A DNA stretch of 64,000 nucleotides from assembly GCA_964598145.1 (NCBI GenBank), contig CAZRAM010000006.1, forward strand, positions 84,440-148,439, in the 5' to 3' direction. Source of the DNA: an uncultured Pseudomonadales bacterium (GTDB lineage Bacteria > Pseudomonadota > Gammaproteobacteria > Pseudomonadales > JAHEIH01). The number at the start of each line of letters is the position of its first letter. The stretch's first letter is position 1. Positions 1 through 64,000 of this stretch are shown one piece after another. The notes beneath the pieces are model-generated. The model ran no database searches. It worked only from the letters and a program-made list of their open reading frames with translations, and was not told where the DNA came from. A program made the position numbers and the translations under genes.

Positions 1-143
1 GAACAGGATATACCCTGGGATGATCTCGCCTTTACCGTCGTCGGTGCCATGCTCAGACGCTACTTTGAGGATCGCCGCGCGGGCGTCTTCCCCACCCACC
101 ATAAAGTCATGCAGCCAAGGCACGAAGCGTGGCGAGGTAAGTC

Positions 144-1439
144 GTGACCGAGTGGGCCTATGCGGCGGTGGGCGTGGGTGTTGGTACCTTATTCGCTACC
201 CTGTGGCTGCGGCCGCGATTAACCCTGCTAACCCAGCAGCGCGATGACATTGCCCAGCAGAGCCTTCTGAAAGACGCTGAGTTGGACGATCTGCGTGAAC
301 GTCTGGCAGATGCAAGGGAGTTGGCGGCGGGCCTCCAGGCGCGCCTAGAGAGCGAACAGGCATCGGCTGAACAAAAGCTGGCGGTTCTACAGGATGCCCA
401 GCAGCAGCTGCGTCAGCAATTTGAAAATCTCGCCAATCGCATCTTCGACGACAAACAGCAGCGCTTTCGCGACGACAGTAAAGCGTTGTTAGAAGCGAGT
501 TTGTCTCCGCTGCGCCAGCAGTTGGGTGACTTCAAACAGCGTGTTGAAACCGTTTACGAAAAAGACAGCCAGGGCCGCCAGGCCATTCTCGCAGAAGTGA
601 AACTGTTGCAGCAGCTCAACCAGTCCATGAACGAAGAGTCGCGCCGCTTAACGCAGGCACTGAAGGGCGATAACAAGGCACAGGGCAACTGGGGCGAAAT
701 TATTCTGGAGCGCGTATTGGAACAGTCTGGCCTGAGTGCCGGCCGCGAATTCGATACCCAGGTCACCCTGCACAACAACGACGGCAAGACGCTGCGTCCT
801 GACGTGCTGATCAGGCTCCCCGAGGAGCGCTGTCTGATTGTTGACGCTAAAGTCTCCCTGACTGACTACGAACGCTACATCAATGCCGATAGCGACGATG
901 TTCGCGAGCGAGCCTTAAAACAACACGTGGCGTCGATGAGGCAGCACATCGCGGGCTTGAGCCAAAAAGACTATGAATTTTTAGAGGGGGTTAGCGCCCC
1001 TGAATTTGTTTTTGTGTTTGTGCCCATTGAGGCGGCTTACCACGCCGTGGTCGATGCCGACCCCAGTGTGTTTACCCAGGCCTATGAAAAGAATGTCGTG
1101 GTGGTGAGCCCCGCCACATTGCTGGCCACACTGCGCACGGTGCAGTTCTTGTGGCGACGCGACAAACAAAACCGCAACGCCGAGAAAATCGCCAGCGAGG
1201 CGGGCGGTCTCTATGACCAGTTGAGCTTGGTGTTGGAAAGCTTGCTGGAACTAGGTAAGCAAGTGCAGCGTACACAGGATTCTTACAATATCACCCTGAA
1301 TCGCCTGTCCGAGGGGCGCGGCAATGCCCTTGGCCGGGTCGAAAAGCTGCAGCGCCTCGGCGCCAAAGCCAAACGCAAAATGCCCAGCTTGCCGGGGCAC
1401 CGCGACGACCAGGACGACGACAGCGACCTCAGCGAATAA
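144..1439 (+). CDS. rmuC: DNA recombination protein RmuC
   Basis: 431-aa ORF with GTG start. N-terminal hydrophobic helix, long Q/E/L-rich coiled coil, and a C-terminal RmuC-type nuclease-like core (RPDVLIRLPEERCLIVDAKVSL). Confidence 0.85.
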   Translation: MTEWAYAAVGVGVGTLFATLWLRPRLTLLTQQRDDIAQQSLLKDAELDDLRERLADARELAAGLQARLESEQASAEQKLAVLQDAQQQLRQQFENLANRIFDDKQQRFRDDSKALLEASLSPLRQQLGDFKQRVETVYEKDSQGRQAILAEVKLLQQLNQSMNEESRRLTQALKGDNKAQGNWGEIILERVLEQSGLSAGREFDTQVTLHNNDGKTLRPDVLIRLPEERCLIVDAKVSLTDYERYINADSDDVRERALKQHVASMRQHIAGLSQKDYEFLEGVSAPEFVFVFVPIEAAYHAVVDADPSVFTQAYEKNVVVVSPATLLATLRTVQFLWRRDKQNRNAEKIASEAGGLYDQLSLVLESLLELGKQVQRTQDSYNITLNRLSEGRGNALGRVEKLQRLGAKAKRKMPSLPGHRDDQDDDSDLSE

Positions 1440-1448
1440 GGAGTAAAT

Positions 1449-1910
1449 ATGAGTCTTACCATTGGCGCCCCCGCGCCCCAATTCAGCCTGCAAAACCAAG
1501 ATGGCCAAACCGTGAGTTTGAGCGATTTTAAAGGCAAAACTGTGGTGGTGTATTTTTATCCGAAGGCCTTGACCCCGGGTTGTACCGATCAGGCTTGCGG
1601 TTTGCGTGACAGCCACGGCGACCTCGCTTCACGCAACACGGTCGTGTTGGGTTTGAGTCCAGATCCAGTGGCTAAGCTGGCGAAGTTCCGCGATAAGCAC
1701 GGTCTGAATTTTGATTTGTTATCGGATGAGGATCACGCGGTGGCGGAAGCCTTCGGTGTGTGGCAGTTGAAGAAGTTCATGGGTAAAGAGTACATGGGCG
1801 TAGTGCGCACAACCTTTATCATTGATGGCGAAGGTAAGCTGGCTCAAGTCCTCGATAAGTTTAAGACTAAGACCCATCACGAAACCTTGTTAGCGGCCCT
1901 CGACGCCTAG
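1449..1910 (+). CDS. bcp: Thioredoxin-dependent thiol peroxidase (peroxiredoxin Bcp)
   Basis: 153-aa ORF 9 nt after rmuC, with GGAG upstream. BCP-type peroxidatic motif FYPKALTPGCTDQAC. Confidence 0.9.
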   Translation: MSLTIGAPAPQFSLQNQDGQTVSLSDFKGKTVVVYFYPKALTPGCTDQACGLRDSHGDLASRNTVVLGLSPDPVAKLAKFRDKHGLNFDLLSDEDHAVAEAFGVWQLKKFMGKEYMGVVRTTFIIDGEGKLAQVLDKFKTKTHHETLLAALDA

Positions 1911-2443
1911 AAGAATTCAACCTCATCGCCGTCTTCATCTTCCGCGGTTGCATCTTGGCCGCGGAAATTGTGACGGAAAATTTCCAGCGCTTCTTCAAGT
2001 GAGACGCCCTGCATAATTTTGTCGAACATCATGCGCTCGGCTTCCATGGTGTAGCTAGATTTGATCTCGTCTTGAATTTTCTGCCACACCGCCGGGTTGT
2101 GCAGGTCGCCTTCGTTCTCCATCACTTCAATCAAGCGGCGCAGGCCGACCTGCACGTGATCTACGCGCTGTGACATGCGGTCGTAAAATTGAAAGGCTGT
2201 GACGGCTTGTAATACTTGCTGATCAATGGCGTTGCAGGTGTCGGGGTCGCCCCCGTTGGCGCGCAAACTTTTGGCGTTTTGGCTGATCTGGTTAAACGCC
2301 TCGCCGATAATGCCCGCTTCACGATTGCCTTCGCCGAGGGCTGTTTCGATCTGTGCGATGGCCAAATAGAGCATTTTCACCGTTTGTTCGAGGTGTTGCC
2401 ATTCGTCGCTATTAAGGTGTGGGGCTGGTTGCATCGCGTTCAC
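1907..2443 (-). CDS. Hypothetical protein with acidic C-terminus
   Basis: 178-aa ORF with protein-like composition. No family recognised with certainty. C-terminal tail is AEDEDGDEVEFF. Its stop overlaps the bcp stop in CTAG. Confidence 0.55.
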   Translation of the reverse strand: MNAMQPAPHLNSDEWQHLEQTVKMLYLAIAQIETALGEGNREAGIIGEAFNQISQNAKSLRANGGDPDTCNAIDQQVLQAVTAFQFYDRMSQRVDHVQVGLRRLIEVMENEGDLHNPAVWQKIQDEIKSSYTMEAERMMFDKIMQGVSLEEALEIFRHNFRGQDATAEDEDGDEVEFF

Positions 2444-2551
2444 CTATCGTCCTGATGTTTGCTAAGCATAGCAAAGGCTAAGCAAGACGCTAGTTTGGTT
2501 TGAAGTCTATCCACCGCCTCGGGTAAGATGCGCGCCTCTGAGGGAATAATT

Positions 2552-4441
2552 ATGCCGCTACTGCGTTTACAAAACGTCCACCTCGCCTATGGCGACAACC
2601 CGCTTCTGAACGGAATTGACCTGCAATTAGACAAGGGCGACAGGCTTTGCCTGCTCGGTCGCAACGGCAGCGGTAAATCGAGCCTGATGCGCGTGTTGGT
2701 GGGTGAACAAAAAGCCGACGATGGCGAGATTTGGTTGCAGCCTGGGGCGGTGATCGCTCGTTTGGAGCAGGACCTGCCGCCTGCGGCTGACATCAGCGTG
2801 TTCGACTATATCGTCGAAGACCACAGCGTGGTGGGCCACAGTTTGGCGCAATTTGAAATGTTATCCCACGCGGCGGACGTCGATATGGCGGCGCTTGAGA
2901 AACACCAGAAAATTATCGAGGACAACGACGGTTGGAGCTTGCAGCAGCGTATCGACTTGTTGCTACGACGCTTACAAATTCCTCGCGAAGCCATTATGCG
3001 TTCGCTGTCGGGCGGATGGCGCCGGCGTGTATCACTGGCGCGCGCCTTGAGCCACAACCCCGATATTCTTTTACTCGACGAGCCCACTAACCACCTCGAC
3101 GTCGCCACCATCGAGTGGATGGAAGAGCACTTGCTGGAGTACCAGGGGGCGATTATGTTCGTCACCCACGATCGTCGCTTCCTTAAAAAATTGGCTAATC
3201 GCATCGTCGAATTGGATCGCGGCAATATGTTGTCCTGGCAGGGCAGCTACGAAGATTTTCTTGAGTACCGCGAGCGCGTGCAAGAGACCGAGGATCGCCA
3301 CAACAAGCTATTTGATATCAAGTTGGCGGAAGAAGAAAAGTGGATTCGCCAAGGTATTAAAGCGCGCCGCACCCGCAACGAAGGTCGCGTGCGTGCGTTA
3401 AAAGCGATGCGCGATGAGCGTAAACAGCGCATCGAGCGCAAGGGCAATGTGTCGATGACTATCGACAGCGCTGACAGTTCGGGCAAAATCGTCGCCGAGT
3501 TGCAGGGCGTGAGTAAGGCCTTCGCCGACAAAGTGGTAATTCGCGATCTCAGTACGACGATTCTGCGCGGTGATAAAGTGGGTTTGATTGGCCCCAATGG
3601 GGTTGGCAAAAGTACCCTGATAAAAATGATTCTGGGGCAGCTGCAGCCCGATAGCGGCACGCTGCAAATGGGTACCAAGCTAGAGGTGGCCTATTTTGAT
3701 CAGTTGCGAGACCAGCTCGATCCCGAGAGCAGTGTTTTCGATAATATTTCCGACGGTCGCGATTTTATCGAGATCGGCGGTAAAGATCGCCATGTGATGT
3801 CTTACTTGGGGGATTTTCTGTTTCCGCCGGCTCGAGTACGCGCCCCGGTCAAAGCGTTATCGGGGGGCGAAAAAAACCGTCTGTTGCTGGCTAAAATGTT
3901 CTCTAAACAAGCCAACTTGTTGGTAATGGATGAACCGACCAACGACCTGGACGTGGAAACATTGGAGTTGTTAGAGGAAATCCTCGGCAATTTCGATGGC
4001 ACGTTGTTGCTGGTGACCCACGACCGTGAATTTATGGACAACGTGGTCACTCAAACGCTGGCTTTTGAAGGCCAGGGTGTGGTGCGCGAGTATATTGGCG
4101 GCTACCAAGACTGGTTGCGCCAGCGCGGGCCTGTGGCGGTGGAAGAGAAGGTCGCAAAAAAATCGGTAGTAGAGACCAAGTCCGTCGCCAAGCCAGCGGC
4201 CAAGTCGCGCAAGTTGAGCTACAAATTACAGTTAGAACTCGATCAGTTACCTGCCAAAATCGAGCAAATGGAAAACGAGGTGGCCGCCCTTGAGGAAGAG
4301 GTGGGGTCGGCGGCTTTCGCGGCACTCGACCACACCGACATGACCGCCAAACTCGACGCGTTGAGTGCCTTGCAGGAAAGCTTAGAAGTGGCCATGGAAC
4401 GCTGGATGGAGCTTGAAGCCATGGCCGAGGAGGGCGCTTAA
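2552..4441 (+). CDS. uup: ABC-F family ATPase (Uup-like)
   Basis: Two Walker A motifs (GRNGSGKS, GPNGVGKS), two ABC signatures (LSGGWRRR, LSGGEKNR) and a C-terminal coiled coil. Start moved to ATG 2552 (MPLLRLQNV), which has GAGGGA 6 nt upstream. Confidence 0.9.
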   Translation: MPLLRLQNVHLAYGDNPLLNGIDLQLDKGDRLCLLGRNGSGKSSLMRVLVGEQKADDGEIWLQPGAVIARLEQDLPPAADISVFDYIVEDHSVVGHSLAQFEMLSHAADVDMAALEKHQKIIEDNDGWSLQQRIDLLLRRLQIPREAIMRSLSGGWRRRVSLARALSHNPDILLLDEPTNHLDVATIEWMEEHLLEYQGAIMFVTHDRRFLKKLANRIVELDRGNMLSWQGSYEDFLEYRERVQETEDRHNKLFDIKLAEEEKWIRQGIKARRTRNEGRVRALKAMRDERKQRIERKGNVSMTIDSADSSGKIVAELQGVSKAFADKVVIRDLSTTILRGDKVGLIGPNGVGKSTLIKMILGQLQPDSGTLQMGTKLEVAYFDQLRDQLDPESSVFDNISDGRDFIEIGGKDRHVMSYLGDFLFPPARVRAPVKALSGGEKNRLLLAKMFSKQANLLVMDEPTNDLDVETLELLEEILGNFDGTLLLVTHDREFMDNVVTQTLAFEGQGVVREYIGGYQDWLRQRGPVAVEEKVAKKSVVETKSVAKPAAKSRKLSYKLQLELDQLPAKIEQMENEVAALEEEVGSAAFAALDHTDMTAKLDALSALQESLEVAMERWMELEAMAEEGA

Positions 4442-4866
4442 ACGCGCACTGCTAGCACGTCGCAGCTGGCGCCGTGCAACACACCGTTGGCGGTGGAGCC
4501 AAATACCAGCGCCAGGCCGTGGCGGCCGTGGCTGCCGACCATGACGAGGTCTGCGCCCAGCTCTTCAGCGAGGGTGTGAATTTCCGACTCTGGGCGGCCG
4601 ATCACAATGTGTTGGCGCTCTTCGGGGATGTCCCATTTGCTGCCGAGTTTGCGCATTTGGTTTTCAGCCTGCTTGTAAATTTCTTCTTGCACGCTTGAAA
4701 AATCCATGGGAATGTCGCCACCATAGGCAAAACTCAGTGGCTCGATGACATGCACGATGCTGACCATGGCATCGTTGAGCTTGGCAAGGTTAGCCCCTTT
4801 GGCGGCGACCTTATCCGAGTCTTCGCTTAAGTCTAGGCCCAATAAAACGTGTGAATACATACCCAT
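4438..4866 (-). CDS. Universal stress protein (UspA family)
   Basis: MGMYSHVLLGLDLSEDS N-terminus and the C-terminal ATP-binding motif VMVGSHGRHG...GSTANGVLH. Start set at ATG 4866, with GGAGAG 6 nt upstream; the longest ORF starts at 4926. Confidence 0.8.
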   Translation of the reverse strand: MGMYSHVLLGLDLSEDSDKVAAKGANLAKLNDAMVSIVHVIEPLSFAYGGDIPMDFSSVQEEIYKQAENQMRKLGSKWDIPEERQHIVIGRPESEIHTLAEELGADLVMVGSHGRHGLALVFGSTANGVLHGASCDVLAVRV

Positions 4867-4964
4867 GCTCGTCTCTCCGTCGACAGTTAATATGTGGTTG
4901 TCACTAATATAGTACATACCTGTCATGTGTTGGCAGCGTATTAATGAAAATGTTGAGGTAGATC

Positions 4965-5453
4965 ATGAGCTATTTGATCATTGCCCTGGTGGTAGCGGCG
5001 GTGATTGGCCCGGTAATGTGGCTGCGCCCCAATCCACGTGAAAAGCAGTTGCTTAGGCTACGTGAGGCGGCGCGCAAGGCTGGTTTACACGTGCACCTGC
5101 GGGCGGTACCGCCCAATCACGGTGACGGCGATCGCGTCGTGGAGCCCGCTATTATGGCCTATATTCGGCCCTGGACAGAGCGGGAGCGCAAGTCGACGCT
5201 GCCAGAAAAATTTACCTGCCCCTGTTTTGAAGGCGAGTGGCAGTTGTACCGCAGTCGCGATATTTTACAGCCTGAGCACGTGGCCAATATGCCTGACAGT
5301 TGTCGCTTGTTAGAGGTAAATAGCGAAGGGCTCATCGTCTATTGGCGCGAGCGTGGCGACGAGGCCAGAGTCCAGTCACTGGCGGCGTCAATGGAGCAAA
5401 TGTGCCAAGCTTTGTTGCGTCACGTTGGCAACAAATATGCGTTGAAAACTTGA
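4965..5453 (+). CDS. Hypothetical membrane-anchored protein
   Basis: 162-aa ORF with one N-terminal TM helix (YLIIALVVAAVIGPVMWL). No recognised family. Confidence 0.5.
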   Translation: MSYLIIALVVAAVIGPVMWLRPNPREKQLLRLREAARKAGLHVHLRAVPPNHGDGDRVVEPAIMAYIRPWTERERKSTLPEKFTCPCFEGEWQLYRSRDILQPEHVANMPDSCRLLEVNSEGLIVYWRERGDEARVQSLAASMEQMCQALLRHVGNKYALKT

Positions 5454-5532
5454 CAAGCATTGTCACAGGTCTTAATTATAGCGCCCCTTTGGCCCCAATA
5501 TTTCTGGGGGCGCGCAGCGAGCATTGGAGAGA

Positions 5533-8235
5533 ATGGCAAAATCACTCGTTATTGTGGAGTCGCCAGCAAAGGCGAAAACCATTAATAAATACCTAGGCAA
5601 CGACTTCATCGTTAAGTCGAGCATTGGTCACATTCGCGATTTGCCGACCAGCGGTTCGAGTACGCCGGTCGATCCGAAGGCACGTGCTAAGCAAGCGGCG
5701 TTAACCCGCAAAATGAGCCCTGCTGAGAAAGAAAAATACCAGCGCAACAAAGCGCGCGAGCAGCTAGTCAATCGTATGGGGATCGACCCCGAAAACGGCT
5801 GGCAGGCGCACTACGAGATTCTCCCCGGTAAAGAAAAGGTGGTGGCTGAGCTAAAACGCCTCGCCAAGACTGCCGACCGCGTCTATCTGGCAACGGATTT
5901 GGATAGAGAGGGGGAGGCCATCGCCTGGCACTTGCGCGAGGCGATCGGCGAAGACGTATCTGAATACAAGCGCGTAGTCTTCAATGAAATTACCAAAAAG
6001 GCCATCACCGAGGCCTTTGAGAAGCCATCCGAACTAGATATCAACCGCGTCAATGCGCAGCAGGCGCGACGCTTCCTCGATCGCGTGGTGGGCTACATGG
6101 TGTCGCCACTGTTGTGGCAAAAAGTCGCTCGTGGTCTTTCCGCGGGTCGCGTTCAGTCGGTGGCGGTTCGCCTCGTGGTAGAGCGCGAGCACGAGATTCG
6201 CGCCTTTGTTCCCGAAGAGTACTGGGAATTGCATGCCGATACCCAAACGGCGCGCAGTGATGCCCTGCGTTTAGAGGTCAAAAAGCAGGCCGGACAAAAT
6301 TTCCGTCCCACCAACGAAGCGCAAACTCAGGCTGCCATGCAGGCCTTGCAAAGCGCCACGCTAAAAGTCACCGAGCGCGAAGACAAGCCGACCAGTTCTC
6401 GCCCCAGTGCGCCATTTATTACCTCGACCCTGCAGCAGGCTGCTAGCACCCGTCTAGGCTTTGGGGTGAAGAAAACCATGATGTTGGCGCAGCGACTCTA
6501 CGAGGCTGGCTATATCACCTATATGCGTACCGACTCGACCAACCTGTCGAACGACGCCGTGGCAGCTTGCCGCGACTATATTCAAGGCCAATTTGGTGCC
6601 GACTATTTGCCCGCCAACCCGCTGCGCTACAGCTCGAAAGAGGGTGCGCAGGAAGCGCACGAGGCTATCCGTCCCTCTGACGTTAATGTGTTGCCGCAAA
6701 ACCTGGCGGGTATGGAGCGCGATGCTGAGCGCCTTTACACACTTATCTGGCGTCAATTCGTCGCTTGCCAAATGACACCTGCGCGCTATACCTCGACCAG
6801 TGTTGGTGTCACGGCTGGCGAGTTTGAGTTGCGCACGCGCGGTCGAATCATGGTGTTCGATGGCTACACCAAGGTGATGCCGCCCGCCGCGAAAAAAGAC
6901 GAAGACGCCATACTGCCCAATGTTGCCGTTGGCGATACCTTGCAGTTAGTGAAGCTGGATCCCAGTCAGCACTTTACCAAACCGGCCCCTCGTTACACTG
7001 AGGCGAGCTTGGTGAAAGAGTTAGAGAAGCGTGGTATTGGTCGTCCTTCTACTTACGCGGCCATTATTTCTACCATTCAAGATCGCGGCTACGTGCGTGT
7101 TGAAAACCGCCGTTTCTTCGCCGAAAAAATGGGCGATATTGTCACCGCCCGCCTGGTGGAAAATTTCAATGATCTACTCGATTTCAGCTTTACTGCGCGC
7201 ATGGAAGAGTCGCTCGATAAAGTCGCCGATGGCGATGTGCAGTGGTTGGCCCTGTTAGATCAGTTCTACGCAGATTTTTCCAAGCAGTTGGCCGCGGCAG
7301 AAAATGCCGAGACCGGCATGCGCGCCAACGACCCAACCGAGACCGATATACCCTGTCCCGACTGCGGTCGCCCGATGATGATTCGCACCGCCAGTACCGG
7401 TGTGTTCCTGGGTTGCAGTGGTTATGCATTGCCGCCCAAAGAGCGCTGTAAGTCGACCATCAACCTGATTTCTGGTGACGAGGTTGTGGCGGTCAGCGAC
7501 GAGGAAGACGACGAGGCAGAAGCGCGCGCGTTGATTGGCAAGCACCGCTGTGGCCTTTGTGGCACGGCGATGGAAAGCTACCTAATCGACAGCGAGCGCA
7601 AATTGCACGTATGTGGCAATAACCCCGATTGCAGTGGGTTTGAAGTCGAGCGCGGTAAGTACAAGATTAAAGGCTACGATGGCCCGGTCATCGAATGCGA
7701 TAAGTGTAACGCAGAGATGCAGCTGAAAACGGGCCGCTTTGGCAAGTACTTTGGCTGCACCGCCTGTAGCAACACCCGCAAATTATTGCGCAACGGCGAG
7801 GTGGCACCACCCAAGATGGAGCCAGTTCCAATGCCCGAACTGCAGTGCGAAAAGGTGGATGATCACTACATCCTGCGCGATGGCGCGGCGGGTCTATTCC
7901 TAGCGGCAAGTAAATTTCCTCGCAATCGCGAAACCCGGGCGCCACTGCTGCGCGAGTTGTTACCCCACGCGGCAGAGATCGATAGCAAGTACGATTTCAT
8001 CATGACCGGCCCGGTAGAGGACAGCCAAGGTAACCCCACGATTTTGCGCTATAGCCGCAAGACCAAAGAGCAATACCTGATGACTGAGGTCGAGGGTAAG
8101 GCGACGGGTTGGCAGGCGTTCTACAACGACGGCCGCTGGTCGATCGTGGAGGGCAAGGCGGCGGCTAAAAAGGCACCCGCTAAAAAGGCTGCCAAGAAGC
8201 CCGCGGCGAAGAAAAAAACCGCTAAGAAGGCATAA
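5533..8235 (+). CDS. topA: DNA topoisomerase I
   Basis: Toprim N-terminus [22 protein letters not shown], active-site Tyr region [10 protein letters not shown], several C-terminal Zn-ribbon CxxC pairs (CPDCG, CGLCG, CDKCN) and a Lys/Ala-rich tail. An alternative TTG start lies at 5524. Confidence 0.95.
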
Positions 8236-8237
8236 CC

Positions 8238-8717
8238 GTGGCGACGCGGCTTGGTGCTCAAACCAATCACCATCTCTATTTAGCCAAATTGCTATTGCAG
8301 GACCTGCAGCGTAAGTTGCAGGCCGGCGAGATGGCTGAATCTCTGCTGCTCGACGCCTGGGGGCAAGCGGTAGTTTGGCATTTGCAGGATACCTATCACG
8401 CACTGGTCGCCGAGTTGGCGGAAAAGGCCAAGCGTGACCTTAGCGCGGTGCAGTTGGTGCTAGAGGGTGACGATGTGGATGCCATCGACCAACTGCCCGC
8501 CGAGCTGCGCGAGCTGCAAGATCTTTCTCGTAAGGGTTGGTTGAGAGGCTTGCTCGATGCCAGTCGCGAGCAAACGCAGGGGGCTGCGCAAACCGTTGAT
8601 CCGCTAGCGCTGCGCGAGGTGTCGCAACAGCACTACGGCAGCGATGAATTAAAAAGGTGGTTTGCTGCCTTTGACGCCTTGATCGATCGCTTTCGCGAGA
8701 CCACTATCGAATATTGA
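8238..8717 (+). CDS. Conserved hypothetical protein linked to topA
   Basis: 159-aa ORF starting at GTG 2 nt after the topA stop. Helical, protein-like. Its position matches the hypothetical ORF downstream of topA in pseudomonads (recollection, not verified). Confidence 0.55.
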   Translation: MATRLGAQTNHHLYLAKLLLQDLQRKLQAGEMAESLLLDAWGQAVVWHLQDTYHALVAELAEKAKRDLSAVQLVLEGDDVDAIDQLPAELRELQDLSRKGWLRGLLDASREQTQGAAQTVDPLALREVSQQHYGSDELKRWFAAFDALIDRFRETTIEY

Positions 8718-8764
8718 TCGATGGCTGTGTTAGAATGGCGTTTCATTCAAACCCGTGATCCATT

Positions 8765-9058
8765 GTGCCTGCATCTCTCATTGAAATAGTCCAACTTCCC
8801 TCCGGTGAAATCGTCGTTCGTCGCGTCGAGACTGAAGCCGAGCGCACCGACGCCGAGCCCCTCGCCAAGATTAGTTTTTCTGATGAGGCGCGTGAGTTTA
8901 TGGGTGACGCCACAATGGAAGTCGCTCGCGCCATGATTCAAGCCGGCCTGGATACCGTGTCAGACATCATGGACGAGATGGATGAGATGGAAGATGCCAT
9001 CGACAATGGCGATGACGATACCCGCCCGCAAGGGTTCTCAGAGCGCACGCTCCACTAG
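8765..9058 (+). CDS. Hypothetical acidic protein
   Basis: 97-aa ORF with GTG start and a very acidic C-terminal half (DEMDEMEDAIDNGDDD). No family recognised. Confidence 0.45.
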   Translation: MPASLIEIVQLPSGEIVVRRVETEAERTDAEPLAKISFSDEAREFMGDATMEVARAMIQAGLDTVSDIMDEMDEMEDAIDNGDDDTRPQGFSERTLH

Positions 9059-9969
9059 CCGTTATTCTCTAGCTGGGCTTCAAACCAATCGACCAATTTT
9101 CTCACCAGTTGTGTGTGGTGGTAATCCGTGCAGAGAATGTAACCGCGCGATTGGCAGCGAATCTCGGGGCCTAGCGGGATCAGCTGCCCATCACTGATCA
9201 ATGGATCGATCAAGCCATACCAGCCCAACCCTATACCCTGTCCAGCTTTGATGGCATCTACCAATAGTGGGTAGTTGTTGTAGTAAAACGTTGTCGATTG
9301 TTTTTTTGTTTTGATGTTGAGAATGTTGCCCCAGTCTTCCCAGTTGAGCCAGTTGGCGTTGTTTTCGTCCATGTGTAACAACGGATATGGATGGCTGACA
9401 GGGAGTGTCTGTTTGGCGTGTAAACCATGTGCACTGGCAAAGTCAGCAGAACAAACGGGTCTTACGATTTGTGGAATGATGAGCTTTTCATAGCGATACA
9501 CACCCTCTGGTTTGCCAAAGTCGAACACAATGTCCGAGTCGCGTATCTTTTCATTGAGGGTCTTCATCCATGGCTGAATATCGAATTGGATGTCGGCAAA
9601 CTCACTTTGCAGAATTTGTAATTTGGGTAGGATCCAAAAAAACATAAAGCCGAAAGGGGCGGAGATCCTAATGCGTGGTGCCTGATTGTGGGCGGCTTTT
9701 CTAATGTGTGACAGCGCCGCCTTGATACCCGTCACCGAGGTCGAAATCTGACCATAGAATTCCTGTCCCAGCGGGGTGGGGCAAACGGGTTTGCTGGTGC
9801 GGTCGACCAGGACGATTCCGAGCTCTTCCTCAAGCGCACGGATGCGTTGTGAGACCAGTGGTTGGCTAATGCACAGTTCTTTTGCGGCTGCGCTCATTGA
9901 GCCGAGCCTCACCGTGGCCTCAAAGGCTGCCAAGGCTTTCATGGAGGGCAGGGCGTTATCTGATAACAT
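9055..9969 (-). CDS. LysR-family transcriptional regulator
   Basis: 304 aa. N-terminal wHTH LGSMSAAAKELCISQPLVSQRIRALEEELG followed by a LysR substrate-binding domain. Divergent from the dioxygenase gene. Confidence 0.9.
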   Translation of the reverse strand: MLSDNALPSMKALAAFEATVRLGSMSAAAKELCISQPLVSQRIRALEEELGIVLVDRTSKPVCPTPLGQEFYGQISTSVTGIKAALSHIRKAAHNQAPRIRISAPFGFMFFWILPKLQILQSEFADIQFDIQPWMKTLNEKIRDSDIVFDFGKPEGVYRYEKLIIPQIVRPVCSADFASAHGLHAKQTLPVSHPYPLLHMDENNANWLNWEDWGNILNIKTKKQSTTFYYNNYPLLVDAIKAGQGIGLGWYGLIDPLISDGQLIPLGPEIRCQSRGYILCTDYHHTQLVRKLVDWFEAQLENNG

Positions 9970-10062
9970 AAGTAAATTGCAAGTTGGTTATAATATTTTG
10001 ATGGCTGTCAGAGTAGCAGTATTTGCTAGATACTGGAAAGACTTATCTTTGGAGCACTGCTT

Positions 10063-11175
10063 ATGCCAGCCGTTCAGTTCGTTGTTGATTCAGACCAGAA
10101 AACCGTCACTGCCCATGCAGAACATGCGAGTTATGAATTATCCCCCTTGTGGCTGCGCGAGCGTTGCCAGGAGGAGGATGCGCTAGACGCGGTCACCCAG
10201 CAGCGCTTATTTAACCCGCACAACTTACCGGCGGATCTGACCTTGCTCGAGGCGGCTAACCTGCCCAATGGCGATATCGCTTTAGCCTTTAGCGATGGTT
10301 ATCGCGGGGTGTATAACACCGCGCAGTTTTTGCCTGACTTCGATGTTCACGATGGCGTTCCCGCGCAGGTGGCGTGGAAAAGCGATATCGACAAATCGGT
10401 GTTTTATGTGGACTTAGCCGATCTTGAAAGCCCATCTGGTTTGTTGGATGCGGTGGAGCGTTTTCTAAAATACGGTGCAATCATTATTAGTGGTGTGCCC
10501 AATGATAAAGAGGCGGTGACGCGCGTCGGTGATATTTTTGGGCATGTCCGCGCCACCAATTTTGGTCGTTATTTCGAGGTGTTTTCGCAGCCAAATTCCA
10601 CCGATCTCGCCTATCGCTCGGTGGCCTTGGCGGCCCACACGGATAACCCCTATCGCGATCCCACTCCGGGCATTCAATTGCTGCATTGCTTGGTGAATGA
10701 AACGAGTGGTGGTTTGTCCACCTTGGTGGATAGCCTGGCGGTGTTAGAGCAACTAAAGCGCGAGCAGCCTGAAGGTTATGATTTGTTGACGCGGGTCCCC
10801 ATCCGTTACCGCTATGTCGACAAGGATATCGAATTAATGGCTCGTCAAACCGTCATCCAAACCGATACCATGGGGCAGTTGGTAGGAGTGACATACAGCC
10901 CTAGGTTGGATTATCTTCCGCTGTTGTCGGTGGAAGATACCCAGCGTTTTCATCGCGCCCGTCAGCGCCTAGGCGAGTTGTTTGCGGATCCTGTCTACAA
11001 GTGGGAGTTCAGCCTTAAGCCTGGACAGGTGCAGATGTTCCACAACAGCCGGGTTCTGCATGGGCGTACTGCGTTTGATGCCAATGAGGGTTTCAGACAA
11101 CTACAGGGCTGTTATATTGATATCGATGGTCCAAAGGGCCTCTACCGAAGTCTCAAAAATAAACAGCATGCCTAG
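10063..11175 (+). CDS. Fe(II)/2-oxoglutarate dioxygenase, gamma-butyrobetaine hydroxylase/TauD family (TmpA/PhnY*-like)
   Basis: 370 aa. DUF971-like N-terminal segment (YELSPLWLRERC), HxD of the facial triad in AAHTDNPYRDPTPGIQLLHC, and the distal His/Arg in NSRVLHGRTAF. Confidence 0.85.
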   Translation: MPAVQFVVDSDQKTVTAHAEHASYELSPLWLRERCQEEDALDAVTQQRLFNPHNLPADLTLLEAANLPNGDIALAFSDGYRGVYNTAQFLPDFDVHDGVPAQVAWKSDIDKSVFYVDLADLESPSGLLDAVERFLKYGAIIISGVPNDKEAVTRVGDIFGHVRATNFGRYFEVFSQPNSTDLAYRSVALAAHTDNPYRDPTPGIQLLHCLVNETSGGLSTLVDSLAVLEQLKREQPEGYDLLTRVPIRYRYVDKDIELMARQTVIQTDTMGQLVGVTYSPRLDYLPLLSVEDTQRFHRARQRLGELFADPVYKWEFSLKPGQVQMFHNSRVLHGRTAFDANEGFRQLQGCYIDIDGPKGLYRSLKNKQHA

Positions 11176-11184
11176 TGGAATGTA

Positions 11185-11805
11185 ATGATGAAAACGGTCA
11201 ATTTTACCCAGATGAAAGACGGCACCCGCGAGGAGTATGAATTTCTCGACGACCTCGAAAACGGTTATGCCCGCGAGCTGCCAGATCGTATCATGGCAAC
11301 CCTACGCGGTCTGGAACACACGCTGTCTGGCTACAAGGTCAGTCGTTTAGAGCACTCGCTGCAGGCCGCGACGCGCGCCTATGAAGATGGGGCTGATGAA
11401 GAGATGATCGTCGCCACACTGATTCATGACATCGGCGATGAATTGGCACCCTACAACCACTCGCAATACGCTGCAGCGGTCATTCGCCCCTACGTGCGCC
11501 CCGAAGTCACGTGGGTAATTAACATGCACGGTGTGTTTCAGTATTACTACTATCTAGACAAGTTGGGGGGTGATAAAAACCAGCGCGATCAGTACCGTGA
11601 TCACCCGTGGTTTCAATCCTGTGCGGATTTTTGTGAAAAGTACGATCAGGCTTCGTTTGATCCAGACTATCCGTCTAAGCCGTTAGCGTTTTTTGAGCCG
11701 ATGGTGAGGAGAATCTTTTCGCGTACGCCTTTCGACCCCGCCCACATGGGCGAGGAAGCGGCAAATGAGGATGGTGTGGACAACCGGAAGAAGGGCAGTG
11801 CCTGA
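11185..11805 (+). CDS. HD-domain protein with H-HD-H-H-D ligand pattern (PhnZ/TmpB/MIOX-like candidate diiron oxygenase)
   Basis: 206 aa, 9 nt after the dioxygenase. Candidate ligands are LEH57SLQ, LIH81D82IG, YNH92SQ, NMH115GVF and KYD154Q. Confidence 0.75.
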   Translation: MMKTVNFTQMKDGTREEYEFLDDLENGYARELPDRIMATLRGLEHTLSGYKVSRLEHSLQAATRAYEDGADEEMIVATLIHDIGDELAPYNHSQYAAAVIRPYVRPEVTWVINMHGVFQYYYYLDKLGGDKNQRDQYRDHPWFQSCADFCEKYDQASFDPDYPSKPLAFFEPMVRRIFSRTPFDPAHMGEEAANEDGVDNRKKGSA

Positions 11806-11806
11806 G

Positions 11807-12412
11807 CTAGATCGACTGCCTAATCACGCCGACGCTCAATCCCTCGATCGCAAAATCCTGTTCGCGTAAATCGACTTCGATGGGCGCGAAGTCTTGGTTT
11901 TCAGCCAATAATGTTAAGCGGCTAGGGTCGCTGCCGCGCTTTAGGCGTTTGACGGTGACCTCGTTATCGATCCGCGCCACCACGATTTCGCCATTGTTGG
12001 CGGTTGGTGTGCGGTGAACCGCCAGTAAATCGCCGTCGAAAATACCGACATCGATCATCGAGTCGCCGTGAACGCGCAGCAAGTAGTCCGCGGCGGGGCT
12101 GAAGAACGTGGCGGGAATATTGGCGCGGTCTTCGATGTGTTGCTCGGCCAATATGGGGCTGCCCGCCGCGACGCGGCCGACAATCGGCAGGCCTTCCTGC
12201 ATGCCGGGGATACGAATACCGCGCGAGGCACCGGCAATCATCTCAATGGCGCCCTTGCGTGCGAGGGCCTTCAGGTGCTCTTCCGCGGCGTTGGCTGACT
12301 TAAAGCCCAGTTCGTTGGCGATGTCAGCGCGGGTAGGGGGGTAACCTGTCTCGTCGATATAGCGACGGATCAGATCGAGGATCTCCTGTTGGCGCGCAGT
12401 GAGTTTTTGCAT
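11807..12412 (-). CDS. lexA: LexA repressor
   Basis: 201 aa. [15 protein letters not shown] wHTH, Ala-Gly autocleavage site [10 protein letters not shown], catalytic Ser in HGDSM and Lys in VTVKRL. Confidence 0.97.
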
Positions 12413-12425
12413 GGCGAATCCCTAT

Positions 12426-12441
12426 CTGTGTTTATATACAG
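12426..12441 (-). promoter_or_regulatory. SOS box (LexA operator), perfect CTGT-N8-ACAG
   Basis: CTGTGTTTATATACAG lies 14 nt upstream of the lexA start codon. Confidence 0.8.
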
Positions 12442-12443
12442 TA

Positions 12444-12459
12444 TTGGAATTATATACAG
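12444..12459 (-). promoter_or_regulatory. Second, half-degenerate SOS box overlapping the lexA -10
   Basis: On the lexA strand it reads CTGTATATAATTCCAA: the CTGT half is intact and the distal half is CCAA instead of ACAG. It lies 2 nt from box 1. Confidence 0.5.
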
Positions 12460-12476
12460 GTATTCGCCGCTGGCAA
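12449..12476 (-). promoter_or_regulatory. Candidate sigma70 promoter of lexA
   Basis: On the minus strand: TTGCCA (12476-12471), a 16-nt spacer, then TATAAT (12454-12449). The -10 lies inside SOS box 2. Confidence 0.5.
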
Positions 12477-12513
12477 GGATTAATTTTAAGAGAGGCAGAT
12501 ACTTAGTGAGGGT

Positions 12514-12825
12514 TTAGTAGTCGTCGAGATCGATTTCTACGTCCGGCTCAATGCCCTCGAGGGATCCCGACCAGTTATCCGGACGCACCACATCGTCATC
12601 CATCATGCGGTCTTCATCGGAAAGGCCCAGGCCGTTGCGCCAGTCTTCAGGGGCATCGACTTGTCGCAGCAACAGTTCACGCCAGGCGTCCAGATCGTAT
12701 TCTTCAATGTCACCATCCTCGTGTTGAACCTCAATGAAGCCACTGTCGATGGCCACAATTTCGAATACCAATCCCTGCTCTTCGTCGCGGTACCACTGCC
12801 CTACGACCGGTTTTAGCCTGCTCAT
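12514..12825 (-). CDS. Hypothetical acidic protein
   Basis: Start set at ATG 12825 (MSRLKPVVGQWY), preceded by GGAGAGGTGG; the longest ORF starts at 12852. Acidic C-terminus. No family recognised. Confidence 0.5.
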   Translation of the reverse strand: MSRLKPVVGQWYRDEEQGLVFEIVAIDSGFIEVQHEDGDIEEYDLDAWRELLLRQVDAPEDWRNGLGLSDEDRMMDDDVVRPDNWSGSLEGIEPDVEIDLDDY

Positions 12826-12967
12826 AAGCCACCTCTCCAACTGAGTATGCACGTTTTATTTATAGCGCAGCTATCGCGATAGTCGAGCAATATTCGCACT
12901 TGTGCTCTGTTTTTAAAGGAGGCATCCTTACGTCAAAATCAACCTCGACGCAGGAAGCGAAAAAACC

Positions 12968-14059
12968 ATGCAAGAAATTGTCTCGCAATTTCAACAGATT
13001 ATGTCTAGCACCAGCGGCGCGGTATTCGTCGTTATAGCTATTACTGCCGTGGCCCACCTAATTGCAAAAATTTTGTTAGCGGGTTTGCTGCGAAGTACTC
13101 GTATGTCGCGCACGGCGCTCGACGACAATTTGGTGGAGGCGGTGCAAACCCCCTTGCTTTATTTTGTCTGGCTGTTGGGCTTGAGTTGGGCGGTCGACAT
13201 TATTGATGCTAGCAACGAGTTGCCTATTTTTTCCTTTGCCGATGACGTCACGCGGGTTGGTGTTATCGTGCTACTGGCCTGGGCCTTGGTGCGCATTATT
13301 CGCGGCGTAGAGGCGGTCTATATCGAGCGCACTCACGACTCGGCTGAAGAGAGCCGTGTCGATGAGTCGACCGCGACGGCCATTGCCAAATTACTGCGTA
13401 TGGCGGTGTTAATTACCGCTGGCCTAATCATCATGCAGGCACTGGGCTACAGTATCTCTGGGGTCTTGGCCTTTGGTGGCGTCGGTGGTATCGCGGTGGG
13501 TTTTGCCGCTCAAGATTTGCTGTCTAACTTCTTCGGTGCGCTCACCATTCACCTCGATCGTCCCTTCAAAGTGGGTGACTGGATCCGCTCTCCCGATAAA
13601 GAAATTGAAGGTACTGTTGAACACATTGGTTGGCGGGTGACGCGTATTCGCACCTTCGATATGCGCCCGCTGTACGTGCCCAATGCCACCTTTACCAAGA
13701 TCGCCGTGGAAAACCCCTCGCGTATGCTCAATCGCCGAATCTATGAAACGGTGGGGGTGCGTTACGACGATGCCTCGGTGTTAGATAAGATTATTGCCGA
13801 TGTCGAAACCATGCTGCGCAACCATGAGGCCATCGACAAGGGGCGCACCTTGATGGTCAATTTCAACGCCTTTGGCGCATCGTCATTGGATTTCTTTGTG
13901 TACTGCTTTACCCACACCACGGTGTGGACCGAGTATCACCAGATCAAACAGGACGTGTTGTTTAAGATCTATCAGATTGTTGAACAACACGGCGGTGATA
14001 TTGCCTACCCCACCACGCGAGTGCAGTTGGAAAATATCAGCCCCGTTCCAGAGGTGTAA
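12968..14059 (+). CDS. Mechanosensitive ion channel, MscS family
   Basis: 363 aa. N-terminal TM helices and an MscS pore/beta-domain region (GGVGGIAVGFAAQDLLSNFFGALTIHLDRPFKVGDWI). Confidence 0.85.
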   Translation: MQEIVSQFQQIMSSTSGAVFVVIAITAVAHLIAKILLAGLLRSTRMSRTALDDNLVEAVQTPLLYFVWLLGLSWAVDIIDASNELPIFSFADDVTRVGVIVLLAWALVRIIRGVEAVYIERTHDSAEESRVDESTATAIAKLLRMAVLITAGLIIMQALGYSISGVLAFGGVGGIAVGFAAQDLLSNFFGALTIHLDRPFKVGDWIRSPDKEIEGTVEHIGWRVTRIRTFDMRPLYVPNATFTKIAVENPSRMLNRRIYETVGVRYDDASVLDKIIADVETMLRNHEAIDKGRTLMVNFNAFGASSLDFFVYCFTHTTVWTEYHQIKQDVLFKIYQIVEQHGGDIAYPTTRVQLENISPVPEV

Positions 14060-14924
14060 CCAGCACGATTACACCGAATAAGGGGTGGTCGAGGTAGTGG
14101 ATTTCGCCGCTGCGCATGCGACGGCTCTGTCTTAGCGTCACCGTGCGAGACACGCTGTAGGGTTCGTTAACGATGAAGCTAAACGGGCTGTAGGTATCGG
14201 CATTGGTCAGATCAGTGCCGCCTCGGCTCGGCAATTCTGGCACCTGAAACGTGGCTTGTTGGCCGAAATTGGGCAGGAAACTGTGCAGCCACAGGTCGGT
14301 GTCAATGTGTAGGTAGCGTTCAACGCTTACCTTGATCGTCCCTTCCAGTTCAAAATGTGAGCCGTATTCATCCCCACCGGTAATCAGGATCGCGGGTGAG
14401 CGGCGGCGGCTTTCTAGGGGTTGTTGCCACACCTCGTGAAATAGCGGGCGATAGCGATCGATGCGGCGCAGGTGCTGCAAGGCTCCGAGCAGTTGCTTGG
14501 CGCTATCATCGAGCCGTTGAAAGGGCAGTGGCAGGGGAGCAGGGGGTTGTTCTAGTGGCTGGTCAAGCAACTCCATCGGCGTGGTTGCCAGGGCGGCGCT
14601 GTTGGGATCGAGTAACAGCGTGCTATCGTCGCCGCTTGGTTGTGCTGGAAGCTCCAGCAAGTTGGGAACTTCTACCTCAAGCGTGGTGTTGAAGTCACTG
14701 TCGATAGCGTTGGGGAGGGCGATGGCGTCGAACAGCATTTTCACCCGAGAAGGGTAGTTGAGCACCACGTCATCGGGCCAGTTTTCCTCGGCCTCGGACG
14801 CTTCATCCTGGTGGGCGAAGACGATCATCTCCACTTGGTACCAGTTGCTCTCTGCGCTGGCGCTAGTAGCGAAGGCGGCGAACAAGCTGGCGAGCAGTGT
14901 TTTTCTCAAGTGGTACATCATCAT
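14037..14924 (-). CDS. Secreted protein, CsiV-like (peptidoglycan-associated, mfd-linked)
   Basis: 295 aa. Signal peptide LLASLFAAFATSASA followed by NWYQVEMIVFAH, as I recall for the CsiV family. It lies directly downstream of mfd. The family call is from memory. Confidence 0.5.
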   Translation of the reverse strand: MMMYHLRKTLLASLFAAFATSASAESNWYQVEMIVFAHQDEASEAEENWPDDVVLNYPSRVKMLFDAIALPNAIDSDFNTTLEVEVPNLLELPAQPSGDDSTLLLDPNSAALATTPMELLDQPLEQPPAPLPLPFQRLDDSAKQLLGALQHLRRIDRYRPLFHEVWQQPLESRRRSPAILITGGDEYGSHFELEGTIKVSVERYLHIDTDLWLHSFLPNFGQQATFQVPELPSRGGTDLTNADTYSPFSFIVNEPYSVSRTVTLRQSRRMRSGEIHYLDHPLFGVIVLVTPLERG

Positions 14925-14933
14925 TCCCGTAGG

Positions 14934-17900
14934 CTAGGCGCCCAGTTCTTTTAATAAACCCATGGCGAATTCTAGCCGATCTTGCGCTTCAGGCAATGGC
15001 AACTGGAATTTAAGTCCGTTGGCGCCGTTCATGCGGAACGCGCCGGCCTTCGATTGCAGTAGTTTAACGATGGTCATAGGCTCGACTGCGGTATCAGCCG
15101 CGAATTCTAGCCCGCCGCCGCCACCGCCGACATCGAGTTTCATCACACCGATGTGCTCCGCCAGCAATTTCACCTCGCTGATAGAAAACAGCGCTTTGGT
15201 GGGTGGGGGGAGCAGGCCAAAGCGATCGATCATTTCCACCTGCAGTTCGCGCAGTTGATCGCTGTCCTTGGCGGCCGAAATGCGCTTGTACAGACCCAGA
15301 CGCGCATTGACGTCGGGTAGGTAGTCGTCGGGAATCAGAGCCGGTGTGCGCAGGTTGATTTCCGGCCCGCTCTGCAGGGTGGTTTCAAGGTCGACTTTCT
15401 TGCCTTTTTTGAGCGCTTTCACGGCGCGATCCAGCATGTCCATGTACATGCTGAGGCCGACGGTTTGAATTTGGCCAGACTGTTCATCGCCGAGCAGTTC
15501 GCCGGCACCGCGAATCTCGAGGTCGTGGCTAGCGAGTGTAAAGCCAGCCCCCAGCGTGTCTGCAGCGGCGATGGCCTCTAGGCGCTTGTGGGCGTCATCG
15601 GTCATGGCCTTGGACTCTGGCGTTAGCAGATAGGCGTAAGCTTGGTGGTGCGAACGCCCTACACGGCCACGCAGTTGGTGTAACTGGGCCAGGCCGAATT
15701 TATCGGCGCGCTCGATGATGATGGTGTTGGCGTTGGGTACGTCAATACCGGTTTCGATAATGGTGGTACATAGTAGGATGTTGTACTTCTTGTGGTAGAA
15801 GTCGCTCATCACTTGTTCCAAATCGCGCTCGCGCATCTGGCCATGGCCGATGCCGATGTGCGCCTCGGGGAGCAATTCCTGTAGCTCGCGAGCGGCATTT
15901 TGAATGGTCTTAACCTCGTTGTGCAGGTAGTAGACCTGGCCGCCGCGCAGTAATTCACGCCAAATCGCTTCTTTGATCAGTGGTTTTTTCTTCTCGCTGA
16001 CGAAGGTCTTCACCGATAGACGGCGCGCCGGCGGAGTGGCGATGATCGACAAATCGCGCATGCCCGACATGGCCATGTTCAGTGTGCGTGGAATGGGTGT
16101 GGCGGTCAGGGTGAGGATGTCCACCTCGGCGCGCAGAGCCTTGATGGCTTCTTTCTGGCGTACCCCAAAACGATGCTCTTCGTCGATAATAAGCAGGCCG
16201 AGATCTTTAAATTTTATGCTCGACTGCAGCAATTTGTGGGTGCCGACCAGAATGTCGACCTTGCCCTGTTCAAGGCGGGCGATGATGTCGGCTACGTCCT
16301 TGTCGCTTTTGAATCGCGACACCACTTCCACCGTTACGGGCCACTCGGAAAAGCGGTCGCGGAAGGTCTCGTAGTGCTGCTGGGCGAGTAGGGTGGTGGG
16401 CACCAGCATAGCTACCTGGCGGCCAGCGTCGACGGCAACAAAGGCGGCGCGCATCGCTACCTCGGTTTTGCCAAAGCCGACATCACCACACACCAGTCGA
16501 TCCATCGGCGTTGAGGCGCGCATATCGCGGATGACGTTTTCGATGGCTTCGGTTTGGTCGGGCGTTTCCTCAAACGGAAAGCCAGCTGCGAATTGTTGGT
16601 AATTTAAATCGCTGAAGGCGCACGACACGCCTTCACGCGCGGCGCGGCGCGAGTAGATGTCGAGTAGTTCGGCGGCCGCATCACGGGCTTTTTCGGCGGC
16701 CTTGCGGCGTGCCTTGCTCCACTGTTCGGTGCCGAGTTTGTGCAGCGGTGCCGCGGCGTCATCGCCGCCCGAGTAAAGGCTAATTAAATCGAGCGAGGTG
16801 ACTGGAACATAGAGTTTGGCACCGTCGGCGTACTGCAGGGCGAGAAATTCGCTGGCTTGACCGTCGATAGGGATGCTTTCCAGTCCAAGGTAGCGACCAA
16901 TGCCGTGCTCGGCGTGGACCACGGCCTTGCCAGGCGCCAGTTCGGCGAGGCTTTTTACCGCCAGTTCAGTGCTGTCGCTGCTGCGTTTGCGGCGGCGGCG
17001 CTGCATGACGCGCTGGCCAAACAGTTGTGGCTCGGCGATGACCTCGATGCCTTGGGTAGGTAGGCACAGTCCCTCGGCAAGGGGGGCGACAGTGATCGCT
17101 AGGGTGGCGTCGCTCATCGTAAACTCCGCCCAATCGGCGACCTGTTTCGGGCGAATATCCCCTTTGGCAAACAATTCCAGAAGTGATTCTCGGCGACCAG
17201 TAGTTTCAGCACAAATAAGAATGCGCAATTTGCTGGTGTGCAGGTGGCGTTTTAACTCCGCCAGTGGGTCGTCGGCGCGCGCGTCGATGCTGAGGTCGGC
17301 CATCGGGCTGGCGGGGAACACAAATTGGCTCTTGTCTGCTGCGCCCTCGCTGTAGACGATTCGCGACAGGCTCTTGAAACGGCCAAACAGTTCTTCGTTG
17401 GCCATGAATAGGTGTTTAGGGGGCAATAGCGGACGGGTGGGGTCGATACCGAGTTCGTCGAAGCGGTTGGCGATATCCTGCCAGTACTGTTGCACTGTCG
17501 GTTCTAAGGCGGCATCTGCGAACAGCAGGCTGTCGTCCGGAAGATAGTCCAGCAAGCTATCGGTGTGCTCAAAAAAGAGCGGCAGATAGTATTCGATACC
17601 CGCCGGTGCCATGCCGTCGCTGACATCGCGGTAGGTCGGGCACTTGCGGTGGTCAACGTCGAACAGTTCGTGCCATTGGTTGCGGAAGCGTTTGATGCCC
17701 TCAGCGTCGAGCGGGAATTCACGCGCCGGGAGAATCTCAATGCGTTCGACTTTCTCGAGCGTGCGCTGAGTTTCTGGGTCGAAGCTGCGCAAACTCTCCA
17801 ATTCATCGTCGAACAGTTCAAGTCGGAAGGGCACTGTACTACCCATGGGGAATAAGTCGACCACCGAGCCGCGTACGGCAAATTCACCGTGTTCGTAAAC

Positions 17901-18371
17901 GGTGTCCACACAGCGATAACCGGCGGCTTCCCACTGGGCTCGCTCGCTGTCGATGGCAAAACGCTGGCCGCTTTCAAGCAGCGTGCTATGCGCTGCCAAA
18001 TAGCTGCTGGGCGCAATGCGTTGCAGCAGACTAGTCACGGTGGTTACCAGTACCAAGCGCTCCTGGCGAGTGAGGCGGTGAAGGATCCGCAAGCGCTCTG
18101 AAATGATGTCTTGGTGGGGTGAAAAGCTGTCGTAGGGCAGGGTTTCCCAGTCCGGAAAATGCACCACCGATTCGGGATCGCCGCTGTAAAAGCGGATGTC
18201 ATTCTCCAGTTGCTGGGCGCTGTTGCCGTCGCGACAGACCACCAATATAGGCGCCTGTGATTCGGCCATGGCAAGGGCCACAGAAAGCCCCAGCCCGCTG
18301 CCGCGCAGTTCAGTCCAGCGCTGGCGTTGGCAGTCGGTCGGTAACACGGGGAGCAGTGGCTTAAGGTCCAT
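14934..18371 (-). CDS. mfd: Transcription-repair coupling factor
   Basis: 1145 aa. Superfamily-2 helicase Walker A GDVGFGKTEV, DEEH box IIDEEHRFG, UvrB-homology N-terminus and TRG/CarD-like regions. Confidence 0.97.
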   Translation of the reverse strand: MDLKPLLPVLPTDCQRQRWTELRGSGLGLSVALAMAESQAPILVVCRDGNSAQQLENDIRFYSGDPESVVHFPDWETLPYDSFSPHQDIISERLRILHRLTRQERLVLVTTVTSLLQRIAPSSYLAAHSTLLESGQRFAIDSERAQWEAAGYRCVDTVYEHGEFAVRGSVVDLFPMGSTVPFRLELFDDELESLRSFDPETQRTLEKVERIEILPAREFPLDAEGIKRFRNQWHELFDVDHRKCPTYRDVSDGMAPAGIEYYLPLFFEHTDSLLDYLPDDSLLFADAALEPTVQQYWQDIANRFDELGIDPTRPLLPPKHLFMANEELFGRFKSLSRIVYSEGAADKSQFVFPASPMADLSIDARADDPLAELKRHLHTSKLRILICAETTGRRESLLELFAKGDIRPKQVADWAEFTMSDATLAITVAPLAEGLCLPTQGIEVIAEPQLFGQRVMQRRRRKRSSDSTELAVKSLAELAPGKAVVHAEHGIGRYLGLESIPIDGQASEFLALQYADGAKLYVPVTSLDLISLYSGGDDAAAPLHKLGTEQWSKARRKAAEKARDAAAELLDIYSRRAAREGVSCAFSDLNYQQFAAGFPFEETPDQTEAIENVIRDMRASTPMDRLVCGDVGFGKTEVAMRAAFVAVDAGRQVAMLVPTTLLAQQHYETFRDRFSEWPVTVEVVSRFKSDKDVADIIARLEQGKVDILVGTHKLLQSSIKFKDLGLLIIDEEHRFGVRQKEAIKALRAEVDILTLTATPIPRTLNMAMSGMRDLSIIATPPARRLSVKTFVSEKKKPLIKEAIWRELLRGGQVYYLHNEVKTIQNAARELQELLPEAHIGIGHGQMRERDLEQVMSDFYHKKYNILLCTTIIETGIDVPNANTIIIERADKFGLAQLHQLRGRVGRSHHQAYAYLLTPESKAMTDDAHKRLEAIAAADTLGAGFTLASHDLEIRGAGELLGDEQSGQIQTVGLSMYMDMLDRAVKALKKGKKVDLETTLQSGPEINLRTPALIPDDYLPDVNARLGLYKRISAAKDSDQLRELQVEMIDRFGLLPPPTKALFSISEVKLLAEHIGVMKLDVGGGGGGLEFAADTAVEPMTIVKLLQSKAGAFRMNGANGLKFQLPLPEAQDRLEFAMGLLKELGA

Positions 18372-18637
18372 GGCGATACGGGGTGTCCGGTGGTCAAAAA
18401 AGGGGGCATTTTACTGCACCCGGCAGGGGACTACCACCGTCAATCCCTCCGCGCCTTTGGAAAGCGTCCCACTGTAGTATTTTTACATTGGTAAACGCTT
18501 TCATCGCGTTACAGGGTAACAAAACTACAGGTTTAAGTGCTTGTATTGTTTAACATTGCAGCCTCTACCATAATGTCGCTTACAAAAAACAAAAACCTGC
18601 ACATAACCTCAAATCATCACCTTTTCACGGAGAACAC

Positions 18638-20107
18638 ATGGTGACCACAGATACCCGAGAACGTCCCGATAATTATTTTACCGATTGGAAAGCGCGCGAG
18701 GAGTTGGCGGAGAAGATGATTCCCATCGTCGGCCAGCTCTACCGCAACAATAGCTCTAAGGTCTATGTCTACGGCCGCGACATGGTGGGTAAGTCGGTGC
18801 TGGATATTATGAAAATGCACCGCGCCGCACGCCAGATTGTGGGTACTGAGCTATCAGAGTTTGAAACCTTTCCCATCCTGGAAACCCTAGCGCGTCTTAA
18901 TCTCGGAATGTCGCACATCGATGTGGGTCGCCTCGCGACTAATTACGAATTGGCTCGGCAGGAGCAAGCTATCGATTTGGAAACATTTCTGCGCCGCGAG
19001 TTGGCGGATGTAATTGACAAGCAAGTGCGTGCCGTTGAGCGCCCGCGCGACGTAGTGCTGTATGGTTTTGGCCGAATTGGCCGCTTGCTTGCGCGCTTGT
19101 TGATCGAAAAAACCGGCGGTGGCGAAACCTTGCGTTTGCGCGCCATTGTAGTTCGCCAAGGCGGCGCCAAAAACGATCTGGTGAAACGCGCCAGCTTACT
19201 GCGCCGAGATTCGGTGCACGGTTCGTTTAAGGGCACCATTCGCGTCGACGAAGAAAGCAGCAGTATTGTTGCCAATGGCAATGAGATCAAAGTCATCTAT
19301 TCCAATGCGCCCGAAGATATCGATTACACTGCCTACGGCATCGAGGATGCCTTGATTATCGATAATACCGGCGTGTGGCGCGACGAGGCGGGCTTAGGCC
19401 GCCACCTGAAGGCCAAGGGAGCAGCCAAGGTGCTGTTGACGGCACCGGGCAAGGGCGATATCAAGAATATCGTTTACGGTGTGAATAATGGGGATATCGA
19501 AGAAAGCGATACCATTTTATCGGCCGCTTCCTGTACCACCAACGCCATTGTCCCGCCGCTGAAAATGCTCGAAGAGAAGTACGGTATCGACAATGGGCAC
19601 GTTGAAACCGTGCACTCCTATACCAACGACCAGAACTTGATCGACAATTATCACAAGGGTGATCGGCGCGGTCGCAGTGCGCCGTTAAATATGGTGTTGA
19701 CCGAAACCGGCGCCGCCAAAGCGGTGGCTAAGGTATTGCCGCAATTCGATGGCAAGCTCACCGGCAATGCCATTCGCGTGCCTACGCCCAACGTGTCGAT
19801 GGCGATTTTGAAGTTGAATCTAAAAACCGAGACCACGGTTGATGAAATGAACGAATTTATGCGCTGGGCGGCGGTGTATTCACCGCTTCGCAAGCAGATC
19901 GACTTCACTAACTCGCCCGAGGTGGTATCGAGTGATTTCGTGGGTTCACGCAGTGCCTGTGTGTTTGATGCCGGTGCCACTATCGTCAATGGCAAAACGG
20001 CGGTGCTCTATTGCTGGTACGACAACGAGTTTGGCTATAGCTGCCAGGTTCACCGTATCGTCGAGCAGATGGCCGGTGTTAACTACGCGGTTTTCCCTCG
20101 CGACTAG
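18638..20107 (+). CDS. Glyceraldehyde-3-phosphate dehydrogenase, long form with N-terminal extension
   Basis: 489 aa. The Rossmann motif VVLYGFGRIGR appears only around residue 140. Catalytic Cys is in SAASCTTNAIVPPLK. Confidence 0.9.
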   Translation: MVTTDTRERPDNYFTDWKAREELAEKMIPIVGQLYRNNSSKVYVYGRDMVGKSVLDIMKMHRAARQIVGTELSEFETFPILETLARLNLGMSHIDVGRLATNYELARQEQAIDLETFLRRELADVIDKQVRAVERPRDVVLYGFGRIGRLLARLLIEKTGGGETLRLRAIVVRQGGAKNDLVKRASLLRRDSVHGSFKGTIRVDEESSSIVANGNEIKVIYSNAPEDIDYTAYGIEDALIIDNTGVWRDEAGLGRHLKAKGAAKVLLTAPGKGDIKNIVYGVNNGDIEESDTILSAASCTTNAIVPPLKMLEEKYGIDNGHVETVHSYTNDQNLIDNYHKGDRRGRSAPLNMVLTETGAAKAVAKVLPQFDGKLTGNAIRVPTPNVSMAILKLNLKTETTVDEMNEFMRWAAVYSPLRKQIDFTNSPEVVSSDFVGSRSACVFDAGATIVNGKTAVLYCWYDNEFGYSCQVHRIVEQMAGVNYAVFPRD

Positions 20108-20113
20108 CACTTT

Positions 20114-20145
20114 GCGCAACCTCCCGTGTGCGGGGGGTTGCGTTT
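20114..20145 (+). terminator. Rho-independent terminator after the GAPDH gene
   Basis: GCGCAACCTCCC / GGGGGGTTGCG stem (one G-U pair) with a 6-nt loop, followed by TTT. Confidence 0.6.
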
Positions 20146-20385
20146 ACATTAATATTTGCTAATATTTTCTATCGAAAAATTCCAGTCATAATAACGCCTT
20201 AAATCCTATTAGGCGGTAGTCATCGCGCGCGTATTTCTCTATAATTCGCACCCCGTGTGAATTGGGAAAGTATTGCCTCCATTTTGCACCCCAGTGCGTA
20301 ACCAGTTTTACGTATTTCAGTGAGTCCGCGGCAACCAGCGGTGCTCGCTTTCGAAACATCAACCTTAAGAAGGTGAATAGACAAC

Positions 20386-21723
20386 ATGATCAAGATCAAG
20401 CGGGGTTTGGATTTGCCCATCTCCGGTGCCCCTGATCAAGTCATCAGCGAAGGGCCAAATACTCGCAGCGTTGCAGTAATTGGTTTCGACTACGTGGGTA
20501 TGAAGCCCACCATGCTGGTGAAAGAGGGTGATCGGGTAACCACAGGTCAAGCGATTTTCACTGATAAGAAGACCGACGGCGTCGTATACACTGCGCCAGC
20601 TACCGGTGTTATTTCAGCGATTAATCGTGGCGAAAAGCGCGTTCTTCAATCGGTCGTTATCGACGTAGAAGAAGATGAATATGTTCAGTTCGATAGCTAC
20701 GACGCCGCGGCACTTGCCGATTTGGCGCGCGATAAAGTCGTCGATAATTTGGTGAAGTCAGGTCTCTGGACCGCCTTGCGCACTCGCCCCTACAGCAAAG
20801 TCCCCGCTATTGATGCTCAGCCTTCGGCCGTTTTTGTCAACGCCATGGACACCAATCCGCTGGCGGCAAACCCCGCCGTGATCATTGCCGAACAAGCGGA
20901 AGCATTCAGCGCCGGTGTCACCGTGTTGAGCCGTTTGACTGAAGGCAAGACCTTTGTGTGTAGCGCCCCTGGTAGCCAGATCAATGCTCCTGCGCAAGCC
21001 AACGGTGTCGAGTTTGCTGGCCCACACCCCGCGGGTCTAGCCGGTACGCACATTCACTACTTGGCGCCAGTATCAGCTGAAAAGCACGCTTGGAGCATCA
21101 ACTACCAAGACGCTATCGCGGTAGGTAAGTTGTTCCTCGAAGGCAAGTTGTTCACCGATCGCGTTATCTCTCTCGCCGGTCCTCAGATTGAACAGCCTCG
21201 CCTAGTGCGCACCCGCATCGGTGCCAGCTTGGACGAGTTGGTCGCTGGCCAAATGAAAGCCGGTGATAACCGCGTGGTATCAGGTTCGGTGTTGGGCGGT
21301 CGTACCGCGCGTGGCTCCGTTGCCTACCTGGGTCGCTACCACTTGCAGGTGAGCGTCATAAAAGAAGGTGCAGAGCGTGAATTCATGGGTTGGTTGTCGC
21401 CCGGTGCTAATAAGCACTCTATGCTGCGCATCTACCTGTCACAATTTATGAAGTCTAAGCGTTTTGATTACAGCGCCAATACCAATGGTTCTGAGCGCGC
21501 TATGGTACCTGTGGGTAGCTATGAAAAAGTCATGCCGCTTGACATCCTCCCCACCCAATTGCTGCGTTCGCTGATCGTTGGCGATACGCAACAAGCCCAA
21601 TTGTTAGGTTGCTTGGAGTTGGACGAAGAAGACTTAGCGCTGTGTACCTATGTATGCCAGAGCAAGTACGAATACGGTCCCATTCTGCGTGAGAACTTAA
21701 CCCGTATCGAGAAAGAGGGTTAA
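20386..21723 (+). CDS. nqrA: Na+-translocating NADH:quinone oxidoreductase subunit A
   Basis: 445 aa with the [17 protein letters not shown]-terminus typical of NqrA. First gene of a six-gene nqr cluster. Confidence 0.95.
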
Positions 21724-21727
21724 TACC

Positions 21728-22927
21728 ATGGCATTGAGAAAATTCTTTGATTCACTCGAGCCCCACTTCCACAAAGGTGGACGCTACGAGAACTGGTATG
21801 CGTTGTACGAAGCAGTAGACACCATTTTCTACTCGCCTTCATCGACCACTAAAACCACCGCCCACGTGCGCGATGGTGTCGATCTCAAACGCATCATGAT
21901 TACCGTTTGGTTCGCGGCATTCCCTGCCATGTTCTTCGGTATGTACAACGTGGGTCTGCAAGCCAATACCGTATTGGCTGAGCTGGGCACCACCAATATT
22001 GAAGGCTGGCGCGCTGGCTTCATCACCATGGCATCTGGCCTGAACCCCGCGAGTGTGTGGGATAACTTCTGGCACGGTCTGTGGTACTTCCTGCCCATTT
22101 ACGCTGTGACTTTCATCGTGGGCGGTTTCTGGGAAGTGTTGTTCGCCATGAAACGCGGCCACGAAGTTAACGAAGGCTTCTTCGTAACCTCGATCCTGTT
22201 TGCCCTGTCTTGCCCGCCAACGCTGCCACTGTGGATCGTTGCCCTGGGTATTTCATTCGGTATCGTCGTGGGTAAAGAAGTGTTCGGTGGTACCGGCAAA
22301 AACTTCTTGAACCCCGCATTGACCGGTCGTGCCTTCCTGTTCTTCGCTTACCCCAGCACCATGAGTGGTGACGCTGTGTGGGTAGCGGTTGACGGTTACA
22401 CCATGGCTACCCCGCTGTCTGTCGCAGCTAGCCAAGGTGTTGATGCGATGGCGCAGCAGTTCACTTGGATGAATTCATTCTTTGGCTTTATCCCTGGCTC
22501 TAACGGTGAAACATCAACCCTGGCGATTTTGCTGGGTGGTGCACTGTTGCTCGGCACTGGCATCGCCTCTTGGCGCATCGTCGGTGGCGTGTTCTTGGGT
22601 ATGATTTCGTTGTCTACGCTGTTCAATTTCATCGGTTCAGACACCAATCCCATGTTTGCCATGCCTTGGTACTGGCACTTGGTGGTCGGCGGCTTTGCCT
22701 TCGGTATGATCTTTATGGCCACTGACCCCGTATCGGCGTCAATGACCAACAAAGGTAAGTGGTTCTACGGTATCTTGATCGGCCTGATGGTGGTCCTGAT
22801 TCGTGTGGTTAACCCCGCGTTCCCCGAAGGTATGATGTTGGCGATTCTGTTCTCTAACTTGTTCGCACCGCTGATCGATCACTTCGTGGTGCAGTCTAAT
22901 GTGAAGCGGAGGTTGGCACGTGGCTAG
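21728..22927 (+). CDS. nqrB: Na+-NQR subunit B
   Basis: 399-aa polytopic membrane protein of the NqrB/RnfD type, second in the operon. Confidence 0.95.
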
Positions 22928-23690
22928 TAACGATTCTATTAAGCAAACGTTGATCGTTGCGGGTGCGCTGTGTGTTGTCTGCGCGCTGGTGGTGTCATCG
23001 GCGGCGGTAAGCCTGAAGCCTCAACAAGAGGCCAACCAGGTCACCGACCGTAAAACCAATATTTTGGCTGCAGCGGGTCTGTTGCAAGCGGGTGTTTCGA
23101 TTGACGAGCAGTTCGAGTCAGTTGAAGTACGCGTGGTTGACCTGCGCACTGGCGAGTTTACTGATGAAGTAGACGCGGCTGGTTACGATCAAATCAAAGC
23201 GGCGAAAGATCCCTCGCAATCAACCAAGTTGAGTGCAGAAGAAGACACCGCCAAGATTTTCCGTCGCGAGCACTTTGCCACCGTTTACTTGGTGAAAAAG
23301 GGTGACGCGATCGATAAGCTGATTTTGCCCGTACGCGGCTATGGCCTGTGGGGCACCTTGTACGGTTTCTTGGCGCTGGAAAACGACGCCAACACCGTGG
23401 CCGGTCTGGGTTTCTACGACCACAAGGAAACTCCCGGACTGGGCGGCGAAGTCGATAACCCGAATTGGAAAGCGCTGTGGCCCGGCAAAGAAATCTACGC
23501 CAACGGCAAAGCGGCTATTCAGTTGATCAAGGGTTCGGTAGATCCCGCTTCTCCAATGGCGTCTAACTCGGTTGATGGCCTGTCGGGTGCTACCCTGACC
23601 AGCCGCGGCGTAACCAATTTGCTGCAGTTCTGGATGAGCGACTTGGGTTACAAGCCCTTCCTCGAAAAACTGCGTAACGGCGAGGTGTAA
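22920..23690 (+). CDS. nqrC: Na+-NQR subunit C
   Basis: 256 aa. One N-terminal TM helix and the FMN attachment motif [10 protein letters not shown]. Confidence 0.95.
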
Positions 23691-23692
23691 TC

Positions 23693-24355
23693 GTGTCTCA
23701 GATTAAAGAATCTCTGTTAAGCCCCATCGTTAACAACAACCCCATTGCTCTGCAAATTCTGGGTATTTGTTCGGCGCTGGCGGTAACCTCGAGCCTGAAA
23801 GTGGCATTGGTTATGTCGTTGTCTGTGACAGCGGTAACCGCCTGTTCTAACTTTTCAATCTCGTTGATCCGCAACTACATTCCCAGCAGCATTCGCATCA
23901 TCGTGCAGATGGTGATCATTGCGTCACTGGTAATTGTGGTTGACCAAGTATTGAAAGCGGTCGCCTACGACATTTCTAAGCAGCTGTCGGTATTCGTTGG
24001 TTTGATCATTACCAACTGTATCGTAATGGGCCGCGCGGAAGCGTTTGCGATGAAAAATCCGCCTATCCCTAGTTTCTTCGACGGTGTAGGTAACGGTTTG
24101 GGCTACAGCTTTGTATTGATGACTGTCGGTTTCGTTCGCGAACTGTTCGGCTCAGGTACTTTGTTCGGCTTTGAAATCCTGCCCGTGGTAAACAACGGCG
24201 GTTGGTATGTTCCCAACGGTATGTTGTTGTTGCCCCCCAGTGCGTTCTTCCTGATCGGCTTCTTTATATGGGCGCTGCGTTCATTCCGTAGCAACCAAGT
24301 AGAAAAATCCGAATTCAAGATTGCGCCTAACACCCGTGCAGCGAAGGAGGTCTAA
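23693..24355 (+). CDS. nqrD: Na+-NQR subunit D
   Basis: 220-aa polytopic membrane protein of the NqrD/RnfE type. GTG start. Confidence 0.93.
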
Positions 24356-24358
24356 GCC

Positions 24359-24976
24359 GTGGAACACTATCTGAGTTTATTTATTCGCTCGATTTTCATC
24401 GAGAACATGGCGCTGGGTTTCTTCCTCGGCATGTGTACCTTCATCGCGATCTCAAAGAAAATTGAAGCGGCGATTGGTTTGGGTATTGCCGTTGTTGTGG
24501 TACTGACGATTACTGTGCCAATCAACAACATCATCTACCACGGCTTGTTGGCCGAGGGCGCGCTGGCTTGGACCGGCAACCCCACCTTGGCAGCGCTGGA
24601 TCTGAGCTTCTTGGGTCTGTTGAGCTACATCGGTGTTATTGCGGCGATCGTACAAATTATGGAGATGTTTCTCGATAAATATGTACCGGCGCTTTACAAC
24701 GCACTGGGTGTGTTCCTGCCGTTGATTACTGTGAACTGCGCGATTATGGGTGCATCATTGTTCATGGTAGAGCGCGATTACAACCTGCCTGAGTCGATTG
24801 TTTACGGCGCAGGTTCTGGTGTGGGCTGGGCGTTGGCGATCATCGCGTTGGCCGGTATTCGCGAGAAACTGAAATACAGCGATATTCCCGCAGGCCTGCA
24901 AGGCTTGGGTATCACCTTTATCACCGTAGGCTTGATGGCACTTGGCTTCATGTCTTTCGGCGGTATCGATCTGTAA
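24359..24976 (+). CDS. nqrE: Na+-NQR subunit E
   Basis: 205-aa polytopic membrane protein of the NqrE/RnfA type. GTG start. Confidence 0.93.
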
Positions 24977-24993
24977 TAGAAGGGTAGAGACGA

Positions 24994-26214
24994 ATGAATA
25001 CAATTATTCTTGGCGTCGTGATGTTTACTGTGGTCGTACTCGGCCTGGTAGCTGTCATTCTGTTCGCCCGTTCAAAAATGGTTAGCACCGGTGATGTTAA
25101 AATTGAGATCAACGGTGAAAAAACAATCACCGTCCCCGCTGGCGGTAAATTGCTGCAAACCCTGTCTGAAGGCGGTTTGTTCCTGCCCTCAGCTTGTGGT
25201 GGTGGCGGTAGCTGCGCGCAGTGTAAGTGTGTGGTAAACGACGGTGGTGGTTCAATGCTGCCCACCGAAAGTGCTCACTTCACGCCTCGCGAAGCGAAAG
25301 AAGGCTGGCGTCTGTCGTGCCAGACCCCTGTTAAGCAGGACATGAAAATCGAAGTGCCTGAAGAGGTCTTCGGCGTTAAGCAGTGGGAGTGTACTGTTGA
25401 GTCTAACCCCAACGTAGCGACCTTCATTAAAGAGCTGACCCTGCGTCTGCCCGAAGGTGAAAACGTCGACTTCCGCGCTGGTGGTTATGTGCAGTTGGAA
25501 TGTCCTCCTCACTCGGTCAACTACGCTGATTTCGATATCGGTGACGAGTACAAGGGCGACTGGGAACGCTTTGGTTTCCTGGGTTGTAAGTCTTCTTGCG
25601 ACGAAACCACTATTCGCGCCTATTCGATGGCTAACTACCCCGAAGAGAAGGGCGTGGTGAAGTTCAATATTCGCTGTGCGACACCACCTCCAGGCAAGTT
25701 GGATATTCCTCCCGGCATCATGTCGTCTTGGGTGTTCAACCTGAAGCCCGGTGACAAAGTGACCGTTTACGGCCCCTTCGGTGAGTTCTTCGCTAAAGAC
25801 ACCGATAACGAGATGGTCTTCATCGGTGGTGGTGCCGGTATGGCGCCCATGCGTTCGCACATCTTCGACCAATTGCGTCGTTTGAAGTCAAAACGCAAGA
25901 TCTCATTCTGGTACGGTGCACGCTCGCTGCGCGAAGTGTTCTACGCCGACGAGTACGATCAATTGGCGGCCGAAAACGAAAATTTCGAATGGCACTTGGC
26001 GCTCAGCGATCCTCAGCCCGAAGACAACTGGGATGGTTTGACTGGCTTCATCCACAACGTGTTGTTGGAGCAATACCTGAAAGACCACCCCGCACCCGAA
26101 GACTGCGAATACTACATGTGTGGACCGCCGATGATGAACGCGGCCGTCATCAACATGTTGGAAAACATGGGTGTCGAACGCGAAAACATCTTCCTCGACG
26201 ACTTCGGTGGTTAA
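24994..26214 (+). CDS. nqrF: Na+-NQR subunit F
   Basis: 406 aa. N-terminal TM helix, 2Fe-2S motif [15 protein letters not shown] motif RAYSMAN and NADH motif GGGAGMAP. Confidence 0.96.
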
Positions 26215-26217
26215 GGC

Positions 26218-27273
26218 ATGATGCATCCCCTACAAGGATGGCTAAGAGCGGGATTTTTAATCCCGCTTTTTGCTTTTTGTAGCCTTTTTTTAAGCGCCTG
26301 CCAGCCAGCTCCCGAGGCCTACCGCTTCAACGGTTTGATCATGGGTACCAGCTACAACGTGACCGTGGTTGATTTGCCCAGCGGGGTGACGCGGGCGGCA
26401 GTGCAAAAGGGCGTGCACGCGGCACTCGTATCGGTCGACGCCGAAATGTCGACGTACAAGCCTGCGTCCGGGTTGATGCAACTCAATGGCCATCCCATCG
26501 ACGACGCGCGCGACATTTCTGCGGAACTTATGCAGGTGTTGCAGCTGTCTAAAGAGGTATATCAAGCCAGCGAAGGGGCCTTTGACCCGACCGTTGGCGC
26601 TTTGGTAAACGCCTGGGGCTTTGGCCCGCGCGAGGTCGGTGCTGATGAAGTGCCGAGCGAGGCGGATATTGCGCAGCTGCAGTCAGCCATAGGGTTCGAC
26701 AAGTTGACGTTGTCGCCCGAGCAAGCAACGGCGACACGCCACGGCGATGTGTTTGTCGACTTGTCGGCGGTGGCCAAGGGATACGGCGTTGATCGCGCAG
26801 CCGAGTGGCTGCTGGCGAATGGCGTTGATAACTTTTTAGTGGAAGTGGGCGGTGAGTTGCGAGCGCATGGTTACAGCCCGCGCGGCGATCGCTGGGTTAC
26901 CGCGATAAGCGAGCCCGATAGCGGTGTTCAGCCCCGCATTCATCGGCGCTTGGTGATTGAAGGGAAAGCGGTGGCCACCTCCGGTGACTACTACAATTTC
27001 TTTACCGTCGACGGCGTGCGTTATTCTCACACCATTGATCCACGCACCGGTCGGCCGGTGACCCATGGTTTGGCATCGGTGACGGTGGTGGCAGATACCT
27101 GTGCAGAAGCGGATGCCTTTGCGACTGCCATCGATGTGTTGGGACCTGAGCGCGGTTTGGCTATGGCCGAGCGCGAGGGTTTGGCGGTATACATTTTGGC
27201 GCGTGGAGAGGATGGCTTTGTAGCGAGCTATTCCCCCGCCTTTGAGCAATATATAGCGGACGCGGTTCGCTAG
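26218..27273 (+). CDS. apbE: FAD:protein FMN transferase (ApbE), lipoprotein
   Basis: 351 aa with lipobox FLSAC. ApbE-family sequence immediately after nqrF. Confidence 0.9.
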   Translation: MMHPLQGWLRAGFLIPLFAFCSLFLSACQPAPEAYRFNGLIMGTSYNVTVVDLPSGVTRAAVQKGVHAALVSVDAEMSTYKPASGLMQLNGHPIDDARDISAELMQVLQLSKEVYQASEGAFDPTVGALVNAWGFGPREVGADEVPSEADIAQLQSAIGFDKLTLSPEQATATRHGDVFVDLSAVAKGYGVDRAAEWLLANGVDNFLVEVGGELRAHGYSPRGDRWVTAISEPDSGVQPRIHRRLVIEGKAVATSGDYYNFFTVDGVRYSHTIDPRTGRPVTHGLASVTVVADTCAEADAFATAIDVLGPERGLAMAEREGLAVYILARGEDGFVASYSPAFEQYIADAVR

Positions 27274-27283
27274 GAGAGTAATT

Positions 27284-27523
27284 GTGACAACGTTTATTGT
27301 GGCTTTGATCGTGGTGTTATTGTTGGTGGGTGGCATGGCCATCGGCGTCATCATGGGGCGCGAGCCGATCAAGGGGTCGTGCGGCGGTATGGCAGCGCTG
27401 GGTATCGATACTGAATGCGATATCTGCGGTGGCAATCCCAACCTGTGTGAGACCGAGCAGAAAAAAGCCGCCGCTGAGCAAGCGACGGCTGATGATCTTT
27501 CCTACGACGCAACCAAGCGCTAG
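27284..27523 (+). CDS. nqrM: Na+-NQR maturation factor NqrM
   Basis: 79 aa. One TM helix plus Cys motifs GSCGG...CDICGG. Conserved position after apbE. Confidence 0.85.
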   Translation: MTTFIVALIVVLLLVGGMAIGVIMGREPIKGSCGGMAALGIDTECDICGGNPNLCETEQKKAAAEQATADDLSYDATKR

Positions 27524-27530
27524 TCGATGG

Positions 27531-27558
27531 GTGGCGGCACAGGCCGCCACTATTTTTT
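27531..27558 (+). terminator. Rho-independent terminator of the nqr operon
   Basis: Perfect 8-bp GC-rich stem GTGGCGGC/GCCGCCAC with a 4-nt loop, followed by TATTTTTT. Confidence 0.8.
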
Positions 27559-27560
27559 CA

Positions 27561-27854
27561 CTATTTTTCTTGGGGTGCCGCTTTTAGCACGCTGCGGATG
27601 ACCCAGTTACCTTCCAATACCACAAAAAAGTCAGCGTAATCCATGCGATAGATCGGTGGCGTTCCTACTGGCCCACTGCTACTTTCGGGTTCTCCCCAGC
27701 GCTCGAGTAGCGTGTCGCGGTGCGTACCGCGTTTGGGTAGTTCACTGCGTCGCTGCTCGTCTCCCTGTTGCGAAACGGGGATGGTCACCACATCGGCGTA
27801 AACGAGTGAGGTGCTGCTGATAAGCGCAGCCACAAAGGCGAGCATTTTGATCAT
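27561..27854 (-). CDS. Hypothetical secreted protein
   Basis: 97 aa with signal peptide MLAFVAALISSTSLVYA. Overlaps the upstream PilZ-like gene by 4 nt (ATGA), suggesting co-translation. Confidence 0.5.
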   Translation of the reverse strand: MIKMLAFVAALISSTSLVYADVVTIPVSQQGDEQRRSELPKRGTHRDTLLERWGEPESSSGPVGTPPIYRMDYADFFVVLEGNWVIRSVLKAAPQEK

Positions 27855-28426
27855 GACGTCGTTCTCCTTAGGCGTCGTTGTTCGGCATCGGCTTGTAATA
27901 CGAATTTGGCGATACTTTGGAGCTCATGTTCCTCGAGGTCCTGAAACGCCACACCGATATAATAGTAGTCGTTTTCGCGTTGGCAGCTTTGAATTTTGCC
28001 GTATACGCAGTGGTTTTTAAAATCATCTAAATCGAGTTTCAAGGCGAGATATTCGCCCTGCGGCAGGGGTTCTCGCTGGCGCCAGCCGACGCCGCCCTCA
28101 CTGAGCGAGACCTTAACGGTGTGATAGGCATCAGAGTCCTTTAATTGGGCGACAGCTAGCGTATCAATCTGCTGTTGCAGGCCGTGCAGGGCGAGACTAA
28201 TCGCATCGAGCTCGGCCGGAATATCGCGTAGGTGCTGATTGACGGTTTGGCGTAGCGTCTGCATCTTGCGTTTTAACACCACCGCCTCGCTGTCTTCGAA
28301 ATGACTGCACGCCTCCACGGGAGGGATATTACGCCCCATCGGAATGATGCGCATACCAATCTGAATTTGGACTCTGTAGAAATTGCGTTTATTATCCACG
28401 GTATTCTCTTCTAATCTTTCACTCAT
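27851..28426 (-). CDS. PilZ-like domain protein with widely separated motifs
   Basis: RNFYR (RxxxR) near the N-terminus and SLSEGG (xSxxG) about 90 residues later. It sits beside lolC, as the PilZ protein PA2989 does in P. aeruginosa (recollection). Start set at ATG 28426; the longest ORF (28477) would overlap the lolC start. Confidence 0.55.
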   Translation of the reverse strand: MSERLEENTVDNKRNFYRVQIQIGMRIIPMGRNIPPVEACSHFEDSEAVVLKRKMQTLRQTVNQHLRDIPAELDAISLALHGLQQQIDTLAVAQLKDSDAYHTVKVSLSEGGVGWRQREPLPQGEYLALKLDLDDFKNHCVYGKIQSCQRENDYYYIGVAFQDLEEHELQSIAKFVLQADAEQRRLRRTTS

Positions 28427-28475
28427 TATAGACTGCGTTGGCACAGCTTGCGTGCCATAGGGATAGCCAAACAGC

Positions 28476-29705
28476 ATGTCAGACCAGTTTACCTCCTTTG
28501 TAGCGATGCGCTACCTGACCGCGCGCAAACGCAGTCAGTGGATGTCGTTCATTTCGCTAGTCTCTACCCTTGGGTTAGTGCTGGGGGTGGCCGCCCTAAT
28601 CACTGTGTTATCGGTCATGAACGGTTTTGGCTTAGAGCTAAAACAGCGCCTGCTGTCGACCTTGCCGCACGCCTATGTTGAGCCCGAACAAGGTGCGCTG
28701 AATGATTGGCCGGCCGCTCAACAGCAGTGGCTAGCTCAGCCAGGTGTTGTCGCCGCTGCGCCGGTCATCAGTCGCAAGGTTATGCTGGTCAGTGGGGCGC
28801 TGACGCGAGCAATTAATCTGCACGCGGTGGATCCCGCACTAGAGCAACAGGTGTCGTCGTTGCCCGCGGTGATGGTGGAAGGCTCTTTTGGTGATTTACA
28901 GGACGGTCAATTTGGTATCGTCATCGGGGCAGTCACCGCGCAGCAACTCGGGGTCTACCCCGGGCAGCGCATCGATGTCATCTTGCCGCAGCTTAACACC
29001 ACTGCGCTGGGGGTTTTTCCTCGTACCAAGCGCTTTCAAGTGGTGGGTATTTTTGACGCTGGCGCCCAGGTAGACGGTAGCGAGGCCTACATTGCGCTAG
29101 GCGATGGGCGACGGTTGTTCCGCTATTCGGGCGAAGAGGTTGCCGGGCTGCGCCTGGCTTACGATGACATGTATGCGGCGGATCGGGTCGCGCCGCTGCA
29201 AGGTTGGCGCATGACTACCTGGACCCAGGCCAATGCTACCCTGTTTGGCGCCATCGCCATGGAAAAGATGATGATGACTTTCTTGCTGTTGATCGTTGTG
29301 GCGGTAGCGACCTTCAACGTGGTTTCAATTATGAGTATGTTGGTCAACGACAAGCGCGCAGATATCGCGGTGTTGCGTGTTATGGGTGCATCGAGCAAGG
29401 GAATACGGCGCATTTTTATGACCACCGGTTTACTGATCGGCATGCTGGGTAGCATCATCGGTTGCCTGTTGGGCGTGTTTTTGGCGATGAACGTAGGTGC
29501 GCTAGTGGCCGCCGTTGAACGCGCCGTTGGGGCGTCGATGTTCGATCCCTCCGTTTACTACATCAGCCAACTTCCCAGCCATCTCGAGTGGTCAGACGTG
29601 GGCTTGGTGTTGCTGGTTAGCCTGGTGCTGAGCATATTAAGCAGTTATTACCCCGCGCAGCGAGCGGCGGCGATTGAGCCCTCGCGTGCGCTTCAATATG
29701 AATAA
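28476..29705 (+). CDS. lolC: Lipoprotein-releasing system permease LolC
   Basis: 409 aa. MacB/FtsX-type permease with N-terminus [12 protein letters not shown]. First gene of lolCDE. Confidence 0.9.
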
Positions 29706-29713
29706 GGACCACT

Positions 29714-30397
29714 ATGTCTAGTGCGGTGTTGTCAGCCAAGGGACTTTGTAAACACTTCAGTGAGGGTGGGGCGGTGCTCGACATCCTGCAGGGCGTTGAA
29801 CTCGACGTCCAAGCGGGTGAAAGTGTCGCTATCATCGGTGCCTCGGGTGCCGGCAAAACCACCTTGCTCAACTTGTTGGGCGGCCTCGATGCGCCAAGTA
29901 GTGGCAGCGTAGCGCTGCAGGGGCATGTATTGGCCGATGCCAGTGAAAAACAGCGCGATGCACTGCGCAACCGCCACCTAGGTTTTGTCTACCAGTTGCA
30001 CCACTTACTGGCGGAATTCAGCGCTCTGGAAAACGTGGCGATGCCATTGTTGATACGCGGTGTCGCGCGCGCCGAGGCAATGCAGCGCGCCAGCGCCATG
30101 CTGGCGAAGGTCAATTTGTCCCATCGTGAGATGCACAAGCCAGCCCAGCTGTCGGGTGGAGAGCGGCAACGGGTGGCGATTGCTCGCGCCTTGGTGGGTG
30201 AGCCCGCCTGTGTATTGATGGACGAGCCTACCGGTAACCTCGATCCCCACAATGCCGCCTCGGTCTGGCAGTTGATGAGCGACTTAATGCAGTCGATGCA
30301 GACCGCCTTTGTGGTGGTCACCCACGACGAGAGCCTTGCCGCCCGCATGGACCGCCAGTTGCGCCTGCAAGACGGAGTATTGCGCGCCGATGGCTAG
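29714..30397 (+). CDS. lolD: Lipoprotein-releasing system ATPase LolD
   Basis: 227 aa. Walker [10 protein letters not shown], signature LSGGERQR and Walker B VLMDEPT. Confidence 0.95.
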
Positions 30398-31613
30398 TGG
30401 TATCTCGCTACAACTTGGTTGGCGCTACAGTTTTGGTGTAGCGCGCGAGCGATTGCTGTCTTTTTTGGCGCGCGTATCTTCAGCTGGTTTAGCACTGGGG
30501 GTGGCGCTCCTCATCCTGGTACTGTCGGTGATGAATGGCTTTCAGCGCGAACTTGAAGAACGCATCTTAAACTTGGTGCCGCAAGCGGTGGTCGGCAGTT
30601 ACTTTGGCTTGAATGATTGGCAGAGCGATGCCCAACAGGTCAAAGCTCAGCCGGGGGTAGAGGCAGTGGCACCCTTCACCAAAGTACAGGCGATGCTGAG
30701 TGCGCGCAATGTGGTAGTGCCGGTGCTGGGTTTTGGGATTGAGCCGCAATACGAGACTCAGGTGTCAGACCTAGCCCGTTTCGCGCCGCAGTTTGCCAGC
30801 CAATTGGCGAGCCCAGACGCGCTGCTAGTGGGGGCGGGCGTTGCCGCCGAACTGGGGTTACAGGCGGGGGATGGTGTCATGATGATCGTGCCTAGCCGCG
30901 ATAAGCGCCGCCTACCGGTCTTGCGCAAGTTGCGCGTGGTGGACGTGTTCAGCACGGCGACTGAGATCGACAATAATTTGGTGTTGTTGCCACTGGCAAC
31001 GGCCAACGATCTTCGCGGTCTAGCAGGCCCAGAGGGGTTGCGGCTGCGCCTAACTGACCTGTTTGAGGCGCGCCGTATCGCCTGGGAAATTCAGCAGACC
31101 AATCCTTCGTTTGACTACGCCACCGACTGGTCGAATAGCCATGGCAATCTCTATCGCGCGGTTCACATGTCGCGCAACATCGTCACGCTGTTGTTGTTTG
31201 TCATCGTGCTTGTGGCGGTGTTCAACGTCGTCAGTGCGCTGGTGATGGGGGTGCGCGATAAAGAAGGCGAAATCGCCATCTTGCGTACCATGGGCTTGTC
31301 GCGCGGCGCGATTATGCGCGCCTTTATCGTGCAGGGTGCGGTGATCGGCGCCGTGGGCGTGTTGTTTGGCGTGTTGGCGGGGGTTGGCTTGAGCGCGCTA
31401 GCGCCCCACGCCGTGGCGGGTTTAGAGACCTTGTTGGGGACGCAATTTCTCGACCCCAGCATTTATCCTATTGCCTACTTGCCGTCGGATATTCGTCTCT
31501 CAAACGTATTGGCCGTGGGGGGACTATCGATGTTGATTTGTCTACTGGCGACCATTATTCCAGCTTGGCGCGCGGCTCGTTTGCAACCAGCGGCGGTCTT
31601 ACGGGGCGAATAG
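30390..31613 (+). CDS. lolE: Lipoprotein-releasing system permease LolE
   Basis: Start set at ATG 30390 ([15 protein letters not shown], LolE-like), overlapping the lolD stop by 8 nt. The longest ORF (30309) overlaps lolD by 89 nt. FtsX-type permease. Confidence 0.9.
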
Positions 31614-31614
31614 T

Positions 31615-32136
31615 CTAGGCTTTTTGGCGTTCGAGTTTACGCTTCTGCCAACGGTGTACCACGTGCCAGCGCCACAGCAGTGATGAGCCGTACATGCCAA
31701 TGAAGGCGGCGATCAGGCCAGATACAAAACATCCTAACAGGAAGGGTTGCCATATGGAGGTCAACTCCGAACCTAGCCATTCCCAGGTCAGTTCAAACAC
31801 GAAGTCGGTGGGCGGGGTATTGAGCAGCAAAGTGCCAAACTTGTAAGTGCCATAAAAAATCACCGGCATAGTGACAGGGTTGGTGACCCAAACCAGCGCC
31901 ACCGAGAGTGCTAAATTACAGCGAAACCACACCGCCAGGGCAGCAGCCATCACCATTTGGGTAGGCAGTGGCACAAACGCCATAAACAACCCCACCGCGA
32001 AGGCGCGCGACACCGAGACACGATTAATGTGCCAAAGATTCGGGTCGTGTAACCAATCGCCTAAAAGGTGCAAGCCCTTTTGATTTTTGATTTTTTCAGG
32101 CGTTGGCAGAAAGCGTTTGATGAGCTTTCTTGGCAT
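31615..32136 (-). CDS. DUF2062-type membrane protein
   Basis: 173 aa with a basic N-terminus and 3-4 TM helices. The family call is from memory, based on its conserved position next to comEC. Confidence 0.6.
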   Translation of the reverse strand: MPRKLIKRFLPTPEKIKNQKGLHLLGDWLHDPNLWHINRVSVSRAFAVGLFMAFVPLPTQMVMAAALAVWFRCNLALSVALVWVTNPVTMPVIFYGTYKFGTLLLNTPPTDFVFELTWEWLGSELTSIWQPFLLGCFVSGLIAAFIGMYGSSLLWRWHVVHRWQKRKLERQKA

Positions 32137-32214
32137 CAGCTGTCCTTCTGTCCTGTTAACGAATTCACTCCGCGCAACTATACCTTATAGCGTGTGAACA
32201 AACAGTGAAATTTT

Positions 32215-34443
32215 GTGACAGGGATCGTCATGATGCCGGCGTGGATGCTTATTTTTTGCGGTGTGGCGGCCACTTTTCCCCATCTGCCTAGTCTACCTAA
32301 TGTGACTACCGCCTGGTTGGGGGCCGTTGTCGCGGTGGTTTGTTGGCGGGTATCGCCGACCGCCATGGCCGCTTTACTGGCTATGGCGTGGGTTAGCTTG
32401 CATGGCCACCACTACCTGAGTTCGAGGCTGCCCGTCGAACTGGAGGGGCAGCCCCTGCAGGTGGAAGCCTGTGTGGCCAAGCTATTTGCGCCTTTTGATG
32501 GGCGCTATCGCCGCGTGACGATGGATATTGTCAGCACGGAAGGTGATCGCTGGGGTGGTCGGGTACAGCTGGGGGATTATGCGGGTTGGCCGCTGCACGC
32601 GGGACATTGCTATGCCATCGAAGTAAAGCTAAAGCGGCCACATTCGCTGCACAATTTTGCCCTGCCAGATCGCGGCGCGCAGTCGGTCGCGCGGGGTATT
32701 GTCGCGCAGGGTTATATCCGCCAGTGGCACGGCGAGCTAAAAGGTCGTTGGTACGATGCCACGCTTAGGCAGCGATCCAAGTTGCAGCGATGGATACTGG
32801 ACTCGCCGTTATCCGATACCCACAAAGGTTTGCTTGCTGCGTTGGTGTTGGGTGATAAAAGTTTGCTCGATAGCGCCTTGTGGCAAGACAGCGTGCGCAG
32901 TGGCACCGTGCATCTGCTGGTCGTGTCTGGATTGCACGTTGGCATGGCGGCGTTGAGCACCTATGGCCTGTGCTTTGGCCTCGCGTGGTGCTGGCCGAAT
33001 AGTTATCGCTGGCTGTCGCGTCGGCGACAGGCGTGGTTGGGCGCTTGGTTTGGCGGTGTGGCGTTTGCGCTATTGAGTGGCTGGGGCTTACCCGCCCAGC
33101 GAGCGGTGATTATGTTGAGCGTGGCGGTGTGGTATGGCCTGCAGCGGCGGCCTTTGTCTCCATGGCTAGCTTGGGGTGTAGCGTGCATGGCCGTTTTAGT
33201 GCTGCAGCCCATGGCGGGGCTGAGTTTGGGGTTTTGGCTCAGCTTTGGTCTCGTCGCGGCGCTGATGGCGGGCGCTAGCAATACTCAAGGAAGCGCTGCA
33301 TGGGGCCGGCAACTGCTTCTTGCACAGGGGCGTTGCCTGCTATTTTCGACGCCGTTGTTGTGGTGGCAAACTGGCGCGGTCAGCGCCATCGCACCTTTTG
33401 TTAACCTGTTGTTGGTGCCGGCCATGTCGGTGTTGCTGCCCGCGCTGTTGTTGCTCAGTGCGGGCGCGGCGTTGTCGCCTTGGTTCTGGTGGCCTTTGCA
33501 GCAGTGTCTGCAGGCCTTGTATTGGGTGATGCACCACGCGGCCGAGGTAGACTGGGCCTTTCGCTCATTTCCCATGCTGTCGTCATGTGCCGTGACGCTG
33601 GTGTTTGTCGGCGTGGCTGTGTTGCTATTGCCGCCGGCGCTGCCTTGGCGGACACTGGCTTGGCCGGTAATACTGCTCGCTGGTTTTTTGCCTGTGCCGC
33701 GTAGCGATGCGACATTGAGGTTGGATGTTTTTGATGTCGGGCAGGGCAGTGCTGTTCTTCTGCAAAGCGCTGCCCAGGTAGGACTCTACGATACCGGCCC
33801 GAGGTACGGAGACTACACGGCGATGCAAAGCCAGTTGTTACCGGTATTGCGGCGCTTGGGTATCGAGCAAATCGATCAGGTGTGGGTGTCGCACAGCGAT
33901 AGCGATCACAGCGGTGGATGGCGAACACTGCGCAAGGCCTTGCCGGTGCTTGGGGCGGCATTGCCGCATGCTCATCGTTGCGAGCGAGGCCAGCGCTGGC
34001 GCTTGGGTGATGTCGTTATCACGGCGCTGTGGCCGCTGCCCGACGAGCGCAGTCGCGAGCCCAATAATTTATCCTGTACGCTGCTGTTGGAAGTGGCTGG
34101 CCGACGCCTGTTGCTGCCGGGTGACATCGAAGCGGGTGTCGAGGCGCGCTTGATGGCGCAAGGGTTGCCGACCGTCGATGTGTTGTTTGCACCACATCAC
34201 GGCTCCAAGACCTCCAGCAGTGTCGAGTTTGTAAATGCGCTTCAGCCGCGGCACGTGGTGGTGGAAAGTGGCTATCGCAATCGTTACGGGCATCCCCATA
34301 GCGATGTTATGGGGCGTTACCACGCGCTTGCCGCGCGCGACTGGTGGACCGCGCGGGATGGTGCTATTCGTATCGAGGTGGCTGAGGATGGTCGTTTGAC
34401 GATGACGACCTCGCGGCGCGAAAGACCGGCATTTTGGCATTGA
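32215..34443 (+). CDS. comEC: DNA internalisation-related competence protein ComEC/Rec2
   Basis: 742 aa. Many TM helices plus a C-terminal metallo-beta-lactamase domain (VSHSDSDHSGG, APHHGS). The start is uncertain. Confidence 0.9.
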   Translation: MTGIVMMPAWMLIFCGVAATFPHLPSLPNVTTAWLGAVVAVVCWRVSPTAMAALLAMAWVSLHGHHYLSSRLPVELEGQPLQVEACVAKLFAPFDGRYRRVTMDIVSTEGDRWGGRVQLGDYAGWPLHAGHCYAIEVKLKRPHSLHNFALPDRGAQSVARGIVAQGYIRQWHGELKGRWYDATLRQRSKLQRWILDSPLSDTHKGLLAALVLGDKSLLDSALWQDSVRSGTVHLLVVSGLHVGMAALSTYGLCFGLAWCWPNSYRWLSRRRQAWLGAWFGGVAFALLSGWGLPAQRAVIMLSVAVWYGLQRRPLSPWLAWGVACMAVLVLQPMAGLSLGFWLSFGLVAALMAGASNTQGSAAWGRQLLLAQGRCLLFSTPLLWWQTGAVSAIAPFVNLLLVPAMSVLLPALLLLSAGAALSPWFWWPLQQCLQALYWVMHHAAEVDWAFRSFPMLSSCAVTLVFVGVAVLLLPPALPWRTLAWPVILLAGFLPVPRSDATLRLDVFDVGQGSAVLLQSAAQVGLYDTGPRYGDYTAMQSQLLPVLRRLGIEQIDQVWVSHSDSDHSGGWRTLRKALPVLGAALPHAHRCERGQRWRLGDVVITALWPLPDERSREPNNLSCTLLLEVAGRRLLLPGDIEAGVEARLMAQGLPTVDVLFAPHHGSKTSSSVEFVNALQPRHVVVESGYRNRYGHPHSDVMGRYHALAARDWWTARDGAIRIEVAEDGRLTMTTSRRERPAFWH

Positions 34444-34506
34444 TTCATGCCCAGTTTGCTGTAGATGTGTTACAGTTTGAGCATCTAATTCAGGGAGATA
34501 GACAGG

Positions 34507-35127
34507 GTGTTTGAGATTTTGCTGAAGGGCGGTTGGTTAATGTTGCCGATCGTACTCTGTTCGGTGATCGCGACCGCTATTTGCATCGAGCGCAGCTGGG
34601 CGCTTAGGGCAGAAAAATTGGCACCTTCACGTTTGCTGGGCGATGTTTGGGCCTGGCTCAAAAATAACGAACTCGACCCCGCACGGCTCGAAAAGTTGGC
34701 CAGTGACAGCGCGTTGGGAAGCATCATGGCGGCCGGGCTAAACAACGCCAAGCACGGCCGTGAAATCATGAAGGAAAGCATCCAAGAAGTGGCCAGCCAA
34801 GTCGTGCACGATATGGAACGCTACCTGAATACTCTCGGCACCATCGCCGCCATTACTCCTCTGCTGGGTCTGCTGGGCACGGTGATCGGGATGATCAAAG
34901 TATTTGGCGAAATTATGCAGTACGGTACCGGCAATGCTGGCGTGTTGGCCGGGGGTATTTCGGAAGCCTTGATTACCACTGCAGCGGGCCTAGCGGTCGC
35001 CATTCCCACCCTTATTGCTCACCGCCATTTTAGCCGTAAGGTGGATAGCCTGGTGGTGCATATGGAACAGCAGACGGTGAAGCTCGTCGATGCCTTGTAC
35101 AGCAAGCGCCGTGTGAGCCTCGACTAA
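34507..35127 (+). CDS. exbB: MotA/TolQ/ExbB proton-channel protein
   Basis: 206 aa with GTG start. Three TM helices; conserved region TIAAITPLLGLLGTVIGMI and GGISEALITTAAGL. Confidence 0.85.
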   Translation: MFEILLKGGWLMLPIVLCSVIATAICIERSWALRAEKLAPSRLLGDVWAWLKNNELDPARLEKLASDSALGSIMAAGLNNAKHGREIMKESIQEVASQVVHDMERYLNTLGTIAAITPLLGLLGTVIGMIKVFGEIMQYGTGNAGVLAGGISEALITTAAGLAVAIPTLIAHRHFSRKVDSLVVHMEQQTVKLVDALYSKRRVSLD

Positions 35128-35128
35128 T

Positions 35129-35545
35129 ATGCAGTTTCGCCGCCAGCTTCGCGACCCGGTTAATATTAATCTCACCCCGCTCATTGACGTGGTGTTTTTG
35201 CTGTTGATCTTTTTTATGGTCTCGACCAGTTTTAGCCGTGAAACCCAGTTGCAAGTCGATCTGCCCAGCGCCAACGGTGCTGAGGTTGAGGAGACGGTGA
35301 CCAGTATCGATATCGGCATTGGGCGCGACGGTCAAATCGCTATTGGCGGCAAGGCGTTAGCTACCTCTGATCGCGATGTGTTGCGCGGTGCCTTGCGGCA
35401 GGCAGCGGCCGGGCAAGAATCTCCGCAAATTATTGTTAGTGCCGACGCGCAAGCGCCGCACCAAGCTTTTGTGAATGTCATGGATGTGGCGGCGTCGCTG
35501 GGTTACAAACGCCTCGCCATCGCGGCCCAACGAGAGGATGACTGA
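35129..35545 (+). CDS. exbD: ExbD/TolR family protein
   Basis: 138 aa. N-terminal INLTPLIDVVFLLLIFFMV TM motif. Confidence 0.85.
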   Translation: MQFRRQLRDPVNINLTPLIDVVFLLLIFFMVSTSFSRETQLQVDLPSANGAEVEETVTSIDIGIGRDGQIAIGGKALATSDRDVLRGALRQAAAGQESPQIIVSADAQAPHQAFVNVMDVAASLGYKRLAIAAQREDD

Positions 35546-37347
35546 TGGCCTCGCCCTCGGATTTTTCAACCTACAAACGGCTACTGATGTATGCGCTACC
35601 GGCGTGGAAGTTGTTTTTGGTGAGTATTGTAGGCTTTTTCCTATTCGCCGCGGCCGATGTGCTACTCGCGGATTTGATGCAGTTCATCATCGATAGCTTG
35701 GGCAGTAAATCTTCCCTCGATATGGGGGTTGTGTCCAAGGTGGTGGATCACTTTATTGGACTGGATGGCGCCACCAGTGATCAACTGCGGGTGATTATTC
35801 CAACGGCCATGATGATCTTGGCGATCATGCGTGGTTTGGGTTTCGTGCTGGGCAACTACTACATCCGCGTGGTCGCTCGGCAGGTCATCCACAGCATGCG
35901 TTGCGCGGTCTTCGACCACTTGGTGGATGCTCCCTCAAGCTACTACGACCAAAACACCAATGGTTTTTTGATTTCTAAAATTACCTTCAACGTCGAGCAA
36001 GTCGCCGACGCGGTCACCAATGCTATCCGCACGGTAGTGCGCGAGGGCTTTTTGGTGATCGGTCTGTTGGCCTATCTGCTGTACATCAACTGGCGCCTGT
36101 CATTGGTGTTGTTGGCTATTACCCCCTTAATTGCTCTCGTGGTGGCCTATGTGGGCAAGCGTTTTCGACGCATTAGTCGCCGTATTCAGAACTCCATGGG
36201 GGATATCACCCACGTCTCTAGCGAAGCCATTTCGGGCTACCGCGAAGTGCGTATGTTTGGCGCCAAAGACGTCGAGCGCGGGCGCTTTTTCAAGGCCAGC
36301 GAATACAACCGCGTTCAGTTCTTGAAAATGGCCCTGACCGATGCCTTGAGCCCACCCATCCTGCAGATGTTTATCTCGCTGGCGTTGGCGATTTTGGTTT
36401 GGTTGGTACTGGCCCCAGATATGGCAGCGACCATGAGTCCGGGCCAGTTCGTTGCCTTTTTAGCGGCGGCCGGCATGTTGCACAAGCCGGTACGTTCCTT
36501 GAGCGAAGTCTATTCGGTGGTGCAAAAAGGCCTCGCTGCAGCAGAGGATATTTTTGAATTGCTCGACAGCGAGCGCGAGCGCGATGACGGGACCGAACAC
36601 CTGAGCCAGGTACGTGGCGAGGTGGCATTTAACCAAGTGGATTTTTTCTATACCCCTGAGCGCAAGGTGCTCGATGCTATCGATCTGCAGGTAACGGCGG
36701 GTGAAACGGTTGCCTTGGTGGGCTTGTCGGGCAGCGGTAAATCGACCTTGATGTCCTTACTGACGCGTTTTTATGAGCCGAGTGCGGGAACGATCAGTAT
36801 CGATGGCGTGTCTATTCAATCCTTGCCGCTAGACGAACTGCGCCAGCACATCGCACTGGTGTCGCAACAGGTGACCCTGTTCAACGATACCATCTACAAC
36901 AACATCGCCTATGGTTGTCTTGCCGATGCGGATCCAGCCGATGTGCACGCGGCGATCAATGCCGCCCACGCCGATGATTTTATTGCCAAGTTGCCGCAGG
37001 GACTGCAAACCATGGTAGGCGACGACGGGGTGTTGTTGTCGGGTGGTCAGCGGCAACGTATCGCGCTTGCGCGCGCACTGCTTAAAAACGCGCCTATTTT
37101 GATTCTCGATGAGGCCACCTCGGCGTTGGATAACGAGTCCGAACGCTATATTCAGCAGGCGCTGGATGCGGTGATGAAAGACCGCACGACGTTTGTTATC
37201 GCCCACCGTCTGTCGACCATCGAGCAAGCCGATCGCATCGTGGTGATGGAGCAGGGCCGTATAATCGAGCAGGGCGTCCACGCCGATTTATTGGCAGCCG
37301 GCGGCCGCTACGCGCAGCTGCACAGCCGTCAATTCGAGGACGCCTAG
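35545..37347 (+). CDS. msbA: Lipid A export ABC transporter MsbA
   Basis: 600 aa. Six-TM exporter domain, Walker A GLSGSGKST, signature LSGGQRQR and Walker B ILILDEATSALD. Precedes lpxK as in E. coli. Confidence 0.9.
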   Translation: MASPSDFSTYKRLLMYALPAWKLFLVSIVGFFLFAAADVLLADLMQFIIDSLGSKSSLDMGVVSKVVDHFIGLDGATSDQLRVIIPTAMMILAIMRGLGFVLGNYYIRVVARQVIHSMRCAVFDHLVDAPSSYYDQNTNGFLISKITFNVEQVADAVTNAIRTVVREGFLVIGLLAYLLYINWRLSLVLLAITPLIALVVAYVGKRFRRISRRIQNSMGDITHVSSEAISGYREVRMFGAKDVERGRFFKASEYNRVQFLKMALTDALSPPILQMFISLALAILVWLVLAPDMAATMSPGQFVAFLAAAGMLHKPVRSLSEVYSVVQKGLAAAEDIFELLDSERERDDGTEHLSQVRGEVAFNQVDFFYTPERKVLDAIDLQVTAGETVALVGLSGSGKSTLMSLLTRFYEPSAGTISIDGVSIQSLPLDELRQHIALVSQQVTLFNDTIYNNIAYGCLADADPADVHAAINAAHADDFIAKLPQGLQTMVGDDGVLLSGGQRQRIALARALLKNAPILILDEATSALDNESERYIQQALDAVMKDRTTFVIAHRLSTIEQADRIVVMEQGRIIEQGVHADLLAAGGRYAQLHSRQFEDA

Positions 37348-38324
37348 TGAATTTTTGGTACCGCCCTCTCACCTGGCGCGATGCGCTGTGGTTTATTACC
37401 TTGGGTCCTCTCACTGCCATCTTTGCCCTGTTGAGCGGGATTCGTCGCGCCCAGTATCGCCTCGGCCAGCGTCACGCTTGTAAAAGCGAGGCGCCAGTGG
37501 TGGTGGTAGGCAATATCAGTGTCGGCGGTACCGGTAAAACCCCGGTAACCCTCGCCTTGGTGGAGGCCTTGCAAGCGCGCGGCCTGAAACCCGCCATTGT
37601 CAGCCGAGGCTACGGCGCCCAGTGCGTTGATTTTCCCCGCTTAGTGGTTGCCAAAGACAGTGCGAGCGAGGTTGGCGACGAGCCACTGTTGTTGGCGCGT
37701 CGTGCCGATTGCCCGCTAGTGATTGATCCCGAGCGCTGCCGCGGTGTGGCATACCTCAATGAGCAGTTTTCTCCCGATGTCATCATCAGCGACGATGGCC
37801 TACAGCACTACGCCATGGGGCGTGCTTTCGAGATTGTGGTGAGCGATGCCGCGCGTGGTTTTGGCAACGGTTTTCTCTTGCCGCTAGGGCCGTTGCGCGA
37901 GCCTGTGTCACGCCTGCAGAATGTCGATGCACATTTCATTAACGGCGATCAGAGCAAGGGTTTTGTATTGCAGTGGCGCGCGGTGGTCAATGTCGCTACC
38001 GCTGAGCGCGTGGTGATTGAGGATTTTGACTTTGCCGAGGTGGCATACGCCGTGGCGGGTATTGGTCACCCGGCAAGGTTTTTTGATCAACTCGCCAGCC
38101 ATGGTTTTAATGGGCAATATCTCGACTTCCCCGATCATCACCAATTCGCCGAGGGGGATTTGCCCAGCGATGGACGGGTGTTAATGACGGAAAAAGACGC
38201 GGTAAAATGCGCCCAATTGGCCCATGCAGATCGTTGCTGGTATATCGAAGTCACGGCGCTATGGCAAAATAACCGCTTTAATGACGCGCTCGACAAGATT
38301 GTCGCGCTAGTAGGAGAACAATAG
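37347..38324 (+). CDS. lpxK: Tetraacyldisaccharide 4'-kinase
   Basis: 325 aa with GTG start. P-loop [13 protein letters not shown]. Confidence 0.92.
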
Positions 38325-38326
38325 GC

Positions 38327-39094
38327 ATGACATTTTCGGTGGTGATTCCGGCGCGCTATGCGTCCACTCGACTGCCAGGAAAGCCGCTGCAAGATATCGC
38401 CGGCAAACCGATGGTGCAGCACGTCTATCAACAGGCCCTTAAATCCTCTGCCAGTGAGGTGTTGGTTGCCACCGACGATGCGCGTATTTTGGCGGCGGTA
38501 GAAGCCTTTGGTGGTCGCGCTGTAATGACCTCGAATAGCCACGAATCAGGCACCGACAGGTTGCAAGAGGTCGCGGCGCAAATGGGTTGGGCCGACGATC
38601 ACGTCGTGGTGAACGTGCAGGGCGATGAACCCTTGATTCCGCCGCAGGTCATCGACCAAGTGGCGGCACTCATCAATAGCGGCAGCGCCGCCGACGTAGC
38701 AACCCTGTGTGAAGCCATCCACAGTTTCGAGGATCTAATGAATCCCGCGGTGGTGAAAGTCGTGGCTGACCACCACCAACGGGCGCTGTACTTTTCACGC
38801 GCTCCCATCCCTTGGGATCGCGACGCCTTTGCGGCGGGGACGCAACAATTGAGTGCCGGTCAATACTGGCGCCATATTGGGATCTACGCTTACCGTGTAG
38901 CGACCCTCAATGCCTTTGTCGGTTGGCCTTTGGCGCCGCTGGAGGCCATTGAAAAGCTCGAACAACTGCGCGTCATGGCCAACGGCGGCAGTATCGCCGT
39001 AGCAGAGACCTGCCAGGCCATTCCCGGTGGGGTTGATACACCGGCAGATTTGGAGCGGGTCCGTGACTTTATTGCAGGAGGTTCGGTCGCGTGA
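38327..39094 (+). CDS. kdsB: 3-deoxy-manno-octulosonate cytidylyltransferase
   Basis: 255 aa. N-terminal [17 protein letters not shown] motif. Confidence 0.95.
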
Positions 39095-40191
39095 TCGTCT
39101 TGCGCTACCTCATGCGCGAAGTCATGGTCAGCATGTTTGCTGTCAGCTTCTCGTTGATGTTGATTGTGGTCAGCGGTCGTCTGGTGCGCTTGTTGTCGCA
39201 GGCAGCCTCTGGCGATATCGCGGGCGATGTGTTGTTCTTGATGTTGCTCTATCGCATGCCCAGTTTTTTGGAACTGATTCTGCCTCTGGGGATGTTCCTA
39301 GGTATCCTTCTGGCCTATGGCCGGCTTTATGTTGAAAGCGAAATGACGGTGTTGTCGGCTTGCGGGGTATCGACCCGCAAACTCGCCGGTTATACCTTGG
39401 TGTCGGCGGTCTTGGTTGCACTGTTGGTGGGCTTTGTCAGCCTATATGTCACCCCGGCGGCTTGGCAAAAGGCGCGCGATATCAGCAATGATCCTCGCAA
39501 TTCAGAGGGTATTAATACGCTGGTGGCGGGGCGCTTTAAAACGTATGGCGACGGCTCGCGTGTCAGCTATACCCGCAGTCTGAACGACACCCGCACCGAA
39601 ATGGAAAACGTCTTCATTGCCACCCGCATCCCGGAAGAAAATCGCGAGGGCAGGGTGCAGGTCATTTTGGCCGAGAAAGGTCGTATTCGCGCCGACAAGG
39701 ACAACGATGTTCGCTACATGGAGTTGGACCGTGGCCATCGCTACGTGGTGACTCCTGGGTATCGCGATGCTGAAATAACCCGCTTTGGTACCCTTGGGCA
39801 GCGTATTGATGAGCGCGATCGCGATATCGCCCAGCGACCCGATGTGGACGCTACGCCGACCCTGGATTTAATGCAGCGCAGTGACCTCGAGGCGGTCGCT
39901 GCCCTACAGTGGCGAATTGCCTTGCCGTTGACCGTCCCCATCGTGGCGATCATCGCGCTGGCGATGAGCCGCACCAATCACCGCAAGGGACGCTATTCGA
40001 AGATGCTGCCTGCGGTCATCCTGTATTTGTTTTACTTGGTGCTGATGAGCACCGTGCGCAGCGGCATCGAAGACGGCAAAATTCCGCCTGCGGTCAGTTT
40101 CTGGCCCTTGCATGGCCTGTTCTTGAGTATCGGCGTGTTTCTGCTTTACTACGACCGCCTTTCGATGACCTTAAAACGTAGGGGGCGATAA
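39091..40191 (+). CDS. lptF: LPS export ABC permease LptF
   Basis: 366 aa. N-terminus [11 protein letters not shown] and overall layout closely parallel E. coli LptF (MIIIRYLVRET...). YjgP/YjgQ family. Confidence 0.85.
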
Positions 40192-40667
40192 TGGCGGGCG
40201 ATATTCGCGTGTTATTTGTTTGCCTGGGCAATATCTGCCGTTCGCCCACCGCGCACGGTATTTTTGAACAATTGGCGTCGCAACACCCACTCGCCAAGCG
40301 TATCGAGGTCGATTCGGCCGGTACCGGGGCGTGGCACGTCGGCAATCCTCCTGATCCACGCGCGATCGAAGCGGCCCGCCGCCACGGCTGCGCTATTGAA
40401 CAACTGCGTGCGCGCCAGGTTGTGGTCGAGGACTTTGATTACTTCGATTACATTCTGGCGATGGATAGTGCCAATCTGCGTGATTTGCAGGCCATGCGTC
40501 CAGCGCACTACGGCGGCACGTTATGTCGCTTCCTTGAGTTTGCCGATCTGTCTGAGGATGTGCCCGACCCCTACTACGGGGGGGACGCAGGATTTGATCA
40601 CGTCTACCAACTGTGTGACGCCGCCAGCCGCGGTTTACTGCAGCACATTCAACAGCGCCATGGCTAA
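40191..40667 (+). CDS. Low-molecular-weight protein-tyrosine phosphatase
   Basis: 158 aa. CX5R(S/T) P-loop VCLGNICRSP and the Asp loop VPDPYYG. Confidence 0.92.
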   Translation: MAGDIRVLFVCLGNICRSPTAHGIFEQLASQHPLAKRIEVDSAGTGAWHVGNPPDPRAIEAARRHGCAIEQLRARQVVVEDFDYFDYILAMDSANLRDLQAMRPAHYGGTLCRFLEFADLSEDVPDPYYGGDAGFDHVYQLCDAASRGLLQHIQQRHG

Positions 40668-41697
40668 GCGACCCGCTTGTGTGCAAGAGGGGGTGGATTT
40701 AAAGCCCCTAAATACCCTCGCCATCGCGGCGCGGGCGACTTATTTTGCCCGCGTCTCAGATACCGATTCCCTGCGCGAGGTTCTCGCCTGGCAGCGAGCA
40801 GCGTCGCTGCCGCTGTTGTTGCTGGGGGGTGGCAGTAACGTGGTGTTGCGCGGCGACTGGCATGGTCTGGTGCTGCAATATGGTGATAACACGGTTTCCC
40901 TGCACGAGCGCGACGGCGATGACGTGTTAGTGCGTGCCGGCGCCGGCGTCGTGTGGCACGAACTGGTGTGCTATTGCAGCGCACAAGGTTGGCATGGCTT
41001 GGAAAATCTCGCTCTCATTCCCGGCAGTGTCGGCGCCGCTCCCGTGCAAAATATTGGCGCCTATGGGGTCGAGCTCGACAGTTTGGTTGACAGTGTCGAG
41101 GTGGTGAAGTTGGCGAGTGGCATGACTGCCACGTTGAGCCGTGAGCAATGCCAGTTCGGCTACCGCGATAGCGTCTTCAAAAACCGTGCGGCGGGCCAGT
41201 ATCTCATCACTGCCGTGACGCTTAGGTTGACCAGCCAATTTTGTCCCGTATTGAGCTACCCCGCCTTGCGCGATGCACTACCTTGCGAAAACCCCAGCCC
41301 ACAACAACTGATCGACACGGTGGTGGCGGTGCGGCAGAGCAAATTGCCTGACCCTGCTAGGCTGCCCAATGCGGGAAGTTTCTTTAAAAATCCAGTGGTA
41401 CCGGCGCAGCAGGCCGCCCAGTTGCTTGAGCAATACCCCGCCATGCCACACTATCCCGCCGCCGCAGGCCAGCAAAAATTGGCCGCTGCGTGGCTGATCG
41501 ACCGCGCGGGTTGGCGTGGTAAAGCGCTTGGGCCGGTTGCAATGCACGACAAGCAAGCGCTGGTGTTAACCAACCCGGCGGGCGGCAGCGGCGCGCAAGT
41601 TTTGGCCTTGGCCGAGAGGGTGGCGCAGGACGTGTTGGCCCAATTCGGCGTCGCACTAGAGATCGAGCCGCAGTGCGTGGGAGGTGACCATGGATAG
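40660..41697 (+). CDS. murB: UDP-N-acetylenolpyruvoylglucosamine reductase
   Basis: Start set at ATG 40660 (MAKRPACVQEGVDLKPLNTL), overlapping the phosphatase stop by 8 nt. FAD-binding region LLLLGGGSNVVL. The upstream 148 codons of the 493-aa ORF overlap the phosphatase gene out of frame. Confidence 0.9.
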   Translation: MAKRPACVQEGVDLKPLNTLAIAARATYFARVSDTDSLREVLAWQRAASLPLLLLGGGSNVVLRGDWHGLVLQYGDNTVSLHERDGDDVLVRAGAGVVWHELVCYCSAQGWHGLENLALIPGSVGAAPVQNIGAYGVELDSLVDSVEVVKLASGMTATLSREQCQFGYRDSVFKNRAAGQYLITAVTLRLTSQFCPVLSYPALRDALPCENPSPQQLIDTVVAVRQSKLPDPARLPNAGSFFKNPVVPAQQAAQLLEQYPAMPHYPAAAGQQKLAAAWLIDRAGWRGKALGPVAMHDKQALVLTNPAGGSGAQVLALAERVAQDVLAQFGVALEIEPQCVGGDHG

Positions 41698-43528
41698 CAA
41701 CGCCGCGGGCTTTGAGCACAAAACCTACCTGAAGACCTTGACCACCCGGCCGGGTGTCTACCAAATGTTCGATACTGCCGGCGAACTTCTTTACGTCGGC
41801 AAGGCTAAGAATCTTAAGAATCGCGTGTCGTCGTACTTTCGGGCGCGTGGCCTGAGTGCTAAGACGGTGGCGCTGGTGAATAAAATTGCCCGCATCGAAG
41901 TCACCGTGACCCGAACAGAGACCGAAGCGCTGCTGCTGGAACACAACCTGATCCGCACCCACAAACCGCCCTACAACATTCTGCTGCGCGACGATAAGTC
42001 CTTCCCCTACGTGTTTGTCTCCGATGGCGATTGGCCGCGCTTATCGGTCCACCGCGGGCCGCGCCGGGCCAAGGGGCGCTACTTTGGCCCCTATCCCAAC
42101 GTAGCCGCGGTGCGCCAAAGCATGGAGTTCTTGCAGAAGGTTTTCCAAGTGCGGCAGTGCGAGGATAGCTACTTTGCCAACCGCACCCGGCCCTGCCTGC
42201 AATATCAAATTGGTCGTTGCCTTGGGCCCTGTACGGATCGGGTCAGCCGCGAGGACTACGATCAAGCGGTGGAAGATACGGTGCATATCCTTGAAGGCAA
42301 AAGCGAGGATGTCACCAAGGAATTGATTGCCCGTATGGAAGAGGCCTCGATGTCGCTGGACTTTGAGCGCGCGGCTGAATACCGCGACAGGGTGAATTAT
42401 CTGCGCCACTTGCAGGCCTCGCAGTACGTCAGCGGCGAAACCGGCGATATCGATGTGTTAGCGGTGCTGTCTGAAGCCGGTCACGCCTGCATTCAACATC
42501 TCTACATACGTAACGGTCAGGTGCTGGGAAGTCGTAGTCACTTCCCCAAGCTGCGCTTGGAGGAGTCCTCGCAAGATATTCTCAGCAATTACATCGCCCA
42601 GCGTTATCTCGCCAGCGACAGCCAGTTTAGTGCGCCGAAAGAGATCTTTGTCAATGCGGAGTTGGATGAGCGGGCCTTGCTAGAAGACGCCCTCAGCGAG
42701 CACTTCAAGCGCCGCACCGCGATTCGCAGTGAGTTGCGCGGTGAGCGTCAGCGCTGGCTCAATTTGGCGGTCAATACCGCGCAACAAAATTTGATGTCGG
42801 TGATCAACGATAAGCAAAATGTGTTGCAGCGCTTTGAATCGCTGCGCGATGTGCTGCAGTGGGATGATATGCCGCGCCGCTTGGAGTGTTTTGATATCAG
42901 CCACAGTAGCGGCGAGTTAACGGTCGCTTCCTGCGTGGTGTTCGATACCCAAGGACCGCTCAAGTCGGACTACCGGCGCTTTAACATCAAGGACATCACC
43001 CCGGGTGACGATTACGCCGCCATGAACCAAGCCATCGAGCGCCGCTACCAGCGCAAGAGTGACGACGAGCAAAAATTGCCCGACCTGCTGGTGATCGACG
43101 GTGGCAAGGGGCAGGTAGGGCAGGCCGAAGAGGCGCTGTTGCAGGTGCAAGTCAGCATCCCTGTGATCGGCATCGCCAAAGGCACTACCCGTAAGGCGGG
43201 TTTTGAAACACTCATTTGTCGCGAGGGAGATGTTTGGCGAGAATCTGTGTTACCCTCTGACCACCCGGCGCTGCACCTACTGCAACATATTCGCGATGAG
43301 GCCCACCGCTTTGCGATTACCGGTCACCGCGCGCGTCGAGGTAAGAAACGCCAAACGTCGAGTTTAGAGTCCATCCCCGGGATTGGTCCCAAGCGACGCA
43401 AGGAATTGCTCAATCACTTTGGTGGAATCCAAGGGGTGCAACGCGCCTCGGTGGAAGAGTTACAAGCCGTGTCATCGATCAATAAAAAGATGGCACAAGA
43501 TATTTACGACGCCCTGCACACGCACTAG
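41690..43528 (+). CDS. uvrC: Excinuclease ABC subunit C
   Basis: GIY-YIG motif GVYQMFD...LLYVGKAKNLKNRV, UVR domain, and C-terminal HhH (IPGIGPKRRKELLNHFG). ATG 41690 is preceded by GGAGG. Confidence 0.95.
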   Translation: MDSNAAGFEHKTYLKTLTTRPGVYQMFDTAGELLYVGKAKNLKNRVSSYFRARGLSAKTVALVNKIARIEVTVTRTETEALLLEHNLIRTHKPPYNILLRDDKSFPYVFVSDGDWPRLSVHRGPRRAKGRYFGPYPNVAAVRQSMEFLQKVFQVRQCEDSYFANRTRPCLQYQIGRCLGPCTDRVSREDYDQAVEDTVHILEGKSEDVTKELIARMEEASMSLDFERAAEYRDRVNYLRHLQASQYVSGETGDIDVLAVLSEAGHACIQHLYIRNGQVLGSRSHFPKLRLEESSQDILSNYIAQRYLASDSQFSAPKEIFVNAELDERALLEDALSEHFKRRTAIRSELRGERQRWLNLAVNTAQQNLMSVINDKQNVLQRFESLRDVLQWDDMPRRLECFDISHSSGELTVASCVVFDTQGPLKSDYRRFNIKDITPGDDYAAMNQAIERRYQRKSDDEQKLPDLLVIDGGKGQVGQAEEALLQVQVSIPVIGIAKGTTRKAGFETLICREGDVWRESVLPSDHPALHLLQHIRDEAHRFAITGHRARRGKKRQTSSLESIPGIGPKRRKELLNHFGGIQGVQRASVEELQAVSSINKKMAQDIYDALHTH

Positions 43529-43543
43529 GCCTAAGGACACTGA

Positions 43544-44116
43544 ATGAACATCCCAAACATTCTCACCGGTTTTCGAATTCTGCTTATCCCGGTGCTCGTG
43601 TTGGTGTACTACTTGCCAGTGAGCTGGAATTACACCGCGGCGTGTGCCGTCTTTTTAGCCGCGGCGGTGACCGATTATTTCGATGGCTACCTTGCGCGCA
43701 AGCTCGATCAAATGACACCCTTCGGTGCCTTTCTCGATCCCGTGGCAGATAAAATTATGGTGGCGGTGGCGCTAGTATTGTTGACCGAGCAGTACAGCTC
43801 GCCCTGGTTTGCTGTGCCTGCGGCCATCATCATCGGTCGTGAAATCGTGATTTCTGCACTGCGTGAGTGGATGGCTGAACTGGGCAAACGCACCTCGGTG
43901 GCGGTGTCTTTCATCGGTAAGGTGAAGACCTTTGTGCAAATGGGTGCGCTGACCGTGTTGCTGGCATTTCCCAATGGCTCAGGGTGGATGTCCTACCTTG
44001 GTTTGGTGGCGCTTTACGTCGCCGCGGGCCTAACCCTTTGGTCGATGATCATCTATCTGAACGCCGCTTGGCCCGACTTGATCAAACATGCAGCAAAAGA
44101 CTCGGAAAACGAGTAA
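43544..44116 (+). CDS. pgsA: CDP-diacylglycerol--glycerol-3-phosphate 3-phosphatidyltransferase
   Basis: 190 aa. CDP-alcohol phosphotransferase motif [27 protein letters not shown]. Confidence 0.95.
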
Positions 44117-44200
44117 TTTTCTAGCCTGAGAGGGTACACTTTAGCGTCAAATTTGGTATGGTATGGCGCTAATAAAAACATCTTGGGTAAACGCCGCTCA

Positions 44201-47200
44201 ATGCGCCTTAAATCAATCAAACTTGCTGGTTTTAAATCTTTCGTGGATCCCACGACGGTGACCTTGCCTGGCAATTTGTGCGCGGTTGTCGGCCCCAATG
44301 GCTGTGGTAAATCTAATATCATCGATGCCGTGCGCTGGGTAATGGGCGAGAGCTCGGCGAAAAACCTGCGCGGCGAAAACATGACCGACGTTATCTTCAA
44401 CGGGTCTGGGGCGCGCAAGCCGGTTGGTCAAGCCTCCATCGAGCTGGTATTCGACAACAGCGAAGACAGCGGTAAACTCACTGGCGAATACGCCGCCTTC
44501 AACGAAATCTCCATCCGCCGCAAGGTGACCCGTGAAGGGCAGAATTTTTACTATTTGAACGGCACCAAGTGTCGCCGTCGCGACATCACCGATATCTTCC
44601 TTGGTACGGGCCTTGGTCCACGCAGCTACGCCATCATCGAACAGGGCATGATCTCGCGCTTGATCGAGGCCAAGCCAGAGGAACTGCGCGTCTACATCGA
44701 AGAAGCGGCCGGTATTTCCAAGTACAAAGAGCGCCGTCGCGACACCGAAAACCGCATCCGTCGCACCCATGAAAACCTCGAGCGATTGACCGATTTGCGC
44801 GAAGAGCTTGAACGCCAGTTGCAACACTTGAAGCGTCAAGCCGCGGCCGCGGAGCGGTACACCGAATACAAGAAAGAAGAGCGCGTACTCAAGGCCCAGT
44901 TGCAAGCCATCCAGTGGAAAAAACTGGATGAGCAAACTGAACAGCGCAACTTGGCGGTGGCCACCCTAGAAACCAATTTAGAAGCCATTATCACCGAGCA
45001 GCGCGAGGCCATCACCGCCATTGAAACCAAGCGCCAGGCCTACACAGATGCCGGTGACCACTTCAATCAAGTGCAGGGTCGCTTCTACAGCGTCGGCGCT
45101 GAAATTGCCCGCAACGAGCAAACCATTCAGCACCGCAAAGAGCGTAACCGCCAGTTGGCGGCTGACCTTGAACAGACCGAATACAATTTGGAACAAGCCA
45201 GCGAACACCTGCGCGACGACAAGCAAAAGCTAGAAGCGTGGGAAGAGGAGTTACTGCAGGTCGAGCCCGAATTGGAAATGCAGCAAGCCGCCGCTGACGA
45301 GTCATCGGATGAGTTGCTGCAGGCGGAAGAGCAGATGAACGCTTGGCAGCAGCAGTGGGATCAGTTCAACCAGACCGCCGCGCAACCTAGACAGCACGCA
45401 GAAGTTCAACAATCCCGTATCCAGCACGCCGAGAAAGTGCTGCAAAGCCTAAACGAGCGCGTGAAGCGTTTGCAGGCGGAGTTGGATGGCCTGAAAGGCG
45501 ACGACGGCGGTGAAGATATCGATCTGTTGAGCGAACAAATTGCCGAACTTGAGTTGTACAGCCAAGAGCAGCAGGAACGTCTCGAGGAAAATATCGAAGC
45601 GCTAGAGCAGGCGCGCAGCGAAGCCAAACAACACGCCTCGGCGCTGGATACTGCTCGCACCGAATTACAGCGCTTGCGCGGTAAGCAAGCGTCGCTTGAG
45701 GCCTTACAGCAAGCGGCCCAAGGCTCTGCCGGAGGCGATGTGCAGCGCTGGCTGGATAAACAAAGCCTAGCCGCGCAGCCGCGCTTGGCAGACAGCTTGG
45801 TCGTTAACGAGGGCTGGGAAAAGGCGGTTGAGACCGTGTTGGGCGAATGCCTGCAAGCTGTGATTGTCGACGATCTCAATGCCCATGCGACTGAGATAGC
45901 TGGATTGGCTAAAGGAAGTTTGCAACTGCTGGAAAAAACCACAGCCACTGGCGCGCGTGAATTTGCACTGCCAGCCCTCGCCGGTTTAGTCGAGGGCGCC
46001 ACGAGCCTGCTGCACGGTATCTACGCCGCCGCCGATTTAGATGAGGCACTGGCACAGCGTAGTCAATTACAAGCCGGCGAGTCCATCGTTACCCGCCGTG
46101 GCGAGTGGCTTGGCCGCGATTGGATCCGAGTGATCGCTGCCCGTGACGCCAGTGAAGGCGTGATGCAGCGCAAACAAGATTTAGACACCATCGTTGAGGC
46201 AATCGACGTTGAGGAAGCACGCGTCGCTGAGTGCGAAGGCAGCATGCAAGACGCGCAAGAAACCATTCGCCTATGCGAACAACAGCGCGACCAGTTGCAA
46301 CGCGAACTGGCCGACATCAATAAAAAACAAGGCGACCTTACCGCCCAATTGAGTGCCAAGCGGGTGCGCATCGAACAGACGTTGGTACAACGTGAGCGCC
46401 TTGCTGCCGATATCGACGACGCTAAGCAGCAGTACGCCGCCGAGAACGAGGCCCTAGCCGAGTCGCGTATGATGTTGCAAGAGGCGCTAGAGTTGATGGA
46501 GAGCGATACCGATCAGCGCGAGGCCCTGTTGCGCCAGCGCGATGAGTTGCGCGCCGCGCTCGATGATGTTCGCCAACGCGCCCGCCACCAGCGCGACGTT
46601 GGCCACCAATTGGCGATGCGCCACCAATCCTTGATGACCCAGTTGGCGTCGGTTAAGCAAAGCTGTGAGCGCAGCCAGCAGCAAGTGGCGCAGTTAGCGG
46701 AACGCCGCCGCGATTTGCAGGCCTCGCTGTCGGAAGATGGCAATCCCATCGAGGAAATTCAAGAAACCCTCGAGGCGCTTTTACAGCAGCGCATGGAAGT
46801 GGAAGGCGAATTAGAAGACGCGCGCCGTGCACTGGAAGTATTGGAGCAGGACATGCGAGAGGTGGAGCGCAAGCGCAACGACGCCGAACAACGCGCCAAC
46901 ACTTTGCGCGGCCAATTGGAGAAAGTCCGCCTCGATGCCCAGACCGTCGACGTGCGTCGCGCAGGTCTGCAACAGCAACTGGAGGAATCCGGCTTTAAAC
47001 TTGAGGCTGTGTTGGAATTGTTGCCTGAAGAGGCTACCGAGGAAGGCTGGAGCAAACAGTTGGAAGACATGGCGGCGCGTATCAATCGCCTCGGTGCCAT
47101 CAACCTAGCCGCCATCGATGAATACAAAACCCAGGCCGAGCGCAAAGACTATCTCGACGCCCAAAACGACGAGTTGTTGGAGGCGTTGGAGACCTTGGAG

Positions 47201-47704
47201 AACGCGATCAAAAAGATCGATCGCGAGACCCGAACCCGTTTCAAAGAGACCTTTGATAAGGTTAACAATGGCTTAAAAGAGCTGTTCCCCCGTGTATTCG
47301 GTGGCGGCCATGCCTACTTGGAACTGACCGGCGACGATATGCTCAACACAGGTATCGCCATTATGGCGCGCCCACCTGGCAAACGTAACTCGACCATTCA
47401 CTTGCTCTCCGGTGGTGAAAAGGCACTAACAGCAATCGCGCTGGTATTTTCTATTTTCCGACTCAATCCAGCGCCGTTTTGTATGTTGGATGAGGTCGAT
47501 GCGCCGCTCGACGACGCAAACGTTGGACGCTACGCCCGCATGGTGAGCGAGATGTCCGCCCACGTTCAATTTATTTACATTACCCACAACAAGATCGCCA
47601 TGGAAATGGCGAGCCATCTGTTGGGTGTCACCATGCACGAGCCTGGCGTGTCGCGACTTGTGACCGTCGATGTTGAGGAAGCTGCCGAATTGGCAGCCAT
47701 GTAG
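44201..47704 (+). CDS. smc: Chromosome segregation protein SMC
   Basis: Start set at ATG 44201 ([14 protein letters not shown]). Walker [10 protein letters not shown], long coiled coils with a central hinge, signature LSGGEKALT and Walker [12 protein letters not shown]. Confidence 0.95.
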
Positions 47705-47717
47705 GAATCGTCTAGCT

Positions 47718-51132
<3,415 letters not shown>

Positions 51133-51133
<1 letters not shown>

Positions 51134-51738
51134 TGTCTAGATTACTTCTACTGGTGGCGGCCATTATTTTATTGCCGGCCTGTAGCACGGCGCCGCCGAG
51201 CAACGTGAATGATATTTGCGATATCTTTGAAGAGAAGGACGATTGGTACGACGATGCGGCAGATGCCGCTGAAAAGTGGAATGTGCCGGTCCAGGATATC
51301 ATGGCGATCATGCACCAAGAATCGCGCTTTGTGCACGACGCACAGCCACCGCGCCGCAAAATTTTGTGGATCATCCCAGGGCCAAGGTTGTCCAGTGCCT
51401 ATGGCTATCCTCAGGCTAAAACCGAGACCTGGGAAACCTATCAACGCGCCACGGGTGCCTACGGTGCCGATCGAGATGATTTTGAAGACGCCGCCGATTT
51501 TGTTGGCTGGTACACCAATACGTCCTACAAGCGTTGCGGTATTAACCGCGGCGATACCTACGCGTCATACCTGGCGTATCACGAGGGCCACGGCGGCTAT
51601 AATCGCCGAACCTACAACAAGAAAGCGTGGTTGAAAAAAGTGGCGCAGAAGGTTCAAACGCGCGCCAGAACCTACCGTCAGCAGTTGGATGGCTGTGAAA
51701 AGAGTCTGCAGCGCAAGGGCTTTTTTGATTGGTTCTAG
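51133..51738 (+). CDS. Lipoprotein with SLT-like (lytic transglycosylase-like) motif
   Basis: 201 aa with GTG start and lipobox LLPAC. MAIMHQESRF resembles the catalytic Glu-Ser of SLT domains. The family call is tentative. Confidence 0.55.
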
Positions 51739-52937
51739 TGGTGTTCCCACCACAGCCAGATAGCGGTCACACTCATAACGCCAAAGGCAAAGTAGGGCGG
51801 GGCTGCAGGCGTCCACTCGTAGAGTAAGCCCGCTAGCACGGGGCCGAGGATAAAGCCCATGGCGGGAATGGATGAAATTAGCCCAGAAATGGCACCTTGA
51901 TCGTGCACTTCCACCGACATCGACGCCCCGGAAAAAATATTGGGCATGGTCAGCCCTAATCCCAAGCCGTGGATGCACATACCGATTAACAAACCGTAGA
52001 AGCTAGGCACGGTGGCGTAGATCAACAATCCTGCCGTCATAAGGCTGACCCCGCGGCGAATAAACTGCTGCGGGCTCAGGTCCCACCCCTGAATTAACAC
52101 CATCTGTGCGAAAACCGAGCTTATGGCGCCGAGCATCAGTACCATGCCGGTGTATTGCACCGTGTCTACTGCGTCCAGACCAAGGCTGTCTTGAAGGGTA
52201 AAGGCGAGGGTTTGTTGCACGCTCGAATACGCTAGGAACACACCGAGGGTGGCGAGGATGAAATGGCGATAGCGCGCGTCGTTATAGCGCAATTTAGCGC
52301 GAGCGTTGCGATCGATCAGCTGTCGGGAGGCTGGCAGCATTACCGCGATGCCTAGCATGGCTAAGAAGGTTAACACCGAGCTGAACAACAGCGGCGCGAG
52401 TAAACTAATGCTAGCCAAAAAGCCGGCCACGGCGGGGCCTGTGATAGTGCCTAGATTGGTCGCCGCGCCAATCTTGGCGTAGGCCCGTTGTCGGCCAGCG
52501 GGCGCGGCGTTGTCGGCGATATAGGCGGTTACCGCAGGGTTGGTGGCCGACATCACGCTAGACTGCATCAGGCGTGTCATATAGGCCACCACATAGAAGG
52601 TGGTGCCGGTCAATACCGCGGTGAGCCCTAAATAGAAGCTGCCGGCGAACAAGGCGTTACCGACACTGTAGCCGGCCAGTCCGAGGATAATCAGCGGGCG
52701 TCGCCCAAAGCGGTCGCTCAAGCGCCCCCAGCGCACGCTCATGAAGGAATAAATGAGGGCCGAAGTGGAGATGAGGAAGGTGATTTGAACTTCGCGTAAG
52801 CCCACTTCACGGCCCAGCGCCGGCAGGATGGCGAACACTAACGTTTGCCCCATGTTGATGCAGTACATACACAGCGCTAACAACGTCAGTTGTTTTCCCG
52901 ACAGGTGGTGGTTGTCGGCGCTGTTCGATATGCTCAT
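51735..52937 (-). CDS. MFS transporter
   Basis: 400 aa with about 12 TM helices. MFS loop motif GRLSDRFGRRP between TM2 and TM3. Confidence 0.88.
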   Translation of the reverse strand: MSISNSADNHHLSGKQLTLLALCMYCINMGQTLVFAILPALGREVGLREVQITFLISTSALIYSFMSVRWGRLSDRFGRRPLIILGLAGYSVGNALFAGSFYLGLTAVLTGTTFYVVAYMTRLMQSSVMSATNPAVTAYIADNAAPAGRQRAYAKIGAATNLGTITGPAVAGFLASISLLAPLLFSSVLTFLAMLGIAVMLPASRQLIDRNARAKLRYNDARYRHFILATLGVFLAYSSVQQTLAFTLQDSLGLDAVDTVQYTGMVLMLGAISSVFAQMVLIQGWDLSPQQFIRRGVSLMTAGLLIYATVPSFYGLLIGMCIHGLGLGLTMPNIFSGASMSVEVHDQGAISGLISSIPAMGFILGPVLAGLLYEWTPAAPPYFAFGVMSVTAIWLWWEHH

Positions 52938-53022
52938 AGCAATCCTTGCACGCGGCTAGTGTGGTGATAAATAGTTAGCTAGTATAACGGAAATACCCTC
53001 ATAGAGAGAGCGCAAAACTGTC

Positions 53023-54012
53023 ATGTCTAGCATGCGATATATTGACCATCCCGCCCCAGAAGTTACCGCCCTAACCCTAGTTGAGGGGCCGCGCCCCGAG
53101 CCCGCCGCGGGCGAAGTGCTGATAAAGGTGAGCCATTTTGGTATCAACCGCCCCGACGTGATGCAGCGCCTGGGGCTCTATCCCCCGCCAGCAGATGCAT
53201 CACCGGTACTCGGGTTGGAGTTATCAGGAGAAATCGTGGCACTAGGGGAGGGTGTAAGCCAGTGGCAGTTGGGCGATAATGTGTGTGCGCTAGCCAATGG
53301 CGGCGCCTACGCCGAGTTTTGTGCGGTGCCCGAAGGGCAGTGCTTACCCATCCCCGCGGGGCTGAGTATGGCCGAGGCGGCGAGTTTGCCAGAGGTGATG
53401 TTTACCGTGTGGACTAATGTTTTCATGGATGCCCACCTTCAACCTGGGGAAACCTTTTTAGTTCACGCCGGCGCCAGCGGTATCGGCAGCGCAGCCATAC
53501 AAATGGCATCGGCGATGGGGTGCCGAGTGATTACCACCGCATCCAGTGACGAAAAATGCCAGTATTGTCGAGACCTAGGGGCAGATGAGGCGATTAATTA
53601 CCAGCGTGAAGATTTTGTAGAGGTGGTGAAAAAGCTCACCGATAAGCGCGGTGCCGATGTCATTTTGGATATGGTTGGCGGGGATTATGTGGCGCGTAAC
53701 ATCGCCTGTGCGGCCTTTGATGGCCGTGTTGTCAATATCGCCTTTCTGCGTGGTTCGCAGGTTGAGGTGAACCTTATGCCAGTGCTGCTCAAGCGTTTGA
53801 CCCTAGGGGGCTCGACCTTGCGACCACGCACGGCAGAACACAAGGCCAAAATTGCTCAGCAACTTGCGCAGCATATCTGGCCGTTGATCGAAGCCAAGCG
53901 CATTGTGCCCACTGTGGCGCTGTGCCTGCCCTGGCAGCGTGTGGCCGAAGCTCACGCAGCGATGGAGAGCAATGCTTTGTTGGGCAAGGCCGTGTTAGAA
54001 GTCACGCCGTGA
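53023..54012 (+). CDS. NAD(P)H:quinone oxidoreductase, medium-chain dehydrogenase/reductase family
   Basis: 329 aa. Zeta-crystallin/Qor-like with the nucleotide-binding motif VHAGASGIGSAAIQ. Confidence 0.85.
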   Translation: MSSMRYIDHPAPEVTALTLVEGPRPEPAAGEVLIKVSHFGINRPDVMQRLGLYPPPADASPVLGLELSGEIVALGEGVSQWQLGDNVCALANGGAYAEFCAVPEGQCLPIPAGLSMAEAASLPEVMFTVWTNVFMDAHLQPGETFLVHAGASGIGSAAIQMASAMGCRVITTASSDEKCQYCRDLGADEAINYQREDFVEVVKKLTDKRGADVILDMVGGDYVARNIACAAFDGRVVNIAFLRGSQVEVNLMPVLLKRLTLGGSTLRPRTAEHKAKIAQQLAQHIWPLIEAKRIVPTVALCLPWQRVAEAHAAMESNALLGKAVLEVTP

Positions 54013-54464
54013 AACAGCTGCTATTGATTTACCACAGTCAGTCTGGGCGCAACGAGCGCCTAGCGGAACAGCTCTATCTCGGCGCACGGCAGGGTGGGGA
54101 AGTGCAAGTACAATTGTTGCGCAGCGTCGATGTTGAGTTAGGGCACTTACAGCGTGCCGATGGTGTCGTACTTTTGGGGGCAGAAAACTTTGGTCTTCCC
54201 AATGGCATGATGCTCGATTGTCTTGCCCGCCAGTTTTATTGCGCTGGTGAGTCTCTGGCGGGAATACCCTACGCAGTAGTGATGTCCACGGGTAATGGTG
54301 GCGCTGGGGCCCTGCGTTACTTGGAGAGTTTTTTAGGCGCGATGGGCATGCGCGAGTGCCAACCCGCCTTGGTCTTTCACGGCGAACTCGGTGCTCAGCA
54401 CGAACGCGAGTGTCGCAACATGGGCGAGGCATTTGGCGCCGCCTTGGCAATGGGGATCTATTAA
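54009..54464 (+). CDS. Flavodoxin-like fold protein (putative NAD(P)H-dependent FMN reductase type)
   Basis: Start set at GTG 54009 (VKQLLLIYHSQSGRNERL, flavodoxin-like first strand and phosphate loop), overlapping the preceding stop in GTGA. The longest ORF (53922) overlaps the oxidoreductase by 91 nt. Confidence 0.6.
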   Translation: MKQLLLIYHSQSGRNERLAEQLYLGARQGGEVQVQLLRSVDVELGHLQRADGVVLLGAENFGLPNGMMLDCLARQFYCAGESLAGIPYAVVMSTGNGGAGALRYLESFLGAMGMRECQPALVFHGELGAQHERECRNMGEAFGAALAMGIY

Positions 54465-54650
54465 TTTTATGTGGCGAGCAATTATTGCTTGCCAAAAAAA
54501 AACTTTCCTATTATAAGGCACTTGTGGAGCGTTATGCGGTTCTAAACACAGAAGCTTCCACGGTATCTGGCACCCAAGTTGTGCCATGGTCGACCGAATC
54601 GGCGGAGACGATTCGACAGTATTGATTCTATTGATGCGAGGCTGATATTT

Positions 54651-55046
54651 ATGCTGAACACCAACCGCAAAACACTTTGGTACGGTAAGCTGGACACTCC
54701 GAATTTCAGCAATACAGTACTTTTTGACCCTGAGCTGCCAGAGCCGCCCAAGGGTAAGCTTTACCTCTATAATCACGATCGTGGCCAAGTGGTGCAGTAC
54801 GTGCACGACCTTGTATCGCCGCGACTGCGCGATTTGACCGAACAAGAATTGGTGGAAATGCAAGAGGCGATTGCCAACCATTGGGAAGGGGTAAAAAAGG
54901 AGTTCATTCGAACCCATACCATTCCCACGCGAGCAGCGCCGGCCAGTGCTCCGACGTCGCGTAGCCGTAACCTCGACGATGACATCGACGACAGCGGTAG
55001 CGATGATGATTTTGGTGGCGATTTCGATTTAGATATGGACGATTAA
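54651..55046 (+). CDS. Hypothetical protein with poly-acidic tail
   Basis: Start set at ATG 54651 (MLNTNRKTLWYG). C-terminus is DDDIDDSGSDDDFGGDFDLDMDD. Preferred over the antisense 194-aa ORF, whose composition is not protein-like. Confidence 0.5.
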   Translation: MLNTNRKTLWYGKLDTPNFSNTVLFDPELPEPPKGKLYLYNHDRGQVVQYVHDLVSPRLRDLTEQELVEMQEAIANHWEGVKKEFIRTHTIPTRAAPASAPTSRSRNLDDDIDDSGSDDDFGGDFDLDMDD

Positions 55047-55104
55047 TCGCACATCGACATCGAACGCGTTATGATAACGTCGTCTTTTTTAGAATAATTT
55101 AAAA

Positions 55105-57309
55105 ATGAACGACGCTGACGATTCTGAACTTACAATGCGCCGCCGATGGCCACTGGTACTCGTGCTGGTGGTCGGTCTTGGCGCTTCTATATTTGCCGCC
55201 CAGCAACAACATCTTGCCAATCAAGAAACGACCCGCAAGGCGTTTGCAGGCACCGTGCGCCAGTTTGTCCAACTGCGCAAACAAGCGTTCCGCCAGCAGT
55301 TCATTGTACTCAACTCAGTCAACGCCTTACTAAGTTCGCGTTTAGTCGATGCTAGCGCGAGTTCTGCAGCACGCGAATTATTAGACTATCTCAGCTTGCG
55401 AGACATCGATCGTGAGTTTTCCGGAGTTTATGGGATAGGTCTGATTGAGCGGGTCGCGGCGGAGAATGAAGCGGACTTTACTGCCCAAATGCGTTTGATC
55501 CATGGGTCTTCGTTTGCTATCCGCTCGCTTCAACAAAACCCAGCTTATACCGGTGATAAGTGGGTTGTCACTGCCTCTTACCCAGAGCGCAACAAAGCCG
55601 CGGTTGGCCTAGATATCACGTCAGAAAAAACACGCCTGGGGCCGGTCAGTGAAATACTGCAGGGCTATACCCCTAACGATAGCGGTATAAATGCAACTAA
55701 AGCCATCGACTTGGTGCAAATCGATGGCGACCTAGTGTCGGGATTTTTGATCTATCGTGCTATCGGCAATGCGGGCCCAGAGTTACAGCGCATTGCCTAT
55801 GTGGTGATTAACTTTGAACACATCGGTCATTCCTTGCTGAAGCCATACCTCGACCGAGGCATCAATCATCCCTTTGAACTGTTTATTTTTGACGATGCCA
55901 CCGATAGCTGTTTGTTTTCATTTACCGTAGCTGAGGGTTTCGCATCTCACTGCCCGGAAGACTTTCAACGCAATCAATCTCGCTATGAAATCTCTGATCT
56001 ACACACGATGCGTAATTTTTACAGCGTCATGCGCCCAACGGCTGAATTTACCGATAGCCTGGGGTTAACGAGCCCTTGGGCGGTACTTTTATAGGGTCTA
56101 GCAGCGACCTTCGCTATTTTAGCGGGCACCTTAGTGCTGTATAAGCAGCGCACTCTGCTGGCGCAAATGGTTGAAGAGCGCACCCAGGAATTAACACTTA
56201 AAACGCGAGAGTCGCTCATGGCTGAGCGCGCTAAGGATGAATTTCTTACCAAAATGAGTCACGAACTGCGCACGCCATTAAACGGTATTTTTGGTGCCAT
56301 TCAGATGTTTCAGATGCGCAAAATTGACCCGGAGTGGACCCAGGCGCTCAATGTGGCCGACAAGTCTGCGCGTCACCTGTTGGCGCTGGTGGACGAGATG
56401 ACCGAGTTGGATATGATTCGTCAGCGCCGTGTCCATCTGACCTTGACGTCTTTTAATATTCGTTCATCGCTTGAAATGGTGCGCGCCTTATTGGCGGATA
56501 AGGCCAAATTGAAAAATCTCATCCTCAGTGTTCAGGTTGATGAGTCTGTGCCAGATATAGTCATTGGTGACCAGCGCCGCGTGCAACAAGTCCTCATCAA
56601 TCTTTTGGAAAATGCCATCCACTTTACGTCGCAGGGGCAAGTACACTGCGAAGTCAGTGTGCTTAATTTGGAAGCGAGCCGGGTCACACTGCAGTTCAAT
56701 ATAACCGATACTGGGCATGGCATGAGCAAAGAGCAGCAGCGCCAGGTACACGCGTTGGCGGACGAGCGTCGTTTCGATTTACAAAACACCTCGTTGTTAC
56801 CAGGGCTTGGGCTGCGTATTGTCAACGAGTTACTGCACTTAATGGGAGGTAAGCTCGCGTTGACCTCAACCCTTGGCATCGGTACGCAAGTAAAATTTGC
56901 GCTGGGCTTTGCCCTAGATACCAGTAGTGCCGACACCGCGATAACCTATTTAGCGCCACTGTCGAGCAAACAAAAGATTTTAGTACTCAGTAGAGACAAC
57001 GCCATCGATCTCGATGAAGGCGTCCTGGGCGGCAGTATTTCCTATTTCCAAAATGTTGATGAGATACAGCAGACGATAGCCCAAGCGGCACATTTAAGTG
57101 CCGTGCTTGTGGATATTGATAGCGATATCGACGCCTTACTCGCCTTGGCAGGAAGTGAGAATTCATACCGCACAATTGCATGCGTGAGTGATGACAATAA
57201 GGCGATGCGTATTAAAGCGTACGCGCAGGGGGTTACTGATATATTGCTGAAACCCGTGGATAGCCACGCGCTGCTGAGTATGTTGCACCCCAACGATAAC
57301 GAGCATTAA
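55105..57309 (+). pseudogene. CHASE-domain hybrid sensor histidine kinase interrupted by a single in-frame TAG (56092-56094)
   Basis: ORFs 55105-56094 and 56134-57309 are in the same frame. Part 1 is TM1 plus a periplasmic CHASE-like domain. The codons just after the TAG encode GLAATFAILAGTLVLY, which is TM2. Part 2 has H-box SHELRTPLNGI, N-box NLLENAIHFT, G-boxes DTGHGM and GLGLRI, and a receiver-like C-terminus (VLVDID...LLKP). Confidence 0.65.
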
Positions 57310-57454
57310 ACGAGATTTTTGCGAAATATTTTAAAATCATCATCTAAAAATCATGAACCTCGATGAGATTTGTTGCAGATTAATGAGGCCTCTAAGCGCT
57401 GGCCCTAGTTTTAGGGTTAAGCGTTAAACATTCAACGTCAAAAGGAGAGATGTG

Positions 57455-57799
57455 ATGTTTATGAAGCCTGCCGTGTTGTTTGCTGCACTTGCCAGCCTTA
57501 CCCTGGCTACCCCAGTGGCCTCTGCGGAAAAATCCTACACCTATCAAGGTGATCGAAGCGCCAAAAAGATATGCCGTGCCATCGTTCGTGATAAACCCAA
57601 ACAATTGCGTATTCATCTGATGCGAGCTGCGCAGTTTAATGCGATACCTTATCGCACCATCCACAATGAGTACGCCTGTAATGATTTGGCGTTAATCGAT
57701 TTCGCCTATGAAGTTGAAGCAGTGCATACCATTACGTATTTGAAGTCTCGCGGGGCGGTCAGAACGCGTGTCACAATGGAAGAACTTGCGGCTTTATAA
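57455..57799 (+). CDS. Small secreted two-cysteine protein, paralog 1 (possibly DUF3718-like)
   Basis: AAGGAGAG 7 nt upstream of ATG 57455. Signal peptide ends VASA. Shares the core AKK(I/V)C...RAA.F..IPY..(I/V)HN.Y.CND..LIDFA with paralogs 2 and 3. Confidence 0.75.
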   Translation: MFMKPAVLFAALASLTLATPVASAEKSYTYQGDRSAKKICRAIVRDKPKQLRIHLMRAAQFNAIPYRTIHNEYACNDLALIDFAYEVEAVHTITYLKSRGAVRTRVTMEELAAL

Positions 57800-57830
57800 G
57801 TCATTACTTGCCATTGCTGTTGTGTTATTA

Positions 57831-57853
57831 AAGCCAGTTTTACTGGCTTTTTT
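57831..57853 (+). terminator. Rho-independent terminator after paralog 1
   Basis: AAGCCAG / CTGGCTT 7-bp stem with a 5-nt loop, followed by a T-run. Confidence 0.7.
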
Positions 57854-58242
57854 GTTTTCTTTTGCAAAGTTGTTTTAATTGTTTTTTGTTTGTAATAGCT
57901 AAGGTTTATTTTCGTAATTGGGGTGTGAAAATAATTAATTTTTATATTTCTTTTTGCTATTTTTAACTTGCATTTTGTTATTTGGGTTTTTTAAAAATGC
58001 AAATAAAAACAGTGCCTTGTGTTTGGTTTTTGGTTTTTTGTTTCTTTTTTGTTGTCATTTTTTTTGCTTATTAATTTTTCGAAAATACAGATCAAAATAT
58101 TTATAAGATAAATGTTGTTTGGTGTCGTATACCTATACATATCGCTCGGGTGATCCCCGAGTTCTGATAACTTCACTAAGCGTGATACGGAGGCACGCAG
58201 TGGCATAGGTTGATTTTTAATTTTTCTTAAAAGGATATTGTT

Positions 58243-58587
58243 ATGATCAAATCATTAGGTATTTTTGCGACTGCAGCGACGCTTTCAATGACGGCTATGC
58301 AGGTTTCAGCTGGGGGTATGGATGTTCACTACAAAGGCCACCAACCCGCTAAAAAAGTATGTATGTCGATTGTTGACGACGACGCCATGACGTTAAAGTT
58401 TGCCCTTAAACGTGCTGCTGCCTTTAGTCCTATTCCCTACAGTAAGGTACACAATTACTACTCGTGTAACGACATGAAGCTAATCGATTTTGCCTACTCG
58501 ATGGAGGCGGAAGAGGTAAAAGCCTACCTCAAACGCAAAGGTGAAATTGGATCGCATGTTGAGATGCAGGAGTTGGCGTCTAGATAA
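58243..58587 (+). CDS. Small secreted two-cysteine protein, paralog 2
   Basis: 114 aa with AAGGA upstream and a signal peptide ending QVSA. Conserved core as in paralogs 1 and 3. Confidence 0.75.
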   Translation: MIKSLGIFATAATLSMTAMQVSAGGMDVHYKGHQPAKKVCMSIVDDDAMTLKFALKRAAAFSPIPYSKVHNYYSCNDMKLIDFAYSMEAEEVKAYLKRKGEIGSHVEMQELASR

Positions 58588-58616
58588 ATGCGTTAAATAT
58601 GATGAATGCATGATGA

Positions 58617-58646
58617 GGGTCAGCACTGCTGACCCTTTTTGTTTTT
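58617..58646 (+). terminator. Rho-independent terminator after paralog 2
   Basis: Perfect 8-bp stem GGGTCAGC/GCTGACCC with a 3-nt loop, followed by TTTTTGTTTTT. Confidence 0.85.
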
Positions 58647-58844
58647 AAGTTGTTGATTAATATCGGTAAAAAATAATCACCAAAAAGTGCGGAAATCATC
58701 ATTTTTTCATCATGCGTTATTTTTAGATCCTGACATGATGATTAGCAAGTCACGGCGCTTGGTAATTTTTAGGTTGCGCAGGTGACACAAGGAAACGTTA
58801 TCTAGACGTTGAAAAAGTAAAATTGTCCTAGAAGGAATTTCGCC

Positions 58845-59186
58845 ATGTTTACTAAATTAGGAATGATTGCCGCCGTAGCAGCCTTAACCCTTGCCACTAC
58901 TCATGCTAACGCCGCCCAGGACGTCGTATACAAAGGCGACCAGAATGCTAAGAAAGTGTGTATGTCGATTGTTAGCGATGATGCAAAAGCTCTGAAAAGC
59001 TCTTTAAAAAGAGCGGCTTATTTTAGCCCCATCCCTTATCGCACTATTCACAACTACTACAGCTGCAATGACCTGGCGCTGATTGATTTTGCCCATGAAA
59101 TGGATGCGCAAAATTCGGTTGCTTATCTGCATACGCGTGGTGCTGTAGGTACACGTGTAACCATGGAAGAAGTGGCTTCTCGCTAA
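58845..59186 (+). CDS. Small secreted two-cysteine protein, paralog 3
   Basis: 113 aa with GAAGGA upstream and a signal peptide ending HANA. Conserved core as in paralogs 1 and 2. Confidence 0.75.
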   Translation: MFTKLGMIAAVAALTLATTHANAAQDVVYKGDQNAKKVCMSIVSDDAKALKSSLKRAAYFSPIPYRTIHNYYSCNDLALIDFAHEMDAQNSVAYLHTRGAVGTRVTMEEVASR

Positions 59187-59226
59187 GTACTCCTTCCTAT
59201 ATAGCTAAACGTCCTCGGGACAATAC

Positions 59227-59250
59227 AGGCCAGCATTTGCTGGCCTTTTT
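59227..59250. terminator. Terminator hairpin between paralog 3 and the convergent GH13 gene
   Basis: Perfect 8-bp stem AGGCCAGC/GCTGGCCT with a 4-nt loop, followed by TTTTT on the + strand. It lies in the 67-nt gap between convergent stops. Confidence 0.8.
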
Positions 59251-59253
59251 CGT

Positions 59254-61122
59254 TTAACGAACGAATTCGAAAATTTCGCCATCCATCGGCGCAATGCTTG
59301 CGCTAAGACGCCCTTGTCCGCTACTGACCAGCAAGGTTGCTTGACTTCCCCCTAGCTGCCCGCGGAGGCTGTGACGCCCCTCAGCGAGGCCAAGAGCCGC
59401 AATCGTCTCTGCGGGAATGATCAATTCATTCGTCCAGGCTTGGTGACGATCAAAGTTACTCATGACGATCCAGCGTTGCTCGCTGTGATCTAGGAGGTAG
59501 GCCACCTGGCTTTCGCCCGCGTGGAGCTTGGTCGTGGTGCCAAAGGGGGCGGCGGCGTCTTGCACAGTATGGAACAGCTTGCTGTACCAATGGCGCAGGC
59601 CGGCTTGTTCTGCATTTAATCGGCCACCGTCGAAGGCGCCATCGTTCATCCACGCTTGAATAGAAGGCACGCCCCAGTAGTCGAAGATGGTGGTGTCAAA
59701 CCACGTACCTTCCTCTAATCCGCCAAAGCCTGCGTTACCTTCAGCGCGTTCGCCTAGCTCCTGACCGAAGTACAACATAATTGGTCCGCTGTGCAGAGTG
59801 GCGGCCGTGATCATGGCGGGCTTACCCATCTGAGCATCGCCGGCGAAGCCCTCGCTAGCGAGGCGACGTTCATCGTGGTTTTCTAAGAAACGCAACAGTT
59901 GGCCTTGGATATCGGCGAGGCCTTGGTTGATGTCGAACAGTTGTTGGGTATGACCACTGCCTTGCATAATGGCGTACAGTGTATCGTATTGCCCGACCTT
60001 GTCGTAGAGGAAATCCATCTTGCCGAGGTTAATGTAGTCTCGATAAATACTGGGGGTATAAATTTCAGCCAGTAAAAAGGCCTCGGGATTGCGCAGTTTA
60101 ATGGCGCTATTTAAATAGCTCCACACTTCGACAGGCACTAGCTCGGCAACATCAAAGCGAAAACCATCCACGCCTTTGTCGAGCCAAAACAGCACGATGT
60201 CGCGATATTTACGCCATGAATCTGGCACGTCAACGGTGGCCCAAAAGGCGGCGTGTTCGGCGATGCCCTTGTCGGCAAAATCGGCCGGCAGGGTGGGGAA
60301 GTCGTAGCTGCCGTCGGGTTTTACGCCGTAATTGATGCGAACCGTTTCGTACCAATCCCACACGCCGGGTTTGGCGGCTCGCGCCCCGTTACCCGTCCAT
60401 TTGGCGGGCACCTCGTTAAATTGTCCATCCAGCAAGGGGTGGCCGGCTTCACCGAGGTCGCGGTAGGGCTTTTCTGGGACCTCAAAGGCCTGACCGGGGA
60501 CATAGTAGAAATTGTTGTCGCGTGCATACGCCACACTGCTATCGTCGTTGGCGCCAAAGTCGCTGACGCCTTCAGGTTTGCCCAGGGATTGATAGTGTCG
60601 CGCGACGTGGTTGGGCACGATGTCGATGATAACCTTCATGCCATGGCGGTGGGTCCGCTCGACTAGCGCTTCAAATTCTGCCATGCGATTGTCGACATCC
60701 ACCGCGAGATCGGGCGCTACTTGGTAATAGTCCTTAACAGCATAGGGCGATCCCGCGCGCCCTTTTACCACATCGGGATCATCCTGACTGATGCCAAAGG
60801 CGGTATAATCGGTAACCGTAGCGTGATGCAGGATACCTGTGTACCAAATATGGGTAATCCCAAGTTCTGCCAAACTTTCCAGCGCGGCATCGTTGATGTC
60901 ATTAAATTTACCTACACCGTTTTCCTCGATCGTGCCCCAAGCCTTGTTGGTGGTTGTTTTATTACCAAATAGGCGGGTAAACATTTGATACACGATGGGC
61001 TTCTGATAGTGCGACTCATTCATTGTGATGGTTTCTTCAGGTTGGCTGCAGGCTGATAAAAAGCACAGACAGATAATAGCCAAAGTGCATTTTTGGAATG
61101 AAAGCATGTTGTACCTTTGCAT
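59254..61122 (-). CDS. Glycoside hydrolase family 13 (alpha-amylase family) lipoprotein
   Basis: 622 aa with lipobox FLSAC. GH13 conserved regions VIIDIVPNHV, GFRFDVAELV, FLLAEIY and RFLENHDERR. Confidence 0.88.
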   Translation of the reverse strand: MQRYNMLSFQKCTLAIICLCFLSACSQPEETITMNESHYQKPIVYQMFTRLFGNKTTTNKAWGTIEENGVGKFNDINDAALESLAELGITHIWYTGILHHATVTDYTAFGISQDDPDVVKGRAGSPYAVKDYYQVAPDLAVDVDNRMAEFEALVERTHRHGMKVIIDIVPNHVARHYQSLGKPEGVSDFGANDDSSVAYARDNNFYYVPGQAFEVPEKPYRDLGEAGHPLLDGQFNEVPAKWTGNGARAAKPGVWDWYETVRINYGVKPDGSYDFPTLPADFADKGIAEHAAFWATVDVPDSWRKYRDIVLFWLDKGVDGFRFDVAELVPVEVWSYLNSAIKLRNPEAFLLAEIYTPSIYRDYINLGKMDFLYDKVGQYDTLYAIMQGSGHTQQLFDINQGLADIQGQLLRFLENHDERRLASEGFAGDAQMGKPAMITAATLHSGPIMLYFGQELGERAEGNAGFGGLEEGTWFDTTIFDYWGVPSIQAWMNDGAFDGGRLNAEQAGLRHWYSKLFHTVQDAAAPFGTTTKLHAGESQVAYLLDHSEQRWIVMSNFDRHQAWTNELIIPAETIAALGLAEGRHSLRGQLGGSQATLLVSSGQGRLSASIAPMDGEIFEFVR

Positions 61123-61224
61123 TGAACGGTGATTCAGTTGTTATGTTTGTATAGAGCACGTTCGTTTTAGAATGACACAATGCGTTGTGTTGATAAAATT
61201 TATGCAATCGTATGTTTTAGGGGC

Positions 61225-61255
61225 AAAAAAAATCACCGCATGGCGGTGATTTTTT
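61225..61255 (-). terminator. Bidirectional-type terminator downstream of slyD
   Basis: Perfect 8-bp stem ATCACCGC/GCGGTGAT with a 3-nt loop. It is flanked by an A-run on one side and a T-run on the other, so a U-run follows the hairpin on the slyD strand. Confidence 0.85.
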
Positions 61256-61265
61256 GCGCGTGGGC

Positions 61266-61751
61266 TTAGTGGTGGTGACCACCGGGACCGTGCACATGGC
61301 CGTGTTGCAGTTCTTCTTCAGACGCTTCGCGAATCGACTCGATCGTCACGTCGAAGTTTAAGTGTTTACCTGCAAGAGGGTGGTTGCCGTCAACAGTCAC
61401 GGTGTCGCCTTCGATGGCGGTGATAGTTACGGGTACTCGACCGCCATCTTGGGTGGCCGCTTCAAATTGCATACCCACTTCGAGTTCAGGCGCACCCTGG
61501 AAGGCGGCCTTGGGTACTTGTTGGATCATCTCGGGGATCATTTCACCGTAGCCTTCAGCGGGAGCCACCTTAACTTGGAGGTTGTCACCCACGTTTTTGC
61601 CAACCAGTTCTTTTTCCAGACCTGGGATGATGTTACCGGCGCCGTGCAAGTAGTGCAGTGGCTCGCCACCCGCAGAACTGTCGATGGTGTTGCCGTCGTC
61701 GTCGGTCAGCGTGTAGTGAAACGCTACAACGCTGTTTTCAGAAATAGTCAT
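61266..61751 (-). CDS. slyD: FKBP-type peptidyl-prolyl isomerase SlyD with short His-rich tail
   Basis: Start set at ATG 61751 (MTISENSVVAFHYTLTDDDG, typical SlyD N-terminus; GAGG 7 nt upstream). IF-domain insertion. C-terminus is HGHVHGPGGHHH. Confidence 0.9.
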   Translation of the reverse strand: MTISENSVVAFHYTLTDDDGNTIDSSAGGEPLHYLHGAGNIIPGLEKELVGKNVGDNLQVKVAPAEGYGEMIPEMIQQVPKAAFQGAPELEVGMQFEAATQDGGRVPVTITAIEGDTVTVDGNHPLAGKHLNFDVTIESIREASEEELQHGHVHGPGGHHH

Positions 61752-61929
61752 GATAGTACCTCGTTTGAATGATCCGATAGTATGGAGGAATTGGGCATAA
61801 ATTTCCATGCTGTAACGCATGAAGGCTTTGCGAGGATGCGGGTACGACTTTTGGGTGAGGAGTTTAGTTGTCCTAAATGACGAGCCCAAAAGTTGGACTC
61901 AACGAAAAAATAGCGACGTAGTTAGCTTC

Positions 61930-61963
61930 AAAAAAAAGGGCCCCATAAGGAGCCCAAAAAAAA
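61930..61963 (-). terminator. Orphan Rho-independent terminator (U8-hairpin-U8 on the minus strand) upstream of slyD
   Basis: GGGCCCC/GGAGCCC 7-bp stem with one mismatch and a 4-nt loop, flanked by A8 on both sides of the + strand. No annotated gene ends here. Confidence 0.6.
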
Positions 61964-62187
61964 TCGCTGGGTTCACTGCACATAAACTCAGCTTTCACGG
62001 AAACAGTAACAACACAGATATACAACCGGTTGCACATGTGAGTACTTTACCAGTATTATCTTGTAAGTCAATTAAAAAATATTCAAAAAAGTTGAAGATT
62101 TTGTAATTCAGTTACATTTTGACTCTCCTTTGTGTTAACTCGAATCGGTTGGCGCATACATTACATAGACAGATATGGAGTTTCGTT

Positions 62188-64000
62188 ATGCGCCAATGGT
62201 TGTTTTTATTGATCTCCGCCGCGCTTTCTTGCAGTGCGCTGGCTGAGCAATATAGTGTCGAATCACCTGACCGTGATATCCGCGTGGTAGTCGATATCAC
62301 CGCCGGGAAACCCACTTATAGCGTGACATACAAGGGTGCATCAGTGATCCGCCCGTCCAATTTGGGTTTCGAAATACGCGACCAGGCTTCGCTGCAGGGT
62401 AACTTGCTGGTCGTGGCTGAAGACCGTGAAGCCATCCGTCAACAGTGGCAAACGGTGTGGGGGGAGCGGTTACAAATTGACGACTACTACAACGAGCTAT
62501 CCTTACAATTGCGTGAACAAAGTGGTGACAAGCGCAGCCTGAGTCTGATCTTCCGCGTTTATGACGATGGCCTTGGTTTCCGCTACGAATTCCCTGAACA
62601 AGCCAATCTGCAAGACTTCATTATTGACGAAGAACTCACCGAGTTCGCCTTTGCGCAAAATTATCAGTCTTGGTGGATTCCCGCTTACCGCAATCAACGC
62701 TACGAGTACCAGTACCTTCGCTCGGCGGTGAGCTCGATAGATGTGGCGCACACGCCGCTAACCTTGGAAGGCGATGGTATTGCCATCGCTGTGCACGAGG
62801 CGGCTTTGGTGGATTACGCCTCGATGACCTTGCGCAATATTGACGACAATCAAAAGGTGTTCCGCGCCGATCTGGTGCCTTGGTCGAATGGCGTGCGCGT
62901 GTATGCCAGTGCGCCGATGAAAACCCCTTGGCGAACCATTCAAATTGCTGACAGCGCGGTTGAATTGATGAATTCTGATTTGTTGCTCAACCTCAATGAA
63001 CCTAACAAGCTAGGCGATGTGTCGAGTTACGTGAAACCCGGTAAGTACATGGGTATTTGGTGGGAAATGCACACCGGCTTAGCCAACTGGAGCCCAGGTC
63101 CTGATCAAGGTGCTACCACGGCTCGCGCCAAGCAATACATCGACTTTGCCGCCGAACACGATATCGACGGTGTATTGGTGGAAGGTTGGAATAAAGGCTG
63201 GGAAGGCGAATGGTGGCGCCGTGAACCTACGTTTCTGTTCGATCAACCGGTGGATGGTTTCGACATCGAAGAAGTCAGCCGCTATGCGCAAGAAAAAGGC
63301 CTACGTTTAATCGGACACCACGAGACCGCGGCGGGAATCAGCCACTACGAAGCGCAGATGGAACGCGCCTTCGCCTATTATCAGAAGCTGGGTATTACCT
63401 CGGTGAAGATGGGTTACGTGGGCACGCGATTGGAACACGGTAAAGAGTGGCACCACGGACAGTTTATGGTGCGTCACTTCCAAAAAGTGGTTGAGACTGC
63501 GGCTAAATACGGCGTGATGGTTAACGCCCATGAAACCATTAAGGACACTGGCTTGCGTCGCACCTACCCGAACCTGATGACGCGCGAGAGTGTGCGCGGT
63601 ATGGAGTACAACGGCGGCAGCCCCGATACCGGTAACCTGCCGAATCACACCGTGTTGTTCCCCTTTACCCGCGGTTTGTCTGGCCCGACCGACTTTACCC
63701 CAGGCGTGTTTAAGTTTGATTACCAAAAGCATCGCCCCTTCAACCGCGTGCCGACCACGCTGGCAAAACAGCTGGCACTCTATGTCACTATTTATAGCCC
63801 GCTGCAGATGGCGGCCGATTTACCAGAGCACTATCAGGGTCACCCTGCCTTTAAATTCATCGACGATGTTCCCGCGGATTGGAGCGAAAGCATTGCGTTG
63901 GCGGGTGAGGTAGGGGAGTACTTGGTATTTGCCCGTAAAGACCGCCACAGTGATGACTGGTACGTCGGCGCTGCTAGCAACGAATTGCCTCGCCAGTACG
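62188..64000 (+). CDS. Glycoside hydrolase family 97 alpha-glucosidase (SusB-like), 3' end outside the window
   Basis: Not in the supplied ORF track because it has no stop in the window. My translation from ATG 62188 (GGAG 7 nt upstream) is open to base 64000. Signal peptide MRQWLFLLISAALSCSALA. GH97-like blocks include KTPWRTIQIA, GIWWEMH, LVEGWNKGWEGEWW, IGHHET, VKMGYVG, VNAHE and MTRESVRGMEYN. Confidence 0.85.
   Translation, partial: MRQWLFLLISAALSCSALAEQYSVESPDRDIRVVVDITAGKPTYSVTYKGASVIRPSNLGFEIRDQASLQGNLLVVAEDREAIRQQWQTVWGERLQIDDYYNELSLQLREQSGDKRSLSLIFRVYDDGLGFRYEFPEQANLQDFIIDEELTEFAFAQNYQSWWIPAYRNQRYEYQYLRSAVSSIDVAHTPLTLEGDGIAIAVHEAALVDYASMTLRNIDDNQKVFRADLVPWSNGVRVYASAPMKTPWRTIQIADSAVELMNSDLLLNLNEPNKLGDVSSYVKPGKYMGIWWEMHTGLANWSPGPDQGATTARAKQYIDFAAEHDIDGVLVEGWNKGWEGEWWRREPTFLFDQPVDGFDIEEVSRYAQEKGLRLIGHHETAAGISHYEAQMERAFAYYQKLGITSVKMGYVGTRLEHGKEWHHGQFMVRHFQKVVETAAKYGVMVNAHETIKDTGLRRTYPNLMTRESVRGMEYNGGSPDTGNLPNHTVLFPFTRGLSGPTDFTPGVFKFDYQKHRPFNRVPTTLAKQLALYVTIYSPLQMAADLPEHYQGHPAFKFIDDVPADWSESIALAGEVGEYLVFARKDRHSDDWYVGAASNELPRQY

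Follow-up and report, generated by a model that had tools for sequence, protein, structure and literature searches.

A tandem array of three diverged DUF3718 paralogs with predicted export signals beside an interrupted CHASE kinase gene

Three open reading frames on the + strand of the 64-kb window (the whole stretch of DNA analysed, from an uncultured Pseudomonadales bacterium) encode diverged DUF3718 paralogs of 114, 114 and 113 aa, here called p1, p2 and p3 (Table 1). Their pairwise identity is 42-57%, with 41 columns invariant across all three, and both their number and their positions are those of the original prediction. The p1 start was placed at ATG 57455, 7 nt after AAGGAG, with in-frame GTG 57452 and ATG 57461 as alternatives. 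p1 is the ortholog of the single copy found at the same position in L008. The most diverged of the three copies, p2, is the sole one remaining intact in the relative L007. At the DNA level p2 and p3 share 56 nt at 80% identity, including GT(A/G)TGTATGTCGATTGTT, as had been noticed before.

Table 1. Positions of genes, putative signals and repeats in and around the array (window coordinates; a slash marks the predicted cleavage site)
Feature	Position	Strand	Remarks
CHASE kinase, N-terminal fragment	55105-56094	+	First TM helix and periplasmic CHASE domain
CHASE kinase, C-terminal fragment	56134-57309	+	HisKA and HATPase_c
Direct repeat 1	57339-57354	+	ATCATCTAAAAATCAT (ATCAT-N6-ATCAT); 101 nt upstream of p1 ATG
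p1 Shine-Dalgarno	57442-57447	+	AAGGAG
p1	57455-57799	+	114 aa; predicted signal peptide 57455-57526, cleavage VASA/E
p1 cysteines	57572-57574; 57677-57679	+	Cys40; Cys75
p1 terminator-like hairpin	57830-57850	+	AAAGCCAGT..ACTGGCTTT and T-run
T-rich tract, p1-p2 spacer	57851-58110	+	21-27% GC; conserved with L007
Hairpin	58145-58161	+	CTCGGG-TGATC-CCCGAG; p2 leader or promoter region
p2 Shine-Dalgarno	58231-58235	+	AAGGA
p2	58243-58587	+	114 aa; predicted signal peptide 58243-58311 (VSA/G)
Direct repeat 2, inverted	58599-58614	-	12 nt after p2 stop, directly before p2 terminator
p2 terminator-like hairpin	58615-58637	+	GGGTCAGC..GCTGACCC and T-run
Direct repeat 3	58698-58713	+	ATCATTTTTTCATCAT; 132 nt upstream of p3 ATG; conserved in L007
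p3 Shine-Dalgarno	58831-58836	+	GAAGGA
p3	58845-59186	+	113 aa; predicted signal peptide 58845-58913 (ANA/A); copy used for AlphaFold model
p3 terminator-like hairpin	59227-59246	+	AGGCCAGC..GCTGGCCT and T-run

All three N-termini resemble Sec signal peptides with AXA cleavage sites, as judged by eye and from hydropathy, and the predicted mature proteins are about 90 aa long. The two cysteines (C40/C75 in p1 and p2, C39/C74 in p3) are spaced by 35 residues, not by the approximately 37 given originally. In an alignment of 67 family members both cysteines are invariant in every sequence, the N-terminus is always hydrophobic, and the mature part contains exactly two cysteines in 65 cases. From the AXA sites, the hydropathy and this strict co-conservation we infer a periplasmic disulfide of the Cys39-Cys74 type, in agreement with the earlier description of exported two-cysteine proteins.

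Each gene is preceded by its own Shine-Dalgarno sequence and followed by its own terminator-like hairpin. The spacers between the genes are 443 bp (p1-p2) and 257 bp (p2-p3) long, with GC content down to 21% versus 54.7% for the whole window, confirming the AT-rich intergenic DNA that had been reported. On the basis of the separate ribosome-binding sites, the separate terminators and the long spacers, p1, p2 and p3 are best described as three monocistronic units, not as an operon. The three terminators are mutually homologous and carry compensatory changes, including those that distinguish the p2 hairpin from the p3 and L008 hairpins. The p3 terminator lies 8 nt from the 3' end of a convergent amylase gene and therefore probably serves both genes. 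Another hairpin upstream of p2 shows a compensatory T-A to C-G change in L007. A sigma-70 promoter scan of the array gave no hit on the + strand. Searches against Rfam produced only sub-threshold matches that coincide with the terminators, with no RNA family or tRNA in the window; a weak RyhB match at 57800-57855 overlaps the p1 terminator.

The tentative assignment to DUF3718 made in the original prediction was borne out by profile searches, if barely: p1, p2 and p3 score 23.4, 24.9 and 22.5 bits against PF12514, all at least equal to the gathering cut-off of 22.5 and hence borderline. Every one of the 67 relatives in the alignment also has a PF12514 match at E ≤ 1 (best E 8.5e-12). The three proteins have the features of this family, namely a single domain, a length of about 105-135 aa, a hydrophobic N-terminus, two cysteines and a CN..L..FA core. 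Across the alignment C39, C74 and F82 are invariant, and G31, A35, N75, L79 and L95 are at least 90% conserved; the set was too diverse for deriving a search pattern. The subfamily is narrow, with five clusters at 90% identity in a word-indexed search, and a search of 1.84 billion proteins yielded just 146 clusters (50% identity) for the whole DUF3718 family. Scans of a genome collection and of a metagenome collection found three loci each, and DNA and protein searches of plasmids found nothing. The top match of the exhaustive search, the 2316-aa protein P0006 with 41 matched stretches, is a tandem-repeat protein whose repeat unit contains VHDLYTCNDLQYT and was discarded as a false positive.

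No function could be assigned from existing resources, as had been anticipated. NCBIfam contained no match for p1-p3, PADLOC and PHROGs gave nothing beyond a noise-level E of 0.032, and a PDB sequence search with the family profile returned only noise (adiponectin, HLA-B27) and no related solved structure. The literature searched contained no mention of DUF3718 and no published function. The p1-p3 proteins are new members of a known DUF family without a published function.

The three genes are real genes under purifying selection. All three reading frames are intact in seven independent assemblies, the comparison of p2 with its L007 ortholog gives a dN/dS of 0.06/1.17 (~0.05), and p3 differs among strains by eight synonymous and no non-synonymous codons.

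Upstream of the array lies a CHASE histidine kinase gene, which is broken as stated in the original prediction. The break is a single substitution creating TAG at 56092-56094, where strains with the intact 734-aa gene have TAC; the kinase is intact in strains L001-L003. In the intact kinase the CHASE domain covers residues of roughly 35-320, and the C-terminal extension of about 130 aa has no Pfam match. Throughout the lineages of the subfamily, this kinase is the neighbour conserved on the upstream side of the DUF3718 gene, and the order kinase then DUF3718 is kept in the window species, in L008 and in L009/L025/L026, with the other neighbours varying. The kinase and DUF3718 genes are also the fastest-evolving of the block (48% and 26% identity for the kinase, ~70% and 55% for DUF3718), compared with 93% and 84% for FKBP. 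A deletion has left L007 with only remnants of the kinase gene, and its p1 and p3 copies carry frameshifts.

A survey of copy number and neighbourhood found relatives to be single-copy, with a kinase or a ToxR-like gene upstream in the near clades. Judged from these sequences, the ancestral state is a single DUF3718 copy directly downstream of a CHASE histidine kinase, and the array arose within this lineage when one such gene was triplicated along with its terminator. In the sister clade (five loci) the gene directly upstream encodes a protein of 129-160 aa that combines a Trans_reg_C domain with a TM helix at its C-terminus and appears to be a tail-anchored ToxR-like winged-helix regulator. 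These ToxR-like proteins stop after the TM helix and so offer a soluble periplasmic protein nothing to bind on that side; the sister-clade DUF3718 gene looks like a target of the ToxR-like protein rather than a partner. The wider DUF3718 family has no conserved neighbour at all.

On the other side of the array, a GH13 amylase gene lies convergent and immediately downstream of p3, with GH97 and GH31 genes in the same locus. The described setting between a kinase and an alpha-glucan locus is therefore correct in that both adjoin the array, but the kinase is the conserved neighbour and the glucan side is secondary. The backbone of L009/L025/L026 consists of kinase, DUF3718, FKBP, TrmA and FBPase without amylase, GH97 or GH31, which argues that the glucan genes are later insertions.

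A direct repeat, ATCAT-N6-ATCAT, with an 11-bp periodicity has three occurrences in the 64 kb, where 0.12 would be expected for this motif, which was defined post hoc; all three are inside the array. The copy upstream of p1 is conserved in L007, L008 and L024, and we regard it as a candidate operator for a winged-helix regulator. A relaxed ATCAT motif is present 100-190 nt upstream of the relatives in L008, L024 and all five ToxR-linked loci; the L009/L025 lineage has kept the kinase and has no upstream repeat. Around the single copy of L008, an inverted repeat followed by a terminator is found 3' of the gene, as after p2. p1 and p3 are probably co-regulated, both having the rare repeat upstream, whereas p2 has none. 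The original prediction of three independently regulated units thus appears right as to separate transcription units and probably wrong as to the regulation of p1 and p3. Beyond the short repeat, the upstream regions of p1, p2 and p3 do not align with each other, and the search of the 64-kb window revealed neither a response regulator nor a ToxR-like gene. A reading of the repeats as a Pho box or Fur box seems unlikely, because the half-sites differ (ATCAT versus TGTCA) and the repeats are direct, not palindromic.

Structure prediction gave a confident helical core for the mature domain. With the 67-sequence alignment, the AlphaFold model of p3 has pLDDT > 90 for residues 31-100 and predicted helices at 33-43, 47-59, 65-71, 79-85 and 89-97; with six close relatives only, pLDDT was 50 and the model unusable. 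In fold searches of the PDB and BFVD the low-rmsd matches of this model were ankyrin-repeat proteins (2.5-3.5 Å over about 70 columns, probability ≤ 0.91), all statistically non-significant, with a best E of 0.36-1.4 and TM-scores of 0.40-0.47 by full query length. The Ank Pfam families gave no match at E ≤ 1 for any member, the TPLH motif is absent, hhalign against an approximate DARPin sequence returned a probability of 0.05, and profile comparison detected no internal repeat between the two halves of the domain. Going by the model, p1-p3 probably fold like a two-repeat ankyrin module.

Our preferred reading, to which we assign a probability of roughly one in three, is that p1-p3 are periplasmic protein-binding modules expressed as the output of envelope signalling, with possible feedback on the sensor. 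The proteins would be exported by Sec and cleaved by signal peptidase I, after which the two cysteines would be oxidised in the periplasm to a single disulfide; this bond would staple a pair of ankyrin-like helix-turn-helix repeats together, giving a small module for protein binding. Transcription of p1 and p3 would be under an OmpR/ToxR-class winged-helix regulator binding the direct repeat, and p2 would have lost the operator and diverged in regulation. This regulator may be the next-door tail-anchored membrane protein in the sister clade; in the window, the CHASE kinase is the signalling gene next to the array. Putative winged-helix control together with the adjoining signalling genes suggests that p1-p3 are outputs of such a pathway. 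DUF3718 proteins would then act by binding a periplasmic partner, the preferred candidate being the periplasmic sensor domain itself, so that, by the logic of CpxP and ExoR, an output protein would feed back on the kinase. Against the signalling reading, p1-p3 are intact in this strain although its kinase gene is interrupted by a nonsense codon. A stronger version, in which DUF3718 is an unrecognised class of disulfide-stapled 'mini-ankyrin' periplasmic regulators that are controlled through ATCAT-N6-ATCAT operators by a membrane-bound winged-helix or two-component pathway and bind back to the CHASE sensor to tune it, with three paralogs allowing graded or condition-specific feedback, is doubtful.

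Alternatively, p1-p3 may be periplasmic inhibitor or immunity proteins that neutralise the cell's own or a competitor's periplasm-acting hydrolase, with the paralogs covering different targets and the kinase adjacency being incidental. The lysozyme inhibitors Ivy, PliC and PliG are models for this, and immunity arrays typically contain diverged tandem paralogs such as those found here. The genes are small, encode proteins with predicted export signals and stand alone in settings that vary over the family, and they diverge fast relative to the neighbours; these features are consistent with such a role. The ankyrin-like predicted fold also has a precedent in Bdellovibrio Bd3460, a periplasmic ankyrin protein that acts by binding periplasmic enzymes (PMC4686830). 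However, no effector or hydrolase gene is consistently adjacent, and the genes are monocistronic and occupy a conserved chromosomal site beside housekeeping genes. PADLOC gave no match, Pfam contained no immunity-protein match, neither Pfam nor NCBIfam showed a lysozyme- or amylase-inhibitor match, and no such inhibitor was among the best 50 Foldseek PDB matches listed. The linkage to kinase and ToxR-like genes and the shared putative operator would also be left unexplained, and we consider this alternative unlikely.

HdeA and HdeB are small helical disulfide-containing proteins and, together with Spy, are models for another possibility, that p1-p3 are outputs only: envelope-stress or condition-specific periplasmic chaperone-like proteins, induced by a winged-helix regulator without interacting with a sensor. 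The predicted mature size of ~90 aa, the helical fold and the single likely disulfide would suit this role, as would an own promoter and terminator for each gene and the candidate operator common to the regulator-linked loci, and duplication would raise gene dosage. Yet there was no HdeA/B or Spy/CpxP match in Pfam or NCBIfam and none of HdeA/HdeB, Spy and CpxP among the best 50 Foldseek PDB matches listed, and the rigid repeat-type fold of the model argues for a specific partner over a general chaperone. This leaves the chaperone-like role quite unlikely.

It is very improbable that the array is a functional part of the alpha-glucan locus, its products serving for example as partners or inhibitors of the GH13 amylase, a lipoprotein. 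The amylase gene follows directly in convergent orientation here, and in Thalassotalea and at locus L013 a distance of 2.4-3.2 kb separates PF00128 genes from DUF3718 genes; however, the three amylases come from separate GH13 lineages (22% identity for one comparison, no match for the other), amylases are absent from most other contexts, and the L009/L025/L026 backbone has none of the glucan genes. The amylase association, suggestive in three contexts, was judged secondary after L025/L026. That the array is decaying, non-functional DNA after kinase loss, as the nonsense codon in this strain and the damage in L007 might suggest, is the least probable explanation and is contradicted by the selection on p2 and p3, the intact reading frames, the intact kinase in L001-L003 and the terminators kept through compensatory changes.

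For genome annotation, three paralogs of a known domain of unknown function are an otherwise ordinary result, and the array is a modest lead rather than a new kind of system. The analysis does provide three new handles on DUF3718: a predicted ankyrin-like fold, suited to a module that binds proteins in the oxidising periplasm; a conserved genetic link to membrane-bound signal transducers, either a CHASE kinase or a tail-anchored ToxR-like factor; and a candidate operator. Few ligands or partners are known for bacterial CHASE kinases, so research on envelope signalling in marine polysaccharide degraders would profit from a dedicated periplasmic partner or output.

Several known systems offer parallels. 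In ToxR/ToxS and VtrA/VtrC, a membrane-bound winged-helix regulator has an adjacent gene for a periplasmic protein; likewise, in the sister clade a Trans_reg_C and TM gene stands directly upstream of the DUF3718 gene for a predicted exported protein, with the repeats in between. Unlike the regulators of those pairs, those of the sister clade terminate with the TM helix and lack a periplasmic domain that could serve for pairing; the DUF3718 protein carries a predicted cleavable signal peptide and no membrane anchor, and the neighbour in the window is a kinase. CpxP/CpxA and ExoR/ExoS-ChvI are feedback pairs in which a periplasmic protein modulates a sensor kinase. They resemble the array in that the gene of a small or repeat-type periplasmic protein is located beside that of a sensor kinase and forms its own transcription unit, but there is no sequence or family relation to CpxP or ExoR, and any interaction of p1-p3 with the CHASE domain is entirely hypothetical. 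Among ankyrin proteins, the core of the p3 model superposes best on two consecutive repeats; it differs in a short additional helix, a conserved tail at the C-terminus and a putative inter-repeat disulfide. Like Bd3460, p1-p3 carry a predicted signal peptide and would work through binding to a second protein in the periplasm, but with two repeat-like units instead of six and with no target enzyme gene adjacent (PMC4686830). Within DUF3718 (PF12514) of marine gammaproteobacteria, p1-p3 are like other members in length class, N-terminus, two cysteines and CN..L..FA core; they stand apart as divergent, borderline-scoring proteins, and their three tandem copies are unusual in a family whose relatives have one.

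The three plus-strand DUF3718 paralogs p1, p2 and p3 occupy exactly the positions given in the original prediction and are indeed diverged, with pairwise identities of 42-57% and 41 invariant columns. As predicted, each has its own Shine-Dalgarno sequence (7-8 nt from the ATG) and its own hairpin terminator, the AT-rich spacers (443 and 257 bp) fall to 21% GC against 54.7% in the window, and p2 and p3 retain DNA similarity (a common 56-nt stretch with 80% identity). The array consists of three separately terminated DUF3718 genes. All three hairpins share homology, also with the one that follows the DUF3718 gene in single-copy relatives (RGCCAG..CTGGCY-TTTTT), so the duplicated unit was the gene with its terminator, and compensatory changes preserving pairing in the p2 stem (GGTCAG/CTGACC) indicate that the terminators are under selection. 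A T-rich tract between p1 and p2 (21-27% GC, AT skew -0.44) is conserved with L007, a locus of the related Cellvibrionales MAG Ww495; the ORF placed inside it by gene callers (71-76 aa) looks spurious because its product is of low complexity.

Features of the DUF3718 array and of compared loci
Feature	Locus	Position	Strand	Remark
p1	window	57455-57799	+	ORF, 114 aa
p2	window	58243-58587	+	ORF, 114 aa
p3	window	58845-59186	+	ORF, 113 aa
p1 Shine-Dalgarno	window	57442-57447	+	AAGGAG
p2 Shine-Dalgarno	window	58231-58235	+	AAGGA
p3 Shine-Dalgarno	window	58831-58836	+	GAAGGA
p1 terminator	window	57830-57850	+	G+C-rich hairpin, T-run
p2 terminator	window	58615-58637	+	G+C-rich hairpin, T-run
p3 terminator	window	59227-59246	+	G+C-rich hairpin, T-run
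ATCAT-N6-ATCAT	window	57339-57354	+	101 nt upstream of p1 ATG
ATCAT-N6-ATCAT	window	58698-58713	+	132 nt upstream of p3 ATG
ATCAT-N6-ATCAT, inverted	window	58599-58614	-	12 nt past p2 stop, before p2 terminator
Inverted repeat	L008	6357-6372		after single-copy gene
p2 leader hairpin	window	58145-58161
T-rich tract	window	57851-58110
Gene-caller ORF	window	57991-58206	-
131-aa protein gene	window	54651-55046
Kinase ORFs	window	55105-56094, 56134-57309
Kinase TAG substitution	window	56092-56094
GH13 amylase	window	59254-61122	-
GH97/GH31 genes	L001	13344-17783
Sites in related MAG	L007	4778-5061, 5208-5560, 6601-6945
Two-domain DUF3718 gene	L018	1324-1992
ToxR-like gene	L014	363-821
ToxR-like gene	L015	98-571
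ToxR-like gene	L016	1226-1684
ToxR-like gene	L019	1227-1616
Second ToxR-like gene	L019	403-840	-	divergent to 1227-1616 copy
ToxR-like gene	L023	414-860

Judged by eye and hydropathy, the N-termini of p1, p2 and p3 carry a basic residue, a hydrophobic core and AXA sites (VASA-E, VSA-G and ANA-A, respectively). The two Cys residues, originally put about 37 residues apart, are separated by 35. We infer Sec export and one disulfide for all three proteins.

The family named in the original prediction, DUF3718 (PF12514), and its lack of an assigned function were both correct: p1, p2 and p3 score a borderline 23.4, 24.9 and 22.5 bits against a gathering threshold of 22.5, and a literature search found no mention of DUF3718 or PF12514. 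The three proteins have no match in NCBIfam, PADLOC or PHROGs, and no solved structure is related to them by sequence. When 1.84 billion representative proteins were searched exhaustively with a profile, only 146 clusters emerged at E <= 1e-3. The top match, P0006, was rejected as a false positive, a 2316-aa tandem-repeat protein with 41 weak repeated matches (repeat unit containing VHDLYTCNDLQYT) that is worth filtering out of any census of the family. All 67 aligned relatives match PF12514 at E <= 1 and have a hydrophobic N-terminus; the two Cys and a single Phe never vary among them, and in 65 of the 67 the mature part contains no further Cys. A few members join two DUF3718 domains in one protein of 193-222 aa (proteins P0051, P0113, P0129 and P0144; locus L018), the sequence itself having been read for P0051 (222 aa) only; this is a possible sign that DUF3718 domains act in pairs.

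AlphaFold failed with six sequences (pLDDT 50) and reached pLDDT above 90 for p3 residues 31-100 with the 67-sequence alignment. The model comprises helices 33-43, 47-59 and 65-71, a short beta bridge, and helices 79-85 and 89-97; confidence is low for the conserved tail (V.MEE.A) at the C-terminus. Foldseek searches of PDB and BFVD gave no statistically significant match (best E 0.36-1.4), and the whole-core low-rmsd matches in both databases, equally short of significance, are ankyrin-repeat proteins (2.5-3.5 A rmsd over about 70 columns, probability up to 0.91), including designed ankyrins/DARPins, the ANK domains of ORP1L and RNase L, an Enterobacter ankyrin protein, and poxvirus and giant-virus ankyrins. 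Ankyrin models match none of the 67 relatives. Since a relation to ankyrins is not detectable in sequence, the predicted core, two stacked helix-turn-helix units, is called ankyrin-like rather than assigned to the ankyrin family. Unit 1 of the model carries one Cys inside its first helix; the other Cys falls just ahead of the first helix of unit 2, and a disulfide bridging them would stabilise this minimal two-repeat domain in the periplasm.

A rare direct repeat is common to p1 and p3. The 64 kb window contains three copies of ATCAT-N6-ATCAT (0.12 expected; 0 of 100 shuffles reached three), all within the array; the motif was defined post hoc, which makes this window-wide count the fair test and the cross-locus pattern supporting only. 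The block around the p1 repeat is conserved both in L007 and in L008, a related MAG, and the p3 repeat is conserved in L007. In L008, L024 and 5/5 sister-clade loci with a ToxR-like gene, a relaxed plus-strand form, ATCAB-N6-ATCAB, precedes the DUF3718 start by about 100-190 nt, in intergenic regions otherwise barely alignable; it was not found upstream in the related L009/L025 lineage. An inverted copy also follows the L008 gene; downstream of it there is no plus-strand gene, just the convergent amylase gene's 3' end. The p2 upstream region has no ATCAT-N6-ATCAT site. About 80 nt before its ATG, p2 has its own leader hairpin (CTCGGG-TGATC-CCCGAG), in which a compensatory T-A to C-G change in L007 suggests a conserved structure.

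Outside the subfamily, the nearest relatives share about 35-42% identity with p3. Five sister-clade loci of this kind (L014, L015, L016, L019 and L023) have, ahead of the DUF3718 gene and on the same strand, an orthologous gene whose 129-160-aa product combines an OmpR/ToxR-type winged helix (Trans_reg_C, E 1e-12 to 1e-15) with one C-terminal TM helix. The layout is ToxR-like (winged-helix domain, linker, and a TM helix ending the protein), and these proteins are tail-anchored regulators without a periplasmic domain. In L019, repeat sites also lie upstream of the regulator gene itself. Winged-helix proteins of the OmpR/PhoB/ToxR class usually bind direct repeats of 11-bp period, so the adjacent regulator is the obvious candidate binder. 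More distant members, including those of Thalassotalea, occur in unrelated contexts, adjoining RND efflux genes, MscS or a GGDEF gene and in one case lying between SNF and TypA genes. In two further lineages, L010-L012 (Thalassotalea) and L013, an unrelated DUF3718 gene has a PF00128 alpha-amylase gene 2.4-3.2 kb away, probably by coincidence.

In the window species the array is preceded by MFS, ADH, a flavodoxin-like gene, a 131-aa acidic protein and a CHASE-HisKA-HATPase kinase, and followed by a convergent GH13 amylase, FKBP, GH97 and GH31, which bears out the predicted flanks, a broken CHASE kinase and an alpha-glucan locus. A single TAC-to-TAG substitution splits the kinase at about residue 330, the expected position of the second TM helix. 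This allele is common to the window strain and L005, whereas the 734-aa gene is intact in three other assemblies of the species (L001-L003); it is therefore a strain polymorphism. L008 has an intact kinase, one p1-type DUF3718 gene, amylase and GH97; L009, L025 and L026 have a CHASE kinase and one DUF3718 gene, with FKBP, TrmA and FBPase directly after and no glucan genes; L007, about 82% identical in DNA across the array, has three DUF3718 genes, amylase, GH97 and, of the kinase, short N- and C-terminal remnants (54 and 40 aa). By this comparison, kinase followed by DUF3718 is the ancestral conserved pair, and the triplication is specific to the window/L007 lineage. Both members of the pair evolve much faster than others of the same syntenic block: identities to L008 and L025 are 48% and 26% for the kinase and about 70% and 55% for DUF3718, against 93% and 84% for FKBP and 90% and 78% for the 131-aa protein. 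The latter, whose C-terminal tail is very acidic and which matches nothing in Pfam, immediately precedes the CHASE kinase in all lineages examined and is, at 78-94% identity, far better conserved than the kinase. In L007, p1 and p3 carry two 1-bp indels each (p1 +1 and -1; p3 -1 and -1), their shifted segments retain 92-97% protein identity, each in its own frame, and p2 and the amylase, MFS and ADH genes are intact; the frameshifts and the kinase loss reflect either very recent joint decay or MAG indel/local assembly error.

Our preferred reading, held tentatively (probability about 0.35), is that a winged-helix regulator belonging to an envelope signalling pathway would control transcription of p1 and p3, and that the DUF3718 proteins, through an ankyrin-like protein-binding fold, would act by binding a periplasmic partner. 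This partner may be the sensor itself, which would give feedback of the CpxP or ExoR type. The sensor is preferred because the kinase-DUF3718 pair stays together, appears to decay together in L007, and evolves fast in both members. The reading has serious weaknesses: in the sister clade the ToxR-like factors have no periplasmic part to bind, so the DUF3718 gene there looks like a target only, and most family members lack a signalling neighbour.

A periplasmic inhibitor or immunity protein, for which Bd3460 is a precedent (PMC4686830), is unlikely although the strongest of the alternatives, and a stress-induced chaperone-like output is somewhat more doubtful still. A role in the alpha-glucan locus, where the adjacent amylase has a lipoprotein-type signal (LSAC), is improbable: amylase, GH97 and GH31 are missing from the otherwise syntenic L025/L026 backbone and are therefore later insertions, flanking the FKBP gene on both sides. 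That the array is decaying DNA is hardly credible given dN 0.06 and dS 1.17 between p2 and its L007 ortholog. Six independent metagenome assemblies carry the three-gene array in identical form, and p3 shows 8 synonymous and 0 non-synonymous codon differences among window-species strains; p1, p2 and p3 are real genes under purifying selection.

The predicted fold class, the conserved signalling neighbour and the candidate operator are new for DUF3718 and together make it experimentally approachable. The proteins p1, p2 and p3 are new divergent members of a known, uncharacterised Pfam family rather than a new kind of system.
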